A stretch of 64,000 nucleotides of DNA from NCBI GenBank assembly GCA_004764695.1, contig SMSO01000035.1:2480001-2544000 (forward strand), in the 5' to 3' direction. The position numbers and the translations under genes are program-made. Below are positions 1 through 64,000 of this stretch, in pieces. This DNA is from Schizochytrium sp. TIO01. Its lineage: Eukaryota; Protista; Bigyra: Labyrinthulomycetes. The notes beneath the pieces are model-generated. The model was not told the DNA's origin and did not search any database. It worked only from the letters and a program-made list of their open reading frames with translations. Position 1 is the stretch's first letter. Every line of letters begins with the position of its first letter.

Positions 1-1245
1 ATCATCATTCTAATTCCTCAGCAATGTACTATAGATGGGCTCTTCAAAATATAGCGCAAGCCACAAACATGCCTTTTGTTTACTTTTTCTACTTTCATTT
101 TTAAGTCTTATACTGAAGCATACATCAGACAAACTTATACACGAACTCGGGCGAATATGTGTGAAGATTGATATACAGGAACTCCTATAGGTGAATTTCG
201 TCTTTCTTTTTTATTTTGAAGATTATTAAACCCTTAAAAGAAGCTTTCAATAAAACCCTTCAACTTTATCATTACGTCATGTAGCAACAATCTCCTGCTT
301 GAATTGCACGACATTTTTCAAAACACAGTGCTTACCTCATCTACAGCAATGAACATCACAGAACCGCGAGAACGCATTTCTATCCTTGTACTTTCCAGTT
401 CTATTTATTCCTCCTTTCTTTCCCCAGTTCTTTATGGTGGGGTTTAGTAGAAATATTAATTTTAAAAAAATTTATAAAATACATCTCTGTTTTTAATCAT
501 GCTAATTCATTTTTTTTTTAATCATGATTTTCTTACATACTATTTTATTTTATTCTTTTAAAACGAACACAGAAACGACTTCTTTCAGCTTTACTTCGGT
601 TTGAAGGTGGATGACAAATATATTCTGACTTGCTTTAGCTGCCGTGAGCTTATTTATCTCTGCACTGTATATCGCTCTGGATTCTTCTTACCTAGAATAT
701 TTAATATTTGTTTTGTTTTTTTCCTAATTAAGTAAAACAACAATTACTTTCCCCGAACCAGAATAACTAGCCTTTACTGTAGTAAGAACATGTTTTTTCA
801 ATTTGCTTTTCTGTTGTTTTTCCTGTCTTTGTAGTTAGTTCCCCGCTGTGCTAAAGAACGTGGATCCTTACAGAACAGGGTTCTTTCGTAGCGCCCTCAA
901 GCCACCCCAGCGCCTGTGTGCAGCCGAGTCACTTGTCAGTCGTCCAAAATATTTAAAAGGGAGCTGACTACGATGTCGCAGCAGTTCCTCCTTTAGGCAA
1001 ATCATGGACACTCAGGTGTCGCATGACGCACTAACAGTGCGCCCAGATACGCTATAAATAAAACTAGCGGCCTTTATTCTACATCTTCTACATCTTCAAA
1101 TCGTGTGTGCTATTTCTCTCTTTCTTTTCATTAATGCTAGAGCTTTGCACCTTGAATCGCATATTAGTTTTGAAAACAAAATGATTATATATGTATTGAG
1201 CTCTCTTTTTTTCTCTTCTCCCCCTTTCTTTGTAAATTACAAATT

Positions 1246-1271
1246 TAATTAATTAATTAATTAATTAATTA
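1246..1271. repeat. (TTAA)n microsatellite
   Basis: About six tandem TTAA units, directly visible. Confidence 0.85.
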
Positions 1272-2045
1272 AAATACGGGCAATGTGCAGAACACATGGT
1301 AGTTCGGTGTTTCCACTTGAAAAAGACGGCTCTGCTGAAGCTGCTCGTTGCAAAGAGTTGTTGCGTATTCACGTGCGGTGATGGCACGTGATTGTGATGA
1401 ACTTTTGGGCAGGGCTTCTTCGAGCAAGCGAGCAATAGAGAGTCGCTCCAGGCTGGCCACCTACTGCTGCTGCTATCTCCCAAGAACCTGGAGTTCTTCC
1501 TCCTTGAAGGCGATTTCGTTCACACTGCTAGGCTAACAGAGGATCATCGTAGAGTAATCGCTAGGTTGCGGACTCTACGCAGCTTTAGAGCTACCAGCTG
1601 TTCTTGTGAGTACTCGAAAGTAAGGGTCTTCTCGTAACTAGAGCTGCGAGTAAAGCTGGATGGGCTTGCTTTACATGCTGTTCTCAGATGCCTCGTCAAG
1701 CCCAGGCTCGGTGGAACGGACGTCAGTTAGTCAGCTGTCTGAGGCTTTTGCAAGAGCACCACACGGAATAAATGTTAGTTCACGTGCTGAGATTGATTTT
1801 CCTCGAGAGCTTTGTTTGCTCAGTGTTGAGAAAACTCTCCCAAAGCAAGCTTCTCCCGATCTATCGTGTTTAGGCTATTAAGTAAAACCCAGCATGCTCG
1901 ACCAAAACATCACCCAAAAGTTGCCACTTTGAGTTGGTCCTGAGGTGGTGAAATTCATGACAGATGGAAAGGAAAAAGTTGGCCAGGCTTTCCACGAGAC
2001 TTGAAGTGCTTGAACAAATTATTCCACACGCAACTCGTATGTCAA

Positions 2046-2075
2046 TCAATGAATGAATGAATGAATGAATGAATA
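2046..2075. repeat. (GAAT)n microsatellite
   Basis: aatgaatgaatgaatgaatgaatgaat run. Confidence 0.8.
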
Positions 2076-5000
2076 GATAAATAAATGATCGATAGATACT
2101 CCCACCACAAGGCCGGCAGCCCAAATCAGCATAACTCTCGCCATTGAAGTGGTGGACCCACTAATGCATGCGAGGATTTCACATTGTCATCATCTTGTTG
2201 GGTCTGTTCTTCAGTATCTTGTTTTCCTCTAGAGAAGAGATAAAGAATAAGCAAGAACAACTTGTTTGCGCTAGCTACAAACTTTTGCATATGGCAAAGC
2301 AGTTTAATTGCCGTCAGCTTGGAAATTGTCGAAATGATGCTTGATTATGTTTGCTAATTCCGCTGCAAGCCCAGCTCTTTTACTATTGCGAAAGCCTACA
2401 TCGCGAACGAGGCGTTCTGTGGCCAGGTTTCAAAAGCAGTGAGAACGAAGAAGAATTAAAGCGCACGGAACCTTGATACCAACTAACATCTAGCATCAGC
2501 CAAAGTGTGCGTATTAATCGCTTCTACTATTTTTTACTTCTTCCTACCTGAGCACTTTAGTTCCTAGTCCATAATTTTGTCTTTAATTTTTAAATGTGCG
2601 AACTTCCTTTTCTCTCTTTCTCGTCTTTTTTATTATCTATTGTTTGTTGGAAACAAATTTACTGATGCCTCACTTTTTTTCCTATGAGCAGTCATTATTT
2701 TGATTCTTCTTTTTCAATTTCTTTTCTCCTGCTTTTTAATGAGTTGGTTTTTACTAATTTTTTACTAATTTTGTAATGTGAAAAGGAAATGGGGAAAAGG
2801 AAAAGGAAAAGAACTCTTTCGAGTAGATAATATATTTGTTTGTTTGTTATTCTTTGTGAATAGCTGCAACTAACTAACAGGTTATATCGGCCACTCTGGA
2901 GGCGAATTTACAAATACTGCGCAAGGCGTTTGGCTTGACCAACTCGTGCTATGTCTACGTGGCACGGAATGAGAGACGGTCCTTCTCCGAGCACTGGCGA
3001 AGGAACCTGAGCGAATTCCTTCCTAGTATTAGATCGCGAAATTCTCAACAATAGTACTCATTTTCCTCTAATGTTGATTTGGCGGAAAGTGACGTATTCT
3101 CTTTGTTGGTTGAAGGAATATTAAAAGAGGTTTTCCTGACTCGACAAAATCACGCCGCTTCGAGCGTCTCCATATGCTGTTTAGTAAAAGGCATCGATCG
3201 TGTATATAATTCATTCATTCATTCATCGTGCAAACAGAAGCTTTTAGTACACTTCGATCTTTCCCAATTTCAGACGATTTGAAGAGGAAATAATTTCGTG
3301 TCCTCGACACCATGTTTTCTGTTTGCCAGTAGCACCAATTTGCCAGATACAGGAAGACGGCTTGTTCAAAGAAACATTCATCTGCCCGCTAGCTAATCGA
3401 TAATTACTGATTCCAGCTTGTAATACACAGGGCTTTTACGTGTCATTTATGATTTCTTGTCCAGAATATCTATGCAGCATGAAAACCTTGCGCGCCAACA
3501 ATGCAAGTTTTGCGACAAGTTGTCACCTAGATGCTGTCGATTGAGTAGAACATTTAGAGCATCTTCGAAACAGCAAATTCTTTGACTCGTGGGGCGGCCG
3601 TGAGGAGCAGTTGCAACGGTAGAAGGAGCTAAATATGCAAAGCGGTTTTTTTATTAGTTTGTTGTTGTCTATTTGGTAAAGGTGTTTGTTTGGGTTTCTT
3701 TTTCAATTAAGATAAAACTTTACGAAGTACCTAGCGAGGTGCACCCAGTGGAAGGCGTCTACAACAGCAAGTTTTATTTGGAGCTGTGTTTTTCTTTACT
3801 ATCTATCTGCTCCCAAGAACTATAAAATCCTGGCTGCCTCCTCTCATCGAGTTTGCTTTCGATGCAAGGAGCCTCTCTGGTTGGGCGGCATGTGCGGATT
3901 AGTTCACGGTCGTGGCCGCCTAAAATGAAGGGCATTTCAAGTTTGATCTATAGTGAGACCATTTGTTTTAACTTTTGGATGCACTGCTAGTGTTTTTAAT
4001 AAAGGGGAAAGACCTGTGGGCCATTTGCTGCATCATCACGCCAAATCGTGCAGGTACTACTGAGGCTACCTACTTAGATGATCGATGTCGACCAAAGTGC
4101 ATCGCAGAGAAAGCCAAGACAAACATACCTCAAGCGAACTCAAGCTAAACAGAGCAGAAGACAATGACCAGGAAAACCTCTGCTCTGGCAGTGGTGCTGG
4201 ACACCAAACCAAGCATCTATTCACGCGCGTTGCTTAAAGTTGCTCAAGGTTGCTCGCGTTGCTGTTTTCGAAACCTTTGTAAAAAAATACACACCCCACA
4301 GAGATACGATGGTTCTACGAGTGGCTAGCACTTACTTCTCTGAGTACTGAGGGCGCCAAGTAAAACGAGGGTTTTGCTGGCTGACTTGCTGGCTTGCTAA
4401 CTTGCGAATAGTAATAGCTCACGAATAGTGAAAGTAGAAGTACAGACAGTATGCGCGAGTGGGGGTTGCGCAAGTACTGCTCGTCTCCTTCAATAAATTC
4501 TTGAAGAACAAGTTAAACGCAGGCTCCACACGACACGGACACCGTGGAGGTTTCTGTGAAAATTTCTCATGATTCACGAAACTTTCGGGGCCGTTTTTAC
4601 AGTCTGCATTTTATGGTTTGCTCTTATGGAGAATTGTCCAAGGTCAAAATGTCGTCAGAATTTTCTAAACCAGCTCAATGCAAGCAAGTGTTTAAAGACC
4701 GCCATTAGTATTGACACGAATACCTGAAGTGCTCAAAAGCCCAACCTGCAGTGTTACCCGGAACTTGAAGATTTCACCACGCACTTACCGGCCGAGCTAC
4801 GAACAGCACCTCGGTCTCCAAGATAGCGCTGCATCATGTGTTGCTAACACCTACCTAGTAAATTGCACAGGAATCAATTTGCAAATCGGCGCCACAGGCC
4901 ATTTGCTGCATAAATACTTTTCCTTGGACACCAAACATAGAGATCTCGTAGAGCGGACACGACACAAGCTGCCTGCAAGCGAGCCAACGTTATCACACTA

Positions 5001-7065
5001 CTAACGATGGCGACGTCGACGCAGAGCTCTGCTCGCGAGGTTCCGACTGTGTCCAAGTTGAAATCGCCACGTGCTTAACCTACTCGTACTCGTCTCTCAA
5101 ATTCTTTACAATGATGACTAAATGTAGCTACGCATTAATTCATTTCACAAAATGAAAGTGTCCGAGAACCAGCTCTATCTATAAACAACTAATCTCTATC
5201 TATCGCGGGCCACGGCCCACGAAGAGCCCGGCTCAACCCGTCCCCACGAGTCTGAAAAACCGTGTCTGAAAAGCTTGAAACTTCTCCTAGCTCTTCGTGC
5301 AGTATAGCCACGTGCAGGACTTGCTTATGAACTTGCTTATAGAGGCCTTCAGCCCTGTGGAACACGCGCGTGTGTCCCGTTTAGAGTAAGAGATCTTCTC
5401 GGGACACTTTTACACACAAACCCACTCGCTACTTTAGAACTCTGCTCTACTCGATAAATCAGTGCCCACCCACCACATCTAATGATTGATCGCTTCCATG
5501 GTCGAAACGAATGATGTCTATGACGCAAGTGAGAGCAAGCTAAAGAAAGCACCAGGATGATCACCAAATTATTTCTTCTGGGGCTCTCTTAATTACCAAC
5601 CGGGCCTAAAAATGCAGGCGGTAGCAATTCTCAAGTCTTATTCTTCTATTTTATTTATTTTTAGTAACATTTTTAATTTTTAGAAAGTATCTATTTATTA
5701 TTATTATTTGTTGATTTTATTAATATGGAGGGCCGATATAATAAATTATAAAATATATGTATAGAAACCATTTGGTACCTATGTATAATGAAGGAGAATA
5801 AAAAGTCGCCTTCCTCTGGGAAGATTCGTGTCCTAATCGTGTGACATTATGATTAAAAAGGAGCATAAATGCAACATAACAGAAGGGCAACTGCTTGTTT
5901 GAAGAGCAATATCAAGAAGCGATGTGACTGTGATCTGGTTGCCCATTTATTGGCAAATTTTAAAGGTATGATCGTTTTCCACTTTTCACAATTTTTCAAT
6001 TTTTCAATTTAAAAATAATAATAATAAATCAACACGTCTTCTCTGTTCGCGTTCGTATTATGTTGTCGTTGCCATGATAGTTGCTTTGCTTTATCTCAGT
6101 GTTCTCACAAGTAAGCTGCTGGTAAGCTACTATTATTCTGTTTGATCTTCGCGAAACCAAACATAGTTCCCGAGCTGCGGATTTAATGATTTCAAATGTA
6201 TGTATCCCATTTCTGCCGGGGTGTGCGAACGAATCATAGCACTTGTGTTAGTAGTAGTATCGCTTGCTTCCTTCTACTAAAGAACCTTTGTTCTGATGGT
6301 GGAATAAAGTAAAACACACATGCAATTTCAGTCAGGAGACGCCTATTCAACATTGCAACTCTTATTGGAAAGTCGCTAGCAACATCATGCTAAAGATTCC
6401 AATCGGTCACAGCTCTATTCTCATGAGGACAAGAACGTTCAAGACTTACTTTTCTGAAATGAGAACGAAAACTAACCTCTAAAATTCTACCATATTATTC
6501 TTCCTTTTTCGGGATCTGAAGCTGTGTATCCGCTAGTAAATGACGCATGGGGTGTGCGAGAGAAATCTGCAGTAACAGACTCGAAGATTGCAAATGTTAA
6601 CTGCGTTCTTTAGTAGCCGTTTTCAGAAGAACAAAAAATACTCACGCAATATTTGAGCAAATTTACAAATCCAACCATGGACAAATTGCTGAACTAGAGC
6701 TAATCGCGCAGTACAGAACCTAAGCTTTAAAGCATGCAAATTTGACTGCGCTGTTATAACCATGAAGTGGATATATGATTATCTACTAATAGCTTAAGTT
6801 GTCCCGTTGCCTACGTTTCAAAATTTTAAACTACCTTACGAGAACCTCCAAGATTTAGTATTAAATGTATCATTCTGGCAATACTAATTGTGTGCTGCTT
6901 GAAGCTCTCGTCCAAAACACTCTTCGCAATGATTGTAGCACCTAATTCTAAAGTTAAACGCATCAAGTATTCCCAGCAATTAACTTTCGCTCCTGGCCGA
7001 AAAATCAATTTGCAACTAGCCCCTGATAGGCAGGGCTCTGGCAAAAAAAAGATAAATAAGTTTAG

Positions 7066-7074
7066 CCCTGGCTA
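7066..7074 (+). repeat. Left terminal inverted repeat CCCTGGCTA
   Basis: Exact reverse complement of 11546-11554; preceded by TTAG. Confidence 0.9.
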
Positions 7075-7104
7075 TTTTTCGGGACGTATTACGTCCCGAA
7101 AAAT
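7074..7104. repeat. Left subterminal perfect palindrome ATTTTTCGGGACGTA-T-TACGTCCCGAAAAAT (partial second copy at 7140-7162)
   Basis: 15-bp arms around one central T. Related copy near the right end at 11287-11313. Confidence 0.9.
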
Positions 7105-7577
7105 CGGATAAACTTTAATTTTCCCGGTAGAGTATTTAAGGACTTATTACGTCCCGAAAAATATGTACCTACTTGAGTCATTGATCAATTCAACAGTCTA
7201 GCTCTGTTCGGGATGAAACTCGTTTAGTTTACCCTCCCCGACCTCACCTGTCCATATGTTATCATGTTCTCATGATTCTCCGATTGATAGTTGAGTTTAG
7301 GACCAAACAATGACATTCTCAGTGGCGGTTAGGTGGTGGTTAGGTTAACAGGTATTTGACACATGGTCGTTAGGTTCTCCCACGGTACCTGTTCTACCAG
7401 ACAATTAATACTGATAAACATCAATAATATCTTGCGCCAGCATGTAGTGCCAGCAGTACCAACAAAAGTACATCATACCTTACTTCATCGTCCACTTGCT
7501 AGTCTACTTGGGATCTATCAGCACTTCCCTCAGCGAAGAGGTCCATTGGCGCTTGAGTTTAACGTCAGCTGTGTGTC

Positions 7578-10500
7578 ATGTCTCTAGATGACGTCGAGAA
7601 TGACAAGGACTCAATCTACATTTCCTCTGATGAGTCTTCTTCTGATGAAGACGAGAACGATCTCTATGAGTGTTCATCGGCAAGTACTCCTGGCCATGAA
7701 AACTGGACCTTTCAATCTTACTCCACTGAAGGCGCAAAGTACCACAGCAACCTATCTGGGTCTCAACTTGGCATGAACGCAGTCCAACTCAAGTACAATT
7801 GCTCAAGCGAATTAATGCTCCCCAAGGTTCAACAAGAAAGTTCGGAGATTACTAAAAGGATTCGAAAGGTTCTTCGTGTTGACAATAACTACAAATTTAC
7901 CAGGCTTGATAGTTTCAAGATTTGTTTGCCGCCAGGCTGGGTGATTGCAGTTAAGGAATGGTTGAATAGTCTTAGCTCAAACGCATCTCCGCCATTTTCT
8001 ATCACGGATCAAGATTTCCGTGCCTACCTTCTCGTTGAAATTTCTCTGCGAGTTGCAGGAAAGTCGTTCTCGGAGTGTCTTGAGGACCCACCAGGTCATT
8101 GGAATCTAGCCCATACGGTATCCTATTCAAAAGTTCGAAAGGCAATGAGCCTGGACAAGTCCAATCGGGCAACAAAAGGGTCACGCGAGGCTAGAGTATG
8201 CTCCTCAAGTCCGATCATCCATGAAATGGGAGGTGCTGCTCAGCGCCATTGGGTGAAGATGTTCTTTGTCCCTAAAACCACTTGGATCGATCTTGATGAC
8301 GACAAGCTTCCCTATGGTTCTCCTCAGTGGGAGAATTTTGGAATTCGTACCATTCCAACGAAAACAAAAAAACAGAAACCCGTGATACATCTTGTGTGCT
8401 CTGTGGGTACAGGTCTGCTCCTAGTACCACGGTTAGAGACTTCCCACTCACCTGTTCATAAAATTGTAAGCAAGGCAATAGATTTTCTGAATGAGGGGGA
8501 GTCAGGAGAAAGCCCTGATGCGTCTGTGTCTTCAGAGCTTCGTGTATTCATTGATCGTGGTTATCTGGCATTATCGAAACCTCAGGATATGGATCGTGCA
8601 ACAAACATAACTCAAATTCTTCAGTCAAAGGGAGTCAAATTTCTTGGAACTTGTCGCAAGACCTCGTCATTCCCGTTTATAGATGTTGAAGGACCAGTTC
8701 CTGCTACGCCTGTGAGGGGAAGTCAAACTATCATTAACAGGAATGGCCGTCGAAGCACCTACACCGCTCAAAGATACCAGAATGGCGATTTTGTTGCTGC
8801 GATGATGATGCGTCACGGTGCGGGAAAGCATAGAGTTGCACAACTCATCACGAACGACCGTTGTTTGGCTGACCAAGTTTGGAGTTACGAAGTACTTCCT
8901 GCTGGAGTAGATTGGAACTCACCAGGTGGTGTAAAGCGCGTTCCACATGCTGAGATTGAGATAGAGCCGTGTGACATGAGTACATATAAGATGAAGGCAC
9001 AAGCTAATCATAAAATTAACCTTGTGAACGCCAATATCTTCTCAATGACAATTTCCCAAAGAACACCTGACTGGTTTATGGCTCGGCAATTTAGAATTAC
9101 AAGCACCGGTGCTTTTACCTGTATCAACTTTAAAAATGCTCCATTCGTTCATTCGGATGAGCTTATGGCCTTACACCACGATGTGAAATCGTTCGCTTGT
9201 CTTGACCCGCAACGAATTATCTCATTATTCCCCCGTCCTAATAAGCGTTCTTCTTATTCATCTGAAGGAGCTCAGAAGCAATATAAAAGGAAGCGTCAAG
9301 GGGAGGGTCTTATTCTTGAATATACATACTGGATGCAACGTATGAACAAAAATGAGCTTATCCAAAAGTTACTTTCTTTGGATGTAGGTGCAAAGACTGA
9401 TGGCAAAAAGATCGAACTAGCCAAGCGGATCGTAGACATCCTATCAAGAACTATAGATCATGAAACGGTCTCAAACGGAGAACTATCTTCCTTACAGGAA
9501 GACATACACCCTCAGCATGCATCTCAGGAGTCCACTACTCAAGACCTGCTGGAAATGAGTGACAGTAGTGACATTGGGGACAGCTTTCCCTTGCACAATT
9601 CTGAAACGATTGATGATAACCATACATGCACTTTCGAGGAACGCCAGAAATCATTTCTTAGAACAATCACACCAAGTTGGTTTATGAAGCCTATTCAAAA
9701 TGGGTTTTCGAATCATAAAAACCCACTGGCTTTGGGGATTGAAAATGAGGCAGACGTGGCGAAAGATCTTTCCAGATGGGTTAAGAAAGCAAGTTCCAAT
9801 AAATTCTGTATTCTCCAGCTACGCAAATATGGTCTGATTATTAATCGGGAAGTCCAATTTGTAGCAGACTCACCCGACGGTGCAGCTGTTCTTTTGAGGA
9901 ATACAGAGCTAGAAGGAAACAATTTTGTTATAGATGATGTATTTGCCTTAGAAATCAAAACAAGTACAAATGCCAAAACTATAGATGAGTTAAAGTCTCG
10001 AGTTGCTGGTCAGAGTGCGTGGCACGAATGCAAATGTGGAACAAGTGAGTTCGAGTCGTTAGTCCCAAATCCGTCGTTTCGAACTCAGTGTATCCATCAT
10101 GCAGCTACTTTAGATGTCCCTTACACCCTCCTTATATATGCCACAACTGAGGAAATCATGCAAGGAGTGCTAATCAAAGTCTCATGTGCCCAGCGCCAGT
10201 CATGGCGTGAGTATTTCAAAGCGTTGAGTGATGAATACATGGGCTTTGCTTATGGCAATCAACTTGGTAGGTTTCCTCGTTTTGCACCAGACCAATCACC
10301 AGACTGGGGTTATGCTGTGGATTTACACAGTGCCGAACTCGCTTTGCAGCTTTGGCGGAGGCATAGTGACGACGTGCTGGTCAACGGAACCCCACCGCCT
10401 TGCAAACGCCTACTGCCTTTGACTGTTAGTGTCTGGAATAAGATGATGGGCGGAGTTGATATCACTAGAAAAACTATCAATGGAGCGAGCATTCGTACTT

Positions 10501-11093
10501 CAAAGCTGACTCCTAATGCTTTGGTTTGTTTAACATTCATTGACTATATTTTATACAACTCGTTTCGAGCGTATCAGCTCCTCTCAATGGAGCATCGGAA
10601 CCTCACATCGAAGTGTAAAACAATTACGGAATGGTCAATGCTACGCAAAAATCTGTGCTGCTATAGAGGCTATCTAAGTAGTCTCGCAGAAGAAATTAGG
10701 GTTGTCTCAATGGAATCCCTTTACCCATTTGACAATACTTGTTCCATGTCTGACATAGAATTCTGCTGGAGAGCAACTGATAACACCATTTCGCCTACTT
10801 CTACAGCCTCGCTAGAATCGCCGCAACAGTATCAATACAGTAAGTCACGACTCCCAGAACTTCTACAAACTCGTTTAGTTGGACAGCATGAATGCGTGGG
10901 CAAGTTCAAGAAGAGGGGAGCCTGCATTATGTGTTGTGTTGATTGCGAACGGGGATCGGCGCCAGACCATCCATATCGTAATCCACGGAAGACCACTCGA
11001 TGGTGCCAAACTTGCAATGCTTACATTTGTAAGCATTGCAATATCAAATTTCATAGCGAGGAGCAAATTACGATTCCTCATTTCCATACATAA
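7578..11093 (+). CDS. piggyBac-like DDD transposase (1171 aa) with internal YqaJ/lambda-exonuclease-like domain, SAP-like motif and C-terminal Cys-rich domain
   Basis: Acidic N-terminus. WIDLDDDK (D240), VFIDRGY (D326) plus FLGTCR, and WNKMMGGVDI (D961) match the piggyBac DDD motifs. C-terminal CIMCC..RKTTRWCQTCNAYICKHCNIKFH is the Cys-rich domain. Nuclease motifs: QRTPDWFMARQFRITST, GIENE, GLIIN..VADSPDG, LEIKT, TQCIHH. Confidence 0.9.
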   Translation: MSLDDVENDKDSIYISSDESSSDEDENDLYECSSASTPGHENWTFQSYSTEGAKYHSNLSGSQLGMNAVQLKYNCSSELMLPKVQQESSEITKRIRKVLRVDNNYKFTRLDSFKICLPPGWVIAVKEWLNSLSSNASPPFSITDQDFRAYLLVEISLRVAGKSFSECLEDPPGHWNLAHTVSYSKVRKAMSLDKSNRATKGSREARVCSSSPIIHEMGGAAQRHWVKMFFVPKTTWIDLDDDKLPYGSPQWENFGIRTIPTKTKKQKPVIHLVCSVGTGLLLVPRLETSHSPVHKIVSKAIDFLNEGESGESPDASVSSELRVFIDRGYLALSKPQDMDRATNITQILQSKGVKFLGTCRKTSSFPFIDVEGPVPATPVRGSQTIINRNGRRSTYTAQRYQNGDFVAAMMMRHGAGKHRVAQLITNDRCLADQVWSYEVLPAGVDWNSPGGVKRVPHAEIEIEPCDMSTYKMKAQANHKINLVNANIFSMTISQRTPDWFMARQFRITSTGAFTCINFKNAPFVHSDELMALHHDVKSFACLDPQRIISLFPRPNKRSSYSSEGAQKQYKRKRQGEGLILEYTYWMQRMNKNELIQKLLSLDVGAKTDGKKIELAKRIVDILSRTIDHETVSNGELSSLQEDIHPQHASQESTTQDLLEMSDSSDIGDSFPLHNSETIDDNHTCTFEERQKSFLRTITPSWFMKPIQNGFSNHKNPLALGIENEADVAKDLSRWVKKASSNKFCILQLRKYGLIINREVQFVADSPDGAAVLLRNTELEGNNFVIDDVFALEIKTSTNAKTIDELKSRVAGQSAWHECKCGTSEFESLVPNPSFRTQCIHHAATLDVPYTLLIYATTEEIMQGVLIKVSCAQRQSWREYFKALSDEYMGFAYGNQLGRFPRFAPDQSPDWGYAVDLHSAELALQLWRRHSDDVLVNGTPPPCKRLLPLTVSVWNKMMGGVDITRKTINGASIRTSKLTPNALVCLTFIDYILYNSFRAYQLLSMEHRNLTSKCKTITEWSMLRKNLCCYRGYLSSLAEEIRVVSMESLYPFDNTCSMSDIEFCWRATDNTISPTSTASLESPQQYQYSKSRLPELLQTRLVGQHECVGKFKKRGACIMCCVDCERGSAPDHPYRNPRKTTRWCQTCNAYICKHCNIKFHSEEQITIPHFHT

Positions 11094-11286
11094 AAATTAT
11101 CCACACAAAAAATTAATATTACATTTAGCTTATATAAAATCTTCATTTATCGCGAAATCTTCATCTTTAGATGTTTCTCCGACTTGAGCAACGCAAAAAT
11201 AAACTACTATTGTTTATATTAACTAAACTATTAAACTAACCAAAATACCCAAACTCTTATACGTTTTCGCTAATGCAAAGTTCAGT

Positions 11287-11313
11287 TTTTCAGGACGTAT
11301 TACGTCCTGAAAA
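11287..11313. repeat. Right subterminal palindrome TTTTCAGGACGTA-T-TACGTCCTGAAAA
   Basis: Same motif as 7074-7104 with a compensatory G>A / C>T pair. Confidence 0.9.
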
Positions 11314-11545
11314 TCTAAAGGCCTATTTGCCCTATTAGGCCGTTTTATCGAGGTTGTGAGCCAATTTTTGGACGAGTAGCGTGAGCTCAATACGCTTGCT
11401 TCTGCAAAGAAATCGTGCTCAGTTTAGGGAAACAGTTGTTTCAACATGATCATACAATCAAATTTACGATTTTAGATCTTTACAGGGTTTTCTGGCGATT
11501 TTAGTCAAAAATATTTTGCGGACATAATTCGGGACATTTTGAATT

Positions 11546-11554
11546 TAGCCAGGG
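11546..11554 (-). repeat. Right terminal inverted repeat (TAGCCAGGG)
   Basis: Reverse complement of 7066-7074; followed by TTAG. Confidence 0.9.
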
Positions 11555-12959
11555 TTAGTAATTGGATTGAAAAGTATAGAATTAGTTGAAGTTTGTGGTT
11601 AAAAACTAAACTCTCCGAGAACTTATTCATATGCTCACATGTTGGCAAGTAAGGGCATGAAGTTATGTTTCGAGCTTACGTCAATTACATATACCTTCTT
11701 CGTAAGTTATATTGTTTCCTTATTTTTTATGCATGATATGCTTTTATAAATGCATAGCCATGAGGATGTTCAGAAGGATTGCAGGCCTCCTGTGATTTTA
11801 AGGAGGAATAGACTAGCATATTATGTTCGCTGATATGATGTAAATTCGTGCGCGCAAACTAGAACTCGTATGAATGAGGAGTAGTGCAGACCCCATGCAT
11901 GTAGCCAAGTCTAGAGTGCTCGTATAAACTATAAATTTCAAAATGACTGGGGAAATCAATTTGTCAATACTTTCCTAAGAGACAGTCAAAGAAACTAAAC
12001 ATTTTAGGTTAATGAATTAACAAATTCCGAACCTTAGACATAACTCGCGGAGGTTGCAATTGAGTTACGAATATCTCAAAGTCCAGGCTCTCACGCTCAT
12101 CCTCGATCATCAGCTCTGGTTTCATCTAACTTGAAAGTGCGAAATTTAAACAATTGAATAATTTAATTGCCTGATGTCTGAAATCCATCAACCCCTTAAA
12201 TGTGTCCTATTGCTCCAGGCCTTCCTTAAAATCTCCAAAACTATTCACTGCATTTCGCTTACCTGATCCTCGGGTTGTCAATTTTACCAATAGTATTGAA
12301 CATTCATTTCCATCAGTGTCATGCTGATTTAGACTGTTGAGTAATGAGTACTGCCAATTATTATGCGCCTTCGATTCCTATTACGCATTAAAGAGAATAT
12401 CTTTCCATACTCACGTGAAGGTTTTCATCAATTATGTATAGAAACTGCAAGATAGAAAATTATGCGATTATGTGATCATCTGGGAGTCCTATCTAGGATT
12501 GACCCATATCAAATTTATTTGTACTCGATGTTGACGCGTCCAGATCATCTACGTACATTAATAGAAGATTGAACAAGCCTAAATAAGATTTTAATGAGTT
12601 TCCCCCTTTTAATCTACATAGCAGAAATGTAACTGTCGACTATATAGAATCGTTTGTTGGTTCATTTCAACAGCAAAGGTAAGTCTTATAACCGAAATAT
12701 AGAAGTACATCTGACTTTAAAGTTGAAATAATATATAGAGTTACATCAATCTCAACAAATTTTCTGATATTGATCTCACTTCCGTGTCAAATTTATGTTG
12801 AGGTCAACTATAGATAAATTACATCTGGCAAGATAATGGAGATACCCCAGAAGCCTTCTGAAGGCTTTTTACTGCTCTTTTTTAATTGAATTGGTGTGTT
12901 GGCAAGCTGCCTTGGTGTTCTAATACCCCTCCCCATTTGGTTTTATTTTTGTAACTCAG

Positions 12960-13517
12960 TGACCTAAGCAGCTTTAAAGTTTTGCAGTACTGGGTTCGTA
13001 TGGACTGTTAATGCAACTTTTCAAAACTTGAACACGATCGACAACTGATTTATGCAGAGATTCAGCCATAGATAAACAATAGCCTTATGATATATCCAAA
13101 ATCCATCATTTTCATGCTTAGTAGCAAACTCTACAACGAAGGACTGACTGGGTATAAGCCACGTCAGGGTGAAGCCGAAAGGTATATATAACTTTGCAGT
13201 ATTGAAAGGGAGATTTTTCACATACTGTAAAAATTCACCTCCTCAGAAATTAAACTCAGCAACACATCTGTTTAATTCGAGTGACCTTGTTTTTATTTGA
13301 TCAAATGATGCCATTGCTTGATAGAACGTTATAAATAGTTCTCATGATGAATAGCACTCTTAACTGTGGACTCTCCATAATTATATTCTTTGAGTACACA
13401 AGGTGGCCAATTTTCACAACAGCATTGTGCTAAAGTGAACCCATGCGCTGGATAAGCTGTCTGATTTATTTTGTTAGACCCGCAAGTGATTACTATAGTG
13501 TAGAAAACTTGCAACAC
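12960..13517 (-). pseudogene. Possible decayed protein-kinase-like gene
   Basis: Broken minus-strand fragments PCVLKEY...IHHENYL, KLYIPF, GFWIYHKAIVYL and NPVLQNF fall in the order of kinase subdomains II-III, V, VI and VII. Many stops and frameshifts. Confidence 0.25.
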
Positions 13518-14414
13518 CTGTAACCACTTGTTTAAACCCTATCTAGCTGAAGTGGTGTATGCTACTTATAATCAGCTCACATGCAAACTTGGAAATGCGA
13601 ACCAAACATTAGAAAAAAGCACATATATGCATTACTCGTTGAATATAAGAGAGTGTAAGGGAGTTTAATCACAGACTAATCGTTCAACCCTGCCATAGAA
13701 AAACCCGCCCGATACTCTTTTCTGATAAGATTAGATCAAAACGCAGCATAGGTACTCACTCTATTATCGTGTAGAGAATATCTTCAAAGTCCATGCAAGG
13801 TTGCTGTACTCATTTATAAAATAAGAAGCAAAAGAAGGTATAGTTTAAGATCCGATCTTCACAATTTTTAAAAACAAGCTTATGCATTAAAGATCATGCA
13901 AACAGTCACAACATAAATTGATGCTTACGAATCCTGTAATTTTTTAATATGCTTTTTTATAGGCTTTACATATTCCACTAAAACTAGCTTTTCCTCTGCA
14001 ACTCAAATTTGTCCTACACATTGGGCATATCAACATGGCAGGATAACACAAAGTGGGCATACACAGCTGTGTTTATCGTCGTTAGAAACGCAAAGTCATC
14101 TTTTACATTAGACAAACATGCTCATTAGTTGCGTATTCTTTACATAACGTATTTTCCAGGATATATGATATTCTGATACACATAATTTAACGTATCAGAC
14201 AGAGGTGCACAATGCATCATTTTTTCTATCTACAAATGCCTAAGCGAAGTCATGTACACAAAACCCTGACAAGCTTGCACATTGATTCACTGCTTTTCAT
14301 AAGTATGAGGGCAAACTTTGAGAAAGCGAAAATAGTTGATACTTGGATATATGCACGATCCAGTTACCTTGGATAAGAATCTTCGAAGAGAAGCAGGAGT
14401 CAAACATTGCTGAG

Positions 14415-15455
14415 GTCTCTAACCCATATAACTAGTGGACAAGAAATTGCCCGAAAGCTTGACGTCCCTTCGTAAAGACCTCATAGACATTGGGCTTATA
14501 TTAAAGCAGATCTAGACAACCGGACTTACGTAGTTGCTGAAGACAAGAACCAAAAGTCTGAATAAATATTACCTAGAACAAAGTATGATACAGCTTGAAT
14601 TATTATTGAAGAGGCTGAATTAATGTAACCCTGTCAAGTACATTCAACACAGTTCAAGAATGCCTTAGCCTCCTAATTGTTACATGAATCAGTCTACCCT
14701 GCAAGACAGCAGTTCGCTAACTCTTTAAATCTTATTAAATCCTTCATCAAGTCTCTTGCCTTCATCTCTACGGTCAACCTCCAGCTGACCAGATGCATCT
14801 TTCAGCAAACATGAAGACGTGGGAGAGTTTAATATGGCCGCATATTCAGGTCAAGACTGTGTAAGGATCCATGATGATTACTTCTGAACATGGCTAGCTT
14901 CACCTTGCATTTATCCATAAGTAAATCATGAGAAGCCATTGTCTAGCCTTGATAGTCATCACTGAAAACGTTTTCATTTGCTGAGGCATCTCTTATTTAA
15001 GAATTGTCAAACACTTTGCTGAGTTGCATCTACACTTTCCTTCAATTGTTAATTTCAGAGAACTGCAAGGCGGAAGAGTGAGAATTCTTGATGCTAAATA
15101 GGACATCCCTACACTCAAGTATTCAGTAAAAGTATAAAGGTAGGTTTGCTTAATTTTATGAATGTCTGCATTTGATCAATTAATGATGAGGAACTTGAGC
15201 ACGAGCTGTGATATTGAATAAAACTATCGTTTAGTGTAACTAACATCTCCAACCGAGGATTCTAGTGGACAAGACATTGTCAGGGTACTAGGTATTCCCT
15301 TGTAAGTCCTCTCGGATTTAAAACTATAATAGGAATGAAAATAGACAACCATATTTGCAAGGTTGTAAAGCCAAGACAGACAAGAATCGAAAGTGTACAT
15401 ATGCGTTGGTTAGATAGAGTCAAGTATGATGGAATCTAAATTGATTGTTGAAGAT
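14415..15455 (+). repeat. Two diverged ~200-bp direct repeats (about 14415-14610 and 15246-15455), likely decayed coding repeats
   Basis: Shared blocks CTAGTGGACAAGA, TAGACAACC, AGACAAGAA and AAGTATGAT in the same order, about 830 bp apart. They translate as TSGQEIARKLDVP and SSGQDIVRVLGIP. Confidence 0.6.
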
Positions 15456-15710
15456 ACCAGTTAGTCGAACTCCTTCACTTGTGTCTAACATAGATAAAGA
15501 ATGTCTTAGTCGCCTAACTATGACACGAATTAATCTGCCTCGAAATTTCATGTCAAGGGCAGCCAGCAGATTACTAACTCTTTTAACCATAGACTGCCAA
15601 GCCTTCTTCAAGCCTCTCGCCTTCATATATATAGTTAATTTTTAGCAAAGCAGAGTGAAACCAGCAGATGTTGAACAACAGCAGCATTGATCCCGAAAAA
15701 AGCAAAATAG

Positions 15711-16115
15711 TTACGCTGAATAAAACAAATTATCAGCTTTGTGAATATTTAACCAAGCGTTTGAAACCATGAAAAACTTAAATTCTTCTAACACGCATGG
15801 GCGGAACAATCGGCAGCAAAAAATACAATAAACTATCCATTTAGATTGGCTCACCTCTGAAGGCCCTTCAATTACGATAAAAATTGTCGATTTTAAACAT
15901 TCAAATTGTGCAAATCCCTTTGAAAATCTCCCTGGTAGGCTAGAAGTTTGAAGCAGATTCAAGGATACTCTCAAAAGTAATCGTTGATACAGGGAAAACG
16001 AAACTCTTTGCGTTTCTTCATCGACAATTTTCATTGTGGAATAGTTTGTAAATAGAGCAATTAGGCCGCTCATCCTATACAGTTTTGGATTCGTGACAGT
16101 AGTTTCATAGTTCAT
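15711..16115 (-). CDS. Hypothetical 134-aa ORF or pseudogene fragment
   Basis: ATG-initiated ORF in AT-rich DNA; no recognisable motif. Confidence 0.2.
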   Translation of the reverse strand: MNYETTVTNPKLYRMSGLIALFTNYSTMKIVDEETQRVSFSLYQRLLLRVSLNLLQTSSLPGRFSKGFAQFECLKSTIFIVIEGPSEVSQSKWIVYCIFCCRLFRPCVLEEFKFFMVSNAWLNIHKADNLFYSA

Positions 16116-16458
16116 TCTACCGAAAATAATTCTATGCTTTGCTTTTGTGTGGATATTGGGGAAAGACTGATGAGGCGAATTGCTCTTACGTACGTTATCA
16201 GACCAAATCTCATTGAGAGCACTGATTTCCCCAGTCGAAGAAACTATGAACTGGAAAGAATAAGGGGCTTGGAAATATATTCAAAAGCCACAAAGTAAGT
16301 TTGATGGTTGCTTAATACTTAACATTACTTATTTCAGCTCTCTTTTCCCTCAATATCAGTTTTCTAAAGTATAATAACTAGAGCCCATTATTATATAATT
16401 TCAAAGACATACTATTACGCCATATTCGATTTCACATAGTATTACAATTTATGCAGCA

Positions 16459-18159
16459 TCAGCAAGCACAACCGTTCTCATGATGACTATTTTTGTGCTC
16501 TTTCATTTCTAGGTTGCTTGATTTTAGATCACGCCAGCTCGAAAAAACACCATGCTGCATAAAAGCAGTAAGTGATTGTTCATGAGAACTACTCGCAACA
16601 CCCCGCTTCAATGACTGATATTTTTCTACGAACGGTAAATCGCTTTCTTTAGCATCACCATCATGAGATTGGTTAATATTGGTAAGAAAATCCGATGACG
16701 GAATCCCTTGTAAAGAGAGTATTTTAGCTTGGACCTGACGATATAAGTCAAAAATTGAATGCTTGCAAGTGAGAGGTCTTGGTTGAGGTTTGGCTTTGCC
16801 AATGAGCTTCTGTTTTTTGCTTTGTTTTGTTCCATGTGCTTCGCCACGTGCTTGAACAATGATTTGTGCTAGGCCCGACTGCTTCTGGCCATTTGCTAAG
16901 GTCAAGGGTGCTGCGCGAGCGTTTGTCAAAGAGTCAACATCAAGAAAGGATGGTGCCCGGATCCATTGCAAAGCAAGCCCTGCTGCTGGAGGCGGTCCTT
17001 GCGGCTTTTTACGCTTATTACATTCAGAATTTGAGGCTGGCAACTGTGACTTTTCAGAAGCCTCACGGGTATAAGCTTCAGCAGATGATCTCGACCTCGG
17101 AAAATGAAGATCACATATGGCAACTGTCCAATCTTGTGCTCCAAATAAGTTTGAATCATTCCCCTCACTCACTTGTGGGTCTTCCTGAGACTTATCAGGT
17201 GCTGTCTCCAGCAAACGCTCGTGAGTTGCACGCCAGCAAGCTTCAAGGGCATCAAGAGCTTCAGCACTTTCTGAATTGATTTGCTGACCAGCGTTTGCTT
17301 CGTTGGTGTGGATAGTGCTTCGTAGAGCGAGGACGCGGCCGGTTGCCTCATTTGTTTCGGCAGATGCACTCTCGTTTTGGCTAGATAAGCAATCAGAGCT
17401 TAAAACAAGGCCTTGAAGCAGGACTTTACCCTCAATAACACTGGAGAGCAAGGCCGTTTGTAATCCTACAACCCTCCAGCGAGCAATTTTGTCACTACAA
17501 GACATTGACAATGATCGGTCCCCTGGGTGGAGGTTGCTTCGGCCGCTTTTGCTTCGTAGCTGTCCTATCGCTTGATCTCCCTCACGGAGCTCTCGGTCTG
17601 CCACCAGCTTGGCTCCAGAGAAACGATCTGCGACAACTGATCCGTCTCCACAAGGTAGCTCCGAGACGAAGAGATAAATGGACATATCTGGACGAAACTT
17701 TAAGGATTTCTTGTTAAGGCTTTCAGTATGAGCTTCTGAGTTGATGTCATGGGAATAGGTACTGTGACCATGGTTTTCCACAAGCTCCTCTTCTATTAGC
17801 AGTGCGTCATCGTCACATACTTGATGTTCTGAATGCCTTGCCAAAGCTTCTTGCAAAATCAACCACGAGAGTCCCCTACGAGCAAGAACTTCTGCATGAC
17901 AGTCATTAATCACAAGTCCTTCAGGTGACATTTTCCGAGGTCCCAGGCACTTGCTTCCTGTTGCCAAAGAAATCACGCTTGCACTCAAGGTCGAAGCACC
18001 TGTCGCAGTCTTTTGGTCCCGCACAGCCACTAGTGCAGCCATGATCGTCCATTCCGAAGCTTGAGCCACCTGCCACTTGCGCTCGAGACCATCGTAGGCC
18101 GCCAGAGCCGCCTTGGCCACCTCCTGAGATACTTCGTTGACCCCCTTGGCACTAGTCAT
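16459..18159 (-). CDS. ADAT1: tRNA-specific adenosine deaminase (ADAT1/Tad1, A_deamin family)
   Basis: SLATGSKC, NDCHAEVLARRGL, PCGDGS and SMSCSDKIARW motifs. No dsRBD, so ADAT1 rather than ADAR. Confidence 0.9.
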   Translation of the reverse strand: MTSAKGVNEVSQEVAKAALAAYDGLERKWQVAQASEWTIMAALVAVRDQKTATGASTLSASVISLATGSKCLGPRKMSPEGLVINDCHAEVLARRGLSWLILQEALARHSEHQVCDDDALLIEEELVENHGHSTYSHDINSEAHTESLNKKSLKFRPDMSIYLFVSELPCGDGSVVADRFSGAKLVADRELREGDQAIGQLRSKSGRSNLHPGDRSLSMSCSDKIARWRVVGLQTALLSSVIEGKVLLQGLVLSSDCLSSQNESASAETNEATGRVLALRSTIHTNEANAGQQINSESAEALDALEACWRATHERLLETAPDKSQEDPQVSEGNDSNLFGAQDWTVAICDLHFPRSRSSAEAYTREASEKSQLPASNSECNKRKKPQGPPPAAGLALQWIRAPSFLDVDSLTNARAAPLTLANGQKQSGLAQIIVQARGEAHGTKQSKKQKLIGKAKPQPRPLTCKHSIFDLYRQVQAKILSLQGIPSSDFLTNINQSHDGDAKESDLPFVEKYQSLKRGVASSSHEQSLTAFMQHGVFSSWRDLKSSNLEMKEHKNSHHENGCAC

Positions 18160-21100
18160 CCTCGAGAGGCCGCAAGATTGCCTATAGAGGTGTCATTGCT
18201 CGGGGTACAATGCCTTCTTTTTCCATCCAATACATACAATAAATGTAATGCATTTTTTTAGTGGCCATTGCTTGTTCAACGGAATTGATCAATCCCAGGC
18301 ATGTCCACTCATGATACCTAGATAGTTGTCCAGCGACGGATTTGTCCATGAGATCGCCAGGGCAAGTGGCTTGACCAATTTTTTATGGGTTTGATCGCTC
18401 GAAATAGAGGAGGATTATCCAGTGTCTTCTTCTGTCCTTTGCATTGCATTTCTCTATGCTAGGATACTATTGCGTCTACATCAGGTATGCAGACCACGTT
18501 TGCACTACACCAAGAGGCCAACCGCATACAAGAAGCGACTAATGTGACATGACAAATAGGTTCATGCCTTCTACAACAATATCTACAAGCCCAAACCAAC
18601 CCAAAGCCCGGGATCTGGGTCAGCTATGTTTCTTCCCATTCATCTCCTTCAGGCTCAAACAAACTCGATGCTGATTACTACTTCGTGGCACATCTTGAAA
18701 ATACAATTGCACTAGGTAGGTAGGTAGGTAGGTATATTACTAACCAAGTCTGCATCGTGGATGCTCCTATTGCTGGCACGTGACTCCTTCGTGTCACTTC
18801 TGAATTGGATGGCTGCCTATTCTGCTCCATCGGCTTTAGGGAATGGGAACAACATGGAATTACAATTACATCTGTGGGAATAAGGTAAAGCTCAGTAATG
18901 TAGAACCGCACGTTCCCTGTTGATTGTTTATTTGCTCTCTACCGCTGTGGACTCTGGTGGCGTGTGGTCACTTGTTACAAACAGCACAAAGAGCCAATGA
19001 CTCTTATCATGACGCAGAGCCACTCAGAGTTTATTTAATTTAGAGCCACGCTTCAAGGTGCTGCGCACCACCGAAAAGTTCACAGCTGATGGCCATCCCA
19101 TAACATTGAGGCGTGCGGAACGAAAACGTTTTCAGGAAACACCGAAGGTGTTTTTTCAAGCGGCACAAAGCTCTCTTGAGAAGCTCCTTGGCTCGAATTG
19201 ATGTAAACTGCTGCAAGAAAGGAAACTTGCAAAAACTACTAGTTGGTCAACACTTTCACACGGGGGGCCAAGCTCTATTTGAAAGAGCGTTTCAAGTTTG
19301 CTTGAGGGCAACTTGAAGTATGGATATACATCAACCTAGGTAGTGCACCAACAAACAACCTGGCACACTGATACCTCCAAGGCACCAGGTCTTGCAGAAT
19401 CATAGACGCGCTGTTTGCAACGACAGCTTTGATGTAATCGCTCTGTACATACCCAGGTGGGTATAGTTATCAAGCACATGCAGGCAATGGATCGTTGTGC
19501 TATTGGTTGTAACAGGCGTTCGGGTGCCACAGATGAAAGCGCTGCGGGTGATATCATGAATTCAATACATTGCGATACCTGCGATTCGTCATTTGATGTA
19601 TGTGCCTACCTAGGTAGTACCTACTACTCGGTACCTACGCCACTAAATAATTAATTAATTCTTTGGTTTCCACGAATTGCGAACACAAAGAGCCTTTGAG
19701 GAGACTCAAGCTCATTCATACCATGCGTGGCACCTCGCTTCAGGCCAGGCAATCGTGCGCAAGGCTATCCAAGCGGTTCAGGACGTTTAGGGCGAGGCGT
19801 TGGGAGGGCTTTCAAGACTAGCTTGAAATTAATGGCCATGGAGCGAGCGCAGTTTCATGGATGGCCGAGGGGAATTCTTGAGAATGTAAGTCAGCATCAG
19901 CGCCATGGACACCTGCAGTGGAATTGAGGGAATCATGATGGCATCTCGCCAGTGCAATTGTCGAGGACGATTTGCACGATGTCTTGAAAGTCAGGAAGTT
20001 CCTCTCTTTGGTTGTCAACCGGTTTGTTTCCGCGATCTGGCCATTCCATCTGCTGTGAACTTTGTGAAATTGATCGCAACGCAGATCTTATTCAAGAGCG
20101 TCACTTAGGAGAGGACAGAGGCTGCAACACGACCACCATCGCTGAGGCGGTCTGCAATTGGGACAATAGGGCAGCCTGTGTGGAGTGGTTGGGTGCGCGA
20201 GATGAGTTTGCCAACTCCAAGTCGAATGGCTGTCTTGCATTCATGAATTGGGCATTGGCGCCAGTGCTCTCGTGGTACTTGCAAGTGGCTTGAATTGAAT
20301 GATGAATGAATGAATTGTAATGCAGACAAATTAATATCAATACACCAATGCTCTAAGATGCTGAGCATTCATGCCAAGGCTTCCAAAAGCCGCCTGCCAG
20401 CGTCCTTCAAGGCGAGCTAGAATCAACCAACATCATGATGAGGCGTATGCATGTTTGTTTGCCGAGGAGTGGATTGCATTCCGAGGATGGTTTTCGATTT
20501 CTTTGCAATGAATGATCTGTTGGCTTGAATTTCGTTGTTTTGATCTTCTGATGACGATTGGTTTGGTTGCGTTCTTTATAAGTTTTTAGTAGTTCCTACG
20601 ATCACGAAGTTTTATGTTTATTTCTCTCTTTAATACAACATTTCAAGAGGGGACATTATCGAAAGACTGAATGAGATGCGGGAATGACAAAAGTCTCGGC
20701 GCGTCCGTCCTTAGCTTTGGGGCTGTAAATTAACGTGAGATTAGCGATGGCGTGTGCTGAGTTCTGGAGGAGGGCGGGGTGTCTCCGTACACAAGAATTC
20801 ACTCATTCACGAGGAGTGATTCTTCCTTCAACTCTTTTCCTTGAAGCGCTATCCTTCCTCTCTTCTTCTCTCTCTTTCTTTTTCTCTTCTTTCGAAAGAT
20901 GACAATATACAATCATTGATATCTATTATGAAATAACAAGCGAATGAAACTTTTAATAAAAAAGAGAAATAAAGAAAAAATTGAAATTGAAGTTGTTGGA
21001 GATGGAGATTGCGGATTCTTTCAATCCGTCAATTCCGCTTTTCGTTTTCCTCTACTCTTCCTCCTTTGCCGCCTCTTGACCAAAGAGCGGGCGCTGCGGA

Positions 21101-21459
21101 GAGAGCGAACTCTCTCCGGCTACTTCTTCTAAAGCAGTCGAGTCGGCTAAGAGCAAAACAACCCCTCAATTCGTCGCTTGCAGTAGAGAAGGATTTGGAG
21201 AAGCAGCCTGAAGCTTAAGGGCAGGAGATTCCAACCTTGCTCTTCTGGTCTGCCGGCCCGCTGATCTGCATTGGTCCACTCTGGTCCAAATAAGCTTTGC
21301 GGCGGAGTCGTAGTCTTTTTCGCAAACTCTGCTGCTTGTGAACTGTGAACCCGCTCTGGAGATTTCTCAGGTTTGAGATTTTGCTTAGTAGTTTCACGGT
21401 CGCATTTTCGTGACTGTTTCGTCTTGGCTAACTTCTCAAGGCTTTCACATTTACATATC

Positions 21460-24439
21460 ATGAGCGCCAGGACACCTCTTCTAGACGAGGCTCGCGCCGA
21501 AGACCTTGCTGAAAACATTCGTGGCAGCAGAAATGGGGATGATCAAGATCTTGACATCGACCACTTTGATAAGGTCGGTGGACAGGCTGACCTTGATCAG
21601 AGCATGCCCCCGGTTGGTGCCAGATTTTCCAGTGGAGCTGCCATGTTTGGAGGTCTTTCAACATCACCATCGCTTGGCGCACTTCGACTTCGTCGGCAGA
21701 ATTCGGGATCCTTTTTGCAGCAGCAAATGAGCACCCCTTTGGCACGGAGCCCGTTTGCGCATTACCTAGACTCAACAAAATTGCGGAGGAAACCTGGCCG
21801 GGGTGAGGATCTCTCTGGCAAACCTGGAGGAAACATGGCAGCTGGTACAGGCCGAGCGATGGCCTTCGGTTTCATCAACGGAGCTGTCATGATTCCAACA
21901 ATGGTAGGTTTTGCCTCCATCATCTACAAAGACCCGTTTTACACCGAGACGGAGCACAATTACTTGCCACAAGCCATCAAGCTTACTTTCTTGAGCTCAG
22001 CTATTCACCAGCTGTGCTTCGTCATCTTCAGCACCTTGCCGTTTGCAGTGGGCCAAGTCCAGGACGCAGGACTTATCTTCCTTTCGTCCATGGCTGTTAC
22101 CATTGTTGCCAACATGGGTGAAGGTGCTACGCCCAAGGAGATCATGACTACCACCGTTGTCAGCCTCTCTCTCTGCACAACCGTACTAGGACTCATGCTC
22201 ATCCTCACAGGAAAACTTCGTCTCGCGAGACTCATTCAATACCTCCCACTGCCTGTTGTTGGTGGATATTTGGCATTCATTGGACTATTCTGCGGCCTTA
22301 GTGGTCTCCATCTTACCACCGGTGCTCGCCTTGAGAGCGTTTTGGACCTTCCTAAGCTTGCAACAGGCCATAATATGCGTTTACTTGCACCATGTATCGC
22401 TGCCACCAGTTGGCTGTTCTACATCAATAAGTTCGCCAAGGGTAACAAATTTGCGTTGCCACTGTCACTCGCTGCAATGCCCATTCTCTTTTACATTGTT
22501 CTGCTCTTCTCTGGCCTCAGTCTCTCAGAGGCACGTGAACAGGGCTGGATAGCCATGCCAACTGAGGTGCCGCCATTCTATGAGGTTTTCACACTCTTCG
22601 ACTTTCGCAAGGTTCACTGGGGAGCAGCATTCCCGCGAGTTATCCCCACCTTTTTTGCAATGTTTGCTGTTGTTGCATTCGGATCTTCTCTCGATGTAGC
22701 GGCCATCCAGTTCGAGCTCGGTAAGCCGATGGACTATGACAGCGAATTGGTTACTGTTGGTATCTCGAATACTATCAGTGGTCTCACAGGTGGCTACACT
22801 GGCTCGTACATCTTTAGTCAGACTATTTTCACCTTACGTAACGGCATCCAACGCCGTATTTGTGGTATTGTTGTTGCTGCAGTCGAACTCGCATTGTTTT
22901 TACTGCCCATCGATCTTCTTAGCTTGCTTCCCCGCTTTTTCTTTGGATCTGTCCTTCTTTTTGTCTCCGTGGACTTGCTTTTGGAGTGGCTGGTACATTC
23001 ATACCATAATGTGGAGGTCCGCGAATATGTCCTTGTGTGGATTACATTTATTGCCATCAATATTTGGGGTCTAGAGCTCGGTATGACCATTGGCGTGATC
23101 TTCTCTTCGCTCCTTTTTGTGTATTCATACAGTCGCTCGAGCCGCCTTGAGTTCGTACCCAACCCTAGCAGCCACGCTGTGCGTAGTTACCACGACCGTA
23201 AGATCTTGGCTCGTTACAGCCCCCGCATTGCTGCTCTTCGCGTCCTTGGTTACCAATTCTTTGGCAACGTGATTGGTACAATTCTGAAAGTCCAAATGCA
23301 TGTTATCATCCGTAAGCCAGTGATTGCTGATCCACGTAGGCAAATCCAGTCAGACCAGGCACGTGCTTTGGACCTTGCTGTGGCTCAGCAGCGCGCCCAG
23401 CGTCTTCAGGATTCTCTTAATGACAACTCTGCGCACAACTCGCCGTTCTCCTCGCACTCGCCTTCCTCTGTTGATAGTCGCCAGACTCGGCGTAACGCTG
23501 GAGCCGGAGCTAGTTCCTACGCTACAGGAGCTCCGAAGGAAGGTCGCGGTAAGACTCGTACCTTGAGCGAGAGTGGCACTGACCCTGGCGCTCCCCGGGC
23601 AAGCAACTTAACTGCCAGCAATACCAATTCTAAGGGCGAACTTCAACGCCTCTACACGCCCTTGCCGAATACTCGTCTCACGGAGCCCCTTCCGCCAATG
23701 CCGGATGTGGACACACGGTATGTAATTCTGGATATGACGAATACTGCCGGCGTCGATGCCACGTCTGCACGCGCATGCTTCCTGACAATTCTCCAAAGTC
23801 TCAACAATCATGATGTTCAGCTCGTCTTTGCAGGCTTGTCGCCGCAAATTCAAGCAGTGCTTCGTAGGAACGGTGTCCTTGCACCTTTGCGGAATAGCGG
23901 AGGTAGTGGAAGCAGCGAATCTGGTGGTAGTGTCGACCCATTTGATGGTAGTGAGGACATTAGTATTGAAGATGTTGACGATGGAGCTTTTGCTATGGCT
24001 TTCCCTACTTTTGATGATGCCGTGCAGTACTGTGAGGAACGCATTCTTGGAGCTGTGGTGCAAAAGCGCAAAGAAAAACAAGATGACTTCTTCTCATCCA
24101 AGGTCTTGCGCGAAGTTCGTCAAAAGTATTTTAAGAAAATGCGATACCAACTTGGTACTCCTCTCTTGCAAAAGGGTAAACGTGCAGACTGCCTCTTTAT
24201 CATTGATTCTGGACGTGTTGCGAGGAAGGACATGGAGCGCTTTCTACTCTGGTGGTTCTATTGTTGGAATGGACGATTTCTTCATGCGCCAAAATTACTC
24301 TTACAGTGCTCAGGTTGTGGGGTCAGAGCCTGTGGTGGCTCAGACGTTAGAACGGGCTGATTTCGATCGTATGACCAAGGAAGATCCCGAGATGGCCCTT
24401 GCTCTGCAAGACGCACTGATTCGTGCTATGATCCGCTAG
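21460..24439 (+). CDS. SulP/SLC26 anion transporter with STAS and C-terminal cNMP-binding-like domain; +1 frameshift at ~24241
   Basis: Multi-TM core (GQVQDAG, YLPLPVVGGYLAFIG, ELVTVGISN). STAS (GYQFFG...YVILDM..GVDATS). The cNMP-like domain starts LLQKGKRADCLFIIDSGRV and continues in the +1 frame (FYSGGSIVGMDDFF...LERADFDRMTKEDPEMALAL) to TAG at 24439. First ATG at 21460 (MSARTPLL). Confidence 0.88.
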
Positions 24440-24939
24440 TTCTTTGGTGTTAGAATCTTTAGACTCGTCTTTCAAAATGTGTGATGTCCCCGTCGCGTCT
24501 AAGAGGCAGACAAAAGTTTTGATTGTTGCGGAGCCTTCGGCACGACCATTCTTCTTCAAACATGAGTTGTGCCAATCTTTATCATGTATGAAATAGCTGC
24601 AAGTAAAATCAAACAAACATCACATCTCAAGTCTTACCACGTTTTAAAGTCTCTCTACTATTTGTTGAATGTTATCGCTATCACTTGTGTATTCCTGTCC
24701 CGTTACTTTTTTTCAAAAGGATTGGACTACTATGATATACAGAATTTTTGACTGATGAACATAGAAATTCATCTTCAAAAACAATATTGGTGCACTATCC
24801 TGACCGTAAACACCCCGGGGAATGACAATCTGCAGAGGTGGCGGCAGGACACCAGGGCAATATTGTCAAGTTAGAAAAAAAAAGAAGAGGTAGTTTAAAG
24901 AAAGTGGTGACATCTGCAGACTGGAAAAGTTTATCCTTG

Positions 24940-25511
24940 GAGTGTTATCACGGGTTGATATCAATGATATTATCAATGATATTCTAATTCAGCTAAGTGT
25001 AGATAGGGAGTTTATACTAGCTGCTTTAAAACGTTACGCTGATTATATAATTCATGTTAACCCAATTTTCTGAAAGGATAAAGAAATCATGCTTCAGCTT
25101 GTCGAGGAAAAGCCAGAGTATCTTGAGTTGATTGTCGAAGATAAAACAAAAAATCCATTAAAATGGGATATGGAGATCAATGTATCTGCAATCAAGCTGG
25201 CGAGTAACAGAATTTTGGTGCATCCCAAAATGCGGAAGAATGTAGACGTTGCAAAATTAATCATACTAATCAACCCTCATAATTTCTTCCCTCGTTTCTC
25301 AAAGTTAATTAAGTAAGATAAGAATTTGATTATTTTGGCCATGCAAGCGGGTGCGAGGGAGAAGATACTTGCTTTAACTACAGGTCGCATTCGCGGAGAT
25401 AAAGAATTTATCAAAGAACTACTTACGATTAATCCGCACAAATTTCAGTACGGGTCGTTAGAAATTAAGCAGGATCAGGAAATGGTCATCCTAATAATTT
25501 TTACTGGGTAG
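24940..25511 (+). pseudogene. DUF4116-like helical-repeat gene with in-frame stops
   Basis: One frame gives DREFILAAL.., DKEIMLQLV.., DKNLIILAM.., DKEFIKELL..FQYGSLEIKQDQEMV. Interrupted by TGA 25071-25073 and TAA 25314-25316. Confidence 0.6.
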
Positions 25512-26660
25512 ACCCTATAGGCGTGGTAGAAGAGGTGATAGAAGTTGTTCCATGTTGACGACCTCGCAAACATGGCTTACAAATTCTGAGCAAATTATGT
25601 CTTGTTTTTTCGACAGCGTCCGGCTTGGCGCAAGAATTTGCGCGACTCTTCTAGTTTGGTGTATGTTTGATCTACTAGGTTTTGCTTGCAGCCCAAAATC
25701 CGCCCTGCATTTAAACTAGGTAATCTTCGATGAGCGAGGTCTTTGGACCCAACATTTTGATAGTCATATGGAAAAAAAGATCTAGTTTGTCGTCTGGTGC
25801 AGGAGGTGTTGGTACCAGGTATATTGCAACACTTGACATGTTATTGCCACAAAAGTGATGCTACCTTAAGGAATAGTATACAAGCGCTTCATTTATAACT
25901 CTTGTATTCTGGTCTTTAAAAAGAAGGTGCAAAAAGAGTCGAAATAATCTCTTGCAAGTAAACATTCAGATTTCTGATGATCCGTGTTATCGGAAATTGT
26001 GTGGAATATAAAAACATGAACAAGAAAAAGAAGCGAGGTTTAAATTAGTCTTTTAGAAAATGCGCCTCCGTTGCCATGAAGCCTGGCAAGGAGAACAAAT
26101 TTGACTAGGCACTATGATGATCATGAATGCTAGGACCTTGAAGACTACGATGAGAGCGACAATGCATGCCTCCTGTAGTAAGAAATAACAAGTACTAAAA
26201 TTCAATAAAAGTCTATGACAGCTGCAAAAATAGATATGGCAACATTAGAGGTCTCAAAACATGTTAAGGGTTTCTGGACCTCGCGAGTTTTGGGACAACC
26301 ATTTGACTTCAGAGACCTCAAATTGCCGATAGAAGAAATGAGTCAACCCAAGATGCGGAATCTTTTCATGGTGGTTGAGGAATAGCATCCAGGTCAAATT
26401 TTAACATATCCACTCTCTCTATTTTGAAGCAGGGCACTGGGGCAAACATCTGAACAGAGGTTACAACGTCTCTGGGGTCTCTAGTTATTTGAGAAAATTG
26501 CTGGGTTTACTAAGATTGCACATTTCAAGCACGCAGATCGTAGAAATAACATGTTGGCGCTTTAAATGAATAGAATAACTTCTCTCACAACTGTCAACGA
26601 AAGAAAGAGGTACTGATAAAAACAAAAAACTAAGTCATTGAATATTACATGCCCGATACC

Positions 26661-27722
26661 TTAGTTGCCAGCGAGTTTCTTGAGCTCTGCAAGCTGGATC
26701 ATGGCATCAAGAGGGGTCATGGAGTTGAGGTCAAGTCCCTTAATGCGGTCTACAATGGCAGAGGGAGAAGAGGCCGAGGAGGGACCCTTAGCGAGCGTTG
26801 CATCACCAGCTGTGCCAGCCTCTACAAGGCGGCTTTCAATCTGAGAGAGGGAATCCTTGTCAAGCTTCGAAATGACGGCACGCACAAGTTGCTGGATCTG
26901 CTCTCCGCGCAACTCCACAGTCTCCAGGACCTCTTCGTGCGAGGCCACAGGACCCGTATCACCAGGCAAGCGAACAGAGTTGGTGATAAGAGACAGTCCG
27001 AGAACACGAATGCCACAGTGGCGAGCAACAGCAACTTCGGGAACGGTAGACATACCTACAGCATCACCGCCCATGTTAAGGACCATGCGAGACTCGGCTC
27101 CAGTCTCATATGTAGGTCCAGAAACCATAACGTATGTACCAAAACGACGCATGAAAGAGCTCATGCCAAGAGAATCAGCAGTCTCCCAGGTCAGTTGACG
27201 CAAAGCAACATCGTAGGCGTTGGACATGGGCGGGAAGCGAGCACCTCCGAAGGTATCATCGTTGAGGCCTACCAAAGGGTGCTTTCCAGCTAGCAAAGGG
27301 AATCCAATGTGGTCGGAAATGATCATGAGGTCACCAACCGAGAATCCACGGTTTACGCCACCTGCAGCGTTAGTAACGATGAGCATCTCCACACCGAGGT
27401 GGCGCATAAGCTTGACCGGGAGAGTCACAGTCTTCATGGAGTGACCTTCATAAGAGTGAAAACGTCCACGCATGAGGACGACATCAACCTTGTCGACCTT
27501 GCCAAACACAAGCTCGCCGGTATGACCAGCGATAGTAGTTTGGGGAAAATGAGGGATTTCAGAGTAGTCCACGACGAGCTTGTCATCGAGGGCGTTCACG
27601 AGGCCGCTAAGACCGGATCCGCAGATAACACCGACTGTGGGCTTAATGTCACCGACACGACCCTTAAGAAACTCAGCAGCATCCTGCAAGTTCTTCTTCT
27701 CTTCTTCGAAAGCAGCCTGCAT
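26661..27722 (-). CDS. PNP: Purine nucleoside phosphorylase (trimeric PNP type) with MutS-CTD-like C-terminal tail
   Basis: GVICGSGL, GRFHSYEG, VTNAAGG, GPTYET, GGDAVGMSTVPE, SLITN, SHEEVL. Confidence 0.95.
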   Translation of the reverse strand: MQAAFEEEKKNLQDAAEFLKGRVGDIKPTVGVICGSGLSGLVNALDDKLVVDYSEIPHFPQTTIAGHTGELVFGKVDKVDVVLMRGRFHSYEGHSMKTVTLPVKLMRHLGVEMLIVTNAAGGVNRGFSVGDLMIISDHIGFPLLAGKHPLVGLNDDTFGGARFPPMSNAYDVALRQLTWETADSLGMSSFMRRFGTYVMVSGPTYETGAESRMVLNMGGDAVGMSTVPEVAVARHCGIRVLGLSLITNSVRLPGDTGPVASHEEVLETVELRGEQIQQLVRAVISKLDKDSLSQIESRLVEAGTAGDATLAKGPSSASSPSAIVDRIKGLDLNSMTPLDAMIQLAELKKLAGN

Positions 27723-28950
27723 ATTGACTTAGATATATTCAAGTCCTTTTCGTTTTACACGAATCCTCGGAAACCTTCAGGTCCTTCTTTGCAAGCAAGT
27801 GGACACACTAGAATCGCTTCCTTAGAGCAAGAAACGCTGTCAACGGTTTTCCAGAGTGTTCTTGCTTCTCTGAGAAAGGGATGCTGCACCTGACCGTGAG
27901 TCTGATTTCGTGGCGTTGTCCGCACTTCTTTGAGCAACGGAGAGTTCGACTTTTGTTGTCTGCATCGATCTAATTTGTGTATCAAAAGAAGCGAAAGAAA
28001 GAGTATTCATGATCTCAAGGATATTCTGGCTTTACAAGGGCGGAAGATATGAGCCCTTTAATAGGTCTCTTTCATGGCTTGAGAATCCCCCATTCAATCG
28101 CTCTATCATCGCAGGGAAACGTCTTGAAGCAACTGTCGAGCTTGCGTTCTATGTACCTGGGCTGCATGTTAGGTCGGAAAATATATTTTTCAGGCCTAGT
28201 GAACTCAGGAAATTGTTAAAGTTGAATAAAAAACTCAAGAACAAAGTGCCGCGTGTGGGCGGAGTATTCTTGTTACTTCCCTGGCACCCTAATACTATTC
28301 TTATTTGGTAAATTATAGTACTTTGTATTTTGCGTATCGTTTCACGTGAAGATTGCCTAATGTGGCCTCGAAGAGTTGACGACGCTTCGGGGGAACATTC
28401 GTAGACAAACTCTAGTCTGGGATGTGCGCAAGCAGGCTGACAAATGCTTTGCAGAAGGTAGTTTATAATATGCAAGAGATGATTAAATCTATAGCACGTC
28501 TGCTGACTTTGTTCAACCATGAAAACAGAGATGCATATACCACCTGAAATGGAAGATGTATTCATATGAATATAAGATAGAATATCCGGCATCCAGGAGA
28601 AGTTACGCAAAAGTGTGATAAAAGAAACGAACTCCAGGTGCATGGAGAAGGCTATATTCTGAATCTTGCTGATCTCAATGAATATAATATCAAGTCTAAC
28701 GAGACTCATCCCCACTGGCATGAAGAGATTTGGATACTTGCAAGAAACGAAATAGAATACGTTTGCAGAGGAATTTATTATTCGTTTGCTATGGCTACCC
28801 AAACGCGAAGAAGTCATAAGTGAGTAGGGGTGACTCAAAATGTCTGCAAAATCTTTGCGGATAGAACCTTCCTGGTTTCTTTCTTATAAGCACCAAACTG
28901 GGATAGTCGGTATGATTCTAGATATGAAGCAAATTTCGGTTGCCACGGTT

Positions 28951-29560
28951 CTATAATAAATCGTACACCCTCACATAGGTTGTCAAGGAATCACCTACAG
29001 ATTCAGCCTTATCATGGAAAGCATGTCTAGCCTTTGCTGCGAGACCAGCTGAATTTATATCCTGCTCATCAACACCGACGATTGCGATTCTAGACAGCGG
29101 GTGAGCTTCGCGCCAGTATTTTGTGAAGAAGTGATCATAATATTTATCTTGGAAATCTGAAACATCGTTGTCTGTCATAAAAGTGTTTCCATATTGAATT
29201 AAGAGAGCTTTGACTGTGCTAGATTCGAGTTGATGAAACCTCTGTTGATACCCTGTCTTGTCGCTCAGTACCGGGGTACTCCTCCAAGTAATATAGCGCA
29301 AAACTGCAACACGATGAAAAAGCATCTTGAAGACTCTCTTCAGAATTGGACCATCCATAGGGAAGTGGATTCGACGCAGTTTTAGCAATGCCATATCTCA
29401 TGTTAAAAAATCAAGAGTCATATCGAGATAGAAAAGAATCTGCTGCAAGGTCGTACTCTATAGGTAGTGCACTCGATTTTCTACCAACGCAACCAAAAAC
29501 CACTCCAAATTGTCCATTTGATATAACAATCGTGTTATCCGCGCAAAGATACCTTTTGAA
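28951..29560 (-). pseudogene. Unidentified decayed ORF (147-aa open portion 28951-29394, protein-like frame continuing upstream through stops)
   Basis: The frame reads ...LEWFLVALVENRVHYL*STTLQQILFYLDMTLDFLT*DMALLKLRR...; no family recognised. Confidence 0.3.
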
Positions 29561-30241
29561 TAGGGATATAATGTCGTTACATTTGTACCCACTTGCATTG
29601 TGATAACTTGCTCACCCGTGTCGATTATCGAGTAACTTCAAACTTGAGACCATTTATCTTACTTCGTCTAAAAGTTTAGAAAATATGCTCAAAATTGCTT
29701 ACTTTCCTTTATTGATTATTCATTTATGAAGTAACCAAGTCCAGGAAATACTTCTCTATACAAAATGTCTTTCATTTACTTGTATAATCTTGCGTCATTT
29801 TGATTGTCCAAGCGCGGAAACCTAGGTAGCTTTACCAAGGTTTGCAAATTGTTGAGAATAGTCTATTATTAGTTTCTATGCGATTTTAAATATACAAATT
29901 CAATCATAGTTAATGTGCAACTATAAAACACTATTGTATATACCTTGTCAGAAGACCTAATGCTAGTAGACTTCATTATTTTCAGTGGAAGTAGAGGAAA
30001 GTTATCAGTGTGTGTTCTTGCTAAAACCAGTAACAGAATCCATTAAGAGTTTTAGATTTAAAGCTTAATGCCATCTCACGTCTCACAGTACAAGCTATAT
30101 ATATGACAAAGTGCATATCGAACCATTCTCTAACACAATGCTTTTGTGAGGAGAAGTTGAAAATTTCCACAGATTTTCGCCTGTTCTCTCCTGTGCTCTC
30201 TATCCCCCCTGCATACTTTTTTTCGTTGCTGCAGATGTGCC

Positions 30242-30392
30242 TAAACCTCAATCGGAACTAATTCTCAACTATTGGATTCTTAAACCTCAGTCAGAACTGA
30301 TCCTCTTCTAAAAGATTCTTGAATCCAGTGGGAACTAACTCTCAAGTGTTTGCTTCTTAAAACCCTACTTGGTCGGAACTAAATCTCAGCAG
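30242..30392. repeat. Four degenerate ~39-bp tandem repeats upstream of TRM13
   Basis: TAAACCTCAATCGGAACTAATTCTC.., TAAACCTCAGTCAGAACTGATCCTC.., TGAATCCAGTGGGAACTAACTCTC.., TTGGTCGGAACTAAATCTC. Confidence 0.65.
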
Positions 30393-30599
30393 ATTTACAA
30401 AGTTGCGGTGTGACAATATATAAAAAACTAAAAAAAACTTTTTAAAAATGGTACCAGAGTTCTCTTGGTACCAGTTTAATAATAAGGTCCCACTTTCGAT
30501 TGGTAATGTAGGGGAGGCAATCAAAACTTGGAGAGCTCTTGGGCGTGTGATAATTTTGCACGCGTTCTCAATACCAGTTCTAGAGGAATCCAAGACACA

Positions 30600-32306
30600 A
30601 TGAGTGACGCCGTAGAAAAGACGAGTCCCGCTGTAGACAGCAAGGAGCTTAGAAAACTTGAAAAGCGCAACCGGCGTCTTGAGAGGAGAAAACATGAGCT
30701 GGTGGACGCAAAGAAACGTGGTGGTGCAAGAGGACCTCGACCTGGGTGTTGCGAGTTCTTTATAAAAGGCAAAAACCGATACTGTGGCGTGGCGAAAGCG
30801 GAAAATTCTACATTTTGCGCTCATCATGGCGGTGCTCAGGAAAAAGGTAAACGTGTTCCATGCCCTCTGGACCCCACTCACGACGTTTACACAGACCAGC
30901 TTCGCAAGCACCTGCAGAAATGTGCGTCGATTCAGCAAACCGCAGTATGGACCTCCAAGCCTTATTATGCACCTGGCCTTCAGGATAGGCCTGACACAGA
31001 CGGTTTAAGCGGCGTGCAAGGTGAGCTTGCCCCCAAACAGACCACTCGCACCATGGCTGACTTTTCAGATGTGGAACGCATCACAATGATTGGACGTCTT
31101 GATGATCTCGAATGCAAAATCTTGTCCCATGTCAAGTCTGAGAGCAGAGCACGTGATCTTATTCAGTCTTCTGATGCACTGGTGTTACCTATCGAAGAAA
31201 GACACTCAAAGGAGTGTGAAAATGGTGTTCCTCAGGAGGGCCACATCGAAGGTGAATCGTTAGACAGTGGCGAGGTAAAGGAGCCGCTGAGGGCCCAAGA
31301 CACAACGGCGAAAGCACAAGAACCCCACTCTAATAAGATAAAAGGCGCTGCTAAACACCATAACCAAGAATCTGTTATCATGAGGTGTGTTCGGGCTTTA
31401 GTTTCAGGACCCTCATGCACGCTACCTAACAATTTGTGCCTCCTGGATATGGGTGCTGGCAAAGGCGCACTTTCATTGCATGCCAAGGACCAATTTGAGG
31501 ATGTAAAAGAGTTATCCCACATCCTTGTAGATCGTAGAGCCTTTAGTTATAAGAAGGATCCACTTATTGCAGCAAGTGCACATCGATTCGAGAGGATTAA
31601 AATGGACTTGCGAGATATTGACCTTTGGAAGGTTCCAACGTTAGAGGCCCTACCCGCGGATGGACGAGCTGTCCTTATTGCAAAACATTTGTGTGGGGTT
31701 GCAACTTGTTTTGCTCTGCGAGGCGCTGCGTCTCCTCAGATATGCAACGGCAAGGCCGTCGATGCTATTGTTGTTGCTCTTTGCTGCCACGGTGCGTGCA
31801 CATGGGACGGGTTCCTTGATCGAGATATCTTGAAACTGCTTGGACTTTCTCGCGCTGATTTTGAACTTATTAAGTCGATGGCAGGCTGGGCAATTGATCA
31901 TGATGTGCAATGCTGTGACAATGAATATTGTGAAGGTACTGGTGAGGAGAATAATTCGCCTGGAGGGAAACGAAGGGGGGGCAGCAAAGAAGTAAAGTTT
32001 GAGTCTGAGCAAGGCGAAGAAACTGCAACTAAGAAAGCGCGTCTGCAGCGTGATGCTCCGTGCTCCGAGACTGAAGCAGAACAAATTTATGATTCGTTGA
32101 CGCGACCTGAGCGACAACGTATTGGTTTGCAATGTAAGAACATTCTCAACCTTGCCCGTGTGCATTATCTTCAAGCTCAAGGATATGACGCATGCCTGCA
32201 AACTTACACAGATGCAAACATGACTAAAGAGAATACCTTGTTGATAGCCTTGAGGCAGAGGGATACTTCGAAATCTGTGCTTCCAGATGAAACTTGGTCA
32301 TCATAA
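30600..32306 (+). CDS. TRM13: tRNA:m(4)X 2'-O-methyltransferase TRM13
   Basis: CCCH zinc finger (CEFFIKGKNRYC...FCAHH), U11-48K-type finger (RVPCPLDPTHDVY..LRKHLQKC), DMGAGKG, AKHLCGVAT, ALCCH, KENTLL. First ATG at 30600. Confidence 0.93.
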   Translation: MSDAVEKTSPAVDSKELRKLEKRNRRLERRKHELVDAKKRGGARGPRPGCCEFFIKGKNRYCGVAKAENSTFCAHHGGAQEKGKRVPCPLDPTHDVYTDQLRKHLQKCASIQQTAVWTSKPYYAPGLQDRPDTDGLSGVQGELAPKQTTRTMADFSDVERITMIGRLDDLECKILSHVKSESRARDLIQSSDALVLPIEERHSKECENGVPQEGHIEGESLDSGEVKEPLRAQDTTAKAQEPHSNKIKGAAKHHNQESVIMRCVRALVSGPSCTLPNNLCLLDMGAGKGALSLHAKDQFEDVKELSHILVDRRAFSYKKDPLIAASAHRFERIKMDLRDIDLWKVPTLEALPADGRAVLIAKHLCGVATCFALRGAASPQICNGKAVDAIVVALCCHGACTWDGFLDRDILKLLGLSRADFELIKSMAGWAIDHDVQCCDNEYCEGTGEENNSPGGKRRGGSKEVKFESEQGEETATKKARLQRDAPCSETEAEQIYDSLTRPERQRIGLQCKNILNLARVHYLQAQGYDACLQTYTDANMTKENTLLIALRQRDTSKSVLPDETWSS

Positions 32307-33909
32307 TGCCAATCTTGTTCAGCCATTTAGTATCACTGTTTGGTCATCAATTGTTATTACAATTTGTCTAACTATTTTGCTTGCCTCTATGACGACTTTG
32401 CATTTGCCTTACAAAATCCCTGAAACACTTGGTTTGATACGTATTCTCATTTCCAAGTTAAAGGAGTACCTCTGACTAGATGGGGATGAAATCTAGCCAA
32501 AATTCGTGAGCTGTAGGCCTTCGTCCTTTATGTCCCAAGACCGTCTGCCACAGCTACTTCAGGTTCAATTTGGAGGTATCTATTTGCCTAGTTGTACACT
32601 CAGGCTGTGCACACCCATCGATTGTGATGGCGCTATCTCTATTTAGTACCTAGATCCCCTATCATTAGAGCTATGATGATCGTACCAACACCAGAAGATT
32701 CAGACTTGCACAAGTCTTTCTGATTGCCCGCTCGCTAGGTACCTCACAGCCCGTCTCCTTGTTTTCAAGACTTCAACGGGGTTTCCAAGGAGCCATGTAG
32801 AGCACTTCAAAGGTCAGTCCTGCTCACAAATCAGGCCCCAACTGCCACCGTGTGTTAGTTAGTTAACTCATGTGATCACGGCTCAAAAGATGTAATGTAC
32901 ATTGAGCAAAGCTTTTTATCATCGCCAAAAGTTATAGCTCCTGGATAGCGCATACTACTAGTAAAGTATTAGGCACCTGCCTACTCAAGGGTTATGATGA
33001 TTGATTTCTTTTTTGTAGTAAAGGATCTAAAATTCTAGTTGTAGTACGTACCACTGCTTCGCTTCTTCAAGATGGTCATCGCAACTAACTGTCTAGCGAG
33101 GGCCTCTGGAGGCAGGTCGGGAAGACCGAGGTCGGGCAGGCCCGCTGAAGTAGCCTGTCTCACGTGATGAACGAGCATCAATGTATCATGCATGCCCTTG
33201 GGCAGCGGTTTTGCGCAATGCGTCATGCGTCGCATGCACAGCAAAGTCTTTTACACCTTCAGTTTGCTTTCTTCTTCTTAGCGAAATAATAACGCGAACT
33301 CGATAATCAATAATAAATAAACTGCTGTTCTTTAGCATCTATCGCCTATGAAAATGGGTGAATAGAAAACTCACCGTACTCGATCGATAGCGAGTTTGTA
33401 CTGTACGACTTTCAAGTTGGTGATGATAATGAGATATGGACGTTCTCTTTCATTTTCTTTTCTTGAGGCGCCGTTGCGTCCTTCAGTTTAGTAAGTATTT
33501 ATAGTTTATCACACGTAAAGAACAGACTTTGCGCTAGCAAGCTAGTTAGGTGTCATCTGAAAGCAGTAGATTGCATATTCTCGAGGGAAGCCGTCCTGGA
33601 AATACAGGCTGGAAGCCGTCCCTCGCGAGGCGGAGTGTGACAGGCTTGGGCCTATAGCTGCTTCTCCAAAACCAGCTTGTTGGTTGAGCATATGGAAACG
33701 AAATCAGATGAAAATGAAATCGCCACGCGGCAGTTCTTCATTTGGCCTGAGGTCACCGGCGACTGTGCCAGTTCTGCTATCATATGCACCGTCCTTAAAA
33801 CCAACACATATACGCAAAGGGGAGCTCTTTAGCCCACCGGACACGGAGGTATCTCCCTCGGTGTGTGATATAGAACTCGGAGATTAAAGGGCCGAGACGG
33901 GGAGACCGC

Positions 33910-34070
33910 GTGAAAGCAAGTTAAAATGTCTCTAAAAGTAACTAAAAGGACGTTTAAAGGCCGCTAAAAGGAGCTTAAAAGGGAGTTACATAGCAGTAAA
34001 GAGGGATTTGAAAGGAGGTTTAAAATGCAGTAAAAGGGGCTTGGAAGGAAGTTAAAAGAAAAGTGAAAGA
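33910..34070 (+). promoter_or_regulatory. Helically phased TAAAAG-like A-tract array (~15 units, ~10.9-bp period)
   Basis: A-tract motifs near 33911, 33921, 33932, 33942, 33954, 33964, 33975, 33986, 33996, 34008, 34020, 34030, 34041, 34052 and 34063. The regulatory role is inferred. Confidence 0.6.
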
Positions 34071-34612
34071 GAGACCTCGGAGGCGGTAGGAGTACGGTAG
34101 AGGTGGGTAGGGTATTGGGTAGATGGCAGAAAAAGATGATTGCGGAGGACCTTGAGACCGTCGCCAGCAAAGACCTCTTGCGCCAGCTGTCGTGGGACGC
34201 TTGGAGTGCATCAGGAACCGCTGACGGAAGGGTTGCAGGTTCGTGGAAGCGACTGCAATACCTGCTGCACCGGGCGAGACGTACGTGCCTGCGACGTAGC
34301 AGCCTCGGAGGCCGCTGGACACAGAAGTGAAGGTGGCGAGGAAAACAAAACAGAGCAAGATTATATAACGAGATATTGACGAGTGACTCTGAGCGGAGCG
34401 GCGACAACGCGACGACTCTGGGTTGAGGAGGTGAACAGACTGCTCTGAGTTCAAGGAATCTGAGGGCTTGGTTGCTCCGTATTGTGGAGCTTCGTTGTAA
34501 TCGTTGAGGTCGTTTGCAAGAAGGTTTCTGCCTAACTATCTTGCAACATCTTGCTGTTCTGCTTTGAGGACTTCTTGAGAAAGGTGAAGGTCAATTACGA
34601 TTGCTTGAAAAG

Positions 34613-36087
34613 ATGGCACCTGCTGTTCGACGAGCTGCGAGCGACAATGTGCCAGTAGCGACCAAGATCCCTGCATCAAAACCGCAGGACAACGCTACTG
34701 ATGACAACTATGTCATGATCAACGGCCGCAAGTACAGCAAGGCGACGCCTCTTCCTCGTGAGGAGACAACGAACTATGATATCATTAACGGTGACCATGG
34801 TCTGGACCCGGCTGCGGATCTTCAAGACTCTCTGTGGACTTTGACTCCTGAACCTCACGGCCTCCGACGACAGGAGATGATCAAAGAGCTTGGCAAGGAG
34901 GTCCACAAGCTCCAGGGCTATGAGCCTCTCACGAAGTACATTGTCGTGGTTCTCATGGCTATGCAGTGTGGAATGGGTTACTACCTTCGCGAGGAGGCTC
35001 TCTACGGCGGAACTCTTAAATTCTGGCTCATTTCGTATTTCTTTGGCGCCATTATGGCCCAAGCACTTTTTTTGGCGGCTCATGAGATCAGTCACAACCT
35101 TGCCTTTAAGACTCTCAACGCTAACCGCTGGTTCGGTATGTTTACCAACCTCCCTCTTGTCCTCCCCTTCTTTATTGCTTTCAAGGAGTACCACAACCTT
35201 CACCGTAAGTTTTTTGTTTCTTGTTTAGTGTATGCTTTTTGTGGCAACAAACGAATACACGACACTCTCTGCAAAAAATGGGCGTGTAGACCCGTATATA
35301 ATGTACAAATGGCCAAACTAATGTGTGTGATTCAACTCATCGGTCGTAAAATTACATATATATACAGACAAGTACCAAGGATCCGAGCTTGATGAGGATC
35401 TTCCCTCTGACTTTGAGATCTGGCTCTGCTCCACCACTCCGGGTAAGTGGTTCTGGCAGTTCAACCAGGTCTGGGCCTACGCTCTCCGCCCCGTGGTGAT
35501 GCACCCGTTGCCATTGAACCGTTGGCTTGTGGCCAACGCTGTCATCCAGATTATCTTCACCTCTGCTGTGGTATACTTTATTGGCTGGGGCCCTGTGTTT
35601 TACTTTTTGCTTTCTGACCACTTTGCGGGTTCTATTCATCCCATCGCTGCTCACCACATTGCAGAGCACTACGTTTTTGCCGGTGAACACGAGACTGGTA
35701 GCTACTACGGACCTCTCAACTGGCTCACATGGAATGTAAGTTTCTAGATTTGTTATTTCTTTTAACATACCAATTCTATTGGTATTGATGCGCTCACAAC
35801 CCGCGTGTAGTGAACAATCCATACTAACACTTCTGATTAATGTATTTCGCCATAAAATTGGGTGTAATTCGATTAAACAGGTTGGTATGCACGACCCTCA
35901 CCACGACTTCCCCAACGTTCCCTGGTCCAATCTTCCGGCGCTCCGCCGCCTTGGTGATAAGTGGTACTCGAAGATCCCGTACCACAAGAGCTGGGTGGGT
36001 GTTCTCTACACTTTCCTTATGGACCCGACGGTGACACTCAACAATCGTGTCCGTCGCCACGAGGCTAACAAGCCCAAGGTGGAGTAA
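34613..36087 (+). CDS. DES1: Sphingolipid delta-4 desaturase (DES1/DEGS family); exons 34613-35204, 35368-35735, 35881-36087
   Basis: EPHGLRRQEMI N-motif. His boxes HEISH, HNLHH (across intron 1) and HDPHH. HPIAAHHIAEHY and ETGSYYGPLN. GTAAG..CAG introns of 163 and 145 nt give an in-frame 388-aa product. Confidence 0.93.
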
Positions 36088-38064
36088 ATGTCATTTTCGA
36101 ATAGAGACATGAACGGGGAATTGACTTCTTAGGAACTATCACGACTATACAAGCTTGGTTCTTCCTTTCCAATGCAATACTTACTTTCTTATCTTATCTC
36201 ATGGCGATACCGCTTAGGCTTACCTATGGTGGCTTTTTCGTCATCGGCTCTATACAACACTTGGCTTTTATGGCTCATTTGTTTAGTAGCACCATCACCA
36301 CCATCATGTCTACAACCCCTCACGTTACATATAATGCTTGCAAATGAATTTGCAATGCACGCGCCAGCTCTTGAGGCTTCATCTCTTCTTTTGAAAAAAG
36401 AAAAAACGAAAAATAGAGAGAGCACAAGACAAATAAACAAACAATAAATCAATAAATGAATTAATCCGAGGCCTGAACACCGATTATCTATCGCTTCACT
36501 TTGGTTGGCTCTATATCATCAGCCCTTTGTCCGCTAGGCGAAACGTTCTAAGAATGCAGCAACTATCAACTATGTGGAAGAAAGGTCTTCTCACAAAGAT
36601 CAAACAAAGTCAGTACACGTAGTACTTGCTTGCAAAAACCTCTGCTGACACTTTGGTCTTCCACATTTGTTTCTCGTCTTGCCCGGTGGAACTACGAGAA
36701 AGAAGCTCTTTAAAAAGAAAAGAAAAAGAATTGAAAGTAAGAAATGGCTGCAACACCATGCGTTTATCTACGCCATGAGCTCATACCTTGTTTTTCTGTG
36801 CAGTCAAATATACTGCGCTATTTGAAGATAGGCGGCCCGGTCCTCAATCTTCCCTAGACCTCGTACATTACTACTGATCATACTGTTCCTTAGCATTGAT
36901 TGATTCCTTCCCTATGCATACTCTAAAATTCTGGGCAGCATTAGTTAGAGGTTTGACAACCTTGTGCCTACACAGAAACAGGCTACGGCCATGCTCAATA
37001 GATTTCCGCAGGCTTAACATGCATGAGGAGATCACATCACAACCAATTAACATGCAGAAAGATATCTACCCCCAAGGGTTGTGTGTTCCGACTCCTGAAG
37101 GAACGACGCAAGTTGCATCAAGCTCGAACTGACAGATGTTCCCTCTTCCTGCTGTAACGTGTAATTCAAGTTGATTGTTTGCATTTGGCAACTGTTTTCC
37201 TTCACAGGGTACACGATCGATCTTGAGTATTGGTAATTATTCCAGCGCTACAAATCGACTGTTACTCTAGGCTGTACAAGTCGAGTGTATTGGCGAGCTC
37301 GCGGATGCCCAGACGCACTCGAGTGCCACCACGAGTATCCCAACTGACGTCTTCAAGTGGGAAGATCATAAACCCTAACGAGGAAGCTCATCTCTGCAAA
37401 AAGCTGCCTTGCAAATGATGGTGATCAGATCGACTCGAGCACCTGAAGTTGCTCATTTCAAGTCTCGTCTCCCCGCGAACCAACGAAGATGTTGCAGAAA
37501 ACGACAGACTTCTGAGAGAGATCTTTTCGTAACCAGCTCCAAGATCACACAGGATGGTCCTCGCGAGCCTGGAGTGAAAATGGGTGGTTCGTTGGCCGCA
37601 TCAGATGGTTTAGCCCCGTTCGCGCTTTTCACCTGCTGGTTCAACTTGCTGCAGGGATGAATGACATTTGGCCCTTGGAAGGTCTATCCGCTGGGCTTAC
37701 ACAGACCTGACCTGCCCGAGCCTGCGTAGGTGCCGCGAGATTCACTCCTCGACTCGTACGAACCAATCATTCGCCACAGATCGAGCGATCGATCTCGAGC
37801 TTGCCAAGGCGTACCTGCTGCCTCGGCAACGTCACGGCTTCGTGTGCAAGCTCTTGCCATTCCTTCTTCTCTGCCATTGCCAACGGCTTGGCCCCGAGAC
37901 CAAGTTTGGCAAAGCCTGCATTGCGAGTTTGCTTGCGTTTGTAAGCCGCAAGAACTACCCGATTCCCCATTTCTTCCAGGGTGGTTGGCGGCACTTTTAA
38001 CCCTCAGGACTCTCAATGCCCAAATGAGAGAGGGAGATCTCACACACATACTCAGAGGCACGTG

Positions 38065-38092
38065 CGTACGTACGTACGTACGTACATACGTA
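38065..38092. repeat. (CGTA)n microsatellite
   Basis: cgtacgtacgtacgtacgtacatacgta. Confidence 0.8.
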
Positions 38093-38620
38093 GTTGAGTC
38101 GCCTAAATCCATCCCTGAAAACCGCGCACATGCACTGCAGCGCACGTTGATGCATACCGCTGACTTGAAAAGGTCGCTCGAGGCAGGTTTTCACGAGCTT
38201 TCCACGAGCGTGCTCCCTTGTATGTTTCGCTCGAGACCCCAGAACGAATGGACTTGCTAGAGCTCGCCGACCTCCATCTGGGTCGGTCAGTCAGTTCGTC
38301 GGTGGGTTCGTAGGTTAGCTGCTTAGTCCCGGTTTGCTTCCGTCGACAAGAGCAGCAGGAGGAGCTGACCTCGACGACGGGTGTCCTCGAATCTGGTGTC
38401 GCTGTGAGGATGGTTTGCGACCCCCTGATTCGGCATCCTGCAGCCACGCGCTTCCCACCGACCAGTTCAACAACGGGATCCTCGCCATTCATGAAGCTTG
38501 CTGGTGCGTGCACGAAGACAACCGCTTGAAGAGCGAGCTGGTGCCGCTGCCCCAAGAGCGGGAAACCAGCAAGCACCCAAACTCAACTTCTTCAATCGAA
38601 GTCAGCTTGAAGTCCAACTT

Positions 38621-38683
38621 GAAGTTCAAGTTCAAGTTCAAGTTCAAGTTCAAGCTCAAGCTCAAGCTCTAGCTCAAGCTCAA
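38621..38683. repeat. (AAGTTC)n grading into (AAGCTC)n hexamer repeat
   Basis: Directly visible tandem hexamers. Confidence 0.8.
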
Positions 38684-39187
38684 CTTCTGTGGTGGAGCTC
38701 GCGCAAACATTTCGCGCGACCTGACGTGGTCGGAAAGCAAGTTGGGCTAATTTATAATACGAAGCTACTTCGTCTGTGATACGCTTACCTGTGAGAGCCC
38801 ATCTCGAGCGGATGCGGCTTCTTGGAATACGGGATCGCAGGCGAGCAAACGCGACCTCGAGGATCTCATTCGCGTGCTTCGCGATTGAAGGTTGATTGGT
38901 CCTGATGACCTCATCACAATATGGAGCCCCGATTTTCAGTTGTGGTGCTCAGTCCTGATTATTATCATCATCGAAAGACCATTTGCACAACAGACGCGCG
39001 GAGCTGCAGATGTGCGAGGACAGGAGGCCTAGATGGAGCTCCCTCTGCCTTGGTTTCTGCCAGAGATGACACGCCGTTGGCCCTGCCTGGCCGATGGCAC
39101 AGGGCAGGAGCAGGAGTCGCTGTTTTCAGATGCTTCACCGAACGAGTCAATTCCTGCAAAGCACTCGATTCCTGCAAAACAAACACT

Positions 39188-39341
39188 CTTTGTTTGTTTG
39201 TTAATTTGTTAGATTGTTTGTTATTTGTTCAAGTTTATTTGCTCAAGTTTATTTGTTTGTTTGTTTGTTTGTTTGTTTGTTTGTTTGTTTGTTTGTTTGT
39301 TTGTTTGTTTGTAATTGTTTGTTTGTTTGTAATTGTTTGTT
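39188..39341. repeat. (TTTG)n microsatellite
   Basis: Long pure run from about 39252 with degenerate flanks. Confidence 0.9.
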
Positions 39342-39747
39342 CACCCGTTCCCCTTCCAAAGACAGCTTGCGGTGCGGTAAGTAACAACGAATTGCACATC
39401 CCGTTTCCAGGGCCCATCACAACCAAGTTCACAAACACCGCTCCCCCAAATTACATCCTGAAAGCAGAGGCAAAGAAGTGGTCTTCCAGCAGATTTGATG
39501 CACTTACCAAGAGAGCTAGGTACAGTACCTCCTCCTCCAGAGCTCAACGAGAAACCAATGAAACTAGAAAACCAACCGATCAAGGCCAGCTGCGAGAAGC
39601 TACTCATTGTTGAGCCAAGCTTCGAACAAAGGCTGGAGTCGCACAGAGCTCCAACAGATTAACTTGAGCCTCCAAACTCAGAAACCAAACTCAAAAACGC
39701 GCTGAGGTGAGTTTGCTTTTGTTTACTTCCGGGTGAGAACCCATAAT

Positions 39748-39778
39748 AACAAACAAACAAACAAACAAACAAACAAAC
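39748..39778. repeat. (AAAC)n microsatellite
   Basis: Directly visible. Confidence 0.85.
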
Positions 39779-40990
39779 CAAGACGGACAGCTCCAGACTT
39801 GAAGGGAGGAAGAGCTGAGTAGCGAGCCCACACCAATTCAAGGAGATCCAGGCGCCACCACGGCAATCGAGTGGGCGGCCAGTACTCACTCGCACTCAAG
39901 CTGTTTGTCTGCGTCGCAGCTTGAAGGCTCAGAGCTTGTGATTGGTTATCAAAGGAACTCGGAAGAAGAAGAAGAAACAAAAAGAGAGAGAAATTCGCTG
40001 GTTCTGGTCGCTTTTGACGTACTTCCGCGCACACTCTATAACCCACTTGCACATCTCTATAGCCCATTTGCAGCCCCATTTACTCTACTTGTAATCGCCC
40101 AGATAGCGCTTTATAAGAGCTCTTTAAAAGCAGTGCACAAGCAGTGTGCGCTTCCCAGGCCTCGCAAGTGGGTTATAGAGAAGGGCATTGTGAAGTATAC
40201 GACACCAACAAGTGCACTATAGACTTATTGTTCACTTGCGACACATACGCACAGATCGTTCCTATTGGTTCTTTGGTCAGGAAAGCAGAGGGCCTTCCGA
40301 CGCGTGCCAAGGCCCACAAGAGCGAGGTCACAGCGCTTGGCAAAGTTCACTTGCCGCGCGAAGGCCGGAGGGGCTTGCCAAGAGGGAGCTTGGAAGCCTA
40401 CCAAAGAAGCAACCCCGATCAAAGACCGCCTAAAGTTGCTAGTGAAAAGCGTCGGCAATCTGGGGCCGACTGCTACACCCGGCTTTGTCCACCGCACTGA
40501 GCGAAAACATTCACATGCGGAAGAAGTAAAGAAATCAGCCCTGTCAAAAGAAAAAAATAATTTGTACAACAACAATAAAATAACACAGCAAACAACAAAC
40601 AACAAACCAAAATTGATCATACGTACGACTTAATTGCTTGGCGGGCTGGCTGCCAAGTGACACCTGATCGCTTGCACGGGCAGCGATTGGGGCCCATTGC
40701 TTGGCGAGGTGTGCCCTGGGCATTGCAGCGACGGCGAGGTCCTAGACGTAGAAAGGGACACGGTCTGTGGTCGCACTAGTACGTGCGACGTGTACCAGCG
40801 ACCTTGCTGGTCACGAGTAGCATATAAGCTTTAGGCTATTACGGCCTGAGAAACTGCTGCTGCAAGGTCCTGAGGCTTGAGAAATCTTGAAGATCTTGAT
40901 AAGATCTCTGGGATTAAAATTGTTACTTTCAGCTTGATTCGGAGAGTGGCGCATAAATCATCAAGGCTTGCTTATCAGCTTACATTTAGA

Positions 40991-41298
40991 ATGGCTCAGG
41001 CGTATGGCCCAGACAGTGCTCCAGGGATTATGGAACAATCACAACATCAGCAACATCATAGTCACACCTTGATGCAACCAAGGGCATACACTGAGCAGGA
41101 GGCTTTCCAAATTAATGCTATGCGCCAGCAGCAGCATCAGCAGCAGCAAGATGTGCAAATGCAGGAGTTTTCAACGAGCCAGTATCAACAAAATGCCCGA
41201 TTCCAAATTGACCAAGAACAGCAGCAGCAAAAACAGCAGCAGCAGCAGCAGCAGCAACTGCAGCAACAACAGCAACAACAGCAGCAACTACAACAGCT

Positions 41299-41343
<45 letters not shown>

Positions 41344-44311
41344 GCAACAACAACAGCTACAACAACAACAACAACTACAGATACAACAACACTCTAAGGG
41401 TATGCAATCTGCGCATTTACAACACCCGCAACAACTACCAACTCCGCATTTTCCTTCATTAGAGCACAACCAAATATTGCACAGACAACTCCAGTCTCAA
41501 CATCTACCTAACACTAACAGTGGACAAATTCAAGTGACTATTCAACAGCCAGAAATATCTCAACAGACGCAACCCCAGGTATCGCAACACTTGTCTGTTG
41601 AGCACAGTAATAGAAACCTACCTCTGCAACCATCACCATCGCCACCACTACCACAACAACAGCCTGATATTCCATCACAACTAAATAATATCTCCCACAC
41701 GCTGCAAACGCACTTAGAAACAGTGTCCAATCACTCGCAGCAGGACAATGGTGTGGAGGTTCACCCTAATGAGCATGGGAGTTCGCAACCTCACCGGCGC
41801 GCAGAAATGGCTTCGAATCTAATTCATATACAAGAGCAGTCTTCTACACTCCCTCTTCAAGGCACAGTGTCAAGCAGAGAGGAAAACAATGCAAGTATAG
41901 TCGCAGATGCTCTTGCTGGTCTAGGCCGCTCAAATCGAGCTGGACGTCTTGCCAAGGCCCCAAGTGCATCATATATTTCTAATATGGATATTGCTGATAT
42001 TGCAATGACTGATTCGGATGGAGAGCCTGCGGCCAAGCGACAGGCGATTCAAGGCAGCTCTGGGAAATTGCTAAAGAAGCGAGTACGGTCTGCACCAATG
42101 AATACATGTACACTTGAAAACCAAAAACCCCCTACAGCAGCCGCTACAGCTGCTGCAATTTCTGAAATATCTACCCAAAGGAACTCAACAAGCTTTGGAG
42201 GGGGCAGCATTACCAATGAAGAGAACTCCGCACTGCTTTCAAGAAATGGTCGGAACTCAACATTGGCATCATACCCATCTTCTTCATCGATTGATGCCCC
42301 TTCTTTACCAGCAATGCTAGCAGTAACTACGGCGCAGTCAGAATCAGGGGTTGCTCAGAAACATCCGACATGGGACTCCCCTCCGTCTCAGCAATCTTTG
42401 AACATAAGATTGCACAAATATCCACCACAGGTTCAACTTGCTGTAACGCAAACACTAAACGAGTTTGGAGGTAGCCGAGCAAGTACTGAGGTTATTAATG
42501 CAATTATTTCATCAGCTGACAACGTCTTCAAGGCGTGCTCTACCTTGTCTAAGGAACAAATGACGATTTCCCAAGCCATAGTCGCTCAAGAGCACCAGCG
42601 GAATTTAACGATAGCCCGTGAAGGCACTGCTTCTTCGCGTGCTGACTTCAGTATGCTGCAGAGGTCTGCATCAGCTTCACTTGCAACATCTCGGGATGCA
42701 AGTGGCTTACACGACAATTTGTCCCCGCTTCAAACTCAGCAGCAGCAGCAGGAACAACAGCAGCAGCAGCAGCATCAACAACAGCAGCATCAACAACAAC
42801 AACAATCAAATCAGCAGCAAGATTCGCAAGGACCTGTTACTAATAGTTTCCTCGCTACGTTTTTGGCATCACCAAAGATTGGACCAATTTCTAGCACTGA
42901 TACCAAAACAATAAGTCCAGCTGCACTCGGTGTATCTGCATCACAAATGCCGAATGGTTTGTATCTTGGTTCTCCAAAGAACAATATCGGCGGTGATTTC
43001 AATTTGATCAGCCCTGCTAGCATTAACAGAAGCACAAGTCAACACAACATTGATCAAACAACTAAAGACGGTACTTCAGAAATTCAATCAAGCATACTGC
43101 CAGCTAGCAACACATCACGACAACTTGGACCTACTATTGCACGGCCACCCACCACACTGCAAACATATAGGTCTGCTACAAGCTTACCGGTACAAGGTCC
43201 TGCTCGCGCTACTTTTCAAGGAAGCCGTGCAGAGAGCGATTCTCAAGTTGGGCGCCACGAGTCTCGATCTATGGCACGCTTGCAGAGTGCTTGGTCGGCA
43301 CCTGGTCCCTCAAATACAGCTAAAATGCAAACAATCATAAGGGAAGCCTCCAACAACCTCAGGCTTGGCCGAGCCAGTAGTGTTGGTGCCAACAGTATGC
43401 CTTCACCAGCTAGCAAGATCTTTAACCTGCAGCCAAGTGCGTTGATACAACACCGATCTTCATCGGTTGCATCCTTTCAAAGTGCTTCATCATCTGCTAG
43501 CCTAAACCCCCCTTCCTCTGAGCCCTTTTCTCCCATGGCAGACAGCCTAAGCACTGGTGGCGGCGGAACCCGCATCCAACCCCAGATTGTGGATGAGGCG
43601 AACCGCATTAAGGCAAGTACAAAACCACGCACTGGAGCTAAGAAGTGGACTCCTGAACAAGACGACGCCCTACGCCAAGCTGTTAAAAAACACAATGCTA
43701 CTAACTGGAAGGCAATCGCTGAAGATGTTCCCGGTAGAGATCACGTTCAATGTTTACAGCGATGGAAAAAGGTACTTCGTCCAGGTCTTATCAAAGGACC
43801 ATGGACAAAAGAGGAAGACGAGCTATTGAACAAGCTGATTGATAACGACCCATCGAAGCATTGGGGCAACATTGCTAGCAAGGTTCCAGGTCGCACTCCA
43901 AAACAGTGCCGCGAACGCTGGAGCCTAAATTTAGACCCCGCCATTAATCACTCCAAGTTTTCGCCCGAAGAAGACGACCTTCTTTTACGCTTGCACGAAC
44001 AAATGGGCAGTCGCTGGGCAGAAATTAAGTGTCAATTTGAAAGGCGCACCGAAAATGCTGTCAAAACTCGTTTCAAGTCTTTGTCGCGTGCGAAGGCCCG
44101 ACAATGGAGCCCTGATCAAGACTTCAAGCTTCGTGAGATGGCCAAGCTATACAATCATAACTGGGATGCAATTGGTAAAGCTCTCCATCGCTCAGTCAGT
44201 ATTGTCCGTAGTCGCTTCAAATACCTCGAAAGCTTGCCCCCGACCGTTGCCCCAGCTATTGTTACCCCTCCGCTGAGTGCCAAGAAGAGGGCAACATCTG
44301 CTCCTTCATAA
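40991..44311 (+). CDS. MYB transcription factor: polyQ/low-complexity N-terminus, C-terminal R1R2R3 plus a fourth MYB-like repeat
   Basis: KWTPEQD..NWKAIA..QCLQRWKKVLRPGLIKGPWTKEED..QCRERW..LDP..FSPEED..RWAEI..RTENAVKTRF, then QWSPDQD..NWDAIGKALHRS..RSRF. First ATG at 40991. Confidence 0.92.
41215..41390 (+). repeat. CAG/CAA polyglutamine tract in the MYB gene
   Basis: About 55 codons, mostly Gln. Confidence 0.9.
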
Positions 44312-44901
44312 GCAGTGAGTGTATCCTAAAAAGGTTCATCTGTGTACGGATGCCTACTTATGTTTGTTTATTTTTTACTTCTCCGACCAGTCCAGGTTAG
44401 TGCTACATTGTCTCCACTCTCACAGCAATACGCTAGCTCTGCTGTATTCTGTCAGGCTATGTTTCAGATGTAAGCAATGCTTAGTGTTTTCATTTTTTTG
44501 ATTCTGCCGAATCATTACTCAGAGAGGGTGAAATTACTGAGCTGTCTTGTATATTGGACTTCTGATCAAGGCAACAACTTGCCAAAATTTTCTTCTCTTT
44601 ATTCAATACCTCCGCAAATTTACTATGCCGTTCACTTCGTAACCACCTACTACGCCTAATATTTTAGTATTTTGATATTTTTAAATGGCTTGGACAATCT
44701 TAATAAAATTATTTGTTTCACAAATGCTATTTTCACTTTGAAATCGTAGATGACTAACTTCAATTCATAAAAAGCAACGACATGACAAGTTTGGTTCCCA
44801 CAACAAATTCGTAGGGTTGTCGAACCTTAGTAATAAACATATGGTCTAACAAACTTTTCTTATTCCTCTAAAACTAGTAACAATTGGAGCGTGGTGTCTT
44901 T

Positions 44902-46518
44902 CTAATGTTGGTTAATCTTTTGGAGTTGGTGTGCATCAGTAAAGCCAAGGACCTCTTCAAAGTCATCAGTGATTGCGTCACGACGCTCGATAGGGACATC
45001 TGCAGGAAGTGCTTCGACGAAGGCCTCGCGAATTTCTGCAATAAAATAATCCTTTTTCTCAGCATCTGACTCGCAGGAAGCCTGCAAAAACATTGCCAAG
45101 GCTTCCACAACAGGTTTAATTGATTTTCCTTGGAGCTCGTCGTTGACCATGGCTTCACCGATGACACTGAAGCAAACTTCGCGTAAAGCTGCGGAAGGGT
45201 AAATAAAAGTTAGATCAAGCCACTCCCAAACATTGCTACGATCAATCAGGTGGCGAGCCACCAGCATATGCGCAGCCCAATCACTAAGCCCAGGTAGTAA
45301 GTAGGCATTGCCTATATCTAATACTCCAATTAGATCATTGCGTTCTTTGTTGATGTCTTGGCCATTCTGCGAGCCAAACAACACTTCACTACAACCTTTT
45401 CCACCTGTGTACAAAAACATAAGAGCGCAGTGTAAGATATTCGGAGGATAAGCCTTAGTGACGCTAGTATCACTAAATGCATTCCTGGTATCTTCCTTTA
45501 ACAAGTTTGCCAAATATGAACACCTCGTGAATACGACACATTCATGTACACGAAAGGTTTCATCGGCGCATTGCAACGTGTGTTCTGCTAAATGAGTCTG
45601 GACGATGAAACCCCGGCCAAGGTTTTTGGCAAGGGTCATCCCAACCGGGTATAATTTCTGCACAATTTTATCTTCGGGTCTCTTCTCACGCCTTCGACTA
45701 TTATCATCAGCAGGGGGTAGCGTCGGCACTTTTCTTAATAGAAAGCTCTCCAATTTTGCTTGGCGAGAAAGTTTGCTAAGACCTACTTTGTCACACAGAT
45801 CGATCAACGCATCTACGTGTAACGCAGCACACTCTAGCACATCTGTGTACACAAACCGCAACAAAGCTGAAAAAGCAGGAGCACTATCTGATTCTGCAAG
45901 TTGCACTCTTTCTTTAGCGTACCAAGGCCCCCAGTGGCATAAGTGCCTAGCAAATAATGGTACTCGCGAGGCTAGAATAAACCGGTGACACAAAAACTCC
46001 TCTTCGCCAACGACTACCTTGATGTCAACATACTTCTTATCTGTCTGAAGTTTGGCAATGTCTTCTCCTAATGGTGTGAGCACAAGGGTCTTTCGTTGTG
46101 AGTATTCGCGGAGCAAGGCTCGAATTTTGTCATTCAGAGCTCCGTATAGACAGCGATCACCATCAAAGGTATCCTCTGCACACGATGCTCCCTGCTGCAA
46201 AAGGTACTGGCAAACTTCAAAATGTCCTGCCATGCAGGCATAGTACAGTGGAGTGGCATCGAAATACCTGTGGTTTACCGACGTCGGGTCCTTGGCTACC
46301 AAGGTTTTAACGCGTTCTAGTAATCCAGCTTTCGATGCGACAAAGATGTCATCAGTTGATTTCATCCACGCTGATTCCCGTTCCCACTCTGCACGGTACC
46401 GTCTGGTCTCCTCAGTTTCTATGCGTTCATTCCATGCGAAGTTATCCTCAACCTCTTGGTCCTCAACTTCTTCTGCGCCAACTTGCGGTGGCACTGCCTC
46501 GGCATCATCATCAACCAT
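44902..46518 (-). CDS. Ankyrin-repeat and BTB/POZ domain protein (ABTB1-like)
   Basis: DATPLYYACMAGHFEVCQYLL..DTFDGDRCLYGALND, followed by two BTB domains (CHRFILASRVPLF; VHECVVFTRCSYL). First ATG at 46518. Confidence 0.9.
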   Translation of the reverse strand: MVDDDAEAVPPQVGAEEVEDQEVEDNFAWNERIETEETRRYRAEWERESAWMKSTDDIFVASKAGLLERVKTLVAKDPTSVNHRYFDATPLYYACMAGHFEVCQYLLQQGASCAEDTFDGDRCLYGALNDKIRALLREYSQRKTLVLTPLGEDIAKLQTDKKYVDIKVVVGEEEFLCHRFILASRVPLFARHLCHWGPWYAKERVQLAESDSAPAFSALLRFVYTDVLECAALHVDALIDLCDKVGLSKLSRQAKLESFLLRKVPTLPPADDNSRRREKRPEDKIVQKLYPVGMTLAKNLGRGFIVQTHLAEHTLQCADETFRVHECVVFTRCSYLANLLKEDTRNAFSDTSVTKAYPPNILHCALMFLYTGGKGCSEVLFGSQNGQDINKERNDLIGVLDIGNAYLLPGLSDWAAHMLVARHLIDRSNVWEWLDLTFIYPSAALREVCFSVIGEAMVNDELQGKSIKPVVEALAMFLQASCESDAEKKDYFIAEIREAFVEALPADVPIERRDAITDDFEEVLGFTDAHQLQKINQH

Positions 46519-46799
46519 GACGGCAAACTCTAACAAGAAATGTGACAAACCCAGACAACAGCACGTTTCAGAGGTCCCAGCGCTAGATGCAAACTTGAGT
46601 CCACCCCCAAGGAGACCAGTGGTTGACTATAGCACCCAGAAAGACCTCCAAGCGCCAAGAGATTATTATCTCTCTGATGATATTGAGTCTCTTCATTCAT
46701 TTACCATCGATCCCATAGATTCATTCGTTGAATAAATTGCAATTGATTTGACAACGAGCAATCCAATCATTCGTGCGGTTTTCAGTTCTTCCACATGCT

Positions 46800-47930
46800 T
46801 GTGCTGCAATCAAACGTCCATCTGCAAAGACTCGGTAGAATGTATGGCAGGCTTGAAGCGAGAAGAGGACGCCAAGAAATATAATGCGGTTGAGCAAACC
46901 TATGATTTCGCAAGGTAGGTTTTAAGTACCTAGCCTGAGGAGGGAGATAATATAGATGATTTATAGGCGAGTGGAATGCACAATTAAGCGATATTAGAAC
47001 TTGAAGGACAAAGTTTGAGAAGTACAGGATCATATGGTGGGCAGCAGTGACCAGCTTAAAGGAGCCCATGTCTGCTTGCGCAAAGTGAAAAGGATACTTG
47101 CAATTGCTATTCCATTCGTTCCTATTCTGCCATGTGGTGCCTTGATATCAGAGAGACACCGGCAGTCGCACCAGGTCAAGACAATCTGTGAGGAAAAGTA
47201 TCTAGGTTTCGTTTGAGTACGTAGATACTTTGAGCGTGGTTTTCTAGTGTCCTAACAGTGTTTGAGGCTGATCTTTACGATTTTACATGCAATAAGCTCA
47301 TTGCTTGGCTTGCCCGAACAGCAGCAGAGTCGGCCATCAAGCGTATAGAAAGGATAGGAATGTCTACAAAGTTTAGACTTGGCGAAACATCTTCCGCGAG
47401 AAGAGCCTCTCCGGCAAGGCCATCTTTCTCAGCCTGAGGAACATACAGTTTTTTGAGCGAGGGAGCTTAAGACGCTAGCTATCTCTGAGAGTATGGACCA
47501 ATATTCGGAGCCGCCTTCTGAAAACAGTCCGTCAGGCGATGCCCAGACGACCCGCGCCCTTTCGAAGAGCCATCTTCGAAGAGGTCACGATCCTTATCTG
47601 TCATGACGAGTTCATTTTCTTTGCTATGCGCTCAGTTCAATCTTAATGGCAAGGTCTCCGGCAGTTTATTACCTTCTGGCCACGACATAGAGTACAATTA
47701 GTCTCGGTCCGCTCCGCCACAAACGATCCAATAAACTTGCATCAGCCAAGAGTTCCAGGCCCCACACAGGATCGCGAACCAGCCCACCGAGAACTCCTCC
47801 TGCAGCTTAGGTGTTCAAGCAAGCTGAGATCGGGATGGAGCTGTATGCAGCGAATTCAAGCTTCCCAGCCTTGGTTAAGTAAGCACTGCCCAAATACTCC
47901 AAAGGGCTTTCATTAACAAACAAGAACGAT
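46800..47930 (-). pseudogene. Unidentified decayed coding region
   Basis: Protein-like segments (YLGSAYLTKAGKLEF.., GGLVRDPVWGLELLADASLLDRLW, VWASPDGLFSEGG.., DGLAGEALLAEDVSP..) broken by stops and frameshifts. Confidence 0.3.
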
Positions 47931-48850
47931 TATGTGCCTTTGAGTCAGTGGTTTTGGCTCGGAGATCTTTTTAAGTCTGCGAGTTTACCATGGATATGAC
48001 ACACGAGTACTCCATATAGTCGACGAAAATTAGGCAAAGGCTTCAAACTTGAAGAGGAACCGATTCTGTATCGTTTTAGATAACTAAAAAAAAGGAAGCA
48101 ATTCTATCAAGTTGCGTTTTTTCAGGTTTTTCTTTGAAGGAGCGCACAATAAGTTGGAATCTCTCGCACCCATGAAGATCATGTTTGCGACTGCAGAAAA
48201 AAGAAAAAAGAAAAAAACTCCTGCTTCACTGCAGATTTCCATCTAGCAACCTTGGTGTAGCCATGCGAAGCTTTGATCCTTGCTCAGAATAAGTGTATGA
48301 CCTCGTGAAAACGGAGTTATCACTTTGGGTCTTTTCCCAAAGTTTGTTCATTCAATAGCAAGTTCAAGTTCTAATCGTTGCAGATAAACAAAGAATAAAA
48401 TTCAATTTCTAATCAATAAAGATAGCGACAGTATCAAGTAAAATATAGGACCTAAAATTTATTAGTTCTGTGGAATTCCTTGTTCATTCTTTTTCATTTA
48501 AAAAATTGGAATTTAAAAACAGTCGAAGGATTGATAGGAGTACGAGAGATTCCTAGAGTTTCTACCAATGAGAGTGCATTGGATTTGCTCATTTTTGTTT
48601 ATTTCGAGATAGTTTTTGTTTGTTTTCCTCTCAGAATGAGGAAGGCGAGAACAGCAATAGTGCGACTTCAATCGAAAGCAAAGCCCTAACATAGAAATCT
48701 GCCAATTCTTCGGTGAAACTGTTTGGAGCGAGCGAAGCGCGGCAAGCACAGTAAGGTCTGGAAGCGCAGACCTGCAATATCTGCAAAGGAAGTAGATTAG
48801 AGCATATTGCGAACAGGTTTGGAGATACTTGGCACGGAGCAAAAAGAGAA

Positions 48851-49276
48851 ATGACGGAGTTCTTGACAAAGCATTGGAGCAAGGTGCTCGTGGCGAATGG
48901 TACTCTGGATGCGCTGTTCCTATTTGTACCTCAGGTCGCTAATAGCCTCCGCGAGGCATACGAGCCTATGCAGCGCGTGCTTGGCACGAATACTGACTCG
49001 ATTGATGAGGCTGTGAGAGCTGGAGGACATCTCATGTTTCTGCACGGTATGGTGCGGATTTGTGCGGGACTTAACTTCAACAACAAGATTGCCCGACGCC
49101 TCGCTGCAATGTCATACTTTCTAGAGATGACATTTGCACTTGGGCCTATTGTAGCTGGCTCCAAGAATCATGCCCACGACAAGTTGTACCCGATTGTTGT
49201 ACTTCCATTCATCGGTCTGGTCTGCACTTTGCTTTGCAAGGATGCTCCTGCTGACGTCCCGGGCAAGTCCCGCTAG
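48851..49276 (+). CDS. Small multi-pass membrane protein, possibly Erg28-like
   Basis: ATG-initiated 141 aa with about four hydrophobic segments. RAGGHLMFLHGMVRICAGLNFNNK loosely resembles the Erg28 central motif, so the family call is weak. Confidence 0.6.
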   Translation: MTEFLTKHWSKVLVANGTLDALFLFVPQVANSLREAYEPMQRVLGTNTDSIDEAVRAGGHLMFLHGMVRICAGLNFNNKIARRLAAMSYFLEMTFALGPIVAGSKNHAHDKLYPIVVLPFIGLVCTLLCKDAPADVPGKSR

Positions 49277-50266
49277 GACGAACCAAGGTTTTTGATGCCT
49301 CACATTCGAAATACCTGCGGACATTTTTTTTAAAAACTAAATTTAGTCGGCAAGGGTGCGTTTTATGACTTTCAAAAGCTTTGTCTTTGAGTTCACAACG
49401 CCTTTCACACAGATTCCCTGTAGCGCATGCATTGTGAATACAGAGCAAACCTTCCTCATTTTATTCATATCTCTAAATATATATCTAAATTTCTCTCTTT
49501 CTCGTTCAGTTTGTCTTGTATAACTTCCTTCATACCGTCTAAGCTTTCAAAATGGTTGTCTCAAATATTGTTACTGTGTATATGTCAAGTTTGGAAAGTG
49601 TATGATATAATTGAGATTGTATAGAGTCCCAATTTCGGAACTTCACAAGATTCGCGATACTTCAAGTATAAGTATCTAAATGCTTAAAATGATTAGTTGA
49701 AAAGTAAGAACCCTCGCTCAACTTTGCCGAGCATTTCGCGTGATTGAACCCACTTTTTTGTACTATAATGTACAAGCTAGCTGAGGAAGAGGAGTCCCAG
49801 TTCTCTTGCATCTCTTTCTAAATATAAACCTGTCCCACAACTATAAATGATGGGCATAATAATTGGTAGGTTGCTTTTCTACACCTTACAAAAAGAACAT
49901 ATTCTATGTTTGACTCTTTTTGAAGCTATCGCTCAGTGTCCTGGGAAGAGATCTAATGGAGTGCAAAATGGAAATTTGTATTTTAAACAATATATGCTTT
50001 TTGATATTAATCTAGGTACTACAGAGTCGAGAGAAAAGTTCAAGAAAGGTAGACTTGAATATTGCAAAGAAGGTTTAGCTAGCCATTAGTTTATTCATAA
50101 AAATTACAAAGGATATTCGGCTTGCAGAATCTTGTTTTAACTTGTCCGTTTGATTTGCTGTTTATTGCCTCAGGTAAGCAAAGTAAATTTATAATTGCAG
50201 CCCATACAAAGTAAAACTGCGAGGTCTAATGTGGAGAAAGGGAGAAGGGGATTTGTTCTTTCTTCA

Positions 50267-52600
50267 TCATGGCGATTTTGATGATGGAGGAGTCTTCAGG
50301 AAATCTGGTTTTGGAGGAAGTGGGGGTGTCAATGGTTCAGTTGGAGAAGACATTGATAGAGGTGAATCGTTATCAGGTGGGAGATCCAGAGGGGCAGGAG
50401 AGGGCAACGGAGATGTAATGGGCATAATGCTCTGTTGCAGTGCTTTAGTCGGGGACTGGTACGGTTGGGTTTGAAGAGTTTTCACGGTATCTTCTAAGTC
50501 ACCGTGGTCTTCATCTTCAGAGTGGCGAAAATTAAACGAAGCTTTGTAGTTCTTTACCTTCCAGGACTGGGGTGGGACAGCAGGACTGCCATTACTCTCA
50601 TCAGCTTGAGACACTCCAGAAGTTCCTTCTTCTGCGGTATTCCTCTCAGAAGGTTCAAGATAGTCATTGTTTCTATCACCCTGGTTCAACCTTCGAGCCA
50701 AATAGTCTTCCAATGCCTGGTAGTGAGGTCGTGCTTGAGACGGGGGTGTAGAAACGGTATCTAAGCGGAGGCTAGGTGGACGTGGCGGCAATGGAGGAAT
50801 ATCGCCTGATGTTGATGATCTGTGTCGTGGAATTGATTGCTGCGGACCTTGACTTGAAGTTCCCGAAACGTCAATTGCACGACGCACCCGAACATTTACC
50901 TCGTCTGCAACATAAATTAAAGAGTTCTTGACATCATCCGAAGACCTATCCATTTGCTCCGCCAAACGGTCGATGCTTGCGGTTCGTAATACAAGGCACT
51001 GTTCTGTGGCCATAGGGTGGCGTTGAAGGAAACGACGGTACTCAAGTGAAGCCGTAATACGTTGCAGCATAGTGCGAAAGATTCCTTCTAGAATCTCATC
51101 CATCGATCGCATACCAACTTCATCCAAACTCAATTCCAGATTCGATAATAGACTCGCTGAATTTTTCTTTTCGATCCATGGGTGTTTGAGTAATGCCGAC
51201 ACTGAGGGACGATCCTCAGGCTCAAATCGAAGGCCTTGCGCAAGGAAGTCTTGAAATTCCTCTGAAAATTGGCAGGTCGCCTCATACGGGGAAGGGTAAA
51301 GCCGAGGCGGCGGAAAAGATGCATGTGCAGGAAGACGGATGGGAGAGTATTTTGAAAAGGCTTTCAAAAGATCAGGTACAACTCGCTCGCGTGAACGGCC
51401 TGCACGTAATATATACCAGTAGGGGTGGTGACCTATGGCGACGGTTATCATAGACATCATGAATGACCAAACATCAGATGCACGAGTCATTGTGTGACCT
51501 TGGATTTGTTCAGGAGATGAGAAGGCCAGCATGGCAGACACGGGCCGGTTTAGCTCAAATGTGTAATCAGGGTTCCATACACAGATGTTAATTCCAAAGC
51601 CACCAAGCTTGACATCGCCTTCCGTGTTGAAGGTGATGTGCGATGGCTTCACCTCTCCATGAACCAAATTTAATCCATGTAAGAATTCGAGAGCCTTCAA
51701 AACAGCCTTAGCTATCAAGCGAAGTTGGTCTTCATCACAGATAGCACGAGGCCCAACAGTGAGGTCTGGACGACCTTTGAACTGGGCATCAACGTCTTCA
51801 AGCTCCTCGTCCTGACTTGGTACCCTTGAAGACGGTTGTTGTTGGCTTGGAGGAAACTCATTGTTGAAGCTATTTGTTTCATCATCAAGCATATTAGAAC
51901 TCGAATTCCACTGACCAGATGGTGGGAAAACATTGCCTGGTACGGCTGCTGATGACATCATATATATTGCAAGCTCTTCCTCAGTGTATGGTGGGTGATA
52001 ATCCGAATCCAGCACGTCCTGCAAACTCCCTCCTTCCATGTATTCACAAATCACGGATACATTTTGTGTTAGGGGATCAAAGTAGCAGCCATACATGTTA
52101 ACAAGCTGGGGGCAAACCTCCAGAACCCGTGTGGCAACGCGGGCTTCACTGACCGTCTCAGCACCTTCAGGGAAAACATTGGGCTTAAGAAGTTGACAGA
52201 TTTTTTGCCATTGCAGTGTCATATATTCTATTCCAGCATTGGCTACCGCCATGTCAGCAACACAAACATCTTTCACCGTGACAAGCGAAAAGGTTGGCAG
52301 ATGCAAGGCAGCATAGACAGACTTGTAGTTCTGAAGCCCAATATTTACATACAAGCGAGCATATTTGACAAATGACATCTTGTCCACATCAAAGTGATTT
52401 TTTTCATTAGTCTCAGATGTGCTGACCGGTGTTGAGGACGTTGAAGCCGGCATGACCACCATGGCGTCGCTTTTGCCAGAGTCAAAATGGCTGCCAAAAG
52501 ACCCCTGTTTGCCCCATAAAGCTGACTTTCCAGACACAGATGCCATCTTGGCGTCAGCATCATCTTCAAATTCCACTGTGAGCTTCGTGTTATTATTATA
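50267..52600 (-). CDS. MAP2K/STE7-like pseudokinase with Pro-rich tail; probably the C-terminal part of the upstream receptor kinase
   Basis: YGCYF..VSVICEYMEGGSL, LEFLHGLNLVHGEVKPSH, VKLGGFG, FSSPEQI, SDVWS, LLKHPW. HRD is HGE and DFG is GFG. The frame opens just upstream of the T5 run at 52600-52604. Confidence 0.8.
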   Translation of the reverse strand, partial: YNNNTKLTVEFEDDADAKMASVSGKSALWGKQGSFGSHFDSGKSDAMVVMPASTSSTPVSTSETNEKNHFDVDKMSFVKYARLYVNIGLQNYKSVYAALHLPTFSLVTVKDVCVADMAVANAGIEYMTLQWQKICQLLKPNVFPEGAETVSEARVATRVLEVCPQLVNMYGCYFDPLTQNVSVICEYMEGGSLQDVLDSDYHPPYTEEELAIYMMSSAAVPGNVFPPSGQWNSSSNMLDDETNSFNNEFPPSQQQPSSRVPSQDEELEDVDAQFKGRPDLTVGPRAICDEDQLRLIAKAVLKALEFLHGLNLVHGEVKPSHITFNTEGDVKLGGFGINICVWNPDYTFELNRPVSAMLAFSSPEQIQGHTMTRASDVWSFMMSMITVAIGHHPYWYILRAGRSRERVVPDLLKAFSKYSPIRLPAHASFPPPRLYPSPYEATCQFSEEFQDFLAQGLRFEPEDRPSVSALLKHPWIEKKNSASLLSNLELSLDEVGMRSMDEILEGIFRTMLQRITASLEYRRFLQRHPMATEQCLVLRTASIDRLAEQMDRSSDDVKNSLIYVADEVNVRVRRAIDVSGTSSQGPQQSIPRHRSSTSGDIPPLPPRPPSLRLDTVSTPPSQARPHYQALEDYLARRLNQGDRNNDYLEPSERNTAEEGTSGVSQADESNGSPAVPPQSWKVKNYKASFNFRHSEDEDHGDLEDTVKTLQTQPYQSPTKALQQSIMPITSPLPSPAPLDLPPDNDSPLSMSSPTEPLTPPLPPKPDFLKTPPSSKSP

Positions 52601-55600
52601 AAAACCGCGTTGCCTGTGTCATGAGTCATATTTCTTGCGACGGTTGCCATCATAAAGTAGTCTTCCTTATTGAGACCTAACACAAGTCGCAAATGCATGG
52701 CAGCAAGTTTTGCCAAGCTCTGAAATACAGAGCCCTCCTCAACATGCTCGTTTTTATCAATAATCCGCAACGAGGACTCAGGAACATCGCGCCGCTCTAG
52801 CATCCATTCTGAAACACCCTCAGTCTCAAAACTCTCCCTCCCAAGAGGCCCGTTAGGCCGCGATGGCGATGTAAGCGCTTGAAGAGAAGATGAAGCAGCG
52901 GAAGCATCCGGATTCATATCGGGGTTACGGTCTTCCACGGCCACTCCCCCCTGTTCCGATTCTGCGAAATCAATGAAGATCTGCTGACTAGTACGTTCAC
53001 CTTGGAAAAATTCGTGGGCATCAAGAAGAATATGAAATCTCATCAAACAATCAGTTGCGACAACCTTGGCCAATATTGGATCAGCATATTTCTCCTTGAT
53101 TTCACAAGGGATGTAACGTCGCTGAGAGTGTTCCCATGCAAGAGCATGTGAATGGACCTGAAGCATATTAATGTTTTCATTGGAAGAGAAACGGGACCTT
53201 CGTGACGGTGATTCCTGTTTGTTTTCGCCAACCATCGAATTAAATTCCTTCACCAGAGAATGCAAGGATGGACGCAGATACGCCTCGCCTCGCCAACACT
53301 CTCGGATAACTGTGGCAATAGGTTCTGGAACATCTTCACGGATCAAAGGACGGTAACCACTGATCATAACCTCGTGGAAAAGTTTTGCAACACTCCAGTG
53401 TGTTGGGTGTGGAGATTCCTGTGGATGGAATACTTGCCAAAGCACCATACCGAAAGCATACACGTCGACACTGGTTCCGACTTGGTCCATGACACCGCGT
53501 AAAAGTTCCGGGGCCATATAAGGCGGTGTGCCACCCATTGTAGAGAGGGTCATATTCAAGGTCTTGTTTGGGCCAGTGTACAATTTCGCAATGCCCAAGT
53601 CACAAATTTTAGCATGACCACTATTGCTGATGAGAATGTTCTCCGGTTTTATGTCAAAATGAATCATGTTGCTGTCGTGAATATATGCCAAACCAGAGGC
53701 TATCTCTCTCATGAAAACGATCTTATGCATGACATCGAAAGATTCCAATGTGAATGGCAGAAAACCATCAACCACATCATCATTGAGAAGATCACGGAGA
53801 CTGCAGCAAGCGAGTTCCATAATCACGAAGAAGCGCCACTGCTCGGAGTCAGCACTACGCCTTTGAGAACAACCGTAAAGCTGGATTACGTTCGGATGGC
53901 GAAGTAGGCGGAGGTTACGCACTTCGCGCCAAATCTGATCATGCGGATCAAGAACGGGCTCTCCCAAGTCTGGGTGGCCAAACCCTCCACGAGTCATTTC
54001 ATGAGTCCACTCGAAAACTTCTGGAAAAACTTCTTTGATAGCCACTTCAGAGCCACAATATACTCCCTTCATGATGCGACCATTAGCACCGTGTCCAATA
54101 GTGGGCCCAATCTCAAGTTTGCTGTCGTCAATATCAAGATCTTTCAGCATTGCTTGAACATCATGTTTGTCATAGGCAGGGCTTTCTTTGCTTGAAGAGC
54201 GAAGAATGAGCTCATGGCCAGACTCGGAGAAGGAGTTACCGCGTCCACCTCGAAGTATTCTGCGTCTGCGTCTGATTAAAAGAATAGTAAGTGCTATGAA
54301 GCCAATGCCAACTCCGCCGCCGATCACGCCACCAACGATGGAGGGAGTGGAATTTCCATTTTCTGCGCTACTAGCAGCGTCTTCAGCTTCAAGTTCTGCC
54401 AAGGTGAGCATGTTAGGACATTCTCCAATTGTCCAAGCTAACATTGCAAGCTTTGATGCTGACAATGAGCCGATGTAGTCCGTATAGATCACCTCCGTTG
54501 TGGAAGTTGCACTAATGTCAGGAGCGTCATCAATATTATCAGCCGAAAAGTTCCACAACCCGGTATAATAGGTGTAGAAGAGATCTAAAGCTGTATTGGC
54601 AACTGGAGACCTGCCTGCGAAAAAGTCAGCAAGCACAATCTGCATTGTGTAGTCATATGCTTGAACAGTAGGAGTCTCAACTGGCGAAGTTGTAGGTTCA
54701 ATCGTAAAGGAAACTGAGGGGGAAGGCACCGCTGTAGTTCCTGACTGTGACGATGGCACTGCTGTGGGGCTGAAGCTGAGCTCACTAATGATACTTGGGC
54801 TTGCCGTGAAATTACCTGTAAAGTTGGAGTCTTGGGCGTTTGGATCCAGAGCAGTTGGTGCAGAAGTCTCTCCAGGCGCAAGCGATGGTGCAATAGTCGG
54901 TAGAAAGGTTGTTGCGGGACTCAGGGTTGGTGAATAGGTTTCGGTTGTTGTTGGTGCACTTGTGTCAGTTGGTGCGAGTGTTGTAGGGAGCAATGTGGGA
55001 GATAAGCTAGGGCGATCCGTTGGGAATTTAGTAGGAGACGTAGTTGGGGACGATGTGAACTCGTTGCGGTTGAAGTCGCGAATGCCAACAGTGACAGGGC
55101 ATTGTACTGATGTTCCATTGGTTGGCAAATTTTCCACGCACTTGTAGCTGAAGCTAACTTCAGGCATGAAATCTACAATGGCATCATCGTCATCTAAGGC
55201 TGCCCCAATGTCGTATGATTCGTCTGTACCAAGCTGGAGCTTGAGAAGATGAGCGAAAAAACAACGAATCATAATTTCAAAGGGGACGTTGTTGTATTCG
55301 GACACAAGAGAGCTCCGCATGTATGCCGAAAATTGCCGCGAGACATAGTCAGATGATAAAGCAGAGACCCTTTGTGAACTGTATGTAGAAGTCGGTGAAA
55401 CAGAATTGCTCCTAGTCGTGTGTCGAAGTGCACCTACTCGGGTACTACTCACAGGTGAGTTTGTTGTATTTGTAGCATTACTTTCAGAGGTCGGGGTTGA
55501 GGTGGTCGGTAAGGATGAATCCCCCGTTGACATTACGGTCGGGGAAAGGGTTACATAAAGTTCACTAGGCGATGCCGAAGGGCCCATCGATGAAGAGTCA

Positions 55601-57003
55601 TCCGCTGGGGCGAGTGAGGGGGAATATGTAGGCGCGAGGGAAGGTGAGAGGGTTGGTAATGAAGACGGGGCCTGTGTTGGAGATGGAGTTGGCTCTGAGG
55701 TCATCGCTGGGGTAATTAAGAAGGTGACGCCGTTCGTAAAGTCCACTTTGAGGTCACTGACGACTAGTCCAGGGAAAGTGCGCGGTGTAGGAGCCTGGGT
55801 TGGGGTGCTTGTGGGAGACACTGTTGCTGGCGTGGGCGAGAGTGTGGGTAAGGATGTAGTTGGGCTATATGTGGGTATGTTTATAGTAGGTGCAGGTGAT
55901 GGTGCAGGCGTAGGTAATTCAATAGGAACAGATTTACATGAGCATCGACCTACAGCTACAGATACATTTCCTGGAGTTGGAATGGTCCGGCCACTACCTG
56001 CGATAAAGCAAAATCCATTATCAAATTCAGTAAAGGTCAGCACTGTGCCGTTTTCGAAATCATAGGTCACAGGTGAACGAAAGCACACATCTCGAGCGAT
56101 TGTAAGACCTAGTGAAGCAGGATCAATGCTGGTGTCACAGCTTCCGGACCCATTGACCCAGGTACCGCCACCGTAGTCAGTGACATTTTCATTATTGGCT
56201 TCAAAAAACAGACGGTATAACTCTTGCCGAGAGTCATCTGCACTAAGTACAAGGGAGGTACAATCTGTTGTTGGAGCTACTGTTGGATAGCGTGTCGGGC
56301 TCACTGTCGGTGTCAAAGTCGGTCGTGGGGTTGTGGGGAAAGGGGTTGGTGCTGGTGTAGGCGGAGTCGGGGCAGAAGTCGGGCTGGGTGTTGGTGATTC
56401 GGTTGGTCCTATAGTTGGGAATGCAGTTGGTGCCTCAGAGGGTCCTATAGTTGGGAATGCAGTTGGTGCTTCAGAGGGTCCTACAGTTGGAAATGATGTT
56501 GGCAATTGTGAGGGTGCCACTGATGGAAATAATGTTGGTAGCTGGGTGGGTGCCAGCGTTGGCGCTATGGTCGGCTCTGTTGGTTGTTCAACAGGAGACA
56601 CTGTTGGAACAAGCGAGGGTGCACTTGAAGGAGCTGTCGTTTGCGCAAAGGTCCTTAATGGGTTAACCAGACAGCAAAGAATTAGAACTAACATGACATT
56701 GTGGGTCCAGGGAAACATATACTTTGTTCTGCAGCGTAAATTCCGCGTTTTTGTTCTAGCCTTTGTTGATATCTTTCGTTTCATCTGAACTAAACTTGCA
56801 TGTGCAAATCTCAATTTCAATGGTGGTATGTCTATTTGTGTCTCATTACATCCTTGTGCCCATCGTTTCTGTGGCTTTTGGACTTGTGGGTCCAAAAAAA
56901 ATGATCGTTTGATAATCGTAAGTTGCTGATGTTCCGGCAATATGCGTTTGCCGAATACAGCGTCTGCTGTCCCGAGCATATGCATGTGCGTGTCTGAAGA
57001 CAT
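52345..57003 (-). CDS. Receptor-like kinase: signal-like segment, Pro/Thr (PT) mucin-like ectodomain with Cys-containing islands, single TM, TKL-type non-RD kinase
   Basis: MLVLILCCLVNPLRTFA (ATG at 56694 or 56718 may be the real start). TxAP/PTxSP repeats. TM IVGGVIGGGVGIGFIALTILLI followed by RRRRR. IGHGANG, VAIKE, IHFDIKPEN, DLG, GTPPYMAPE, DVYAFG. Confidence 0.88.
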   Translation of the reverse strand: MSSDTHMHMLGTADAVFGKRILPEHQQLTIIKRSFFLDPQVQKPQKRWAQGCNETQIDIPPLKLRFAHASLVQMKRKISTKARTKTRNLRCRTKYMFPWTHNVMLVLILCCLVNPLRTFAQTTAPSSAPSLVPTVSPVEQPTEPTIAPTLAPTQLPTLFPSVAPSQLPTSFPTVGPSEAPTAFPTIGPSEAPTAFPTIGPTESPTPSPTSAPTPPTPAPTPFPTTPRPTLTPTVSPTRYPTVAPTTDCTSLVLSADDSRQELYRLFFEANNENVTDYGGGTWVNGSGSCDTSIDPASLGLTIARDVCFRSPVTYDFENGTVLTFTEFDNGFCFIAGSGRTIPTPGNVSVAVGRCSCKSVPIELPTPAPSPAPTINIPTYSPTTSLPTLSPTPATVSPTSTPTQAPTPRTFPGLVVSDLKVDFTNGVTFLITPAMTSEPTPSPTQAPSSLPTLSPSLAPTYSPSLAPADDSSSMGPSASPSELYVTLSPTVMSTGDSSLPTTSTPTSESNATNTTNSPVSSTRVGALRHTTRSNSVSPTSTYSSQRVSALSSDYVSRQFSAYMRSSLVSEYNNVPFEIMIRCFFAHLLKLQLGTDESYDIGAALDDDDAIVDFMPEVSFSYKCVENLPTNGTSVQCPVTVGIRDFNRNEFTSSPTTSPTKFPTDRPSLSPTLLPTTLAPTDTSAPTTTETYSPTLSPATTFLPTIAPSLAPGETSAPTALDPNAQDSNFTGNFTASPSIISELSFSPTAVPSSQSGTTAVPSPSVSFTIEPTTSPVETPTVQAYDYTMQIVLADFFAGRSPVANTALDLFYTYYTGLWNFSADNIDDAPDISATSTTEVIYTDYIGSLSASKLAMLAWTIGECPNMLTLAELEAEDAASSAENGNSTPSIVGGVIGGGVGIGFIALTILLIRRRRRILRGGRGNSFSESGHELILRSSSKESPAYDKHDVQAMLKDLDIDDSKLEIGPTIGHGANGRIMKGVYCGSEVAIKEVFPEVFEWTHEMTRGGFGHPDLGEPVLDPHDQIWREVRNLRLLRHPNVIQLYGCSQRRSADSEQWRFFVIMELACCSLRDLLNDDVVDGFLPFTLESFDVMHKIVFMREIASGLAYIHDSNMIHFDIKPENILISNSGHAKICDLGIAKLYTGPNKTLNMTLSTMGGTPPYMAPELLRGVMDQVGTSVDVYAFGMVLWQVFHPQESPHPTHWSVAKLFHEVMISGYRPLIREDVPEPIATVIRECWRGEAYLRPSLHSLVKEFNSMVGENKQESPSRRSRFSSNENINMLQVHSHALAWEHSQRRYIPCEIKEKYADPILAKVVATDCLMRFHILLDAHEFFQGERTSQQIFIDFAESEQGGVAVEDRNPDMNPDASAASSSLQALTSPSRPNGPLGRESFETEGVSEWMLERRDVPESSLRIIDKNEHVEEGSVFQSLAKLAAMHLRLVLGLNKEDYFMMATVARNMTHDTGNAVFIIITRSSQWNLKMMLTPRWHLCLESQLYGANRGLLAAILTLAKATPWWSCRLQRPQHRSAHLRLMKKITLMWTRCHLSNMLACM

Positions 57004-58927
57004 GATATTTTACTTTATTCCGCTCCCTGTGTGATTGTTGTTACAAGATCTTTCTGCAATTGTCCAGAAATCAATCTAGCCCCAAGACACTATAGAGCTA
57101 GTCCCTTATAAGGTTTTATATTTCCAGCGGAACTTCAACCTACAAACGTTAGACGATATGGCAAGCTAGCAGCGCTCAATAGAGCAATTCAAATATATAT
57201 GCAGTCTAATTCAAGAGTTGATGATTTACCTGCAATGATAAATCTCTAATCTCATACAAACCAGGATAACAGCCGTCCCGACACCAATTCAACGTATATG
57301 ACTAGCAAGAAAAGCCAGAATCCAAGCCCTCAAATATGCCACTGTTCACGACCACTTTCGACCAAACAGCAGAGAAGAGAAGGAAAACGAAGGTGAGGAG
57401 ATTCCTCGTTGCTTTTCTTGTCTCTCCAATTCGCTCCTTTCTATAATTGAGGCTTTTCTTTTCTTTTAAACTACGCTACTCCTACCGTCTCTACAACGCA
57501 ATGAGCGGCTCCGTCAGTGATCTCTGCAGTTTTGTCGCTGGTCCTACAGGGTCTTGCGTCTGATCGGTGCTGTATATATTGTCCCAATTGATCTTCGCTG
57601 CCTTGTCTCCGCGACGACTGTCGATGTAAGCAGGTGGATCGACAAATCGGTCGATGGTCACCGAATGGCGTTCGGGATAGAAATGCTAGGCTCCAGACTT
57701 TTACCCAGCCTTGCCTCGCCGCAGAGCGAGTCCACAGTGTAGCGGGGCTCCACGCCTGTGTCGCTACCGCGCGCTGCCGCGCCTGCGGGCCTGGCGACGG
57801 ACTCGTGGCGAGCTTTGCCTCTGTCGGTGTGCTTTGCCGCGAGGGACCAGGCAAGGGCCGCCTCTCCTTTAAGGTGGATTTCCACTTCGCACCTTGTGCT
57901 TATTTACCCTTTGTTAAGGGCCAATGAGGGGAGCACGTGTCCACCTTAAGGTCGCACAAGACTGCGGGTCCTGGGCTCCAAATTCGATGCGGCGAGCTCC
58001 GTTTCGCTCTGTTTTGGCCTGAGGCGCTTCCTGGCCAGGTGTGGAGGGAGTTTGGAGTCGTCTGTGGCTCCACGCCTCGAATTCCATGTGAATCTCGCTG
58101 CCCGTCCGCTCACTTGTGCATTCCGCTCGGAAACTCAGATCGACCGCTAATCATTTGAAGTTTTCGTTTCGTTTCGTTTCGAATTTGAACTTTGTTTGTT
58201 TGTTTCTCTTTCCAATTTCCTTTTACAAGTATTTTTAAAAGTTAGTTAGTTTCCTTTATTTGCATGATAACCATAGAAGGAGGAAAATGATGTTTGTTTG
58301 GAAAGTTGATTTGAAAAGAACCTGAACGTATTATAACACATCCACTCCTACTGACGCTTACGTGCTTGCCTAGCATTGACTATTTCTTTCTCCGAATAAT
58401 GCACAATACAGAGCACTATGTACTGCTATTAGCGCTACGCGTATTTTAATAATTAAATACGCGTCTAAAACTCGTTACTAAACTGGTCGATTAATGCAGG
58501 GTGGGTATTAATGAGGTTCAAGGTTCCCGTTTGATCGTGCGTAATTCGCGAGAGTCCTGGATCTGGGATAATCTGCATTGGCATAATCTAAATTGAGCAG
58601 GACGTCACGTTTGGCACACGTCTTTTGTCAATACTATTTGCCACCGACCTGGGCACAAGTTTGCAGCGCCAAGACCTCGGGAGATCGGCCTCCTCCTGCT
58701 CCTGTTCTTTTCAAGTTCCTACCCTACTCAATATAGGCGAACTGTTCTATTTTGTTCTATCCGCACCCGGTTCCCTCTCTCAGCTTTTAGGACAGCCACA
58801 GCGGCGTACGAAATTCGAGACCTTTATATTTTGGCTTAACTGCTTAGTAGCCACTATGATTACCGTGGAATAAAAATACGGCACGGATTAAGGGAGATAC
58901 TACATCGTTTGTTTGTGGAAGCACTCT

Positions 58928-58934
58928 TTGATTG

Positions 58935-59029
<95 letters not shown>
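58928..59029. repeat. (GATT)n microsatellite
   Basis: About 23 perfect units. Confidence 0.95.
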
Positions 59030-60230
59030 CTTGTGGATATTCATGTGGTGTAAACTTCGAGAAAGGTTATAGCTGAATGCAAAACACCCAAACGTGATAC
59101 CACGTACCTAGCTAGTGGGTAGACACTACTTGTTACGAGCCAATGCGGTTTGCATCGTTCAACTCAACCGCATTTCCAAGTTTCATGCATTGCATCATCT
59201 GAAAACTTCAAGTCGATGATCATCTTGGCCGTTCCGTTCTATTAGCGCTGTTCCACTCTCTTATTGCTTTGGTTTTGTACTGTGATTTATTTCCGTGAAA
59301 TTCTCTCGTAAAATGAGCTCAGGCAGGCGCTCAAGCACAGTCAGTCAGACAGAAGCCAACGCTTGCAAATGCCCCGCGCTACTTTATAGACAGCCTGGAC
59401 ATGGCAGTGGCGGAGCCGTTCTCGTAGGTGCTGTGGTCTGACTCCACTTCATATTGTGTTGGCCAAGGCTTGGTTGGTTTAGAAGCACTGGGGAGGGGAT
59501 GGGGATGCCCCATTGAGTTTTCAAGTTCGCCGTTCGTGTGCGCTTTTGTAATAACCACCACCATTGCTTTCTAGCAACCTGAGGCAGCCCAATGCTGCGA
59601 AGAATAAGGCGCATGCGTGGCTCCGGGCTGGCCAAGGACTCCAAAAAACGTATACAACTCTTACGCACTGACACCCTAGCAGCAGAACTCTGCAGCAAGA
59701 GCAATCCTTGCCCAAGAATTCATGTGACACTACATTAAAAAAATACTATCTCATATGTTGCCGTGGTTGTAAGACATCCACGTTTTGCAGTTTGCATGTG
59801 CAATTGCATTCTATCGGAGGCAGACCTAGTGCTCGTTCCAAGTGCCATTGATATCGCCGCAAAGTCTTGCCTGTGGTCAACCGGAAATAGCGAGTCTCTA
59901 TGCCAAAGATGTCAAAGGAGTAGCGGGGGGCAACTTAAGACTTTCTATCTCCTATTAGGACTGCACATTGCAATTTACATATTTATATACCTCTGTACCT
60001 CTATATAATTATTTTATTCATTCTTTCATTATCTGTGTACCTAACTAGTGTTTACTATGAAAGCAGTACAAATCAATCACTGCCAAAGCCAACAAAAGGG
60101 AGCCATCTTATTGGCAAGCGTGAAACTCCAAGACCTCGATCAGTCCCTCAACTGCTCATTCACTGTCTTGTTCGTTCTGTGCAAGTTTGTGCTTGCAGGT
60201 TGTCGAGGCTAGATACCACACTTGGACACG

Positions 60231-61430
60231 ATGGGCGGCAGCAACCCTGGTGAATTTGACTTTTACTTGCTTGCGCAGTCGTGGGCAGCCCACTTTTGCT
60301 GCTTGAAGCCGTACGTTTCTTTCTGCACGTGGAGTTGCAATGGCAGGGAACGGGAATGGAGATGAACATAGCGGAGGTAAAGGAAAAACAAAGGTTGAGT
60401 AGAGTGAGGAGGAGAAGCGAAGGAGCCCACTGCCCCCCCGTACATAATGGACTATCTTCAATAGATGGAGTGCGAGCTTGCAGACATTGAGGCCAATTTC
60501 GCGGACCACGGTTTTTTTGGTTTCAATTGCGGTACTGGTGAAATTACAGAGAAGTCATAAGAAGGTGTTTCTTTTGCAGGCTTTGAGTTGTGGAATGAAT
60601 GGGCATCGCTACAGACGAGTGATGTGTGGAGAGTCTTATTGAAATACAAAACCAATGTGCCTATGTCGGTGTGCTTATGGATAGAGAGTTTGAAGATTGA
60701 ATTGAAGAGAGTCCACGGTTAACTAACTAGAATACATTCATAACCTTGTTATGGTGCATCTGGGCTTTAACCAATCATTGTGAATTATTGCTCCTGTTGT
60801 TTACCACATGCATCGATGTGCGCATTGGCTGTCTCAACATTGGTATTGCACAGGGAGCGATGCGCCACCGTTGAAGAGGCATGGTCCAGCTCCAAACTCA
60901 TGCTTCACGGCCTTTGGCCCGCGTACTTCAACAAGCGTGAGGATGGCCGCTACCCTGCAGACTGTGCTGTGGAGGCTAAGTTTGACAAGGTAGTGATCCC
61001 GCCCCTTGCCCTCAAGTTGGCACCGAACTACCATGGTGGTCTCGCTCGCCACGAGTGGAACAAGCACGGTACCTGCAGTGGTATGCCGCCCAAGCTCTAC
61101 TTCGAGGAGGCCCTCCGTACCATGCTTGCTATCCCTAAGACTAGCCAGGGCACCCCTGAGGTCATCTCAAGCCACATCGGCAGTGAAGTCGAATCTGGGG
61201 ATGTGCGCCGTGCCTACGTCCGTGAGGTTGGTATCAAGGTCTCCGATAAATGTGTGCTCGAGGAGATCACCACCTGCTGGGACAAGGGTGAGAAGAAGTA
61301 TGGCGTTGAGAAGGTCGGCCAGCAGATTGACTGCCCAGACTACATTATGCGTGGGTTCCGTAACAACTGCGACTCAGGCAAGTGCAAGGGTAAGATTCGC
61401 ATCCCCAAGATCGGCCAGTGCGAGATCTAA
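60231..61430 (+). CDS. Ribonuclease T2 family; exons 60231-60310 and 60854-61430
   Basis: Exon 1 MGGSNPGEFDFYLLAQSWAAHFCCLKP splices (GTACGT..CAG, phase 2, 543 nt) in frame to ERC...LMLHGLWP (CAS I) and LARHEWNKHGTCSG (CAS II). Confidence 0.9.
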
Positions 61431-62380
61431 TCGGTCTTTGCAAGACCTTCACATCCAGCACAATGCATCTGCCGCCATGAGCTTGCCTAGATCCCGTTTT
61501 GCTTTTCTTCTTTCTGTATTTTCCTGCCAATATACCAGTACGAAGTTGCATATTCTGGGAATCTAGAAGGCCTTGAATTTGTTTCTAGAGGACGGCTTGT
61601 TCTAATCGTAGTTTTTGACAAGCCATACCTAACCCTTGAAAAGTCTTTGCCACCTTTTTTTATTTTTTTTATTTTTTTAAATTTCACTTCCTTCATTTTT
61701 TTAAAACCTCAGTTGAAATACCGAAGTTCATGACTTTGTATTTTATAAACTGCGAACAGTACACATTTTTACGAATGCGAATGTAATCTCACAATATGAG
61801 GGTCGAAAACCAGAAGAAGAGGATTTGCCTTGCTCTGAAACTTGAGACGAAGTTTGGGTGTTATAAAGCCCCAGCCATATGCGTGAGAATATAGTTCTCA
61901 GGGCATGATCAAACCTGTATTTTAAGTATGTATCGATGCGATGAATCTTAAATTGTTGCAGTTCAATAGAGATTTCTTGTTGAAGTTTTATTCGATTTCG
62001 ATTTGTCCGGATGCGAGAAAAATATTTTTAAATTAAAAGAGAATCAAAAATTTTACAAGGTTTCTTAGTTCTATATTGACGAAGTAGGGAACTACCAGGG
62101 AAAGGGACTCTTCTCCCCCTCCCCATTTTGTTTCTATACTAGGGACCTTCGTTTATCTGGAAAGGACAGAACAAATGAAACATGATGGAGGAGGCTCAGT
62201 GAAACACACTGCACAGCATCAACAAAACAAGCAACACGCATCTCAATGCATTTTCTTGCTATTGACGATGAAAAGCTCCCGCATCTGCCCGTCATATACT
62301 GTTTCCTTTGATTTGAAACAGATGTTTTGAAGCAGCAATGAAAAAAGCAGTGTCTGCACAGAAGCGGTAAAAGAAAGCAA

Positions 62381-63771
62381 TCACAAGGGGATATTGTTGC
62401 TTCGAGCAATTTCGTAAAACGCACCAATGTTGGGAGGTCCTTGTGATAAGATTGCAAACACTTGCTCCATCGCACGGCCCATGGCAGCGCCGTCAGAATC
62501 AGAGCTTGGACGAGCAGTTTCGGCCAAGCGCATTGTCACAGAAACAAGCTCATAATAAGCGCCAGGGCCCATATCAAAAAGAGCCCAATATGGACGAGAG
62601 CTTGTTGCGTATGAGCCATTTCTCAAGCCGAATTGGTCTGCAAGGTGGGTGTTAATTTGCCCAAGAGACGCAACGATAGGCATCGAAGACGACTCCAGAA
62701 CATTGCGATTGTGCTCCAAGTAATAGGCGAGACAGTGTAGGCCTAACATCCCATTCGGGCCCAGGAAGCTCTTGTCTTGAAGGGGATTTTCTTTGGTAAA
62801 TCCAAGCAGGCGCCATTGAGGGCCAGAACGCTCGAATGACTCCTGGGGAAAACATGATTTCCAACTTGTCTGTAACAAATCAACGTGCTCGCGGTTGTCA
62901 CTATCAAAAGTCTCCCTCATCTTACGTGAAATACTATCAAGTGCACCTTTTTGTTGAGTGTTTGGTGTTGTTTCCCTGTTCCCAGCGTAGGTCATTGCAG
63001 CCTGCCCTGCCTTTTTCAAAAAACCAAAGGTATTTTTACCAAAAGAGCTATTCGAGAAAGCGCCACTTGTCAGTCCACTAAAGTAGCTTGCTGCTTTACT
63101 TGCGCCACTACCGCTCCAACTACCTGCGCCACTACCACTACTACTATTGACATCTCCCGTCATCGAGGATGCACCGCCACGAAATTCGTCGTGTTGTTGC
63201 TGCTGTCGCTTTCGCGCTACAGCAGCACGCCGAGAGCGCTCACCATCAGAAGACGAGTAAGATGATGATCCCGATGAAGATGAAGATGAAGATTCTGACC
63301 CAGAATCACCTTCGTCTTCATCACCGGAGGTCGCACTGAAGGGATCTTCTTCTCCAAAACTTAAATTCTGTTCTTGTGCGGCCGAGGAGCTGTTGCTGCT
63401 CCCGAAGAAGGCATCAAAGTCTTCGTGTCCATCTGACACAGGAGGAGGCGGTGGTGTCAAATCACGTTCTGCGATTGCCGGGGGTGTTGTGCGAACGGCG
63501 GGGGGCTCTTCTTGGCGATTGCTGAAAAAGTCGAATTCTCCCTCTTCACCAGCAGGTACACCATCGTCAAAATCACCAAATTCGTCATCGTCAAAGTCAT
63601 CCTCATGAACTGTCTCCGAGTCATCATCATAATTAATAGGCAGGGCCCGGATGTGCGGGGGTCCACCGGTGGGACTTCTTGGCGCCTCATCATCTGGTTG
63701 CAGTAAATCTTGCCACACTACTGCTCCGCTGTCTAAAACCACTCTGGCACGAAAGTGAAACTCGCCATTCT
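62381..63771 (-). CDS. ELMO/CED-12 domain protein with probable N-terminal DIX domain (5' exon(s) probably outside the window)
   Basis: FDSDNREHVDLLQTSW..QWRLLGFTKENP..GMLGLHCLAYY is ELMO-like. After the acceptor CAG (63772-63774) the frame reads NGEFHFRARVVLDSGAVVWQDL..P....HIRAL, resembling the C-terminal half of DIX. Confidence 0.78.
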
Positions 63772-64000
63772 CTGATATATTTTAACACCGTGGCATGACG
63801 ACATTCATTTGCAAGTTCGTTCGGATTCCCATTGACACCATAAAATACGTTTTCCATCATCGTTTTGGTATTTGAATATCACCATCTTTTACGTTAGTCT
63901 GATCATGCTCTCAAAGTCCCTAATTTCCAATTCGACCCCCTTTGTGTTGTGCGACCATTGTAGTCATTTTCTCGTAACACATCATCTGTTGTGCATATCA

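Follow-up and report, generated by a model that had tools for sequence, protein, structure and literature searches.

The closest described systems include cut-and-paste elements carrying a nuclease besides their transposase. In the KolobokE lineage, a DDD/E cut-and-paste transposase is found together with a PD-(D/E)XK nuclease resembling lambda exonuclease (Kojima & Bao 2022, PMC9587614), and KolobokH carries a RecQ helicase. ISL2EU is a cut-and-paste DDE element with a YqaJ-type exonuclease (PMC4122938). In canonical piggyBac transposases, the second and third catalytic Asp residues are separated by ~100 residues, compared to ~635 in the transposase analyzed here, because a whole lambda-exonuclease-type nuclease and a SAP motif are nested between them. 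The window, i.e., the whole stretch of DNA that was analyzed, comprises 64,000 nt of Schizochytrium sp. TIO01 (GCA_004764695.1, contig SMSO01000035.1, 2,480,001-2,544,000 of the forward strand), and all positions below refer to it.

Structure and recent mobility of the element

Positions 7066-11554 contain a 4489-bp transposon with one intact ORF and CCC...GGG termini. The left terminal inverted repeat (TIR), CCCTGGCTA (7066..7074, plus strand), is a piggyBac-type CCC... terminus that is the same in 7/7 copies, and the right TIR is TAGCCAGGG (11546..11554, plus strand). Both copies of the target-site duplication (TSD), TTAG at 7062..7065 and at 11555..11558, are supported by the empty-site joint, which shares four letters (runs X2 and X16): in contigs from two other isolates, position 7061 is joined straight to 11555 and 4493 bases are absent. 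Such clean empty sites are compatible with a locus that was never occupied and with precise excision alike. Inward of the 9-bp TIRs, the two ends have sub-terminal palindromes in common, without a continuous inverted repeat. Repeat searches detected a perfect palindrome, ATTTTTCGGGACGTA-T-TACGTCCCGAAAAAT (7074..7104), which we infer to be a likely transposase binding site, an imperfect second copy of it (7133..7163), a right-hand palindrome, TTCAGGACGTA-T-TACGTCCTGAA (11281..11319), and a half-site of the motif, TTCGGGACATTTT, adjoining the right terminus internally (11528..11540, plus strand).

The genome contains seven copies of the element, which are 100% identical and lie at separate loci with distinct flanks. 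Their 4-bp duplications are all perfect (TTAG, ATAG, TTAT, CTAA, TTAA, TTAT, and ATAT); across two element families, perfect NTAN duplications were observed in 9/9 insertions and TTAA in 1/9. In run X2, the depth of the element was ~169 versus 16 for its flanks, and the same element was found in sequencing runs from 11 independent studies. This DNA transposon belongs to the piggyBac superfamily, is autonomous, and was active very recently; its expression has not been shown, and the RNA status of candidate runs could only be guessed. A first-pass annotation made from sequence alone had proposed limits of 7066 and 11554 and a perfect TSD, both of which held exactly, as did its suggestion of recent activity, supported by seven identical copies at different sites with their own duplications and by the empty site in two isolates. 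Its claim of perfect TIRs held only in part, the perfect match being limited to 9 bp.

A piggyBac transposase with a nested lambda-exonuclease-type nuclease

The transposase ORF (7578..11093, plus strand, as for all domains below) is intact and intronless, encodes 1171 aa, and is identical in the seven genomic copies. Its catalytic motifs are D240 in WIDLDDDKL, D326 in FIDRGY, and D961 in GGVDITRK, with a spacing of 635 aa from D326 to D961. Pfam gave no DDE_Tnp_1_7, YqaJ, or SAP match on this protein, even at E up to 10; thus, its domains were assigned from family profiles and predicted structure. A profile of 33 relatives matched the PDB sequences of piggyBac (6x67, E 2.6e-6) and piggyBat (9c0f, E 8.3e-6) with D1, D2, D3, and the Cys-rich domain all in register, and one relative (P0037) scored 40.7 bits for DDE_Tnp_1_7, above the Pfam cut-off. 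Comparison by hhalign with single canonical sequences of the same genome produced probabilities of only 13% and 1.6%, with the motifs in register. One rigid superposition places residues 85..1046 of the AlphaFold2 model of the transposase (pLDDT 85.6, pTM 0.82) on piggyBac 6x67, with Z 23.9 and an rmsd of 3.6 A for 376 residues, and piggyBat 9c0f gives Z 21.6; the integrase catalytic cores superpose across model residues 232..995. PiggyBac clearly outscored every other structural match (Z 12.4 for Tn5). The model predicts that the piggyBac fold closes around the nested insert; the D240/D326/D961 distances and the inter-site distance were not measured.

The element encodes only this protein, a piggyBac DDD transposase with an N-terminal DNA-binding domain, an RNase H-like core, and a C-terminal Cys-rich zinc finger. 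Residues 85-235 (7830..8282) form the N-terminal helical dimerisation/DNA-binding part of the fold, as indicated by superposition on 6x67_C and 9c0f_C from residue 85 and by a profile match to piggyBac 27-233. Part one of the RNase H-like core (aa 236-366; 8283..8675), supported by the profile and by conservation among relatives, contains D240 (8295-8297) and D326 (8553-8555), which align to 'SLDEG' and 'YMDNYY' of piggyBat. It is followed by a beta-rich segment (aa 367-440; 8676..8897), inferred from model secondary structure and its position in the superposition to occupy the place of the piggyBac insertion domain. The last core part, together with the C-terminal DNA-binding-domain half (aa 936-1046; 10383..10715), contains W953-N954 and D961 (10458-10460), and was assigned by the superposition, which reaches residue 1046, and by the profile, whose 'WNklkGgvD' aligned to piggyBac 'YNQTKGGVD'. 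A piggyBac-type Cys-rich zinc-finger domain (aa 1106-1165; 10893..11072), identified by conserved Cys residues and alignment to the piggyBat C-terminal domain, has its Cys-rich tail from C1116 to H1159, and paralog L033 shows a weak zf-Tnp_2 match.

In the model, the chain is predicted to exit the core past the beta-rich segment, pass through the nuclease, and return with the helix bearing the third catalytic Asp. The region of ~aa 486-930 is a complete lambda-exonuclease/YqaJ-type PD-(D/E)XK fold inside the DDD core; no biochemical data on activity, polarity, or substrate exist for any member. Its N-terminal helices (aa 486-545; 9033..9212), defined by profile match, conservation, and superposition from residue 489, carry W499 and R503 in QRTPDWFMARQFRITST, and R503 might serve as the 5'-phosphate-binding Arg. 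The 33-relative profile matches LHK-exonuclease 3syy at positions 497-552 (E 6.5e-4) and also mimivirus R354 (E 3e-4). Within the nuclease lies a SAP-like helix-turn-helix excursion (aa 588-628; 9339..9461) with disordered linkers on either side. The query protein itself has no Pfam SAP match; SAP was detected by Pfam in 11/33 relatives, corresponding to query residues 588-621, the family profile matched the THO1 SAP, and the model contains helices at 591-601 and 611-630. The PD-(D/E)XK core (aa 686-930; 9633..10367), assigned by conservation and structure, contains G720/E724 in GIENE, D767 (9876-9878) in ADSPDG, E792 (9951-9953) and K794 (9957-9959) in LEIKT, and Q837/H840 in TQCIHH. Residues 489-928 superpose on lambda exonuclease (VIA Z 12.5, 202/228 residues aligned; Foldseek probability 1.00), and the core also matches LHK-exonuclease (Z 11.5) and mimivirus R354 (Z 11.2), while YqaJ accounts for 28/30 named clusters among its language-model atlas neighbours. 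The close structural relatives are all 5'-end processing enzymes (lambda exonuclease, LHK-exonuclease, MGME1, Dna2, and Cas4).

A position check on the ORF confirmed every motif listed in the first-pass annotation, as well as its ~635-aa D-D gap. Its proposal that the split RNase H fold closes around the insert passed in the superposition on 6x67, and the YqaJ/PD-(D/E)XK identity that it gave to aa ~490-880 passed for ~489-928 by profile, structure comparison, and language-model neighbours. The Pfam domains that it named for checking (DDE_Tnp_1_7, YqaJ, and SAP) were not detected in the protein itself, and were supported through family profiles and structure.

Conservation of both active sites

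The insert is present in 33/33 full-length relatives, which excludes a one-off insertion, the outcome named beforehand as refuting the reading; the relatives with a named source belong to diatoms, a labyrinthulomycete, and Plasmodiophora. The DDD site (D240/D326/D961) and the nuclease site (D767/E792/K794, with Q837) are kept together in 28/33 relatives at 16-40% identity, and thus the insert is family-wide. Individually, the DDD residues are conserved in 32/33 (D240), 31/33 (D326), and 32/33 (D961) relatives, and the nuclease residues in 33/33 (D767 and Q837) and 31/33 (E792 and K794), with W499 and R503 of its N-terminal motif in 32/33 and 31/33, respectively. In the Cys-rich domain, six residues do not vary (C1116, C1119, C1143, C1146, C1151, and C1154), and 32/33 relatives retain H1159. 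The nuclease core and the RNase H parts are equally conserved (mean pairwise identity 25% versus 23%). A large, unannotated protist protein family has this two-nuclease design.

An artefact (one-off nested insertion, mis-assembly, chimeric ORF, or a protein that is not piggyBac) could be argued from the blank Pfam result. However, it is all but excluded by the seven identical copies with distinct flanks, the recurrence of the element in runs of 11 independent studies, the full-length architecture in all 33 relatives that were aligned, which span several protist lineages, and the margin of piggyBac over Tn5 in the structural search. It might also be supposed that the nuclease fold is kept for a role away from DNA ends, either as a structural or oligomerisation module or against host or competitor DNA. 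Its activity is undemonstrated, relatives of lambda exonuclease often oligomerise, and some paralogs in this genome retain an open frame with the nuclease residues gone (L033, D-H-H; L023, D-K-N). However, the catalytic D, E, K, and Q persist in 31-33 of 33 divergent relatives and would be unneeded in a purely structural role, and L023, a single-copy paralog, has lost the DDD residues as well, so that the two activities seem to be lost together. We consider this alternative very improbable.

Possible roles of the nested nuclease and comparison with known systems

The best overall explanation, which we regard as likely, combines this architecture with 5'-end resection coupled to transposition, the role of the nuclease being inferred. 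The DDD site would carry out the usual piggyBac chemistry (3'-end nick, hairpin, hairpin opening, and strand transfer, in that order), now at NTAN instead of strict TTAA targets, and the nested nuclease, next to it, would degrade in the 5'->3' direction the 5'-phosphorylated ends that it makes. The donor break would have complementary 4-nt overhangs that would otherwise be religated precisely; resected donor ends would shift repair to homologous recombination from an element-bearing sister or homologous copy, resulting in a net copy gain from a cut-and-paste event. Among the consequences of the nested nuclease we favour this one, albeit tentatively and without claiming that it is the probable outcome. 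One argument against it is that copy gain requires no built-in nuclease, since resection by the host could suffice.

With the same architecture, it is possible that the nuclease instead trims the 4-nt 5' overhang carried over from the old site. Integration would then occur at NTAN with non-matching outer bases, and a perfect duplication would arise when the gaps are filled using the target strand. Canonical piggyBac transposes without DNA synthesis (PMC4122938, citing Mitra et al. 2008), because its overhang and its target, both TTAA, pair with each other. In support of trimming, all nine insertions of the two families have perfect NTAN duplications and only one is TTAA, and the nuclease adjoins the segment matching the piggyBac insertion domain, by inference near the presumed 4-nt flank. 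However, host enzymes remove the mismatched 5' flaps of most other transposons and retroviruses, and thus the element has no need of a nuclease dedicated to this step; relatives of lambda exonuclease typically act processively instead of removing just 4 nt; and no TSD comparison is available from an insert-free piggyBac of this genome, whose canonical copy is single.

A further alternative, in which the nested domain is a second-strand (5'-end) cutter replacing the hairpin route, as TnsA is for TnsB, appears very unlikely. PD-(D/E)XK nucleases can be endonucleases, such activity is known for R354, Cas4, and SOX among the structural relatives, and the location inside the catalytic core places the same DNA end within possible reach. 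However, the nearest folds belong to exonucleases and 5'-end processors rather than to TnsA or restriction enzymes, the family conserves the N-terminal W/R motif that typifies lambda-exonuclease relatives dependent on a 5'-phosphate, and the 4-bp duplication and CCC/GGG termini suit the ordinary piggyBac pathway.

Resection coupled to transposition remains our preferred reading. The first-pass annotation had suggested end resection, copy gain, and processing of non-TTAA ends; these ideas are neither confirmed nor refuted and remain inference, the last agreeing with the relaxed NTAN target, whereas the structural part of its reading is supported. The novelty that it raised held within the literature searched, where a piggyBac transposase with a nested lambda-exonuclease-type nuclease is not described; Repbase and Dfam were outside that search.

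Compared to canonical piggyBac (6x67, 9c0f; DDE_Tnp_1_7), the overall fold is alike (Z 23.9 and 21.6, respectively), equivalent motifs hold the DDD triad (LDxx, xDRxY/xDNxF, and NxxKGGVD), and the C-terminal Cys-rich zinc finger, 5'-CCC...GGG-3' termini, single ORF, and 4-bp duplication with central TA are shared. In contrast, the canonical target is strictly TTAA, and divergence is so great that Pfam misses the protein of this element. The lambda exonuclease/YqaJ/LHK-exonuclease/R354 group (1avq, 3sm4, 3syy, 5yeu) has a similar fold (Z 11-12.5, up to 202/228 residues) and the same D...ExK...Q and N-terminal W...R motifs, whereas here the nuclease is an internal transposase domain, broken by the SAP-like excursion and two disordered linkers, with no Pfam YqaJ match at the curated threshold. 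Tn7 TnsA and TnsB are alike in concept, a PD-(D/E)XK nuclease and a DDE transposase acting jointly on transposon ends, but they are two separate bacterial proteins, TnsA is a restriction-enzyme-like endonuclease rather than a lambda-exonuclease relative, and homology exists only at the broad fold class. KolobokE also makes 4-bp TTAA-type duplications, but belongs to another superfamily with RR/YY termini instead of CCC/GGG; ISL2EU, likewise of another superfamily, encodes its nuclease on a separate ORF and has a THAP domain in its transposase. As a precedent, lambda-exonuclease-type nucleases have been acquired independently by other cut-and-paste superfamilies, ISL2EU (PMC4122938) and KolobokE (PMC9587614), as resection-type functions comparable to the RecQ of KolobokH.

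The element, its copies and its mobility

The 4489-bp transposon (window positions 7066-11554) carries a single long ORF (7578..11093, + strand) encoding a protein of 1171 aa, and no other ORF of ≥120 aa was found within several kb. Every motif that the first-pass annotation had quoted for this protein sits at the residue assigned to it. The claim of perfect terminal inverted repeats (TIRs) held in part only, as the inverted repeat is no longer than 9 bp: the left end is CCCTGGCTA (7066-7074) and the right end is TAGCCAGGG (11546-11554), each flanked by TTAG. With these short TIRs, the element has 5'-CCC...GGG-3' termini, as in piggyBac. Internal to the TIRs, the palindrome TTCGGGACGTA-T-TACGTCCCGAA occurs at both ends of the element: two copies lie near the left end, and the right end has one copy at a distance of ~235 bp as well as a half-site immediately within the terminus. 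We infer that these palindromes are probably bound by the transposase.

In the 64-Mb assembly, seven copies are 100% identical along all 4489 bp and are located at different loci, each with its own perfect 4-bp duplication (TTAG, ATAG, TTAT, CTAA, TTAA, TTAT and ATAT). Besides fragments, one older copy with 98% identity is also present. This older copy (L008/L020, G000:C34:603142-607581), which shares its contig with the window, is missing its first 33 bases, and its frame is broken near residue 1042. No shorter derivatives (MITEs) were detected in the genome, the left end at ≤3 mismatches matching only the seven full copies.

The element is present in public sequencing runs of 11 studies. Comparison of the contigs of four public runs with the element plus 500 bp of flank per side revealed an exact empty site in two DNA runs, X2 and X16, where a contig joins position 7061 directly to 11555, skipping 4493 bases with four letters shared and leaving a single TTAG. 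These empty sites establish the exact boundaries of the insertion in the window and its polymorphism among isolates. Both runs also carry the element at other places; its depth in X2 is ~169 versus 16 for the flanks, and the copies in X16 are 95-99% identical, with 1-nt indels. The element is mobile and has moved recently. Precise, footprint-free excision can only be raised as a possibility, as the element may never have been inserted at the empty sites with a single TTAG in X2 and X16.

Contigs that cover 7066-11112 and 7478-11079 come from two runs whose RNA origin is a guess; both runs may be DNA, and expression is not established. One of these contigs, from run X17, spans 7478-11079 and then runs on for 31 letters that differ from the window. 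The break (window position 11079) is 14 nt upstream of the stop codon and lacks a GT; it might mean that the contig is chimeric or that the 3' end varies.

A nuclease nested within a piggyBac core

In an exhaustive phmmer search, 1.8 billion cluster representatives yielded 491 relatives at E ≤ 1e-3, many of which are 1000-1400 aa long and match end to end, and the analysis of conservation was based on an alignment of 33 full-length relatives with 16-40% identity (alignment A2). The DDD triad of the RNase H-like core (D240, D326 and D961), as required of a piggyBac transposase, is kept in 31-32 of the 33 relatives, and the near-invariant positions of this group are D240, D326, R327, W953, N954 and D961. 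When the A2 profile was compared with all PDB sequences, it matched piggyBac (6x67, E 2.6e-6) and piggyBat (9c0f, E 8.3e-6). The motifs 'slDDDk' and 'iDRgY' align with 'SLDEG' and 'YMDNYY' of piggyBat, and 'WNklkGgvD' aligns with 'YNQTKGGVD' of piggyBac; these piggyBat and piggyBac motifs contain the three catalytic Asp residues. The A2 profile has ~480 positions where piggyBat has ~46 residues. A C-terminal Cys-rich (cross-brace zinc finger) domain, also typical of piggyBac, is present, with six invariant Cys residues and H1159 in 32/33 relatives. Its profile aligns to the piggyBat C-terminus, with weak zf-Tnp_2 and B-box matches, and metal binding is inferred.

Pfam gave nothing relevant for the protein, whole or as three pieces, including no match to DDE_Tnp_1_7 (PF13843), which matches in 3/33 relatives (the best being P0037, with 40.7 bits versus a curated cut-off of 22.4). 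PHROGs gave no match for the protein, and a word-indexed protein search retrieved only the query itself when started from the query and seven proteins when started from the 33-sequence alignment. The element satisfies the structural definition of a piggyBac in all but two points, a direct Pfam match and strict specificity for TTAA.

Within the insert, the catalytic residues of a D...(D/E)xK + Q nuclease are all conserved: D767 in 33/33, E792 in 31/33, K794 in 31/33 and Q837 in 33/33 relatives. The 'SPDG...EiK' stretch of the A2 profile aligns with mimivirus R354, a lambda-exonuclease-like nuclease (E 3e-4 against PDB). The N-terminal W...R...TaS motif is present as well (W499 in 32/33 and R503 in 31/33), and with it the A2 profile matches the N-terminus of LHK-exonuclease (E 6.5e-4). 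The Arg of this motif binds the 5' phosphate in lambda exonuclease. R503 is thus a candidate for the 5'-phosphate-binding Arg, an assignment that is tentative in that its equivalence to R28 of lambda exonuclease is inferred. Near-invariant nuclease positions in A2 are W499, R503, G720, E724, S765, D767, E792, K794, R835, Q837 and H840. A language-model neighbour search with residues 686-930 returned 30 named matches, 28 of which are YqaJ clusters, mostly from giant viruses and phages. The Pfam YqaJ model (PF09588) has no match in the query and reaches only E 0.006 in one of the 33 relatives. A stand-alone 406-aa ORF of the same genome (L038:1285-2508, - strand, G000:C36) has a strong YqaJ match of 81.6 bits, and the model therefore works on this genome. 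The insert fits the definition of lambda-exonuclease/YqaJ nucleases by fold and motifs, not by Pfam threshold; 5'->3' exonuclease activity and a toroidal oligomer, further traits of that class, may apply here by analogy only. In addition, a SAP-like segment is suggested by matches to Pfam SAP (PF02037) in 11/33 relatives (best E 2.2e-10), which map to query residues 588-621, and by a match of the A2 profile to the THO1 SAP (E 0.003); the query itself has no Pfam SAP match.

The full protein was modelled confidently with AlphaFold2 from a 122-sequence alignment, at a mean pLDDT of 85.6 and a pTM of 0.82. Only the N-terminus, the linkers 557-576 and 629-677 around the SAP-like helices, and residues 1062-1087 are disordered, and the D767/E792/K794 region is located on strands 768-775 and 783-796. 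Foldseek against PDB ranked piggyBac first (E 6e-6), followed by Tn5 and piggyBat, and then lambda exonuclease (E 1e-3, probability 1.00). In VIA-align comparisons, piggyBac 6x67_C superposed on model residues 85..1046 (Z 23.9, rmsd 3.6 A over 376 residues) and piggyBat 9c0f_C on 85..1044 (Z 21.6, 4.0 A over 362 residues). The insert was matched by lambda exonuclease 3sm4_B over 489..928 (Z 12.5, 3.7 A, 202/228 residues), LHK-exonuclease 3sz4 over 496..901 (Z 11.5, 3.5 A, 180/195 residues) and mimivirus R354 5yeu_A over 467..908 (Z 11.2, 4.9 A, 220/381 residues), with MGME1, Cas4 and Dna2 at Z 7-8. Retroviral integrase cores span 232..995. A single rigid superposition takes in the piggyBac fold on either side of the insert, so that in the predicted model this fold encloses the insert, a reading of the superposition without Asp-Asp distances. 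The first-pass annotation had proposed this closure of a split RNase H fold as a check, and it held in the AlphaFold2 model.

Relatives, conservation and paralogs

The insert was found in 33/33 aligned relatives and is therefore a family trait, so that a one-off nested insertion, which the first-pass annotation had named as a refuting case, can be dismissed. DDD and D-ExK-Q-H are kept together in 28/33 relatives, and mean pairwise identity is 25-28% for the nuclease parts versus 23% for the RNase H parts, which puts the two at the same level of conservation. Purifying selection acts on the two catalytic sets jointly.

Named relatives include proteins of Skeletonema dohrnii, S. menzelii, Thalassiosira exigua, Hondaea fermentalgiana and Plasmodiophora brassicae, the last annotated as 'SAP domain-containing protein'. 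For the whole protein, the closest cluster in the atlas bears the label Oomycota. The host itself is probably neither a diatom nor any other phototroph, as no matches to silicon transporters or light-harvesting proteins were obtained. No relatives of the nuclease-bearing piggyBac were detected in a viral contig collection. A metagenome scan produced five loci, among which the sole near-complete one (L046, with a 1241-aa ORF) has an incomplete left flank, which left its ends undefined.

Divergent paralog families of identical layout are present in this genome. One of them, the L021 family, shares 40% protein identity with the element ORF and has the ends CCCTGGATA...TATCCAGGG, its own sub-terminal palindromes, and the duplications CTAA and CTAG. 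A single-copy paralog with 33% identity (L023:1399-5130, G000:C6:1872410-1876033) has an intact ORF of ~1244 aa, in which DDD is changed to H, D, G and D-E-K to D, K, N, both catalytic sets being lost at once. It could be a domesticated or recently disabled descendant, and the joint loss fits the idea of two activities working together. Beside this gene lies a ~134-bp repeat (L023:6279-6412) with dozens of genomic copies at 80-93% identity, partly in tandem (e.g. C24:795358-795838). Two more distant paralogs on G000:C30 (L033:2101-6015 and L034:2390-6085) have uninterrupted ORFs (1232-1305 aa). In L033, DDD is retained and both the nuclease E and K are replaced by His; in L034, most catalytic residues are gone from either domain.

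Canonical piggyBac-like ORFs are also present in the host, namely L035:28-2826 (G000:C31:7605128-7607926, 932 aa) and L036:778-3309 (G000:C13, 843 aa). They match DDE_Tnp_1_7 at full length within ~400 residues, and these ordinary piggyBac ORFs are therefore without the insert. L035 is single-copy and for this reason might be domesticated. In hhalign comparisons of the family profile with single ORFs of the same genome, the probabilities for L035 (13%) and the stand-alone YqaJ ORF L038 (1.6%) are too weak to use, with the SPDG...EIK motifs in register. Another candidate of 1059 aa (L039:3138-6317, G000:C13:6426637-6429816) was rejected as unrelated to the nuclease-bearing family; it matches DDE_Tnp_1_7 over the first 95 positions only, and the remainder of the protein is unexplained.

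Target sites and possible roles of the nested nuclease

One protein combines a piggyBac core with a lambda-exonuclease-type domain. The DDD site would carry out the standard piggyBac reactions, and the nested nuclease, whose activity is untested, would act 5'->3' on the 5'-phosphorylated ends that these reactions make. In the reading we favor, the nuclease would resect the donor break, which would otherwise be religated via complementary 4-nt overhangs, and donor repair would then copy the element back from the sister or homologue. We prefer donor resection because the nearest folds are recombination and end-resection enzymes, because the candidate 5'-phosphate-binding R503 is conserved, and because nucleases of a similar kind have entered ISL2EU and KolobokE elements, with a RecQ helicase in KolobokH (PMC4122938, PMC9587614).

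The target sites bear on the main rival. The duplication is 4 bp long in 9/9 insertions of two element families and has the sequence NTAN (TTAG, ATAG, TTAT twice, CTAA twice, TTAA, ATAT and CTAG), with TTAA in 1/9 only. The 4-bp length and the central TA fit piggyBac; strict TTAA specificity does not. No target duplications of insert-free piggyBac could be obtained for comparison in this genome, where the canonical element (L035) is a single copy. According to the rival, the nuclease trims the 4-nt overhang carried over from the old site. At an NTAN target, pairing is assured for the central TA alone, and trimming would account for perfect duplications at non-TTAA sites. This remains a possible explanation, which cannot be separated from the other readings without experiments. 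A further alternative, that the nuclease is a TnsA-like second-strand cutter, is unlikely and ranks below overhang trimming, given that the relatives in fold are exonucleases rather than endonucleases of the restriction type.

A bolder reading describes a natural two-active-site transposase, in which mechanistic coupling of the nuclease with the DDD site alters the result of transposition; on balance we lean slightly against it. By one conceivable route, forced recombinational repair of the donor break would turn cut-and-paste into net-replicative transposition. By another, which also cannot be excluded, trimming of the carried-over overhang would free piggyBac from its TTAA requirement. Under the same reading, the design may be of ancient origin and occur widely among SAR protists, both activities having been lost together now and then in descendants that are single-copy and possibly domesticated.

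No account of a piggyBac transposase with an internal nuclease came up in a search of papers and preprints (Repbase and Dfam were outside its scope). The family comprises at least 491 clusters at 50% identity, whose members carry no labels other than hypothetical, 'SAP domain-containing' or 'B-box zinc finger'; protist genome annotations therefore miss a whole transposon lineage. As an apparently active, intron-free element with a single ORF, this transposon makes it testable whether its own nuclease steers donor-site repair or target choice, and a piggyBac accepting NTAN sites could interest tool builders.

piggyBac is among the best understood eukaryotic transposases and among those most used in genome engineering. 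The RNase H fold has a known point of insertion, and the placing of a whole second nuclease there shows the extent of remodelling that is possible. After ISL2EU and KolobokE, this is the third independent case of cut-and-paste elements recruiting a lambda-exonuclease-type enzyme, and such convergence suggests a general selective advantage of controlling end processing.
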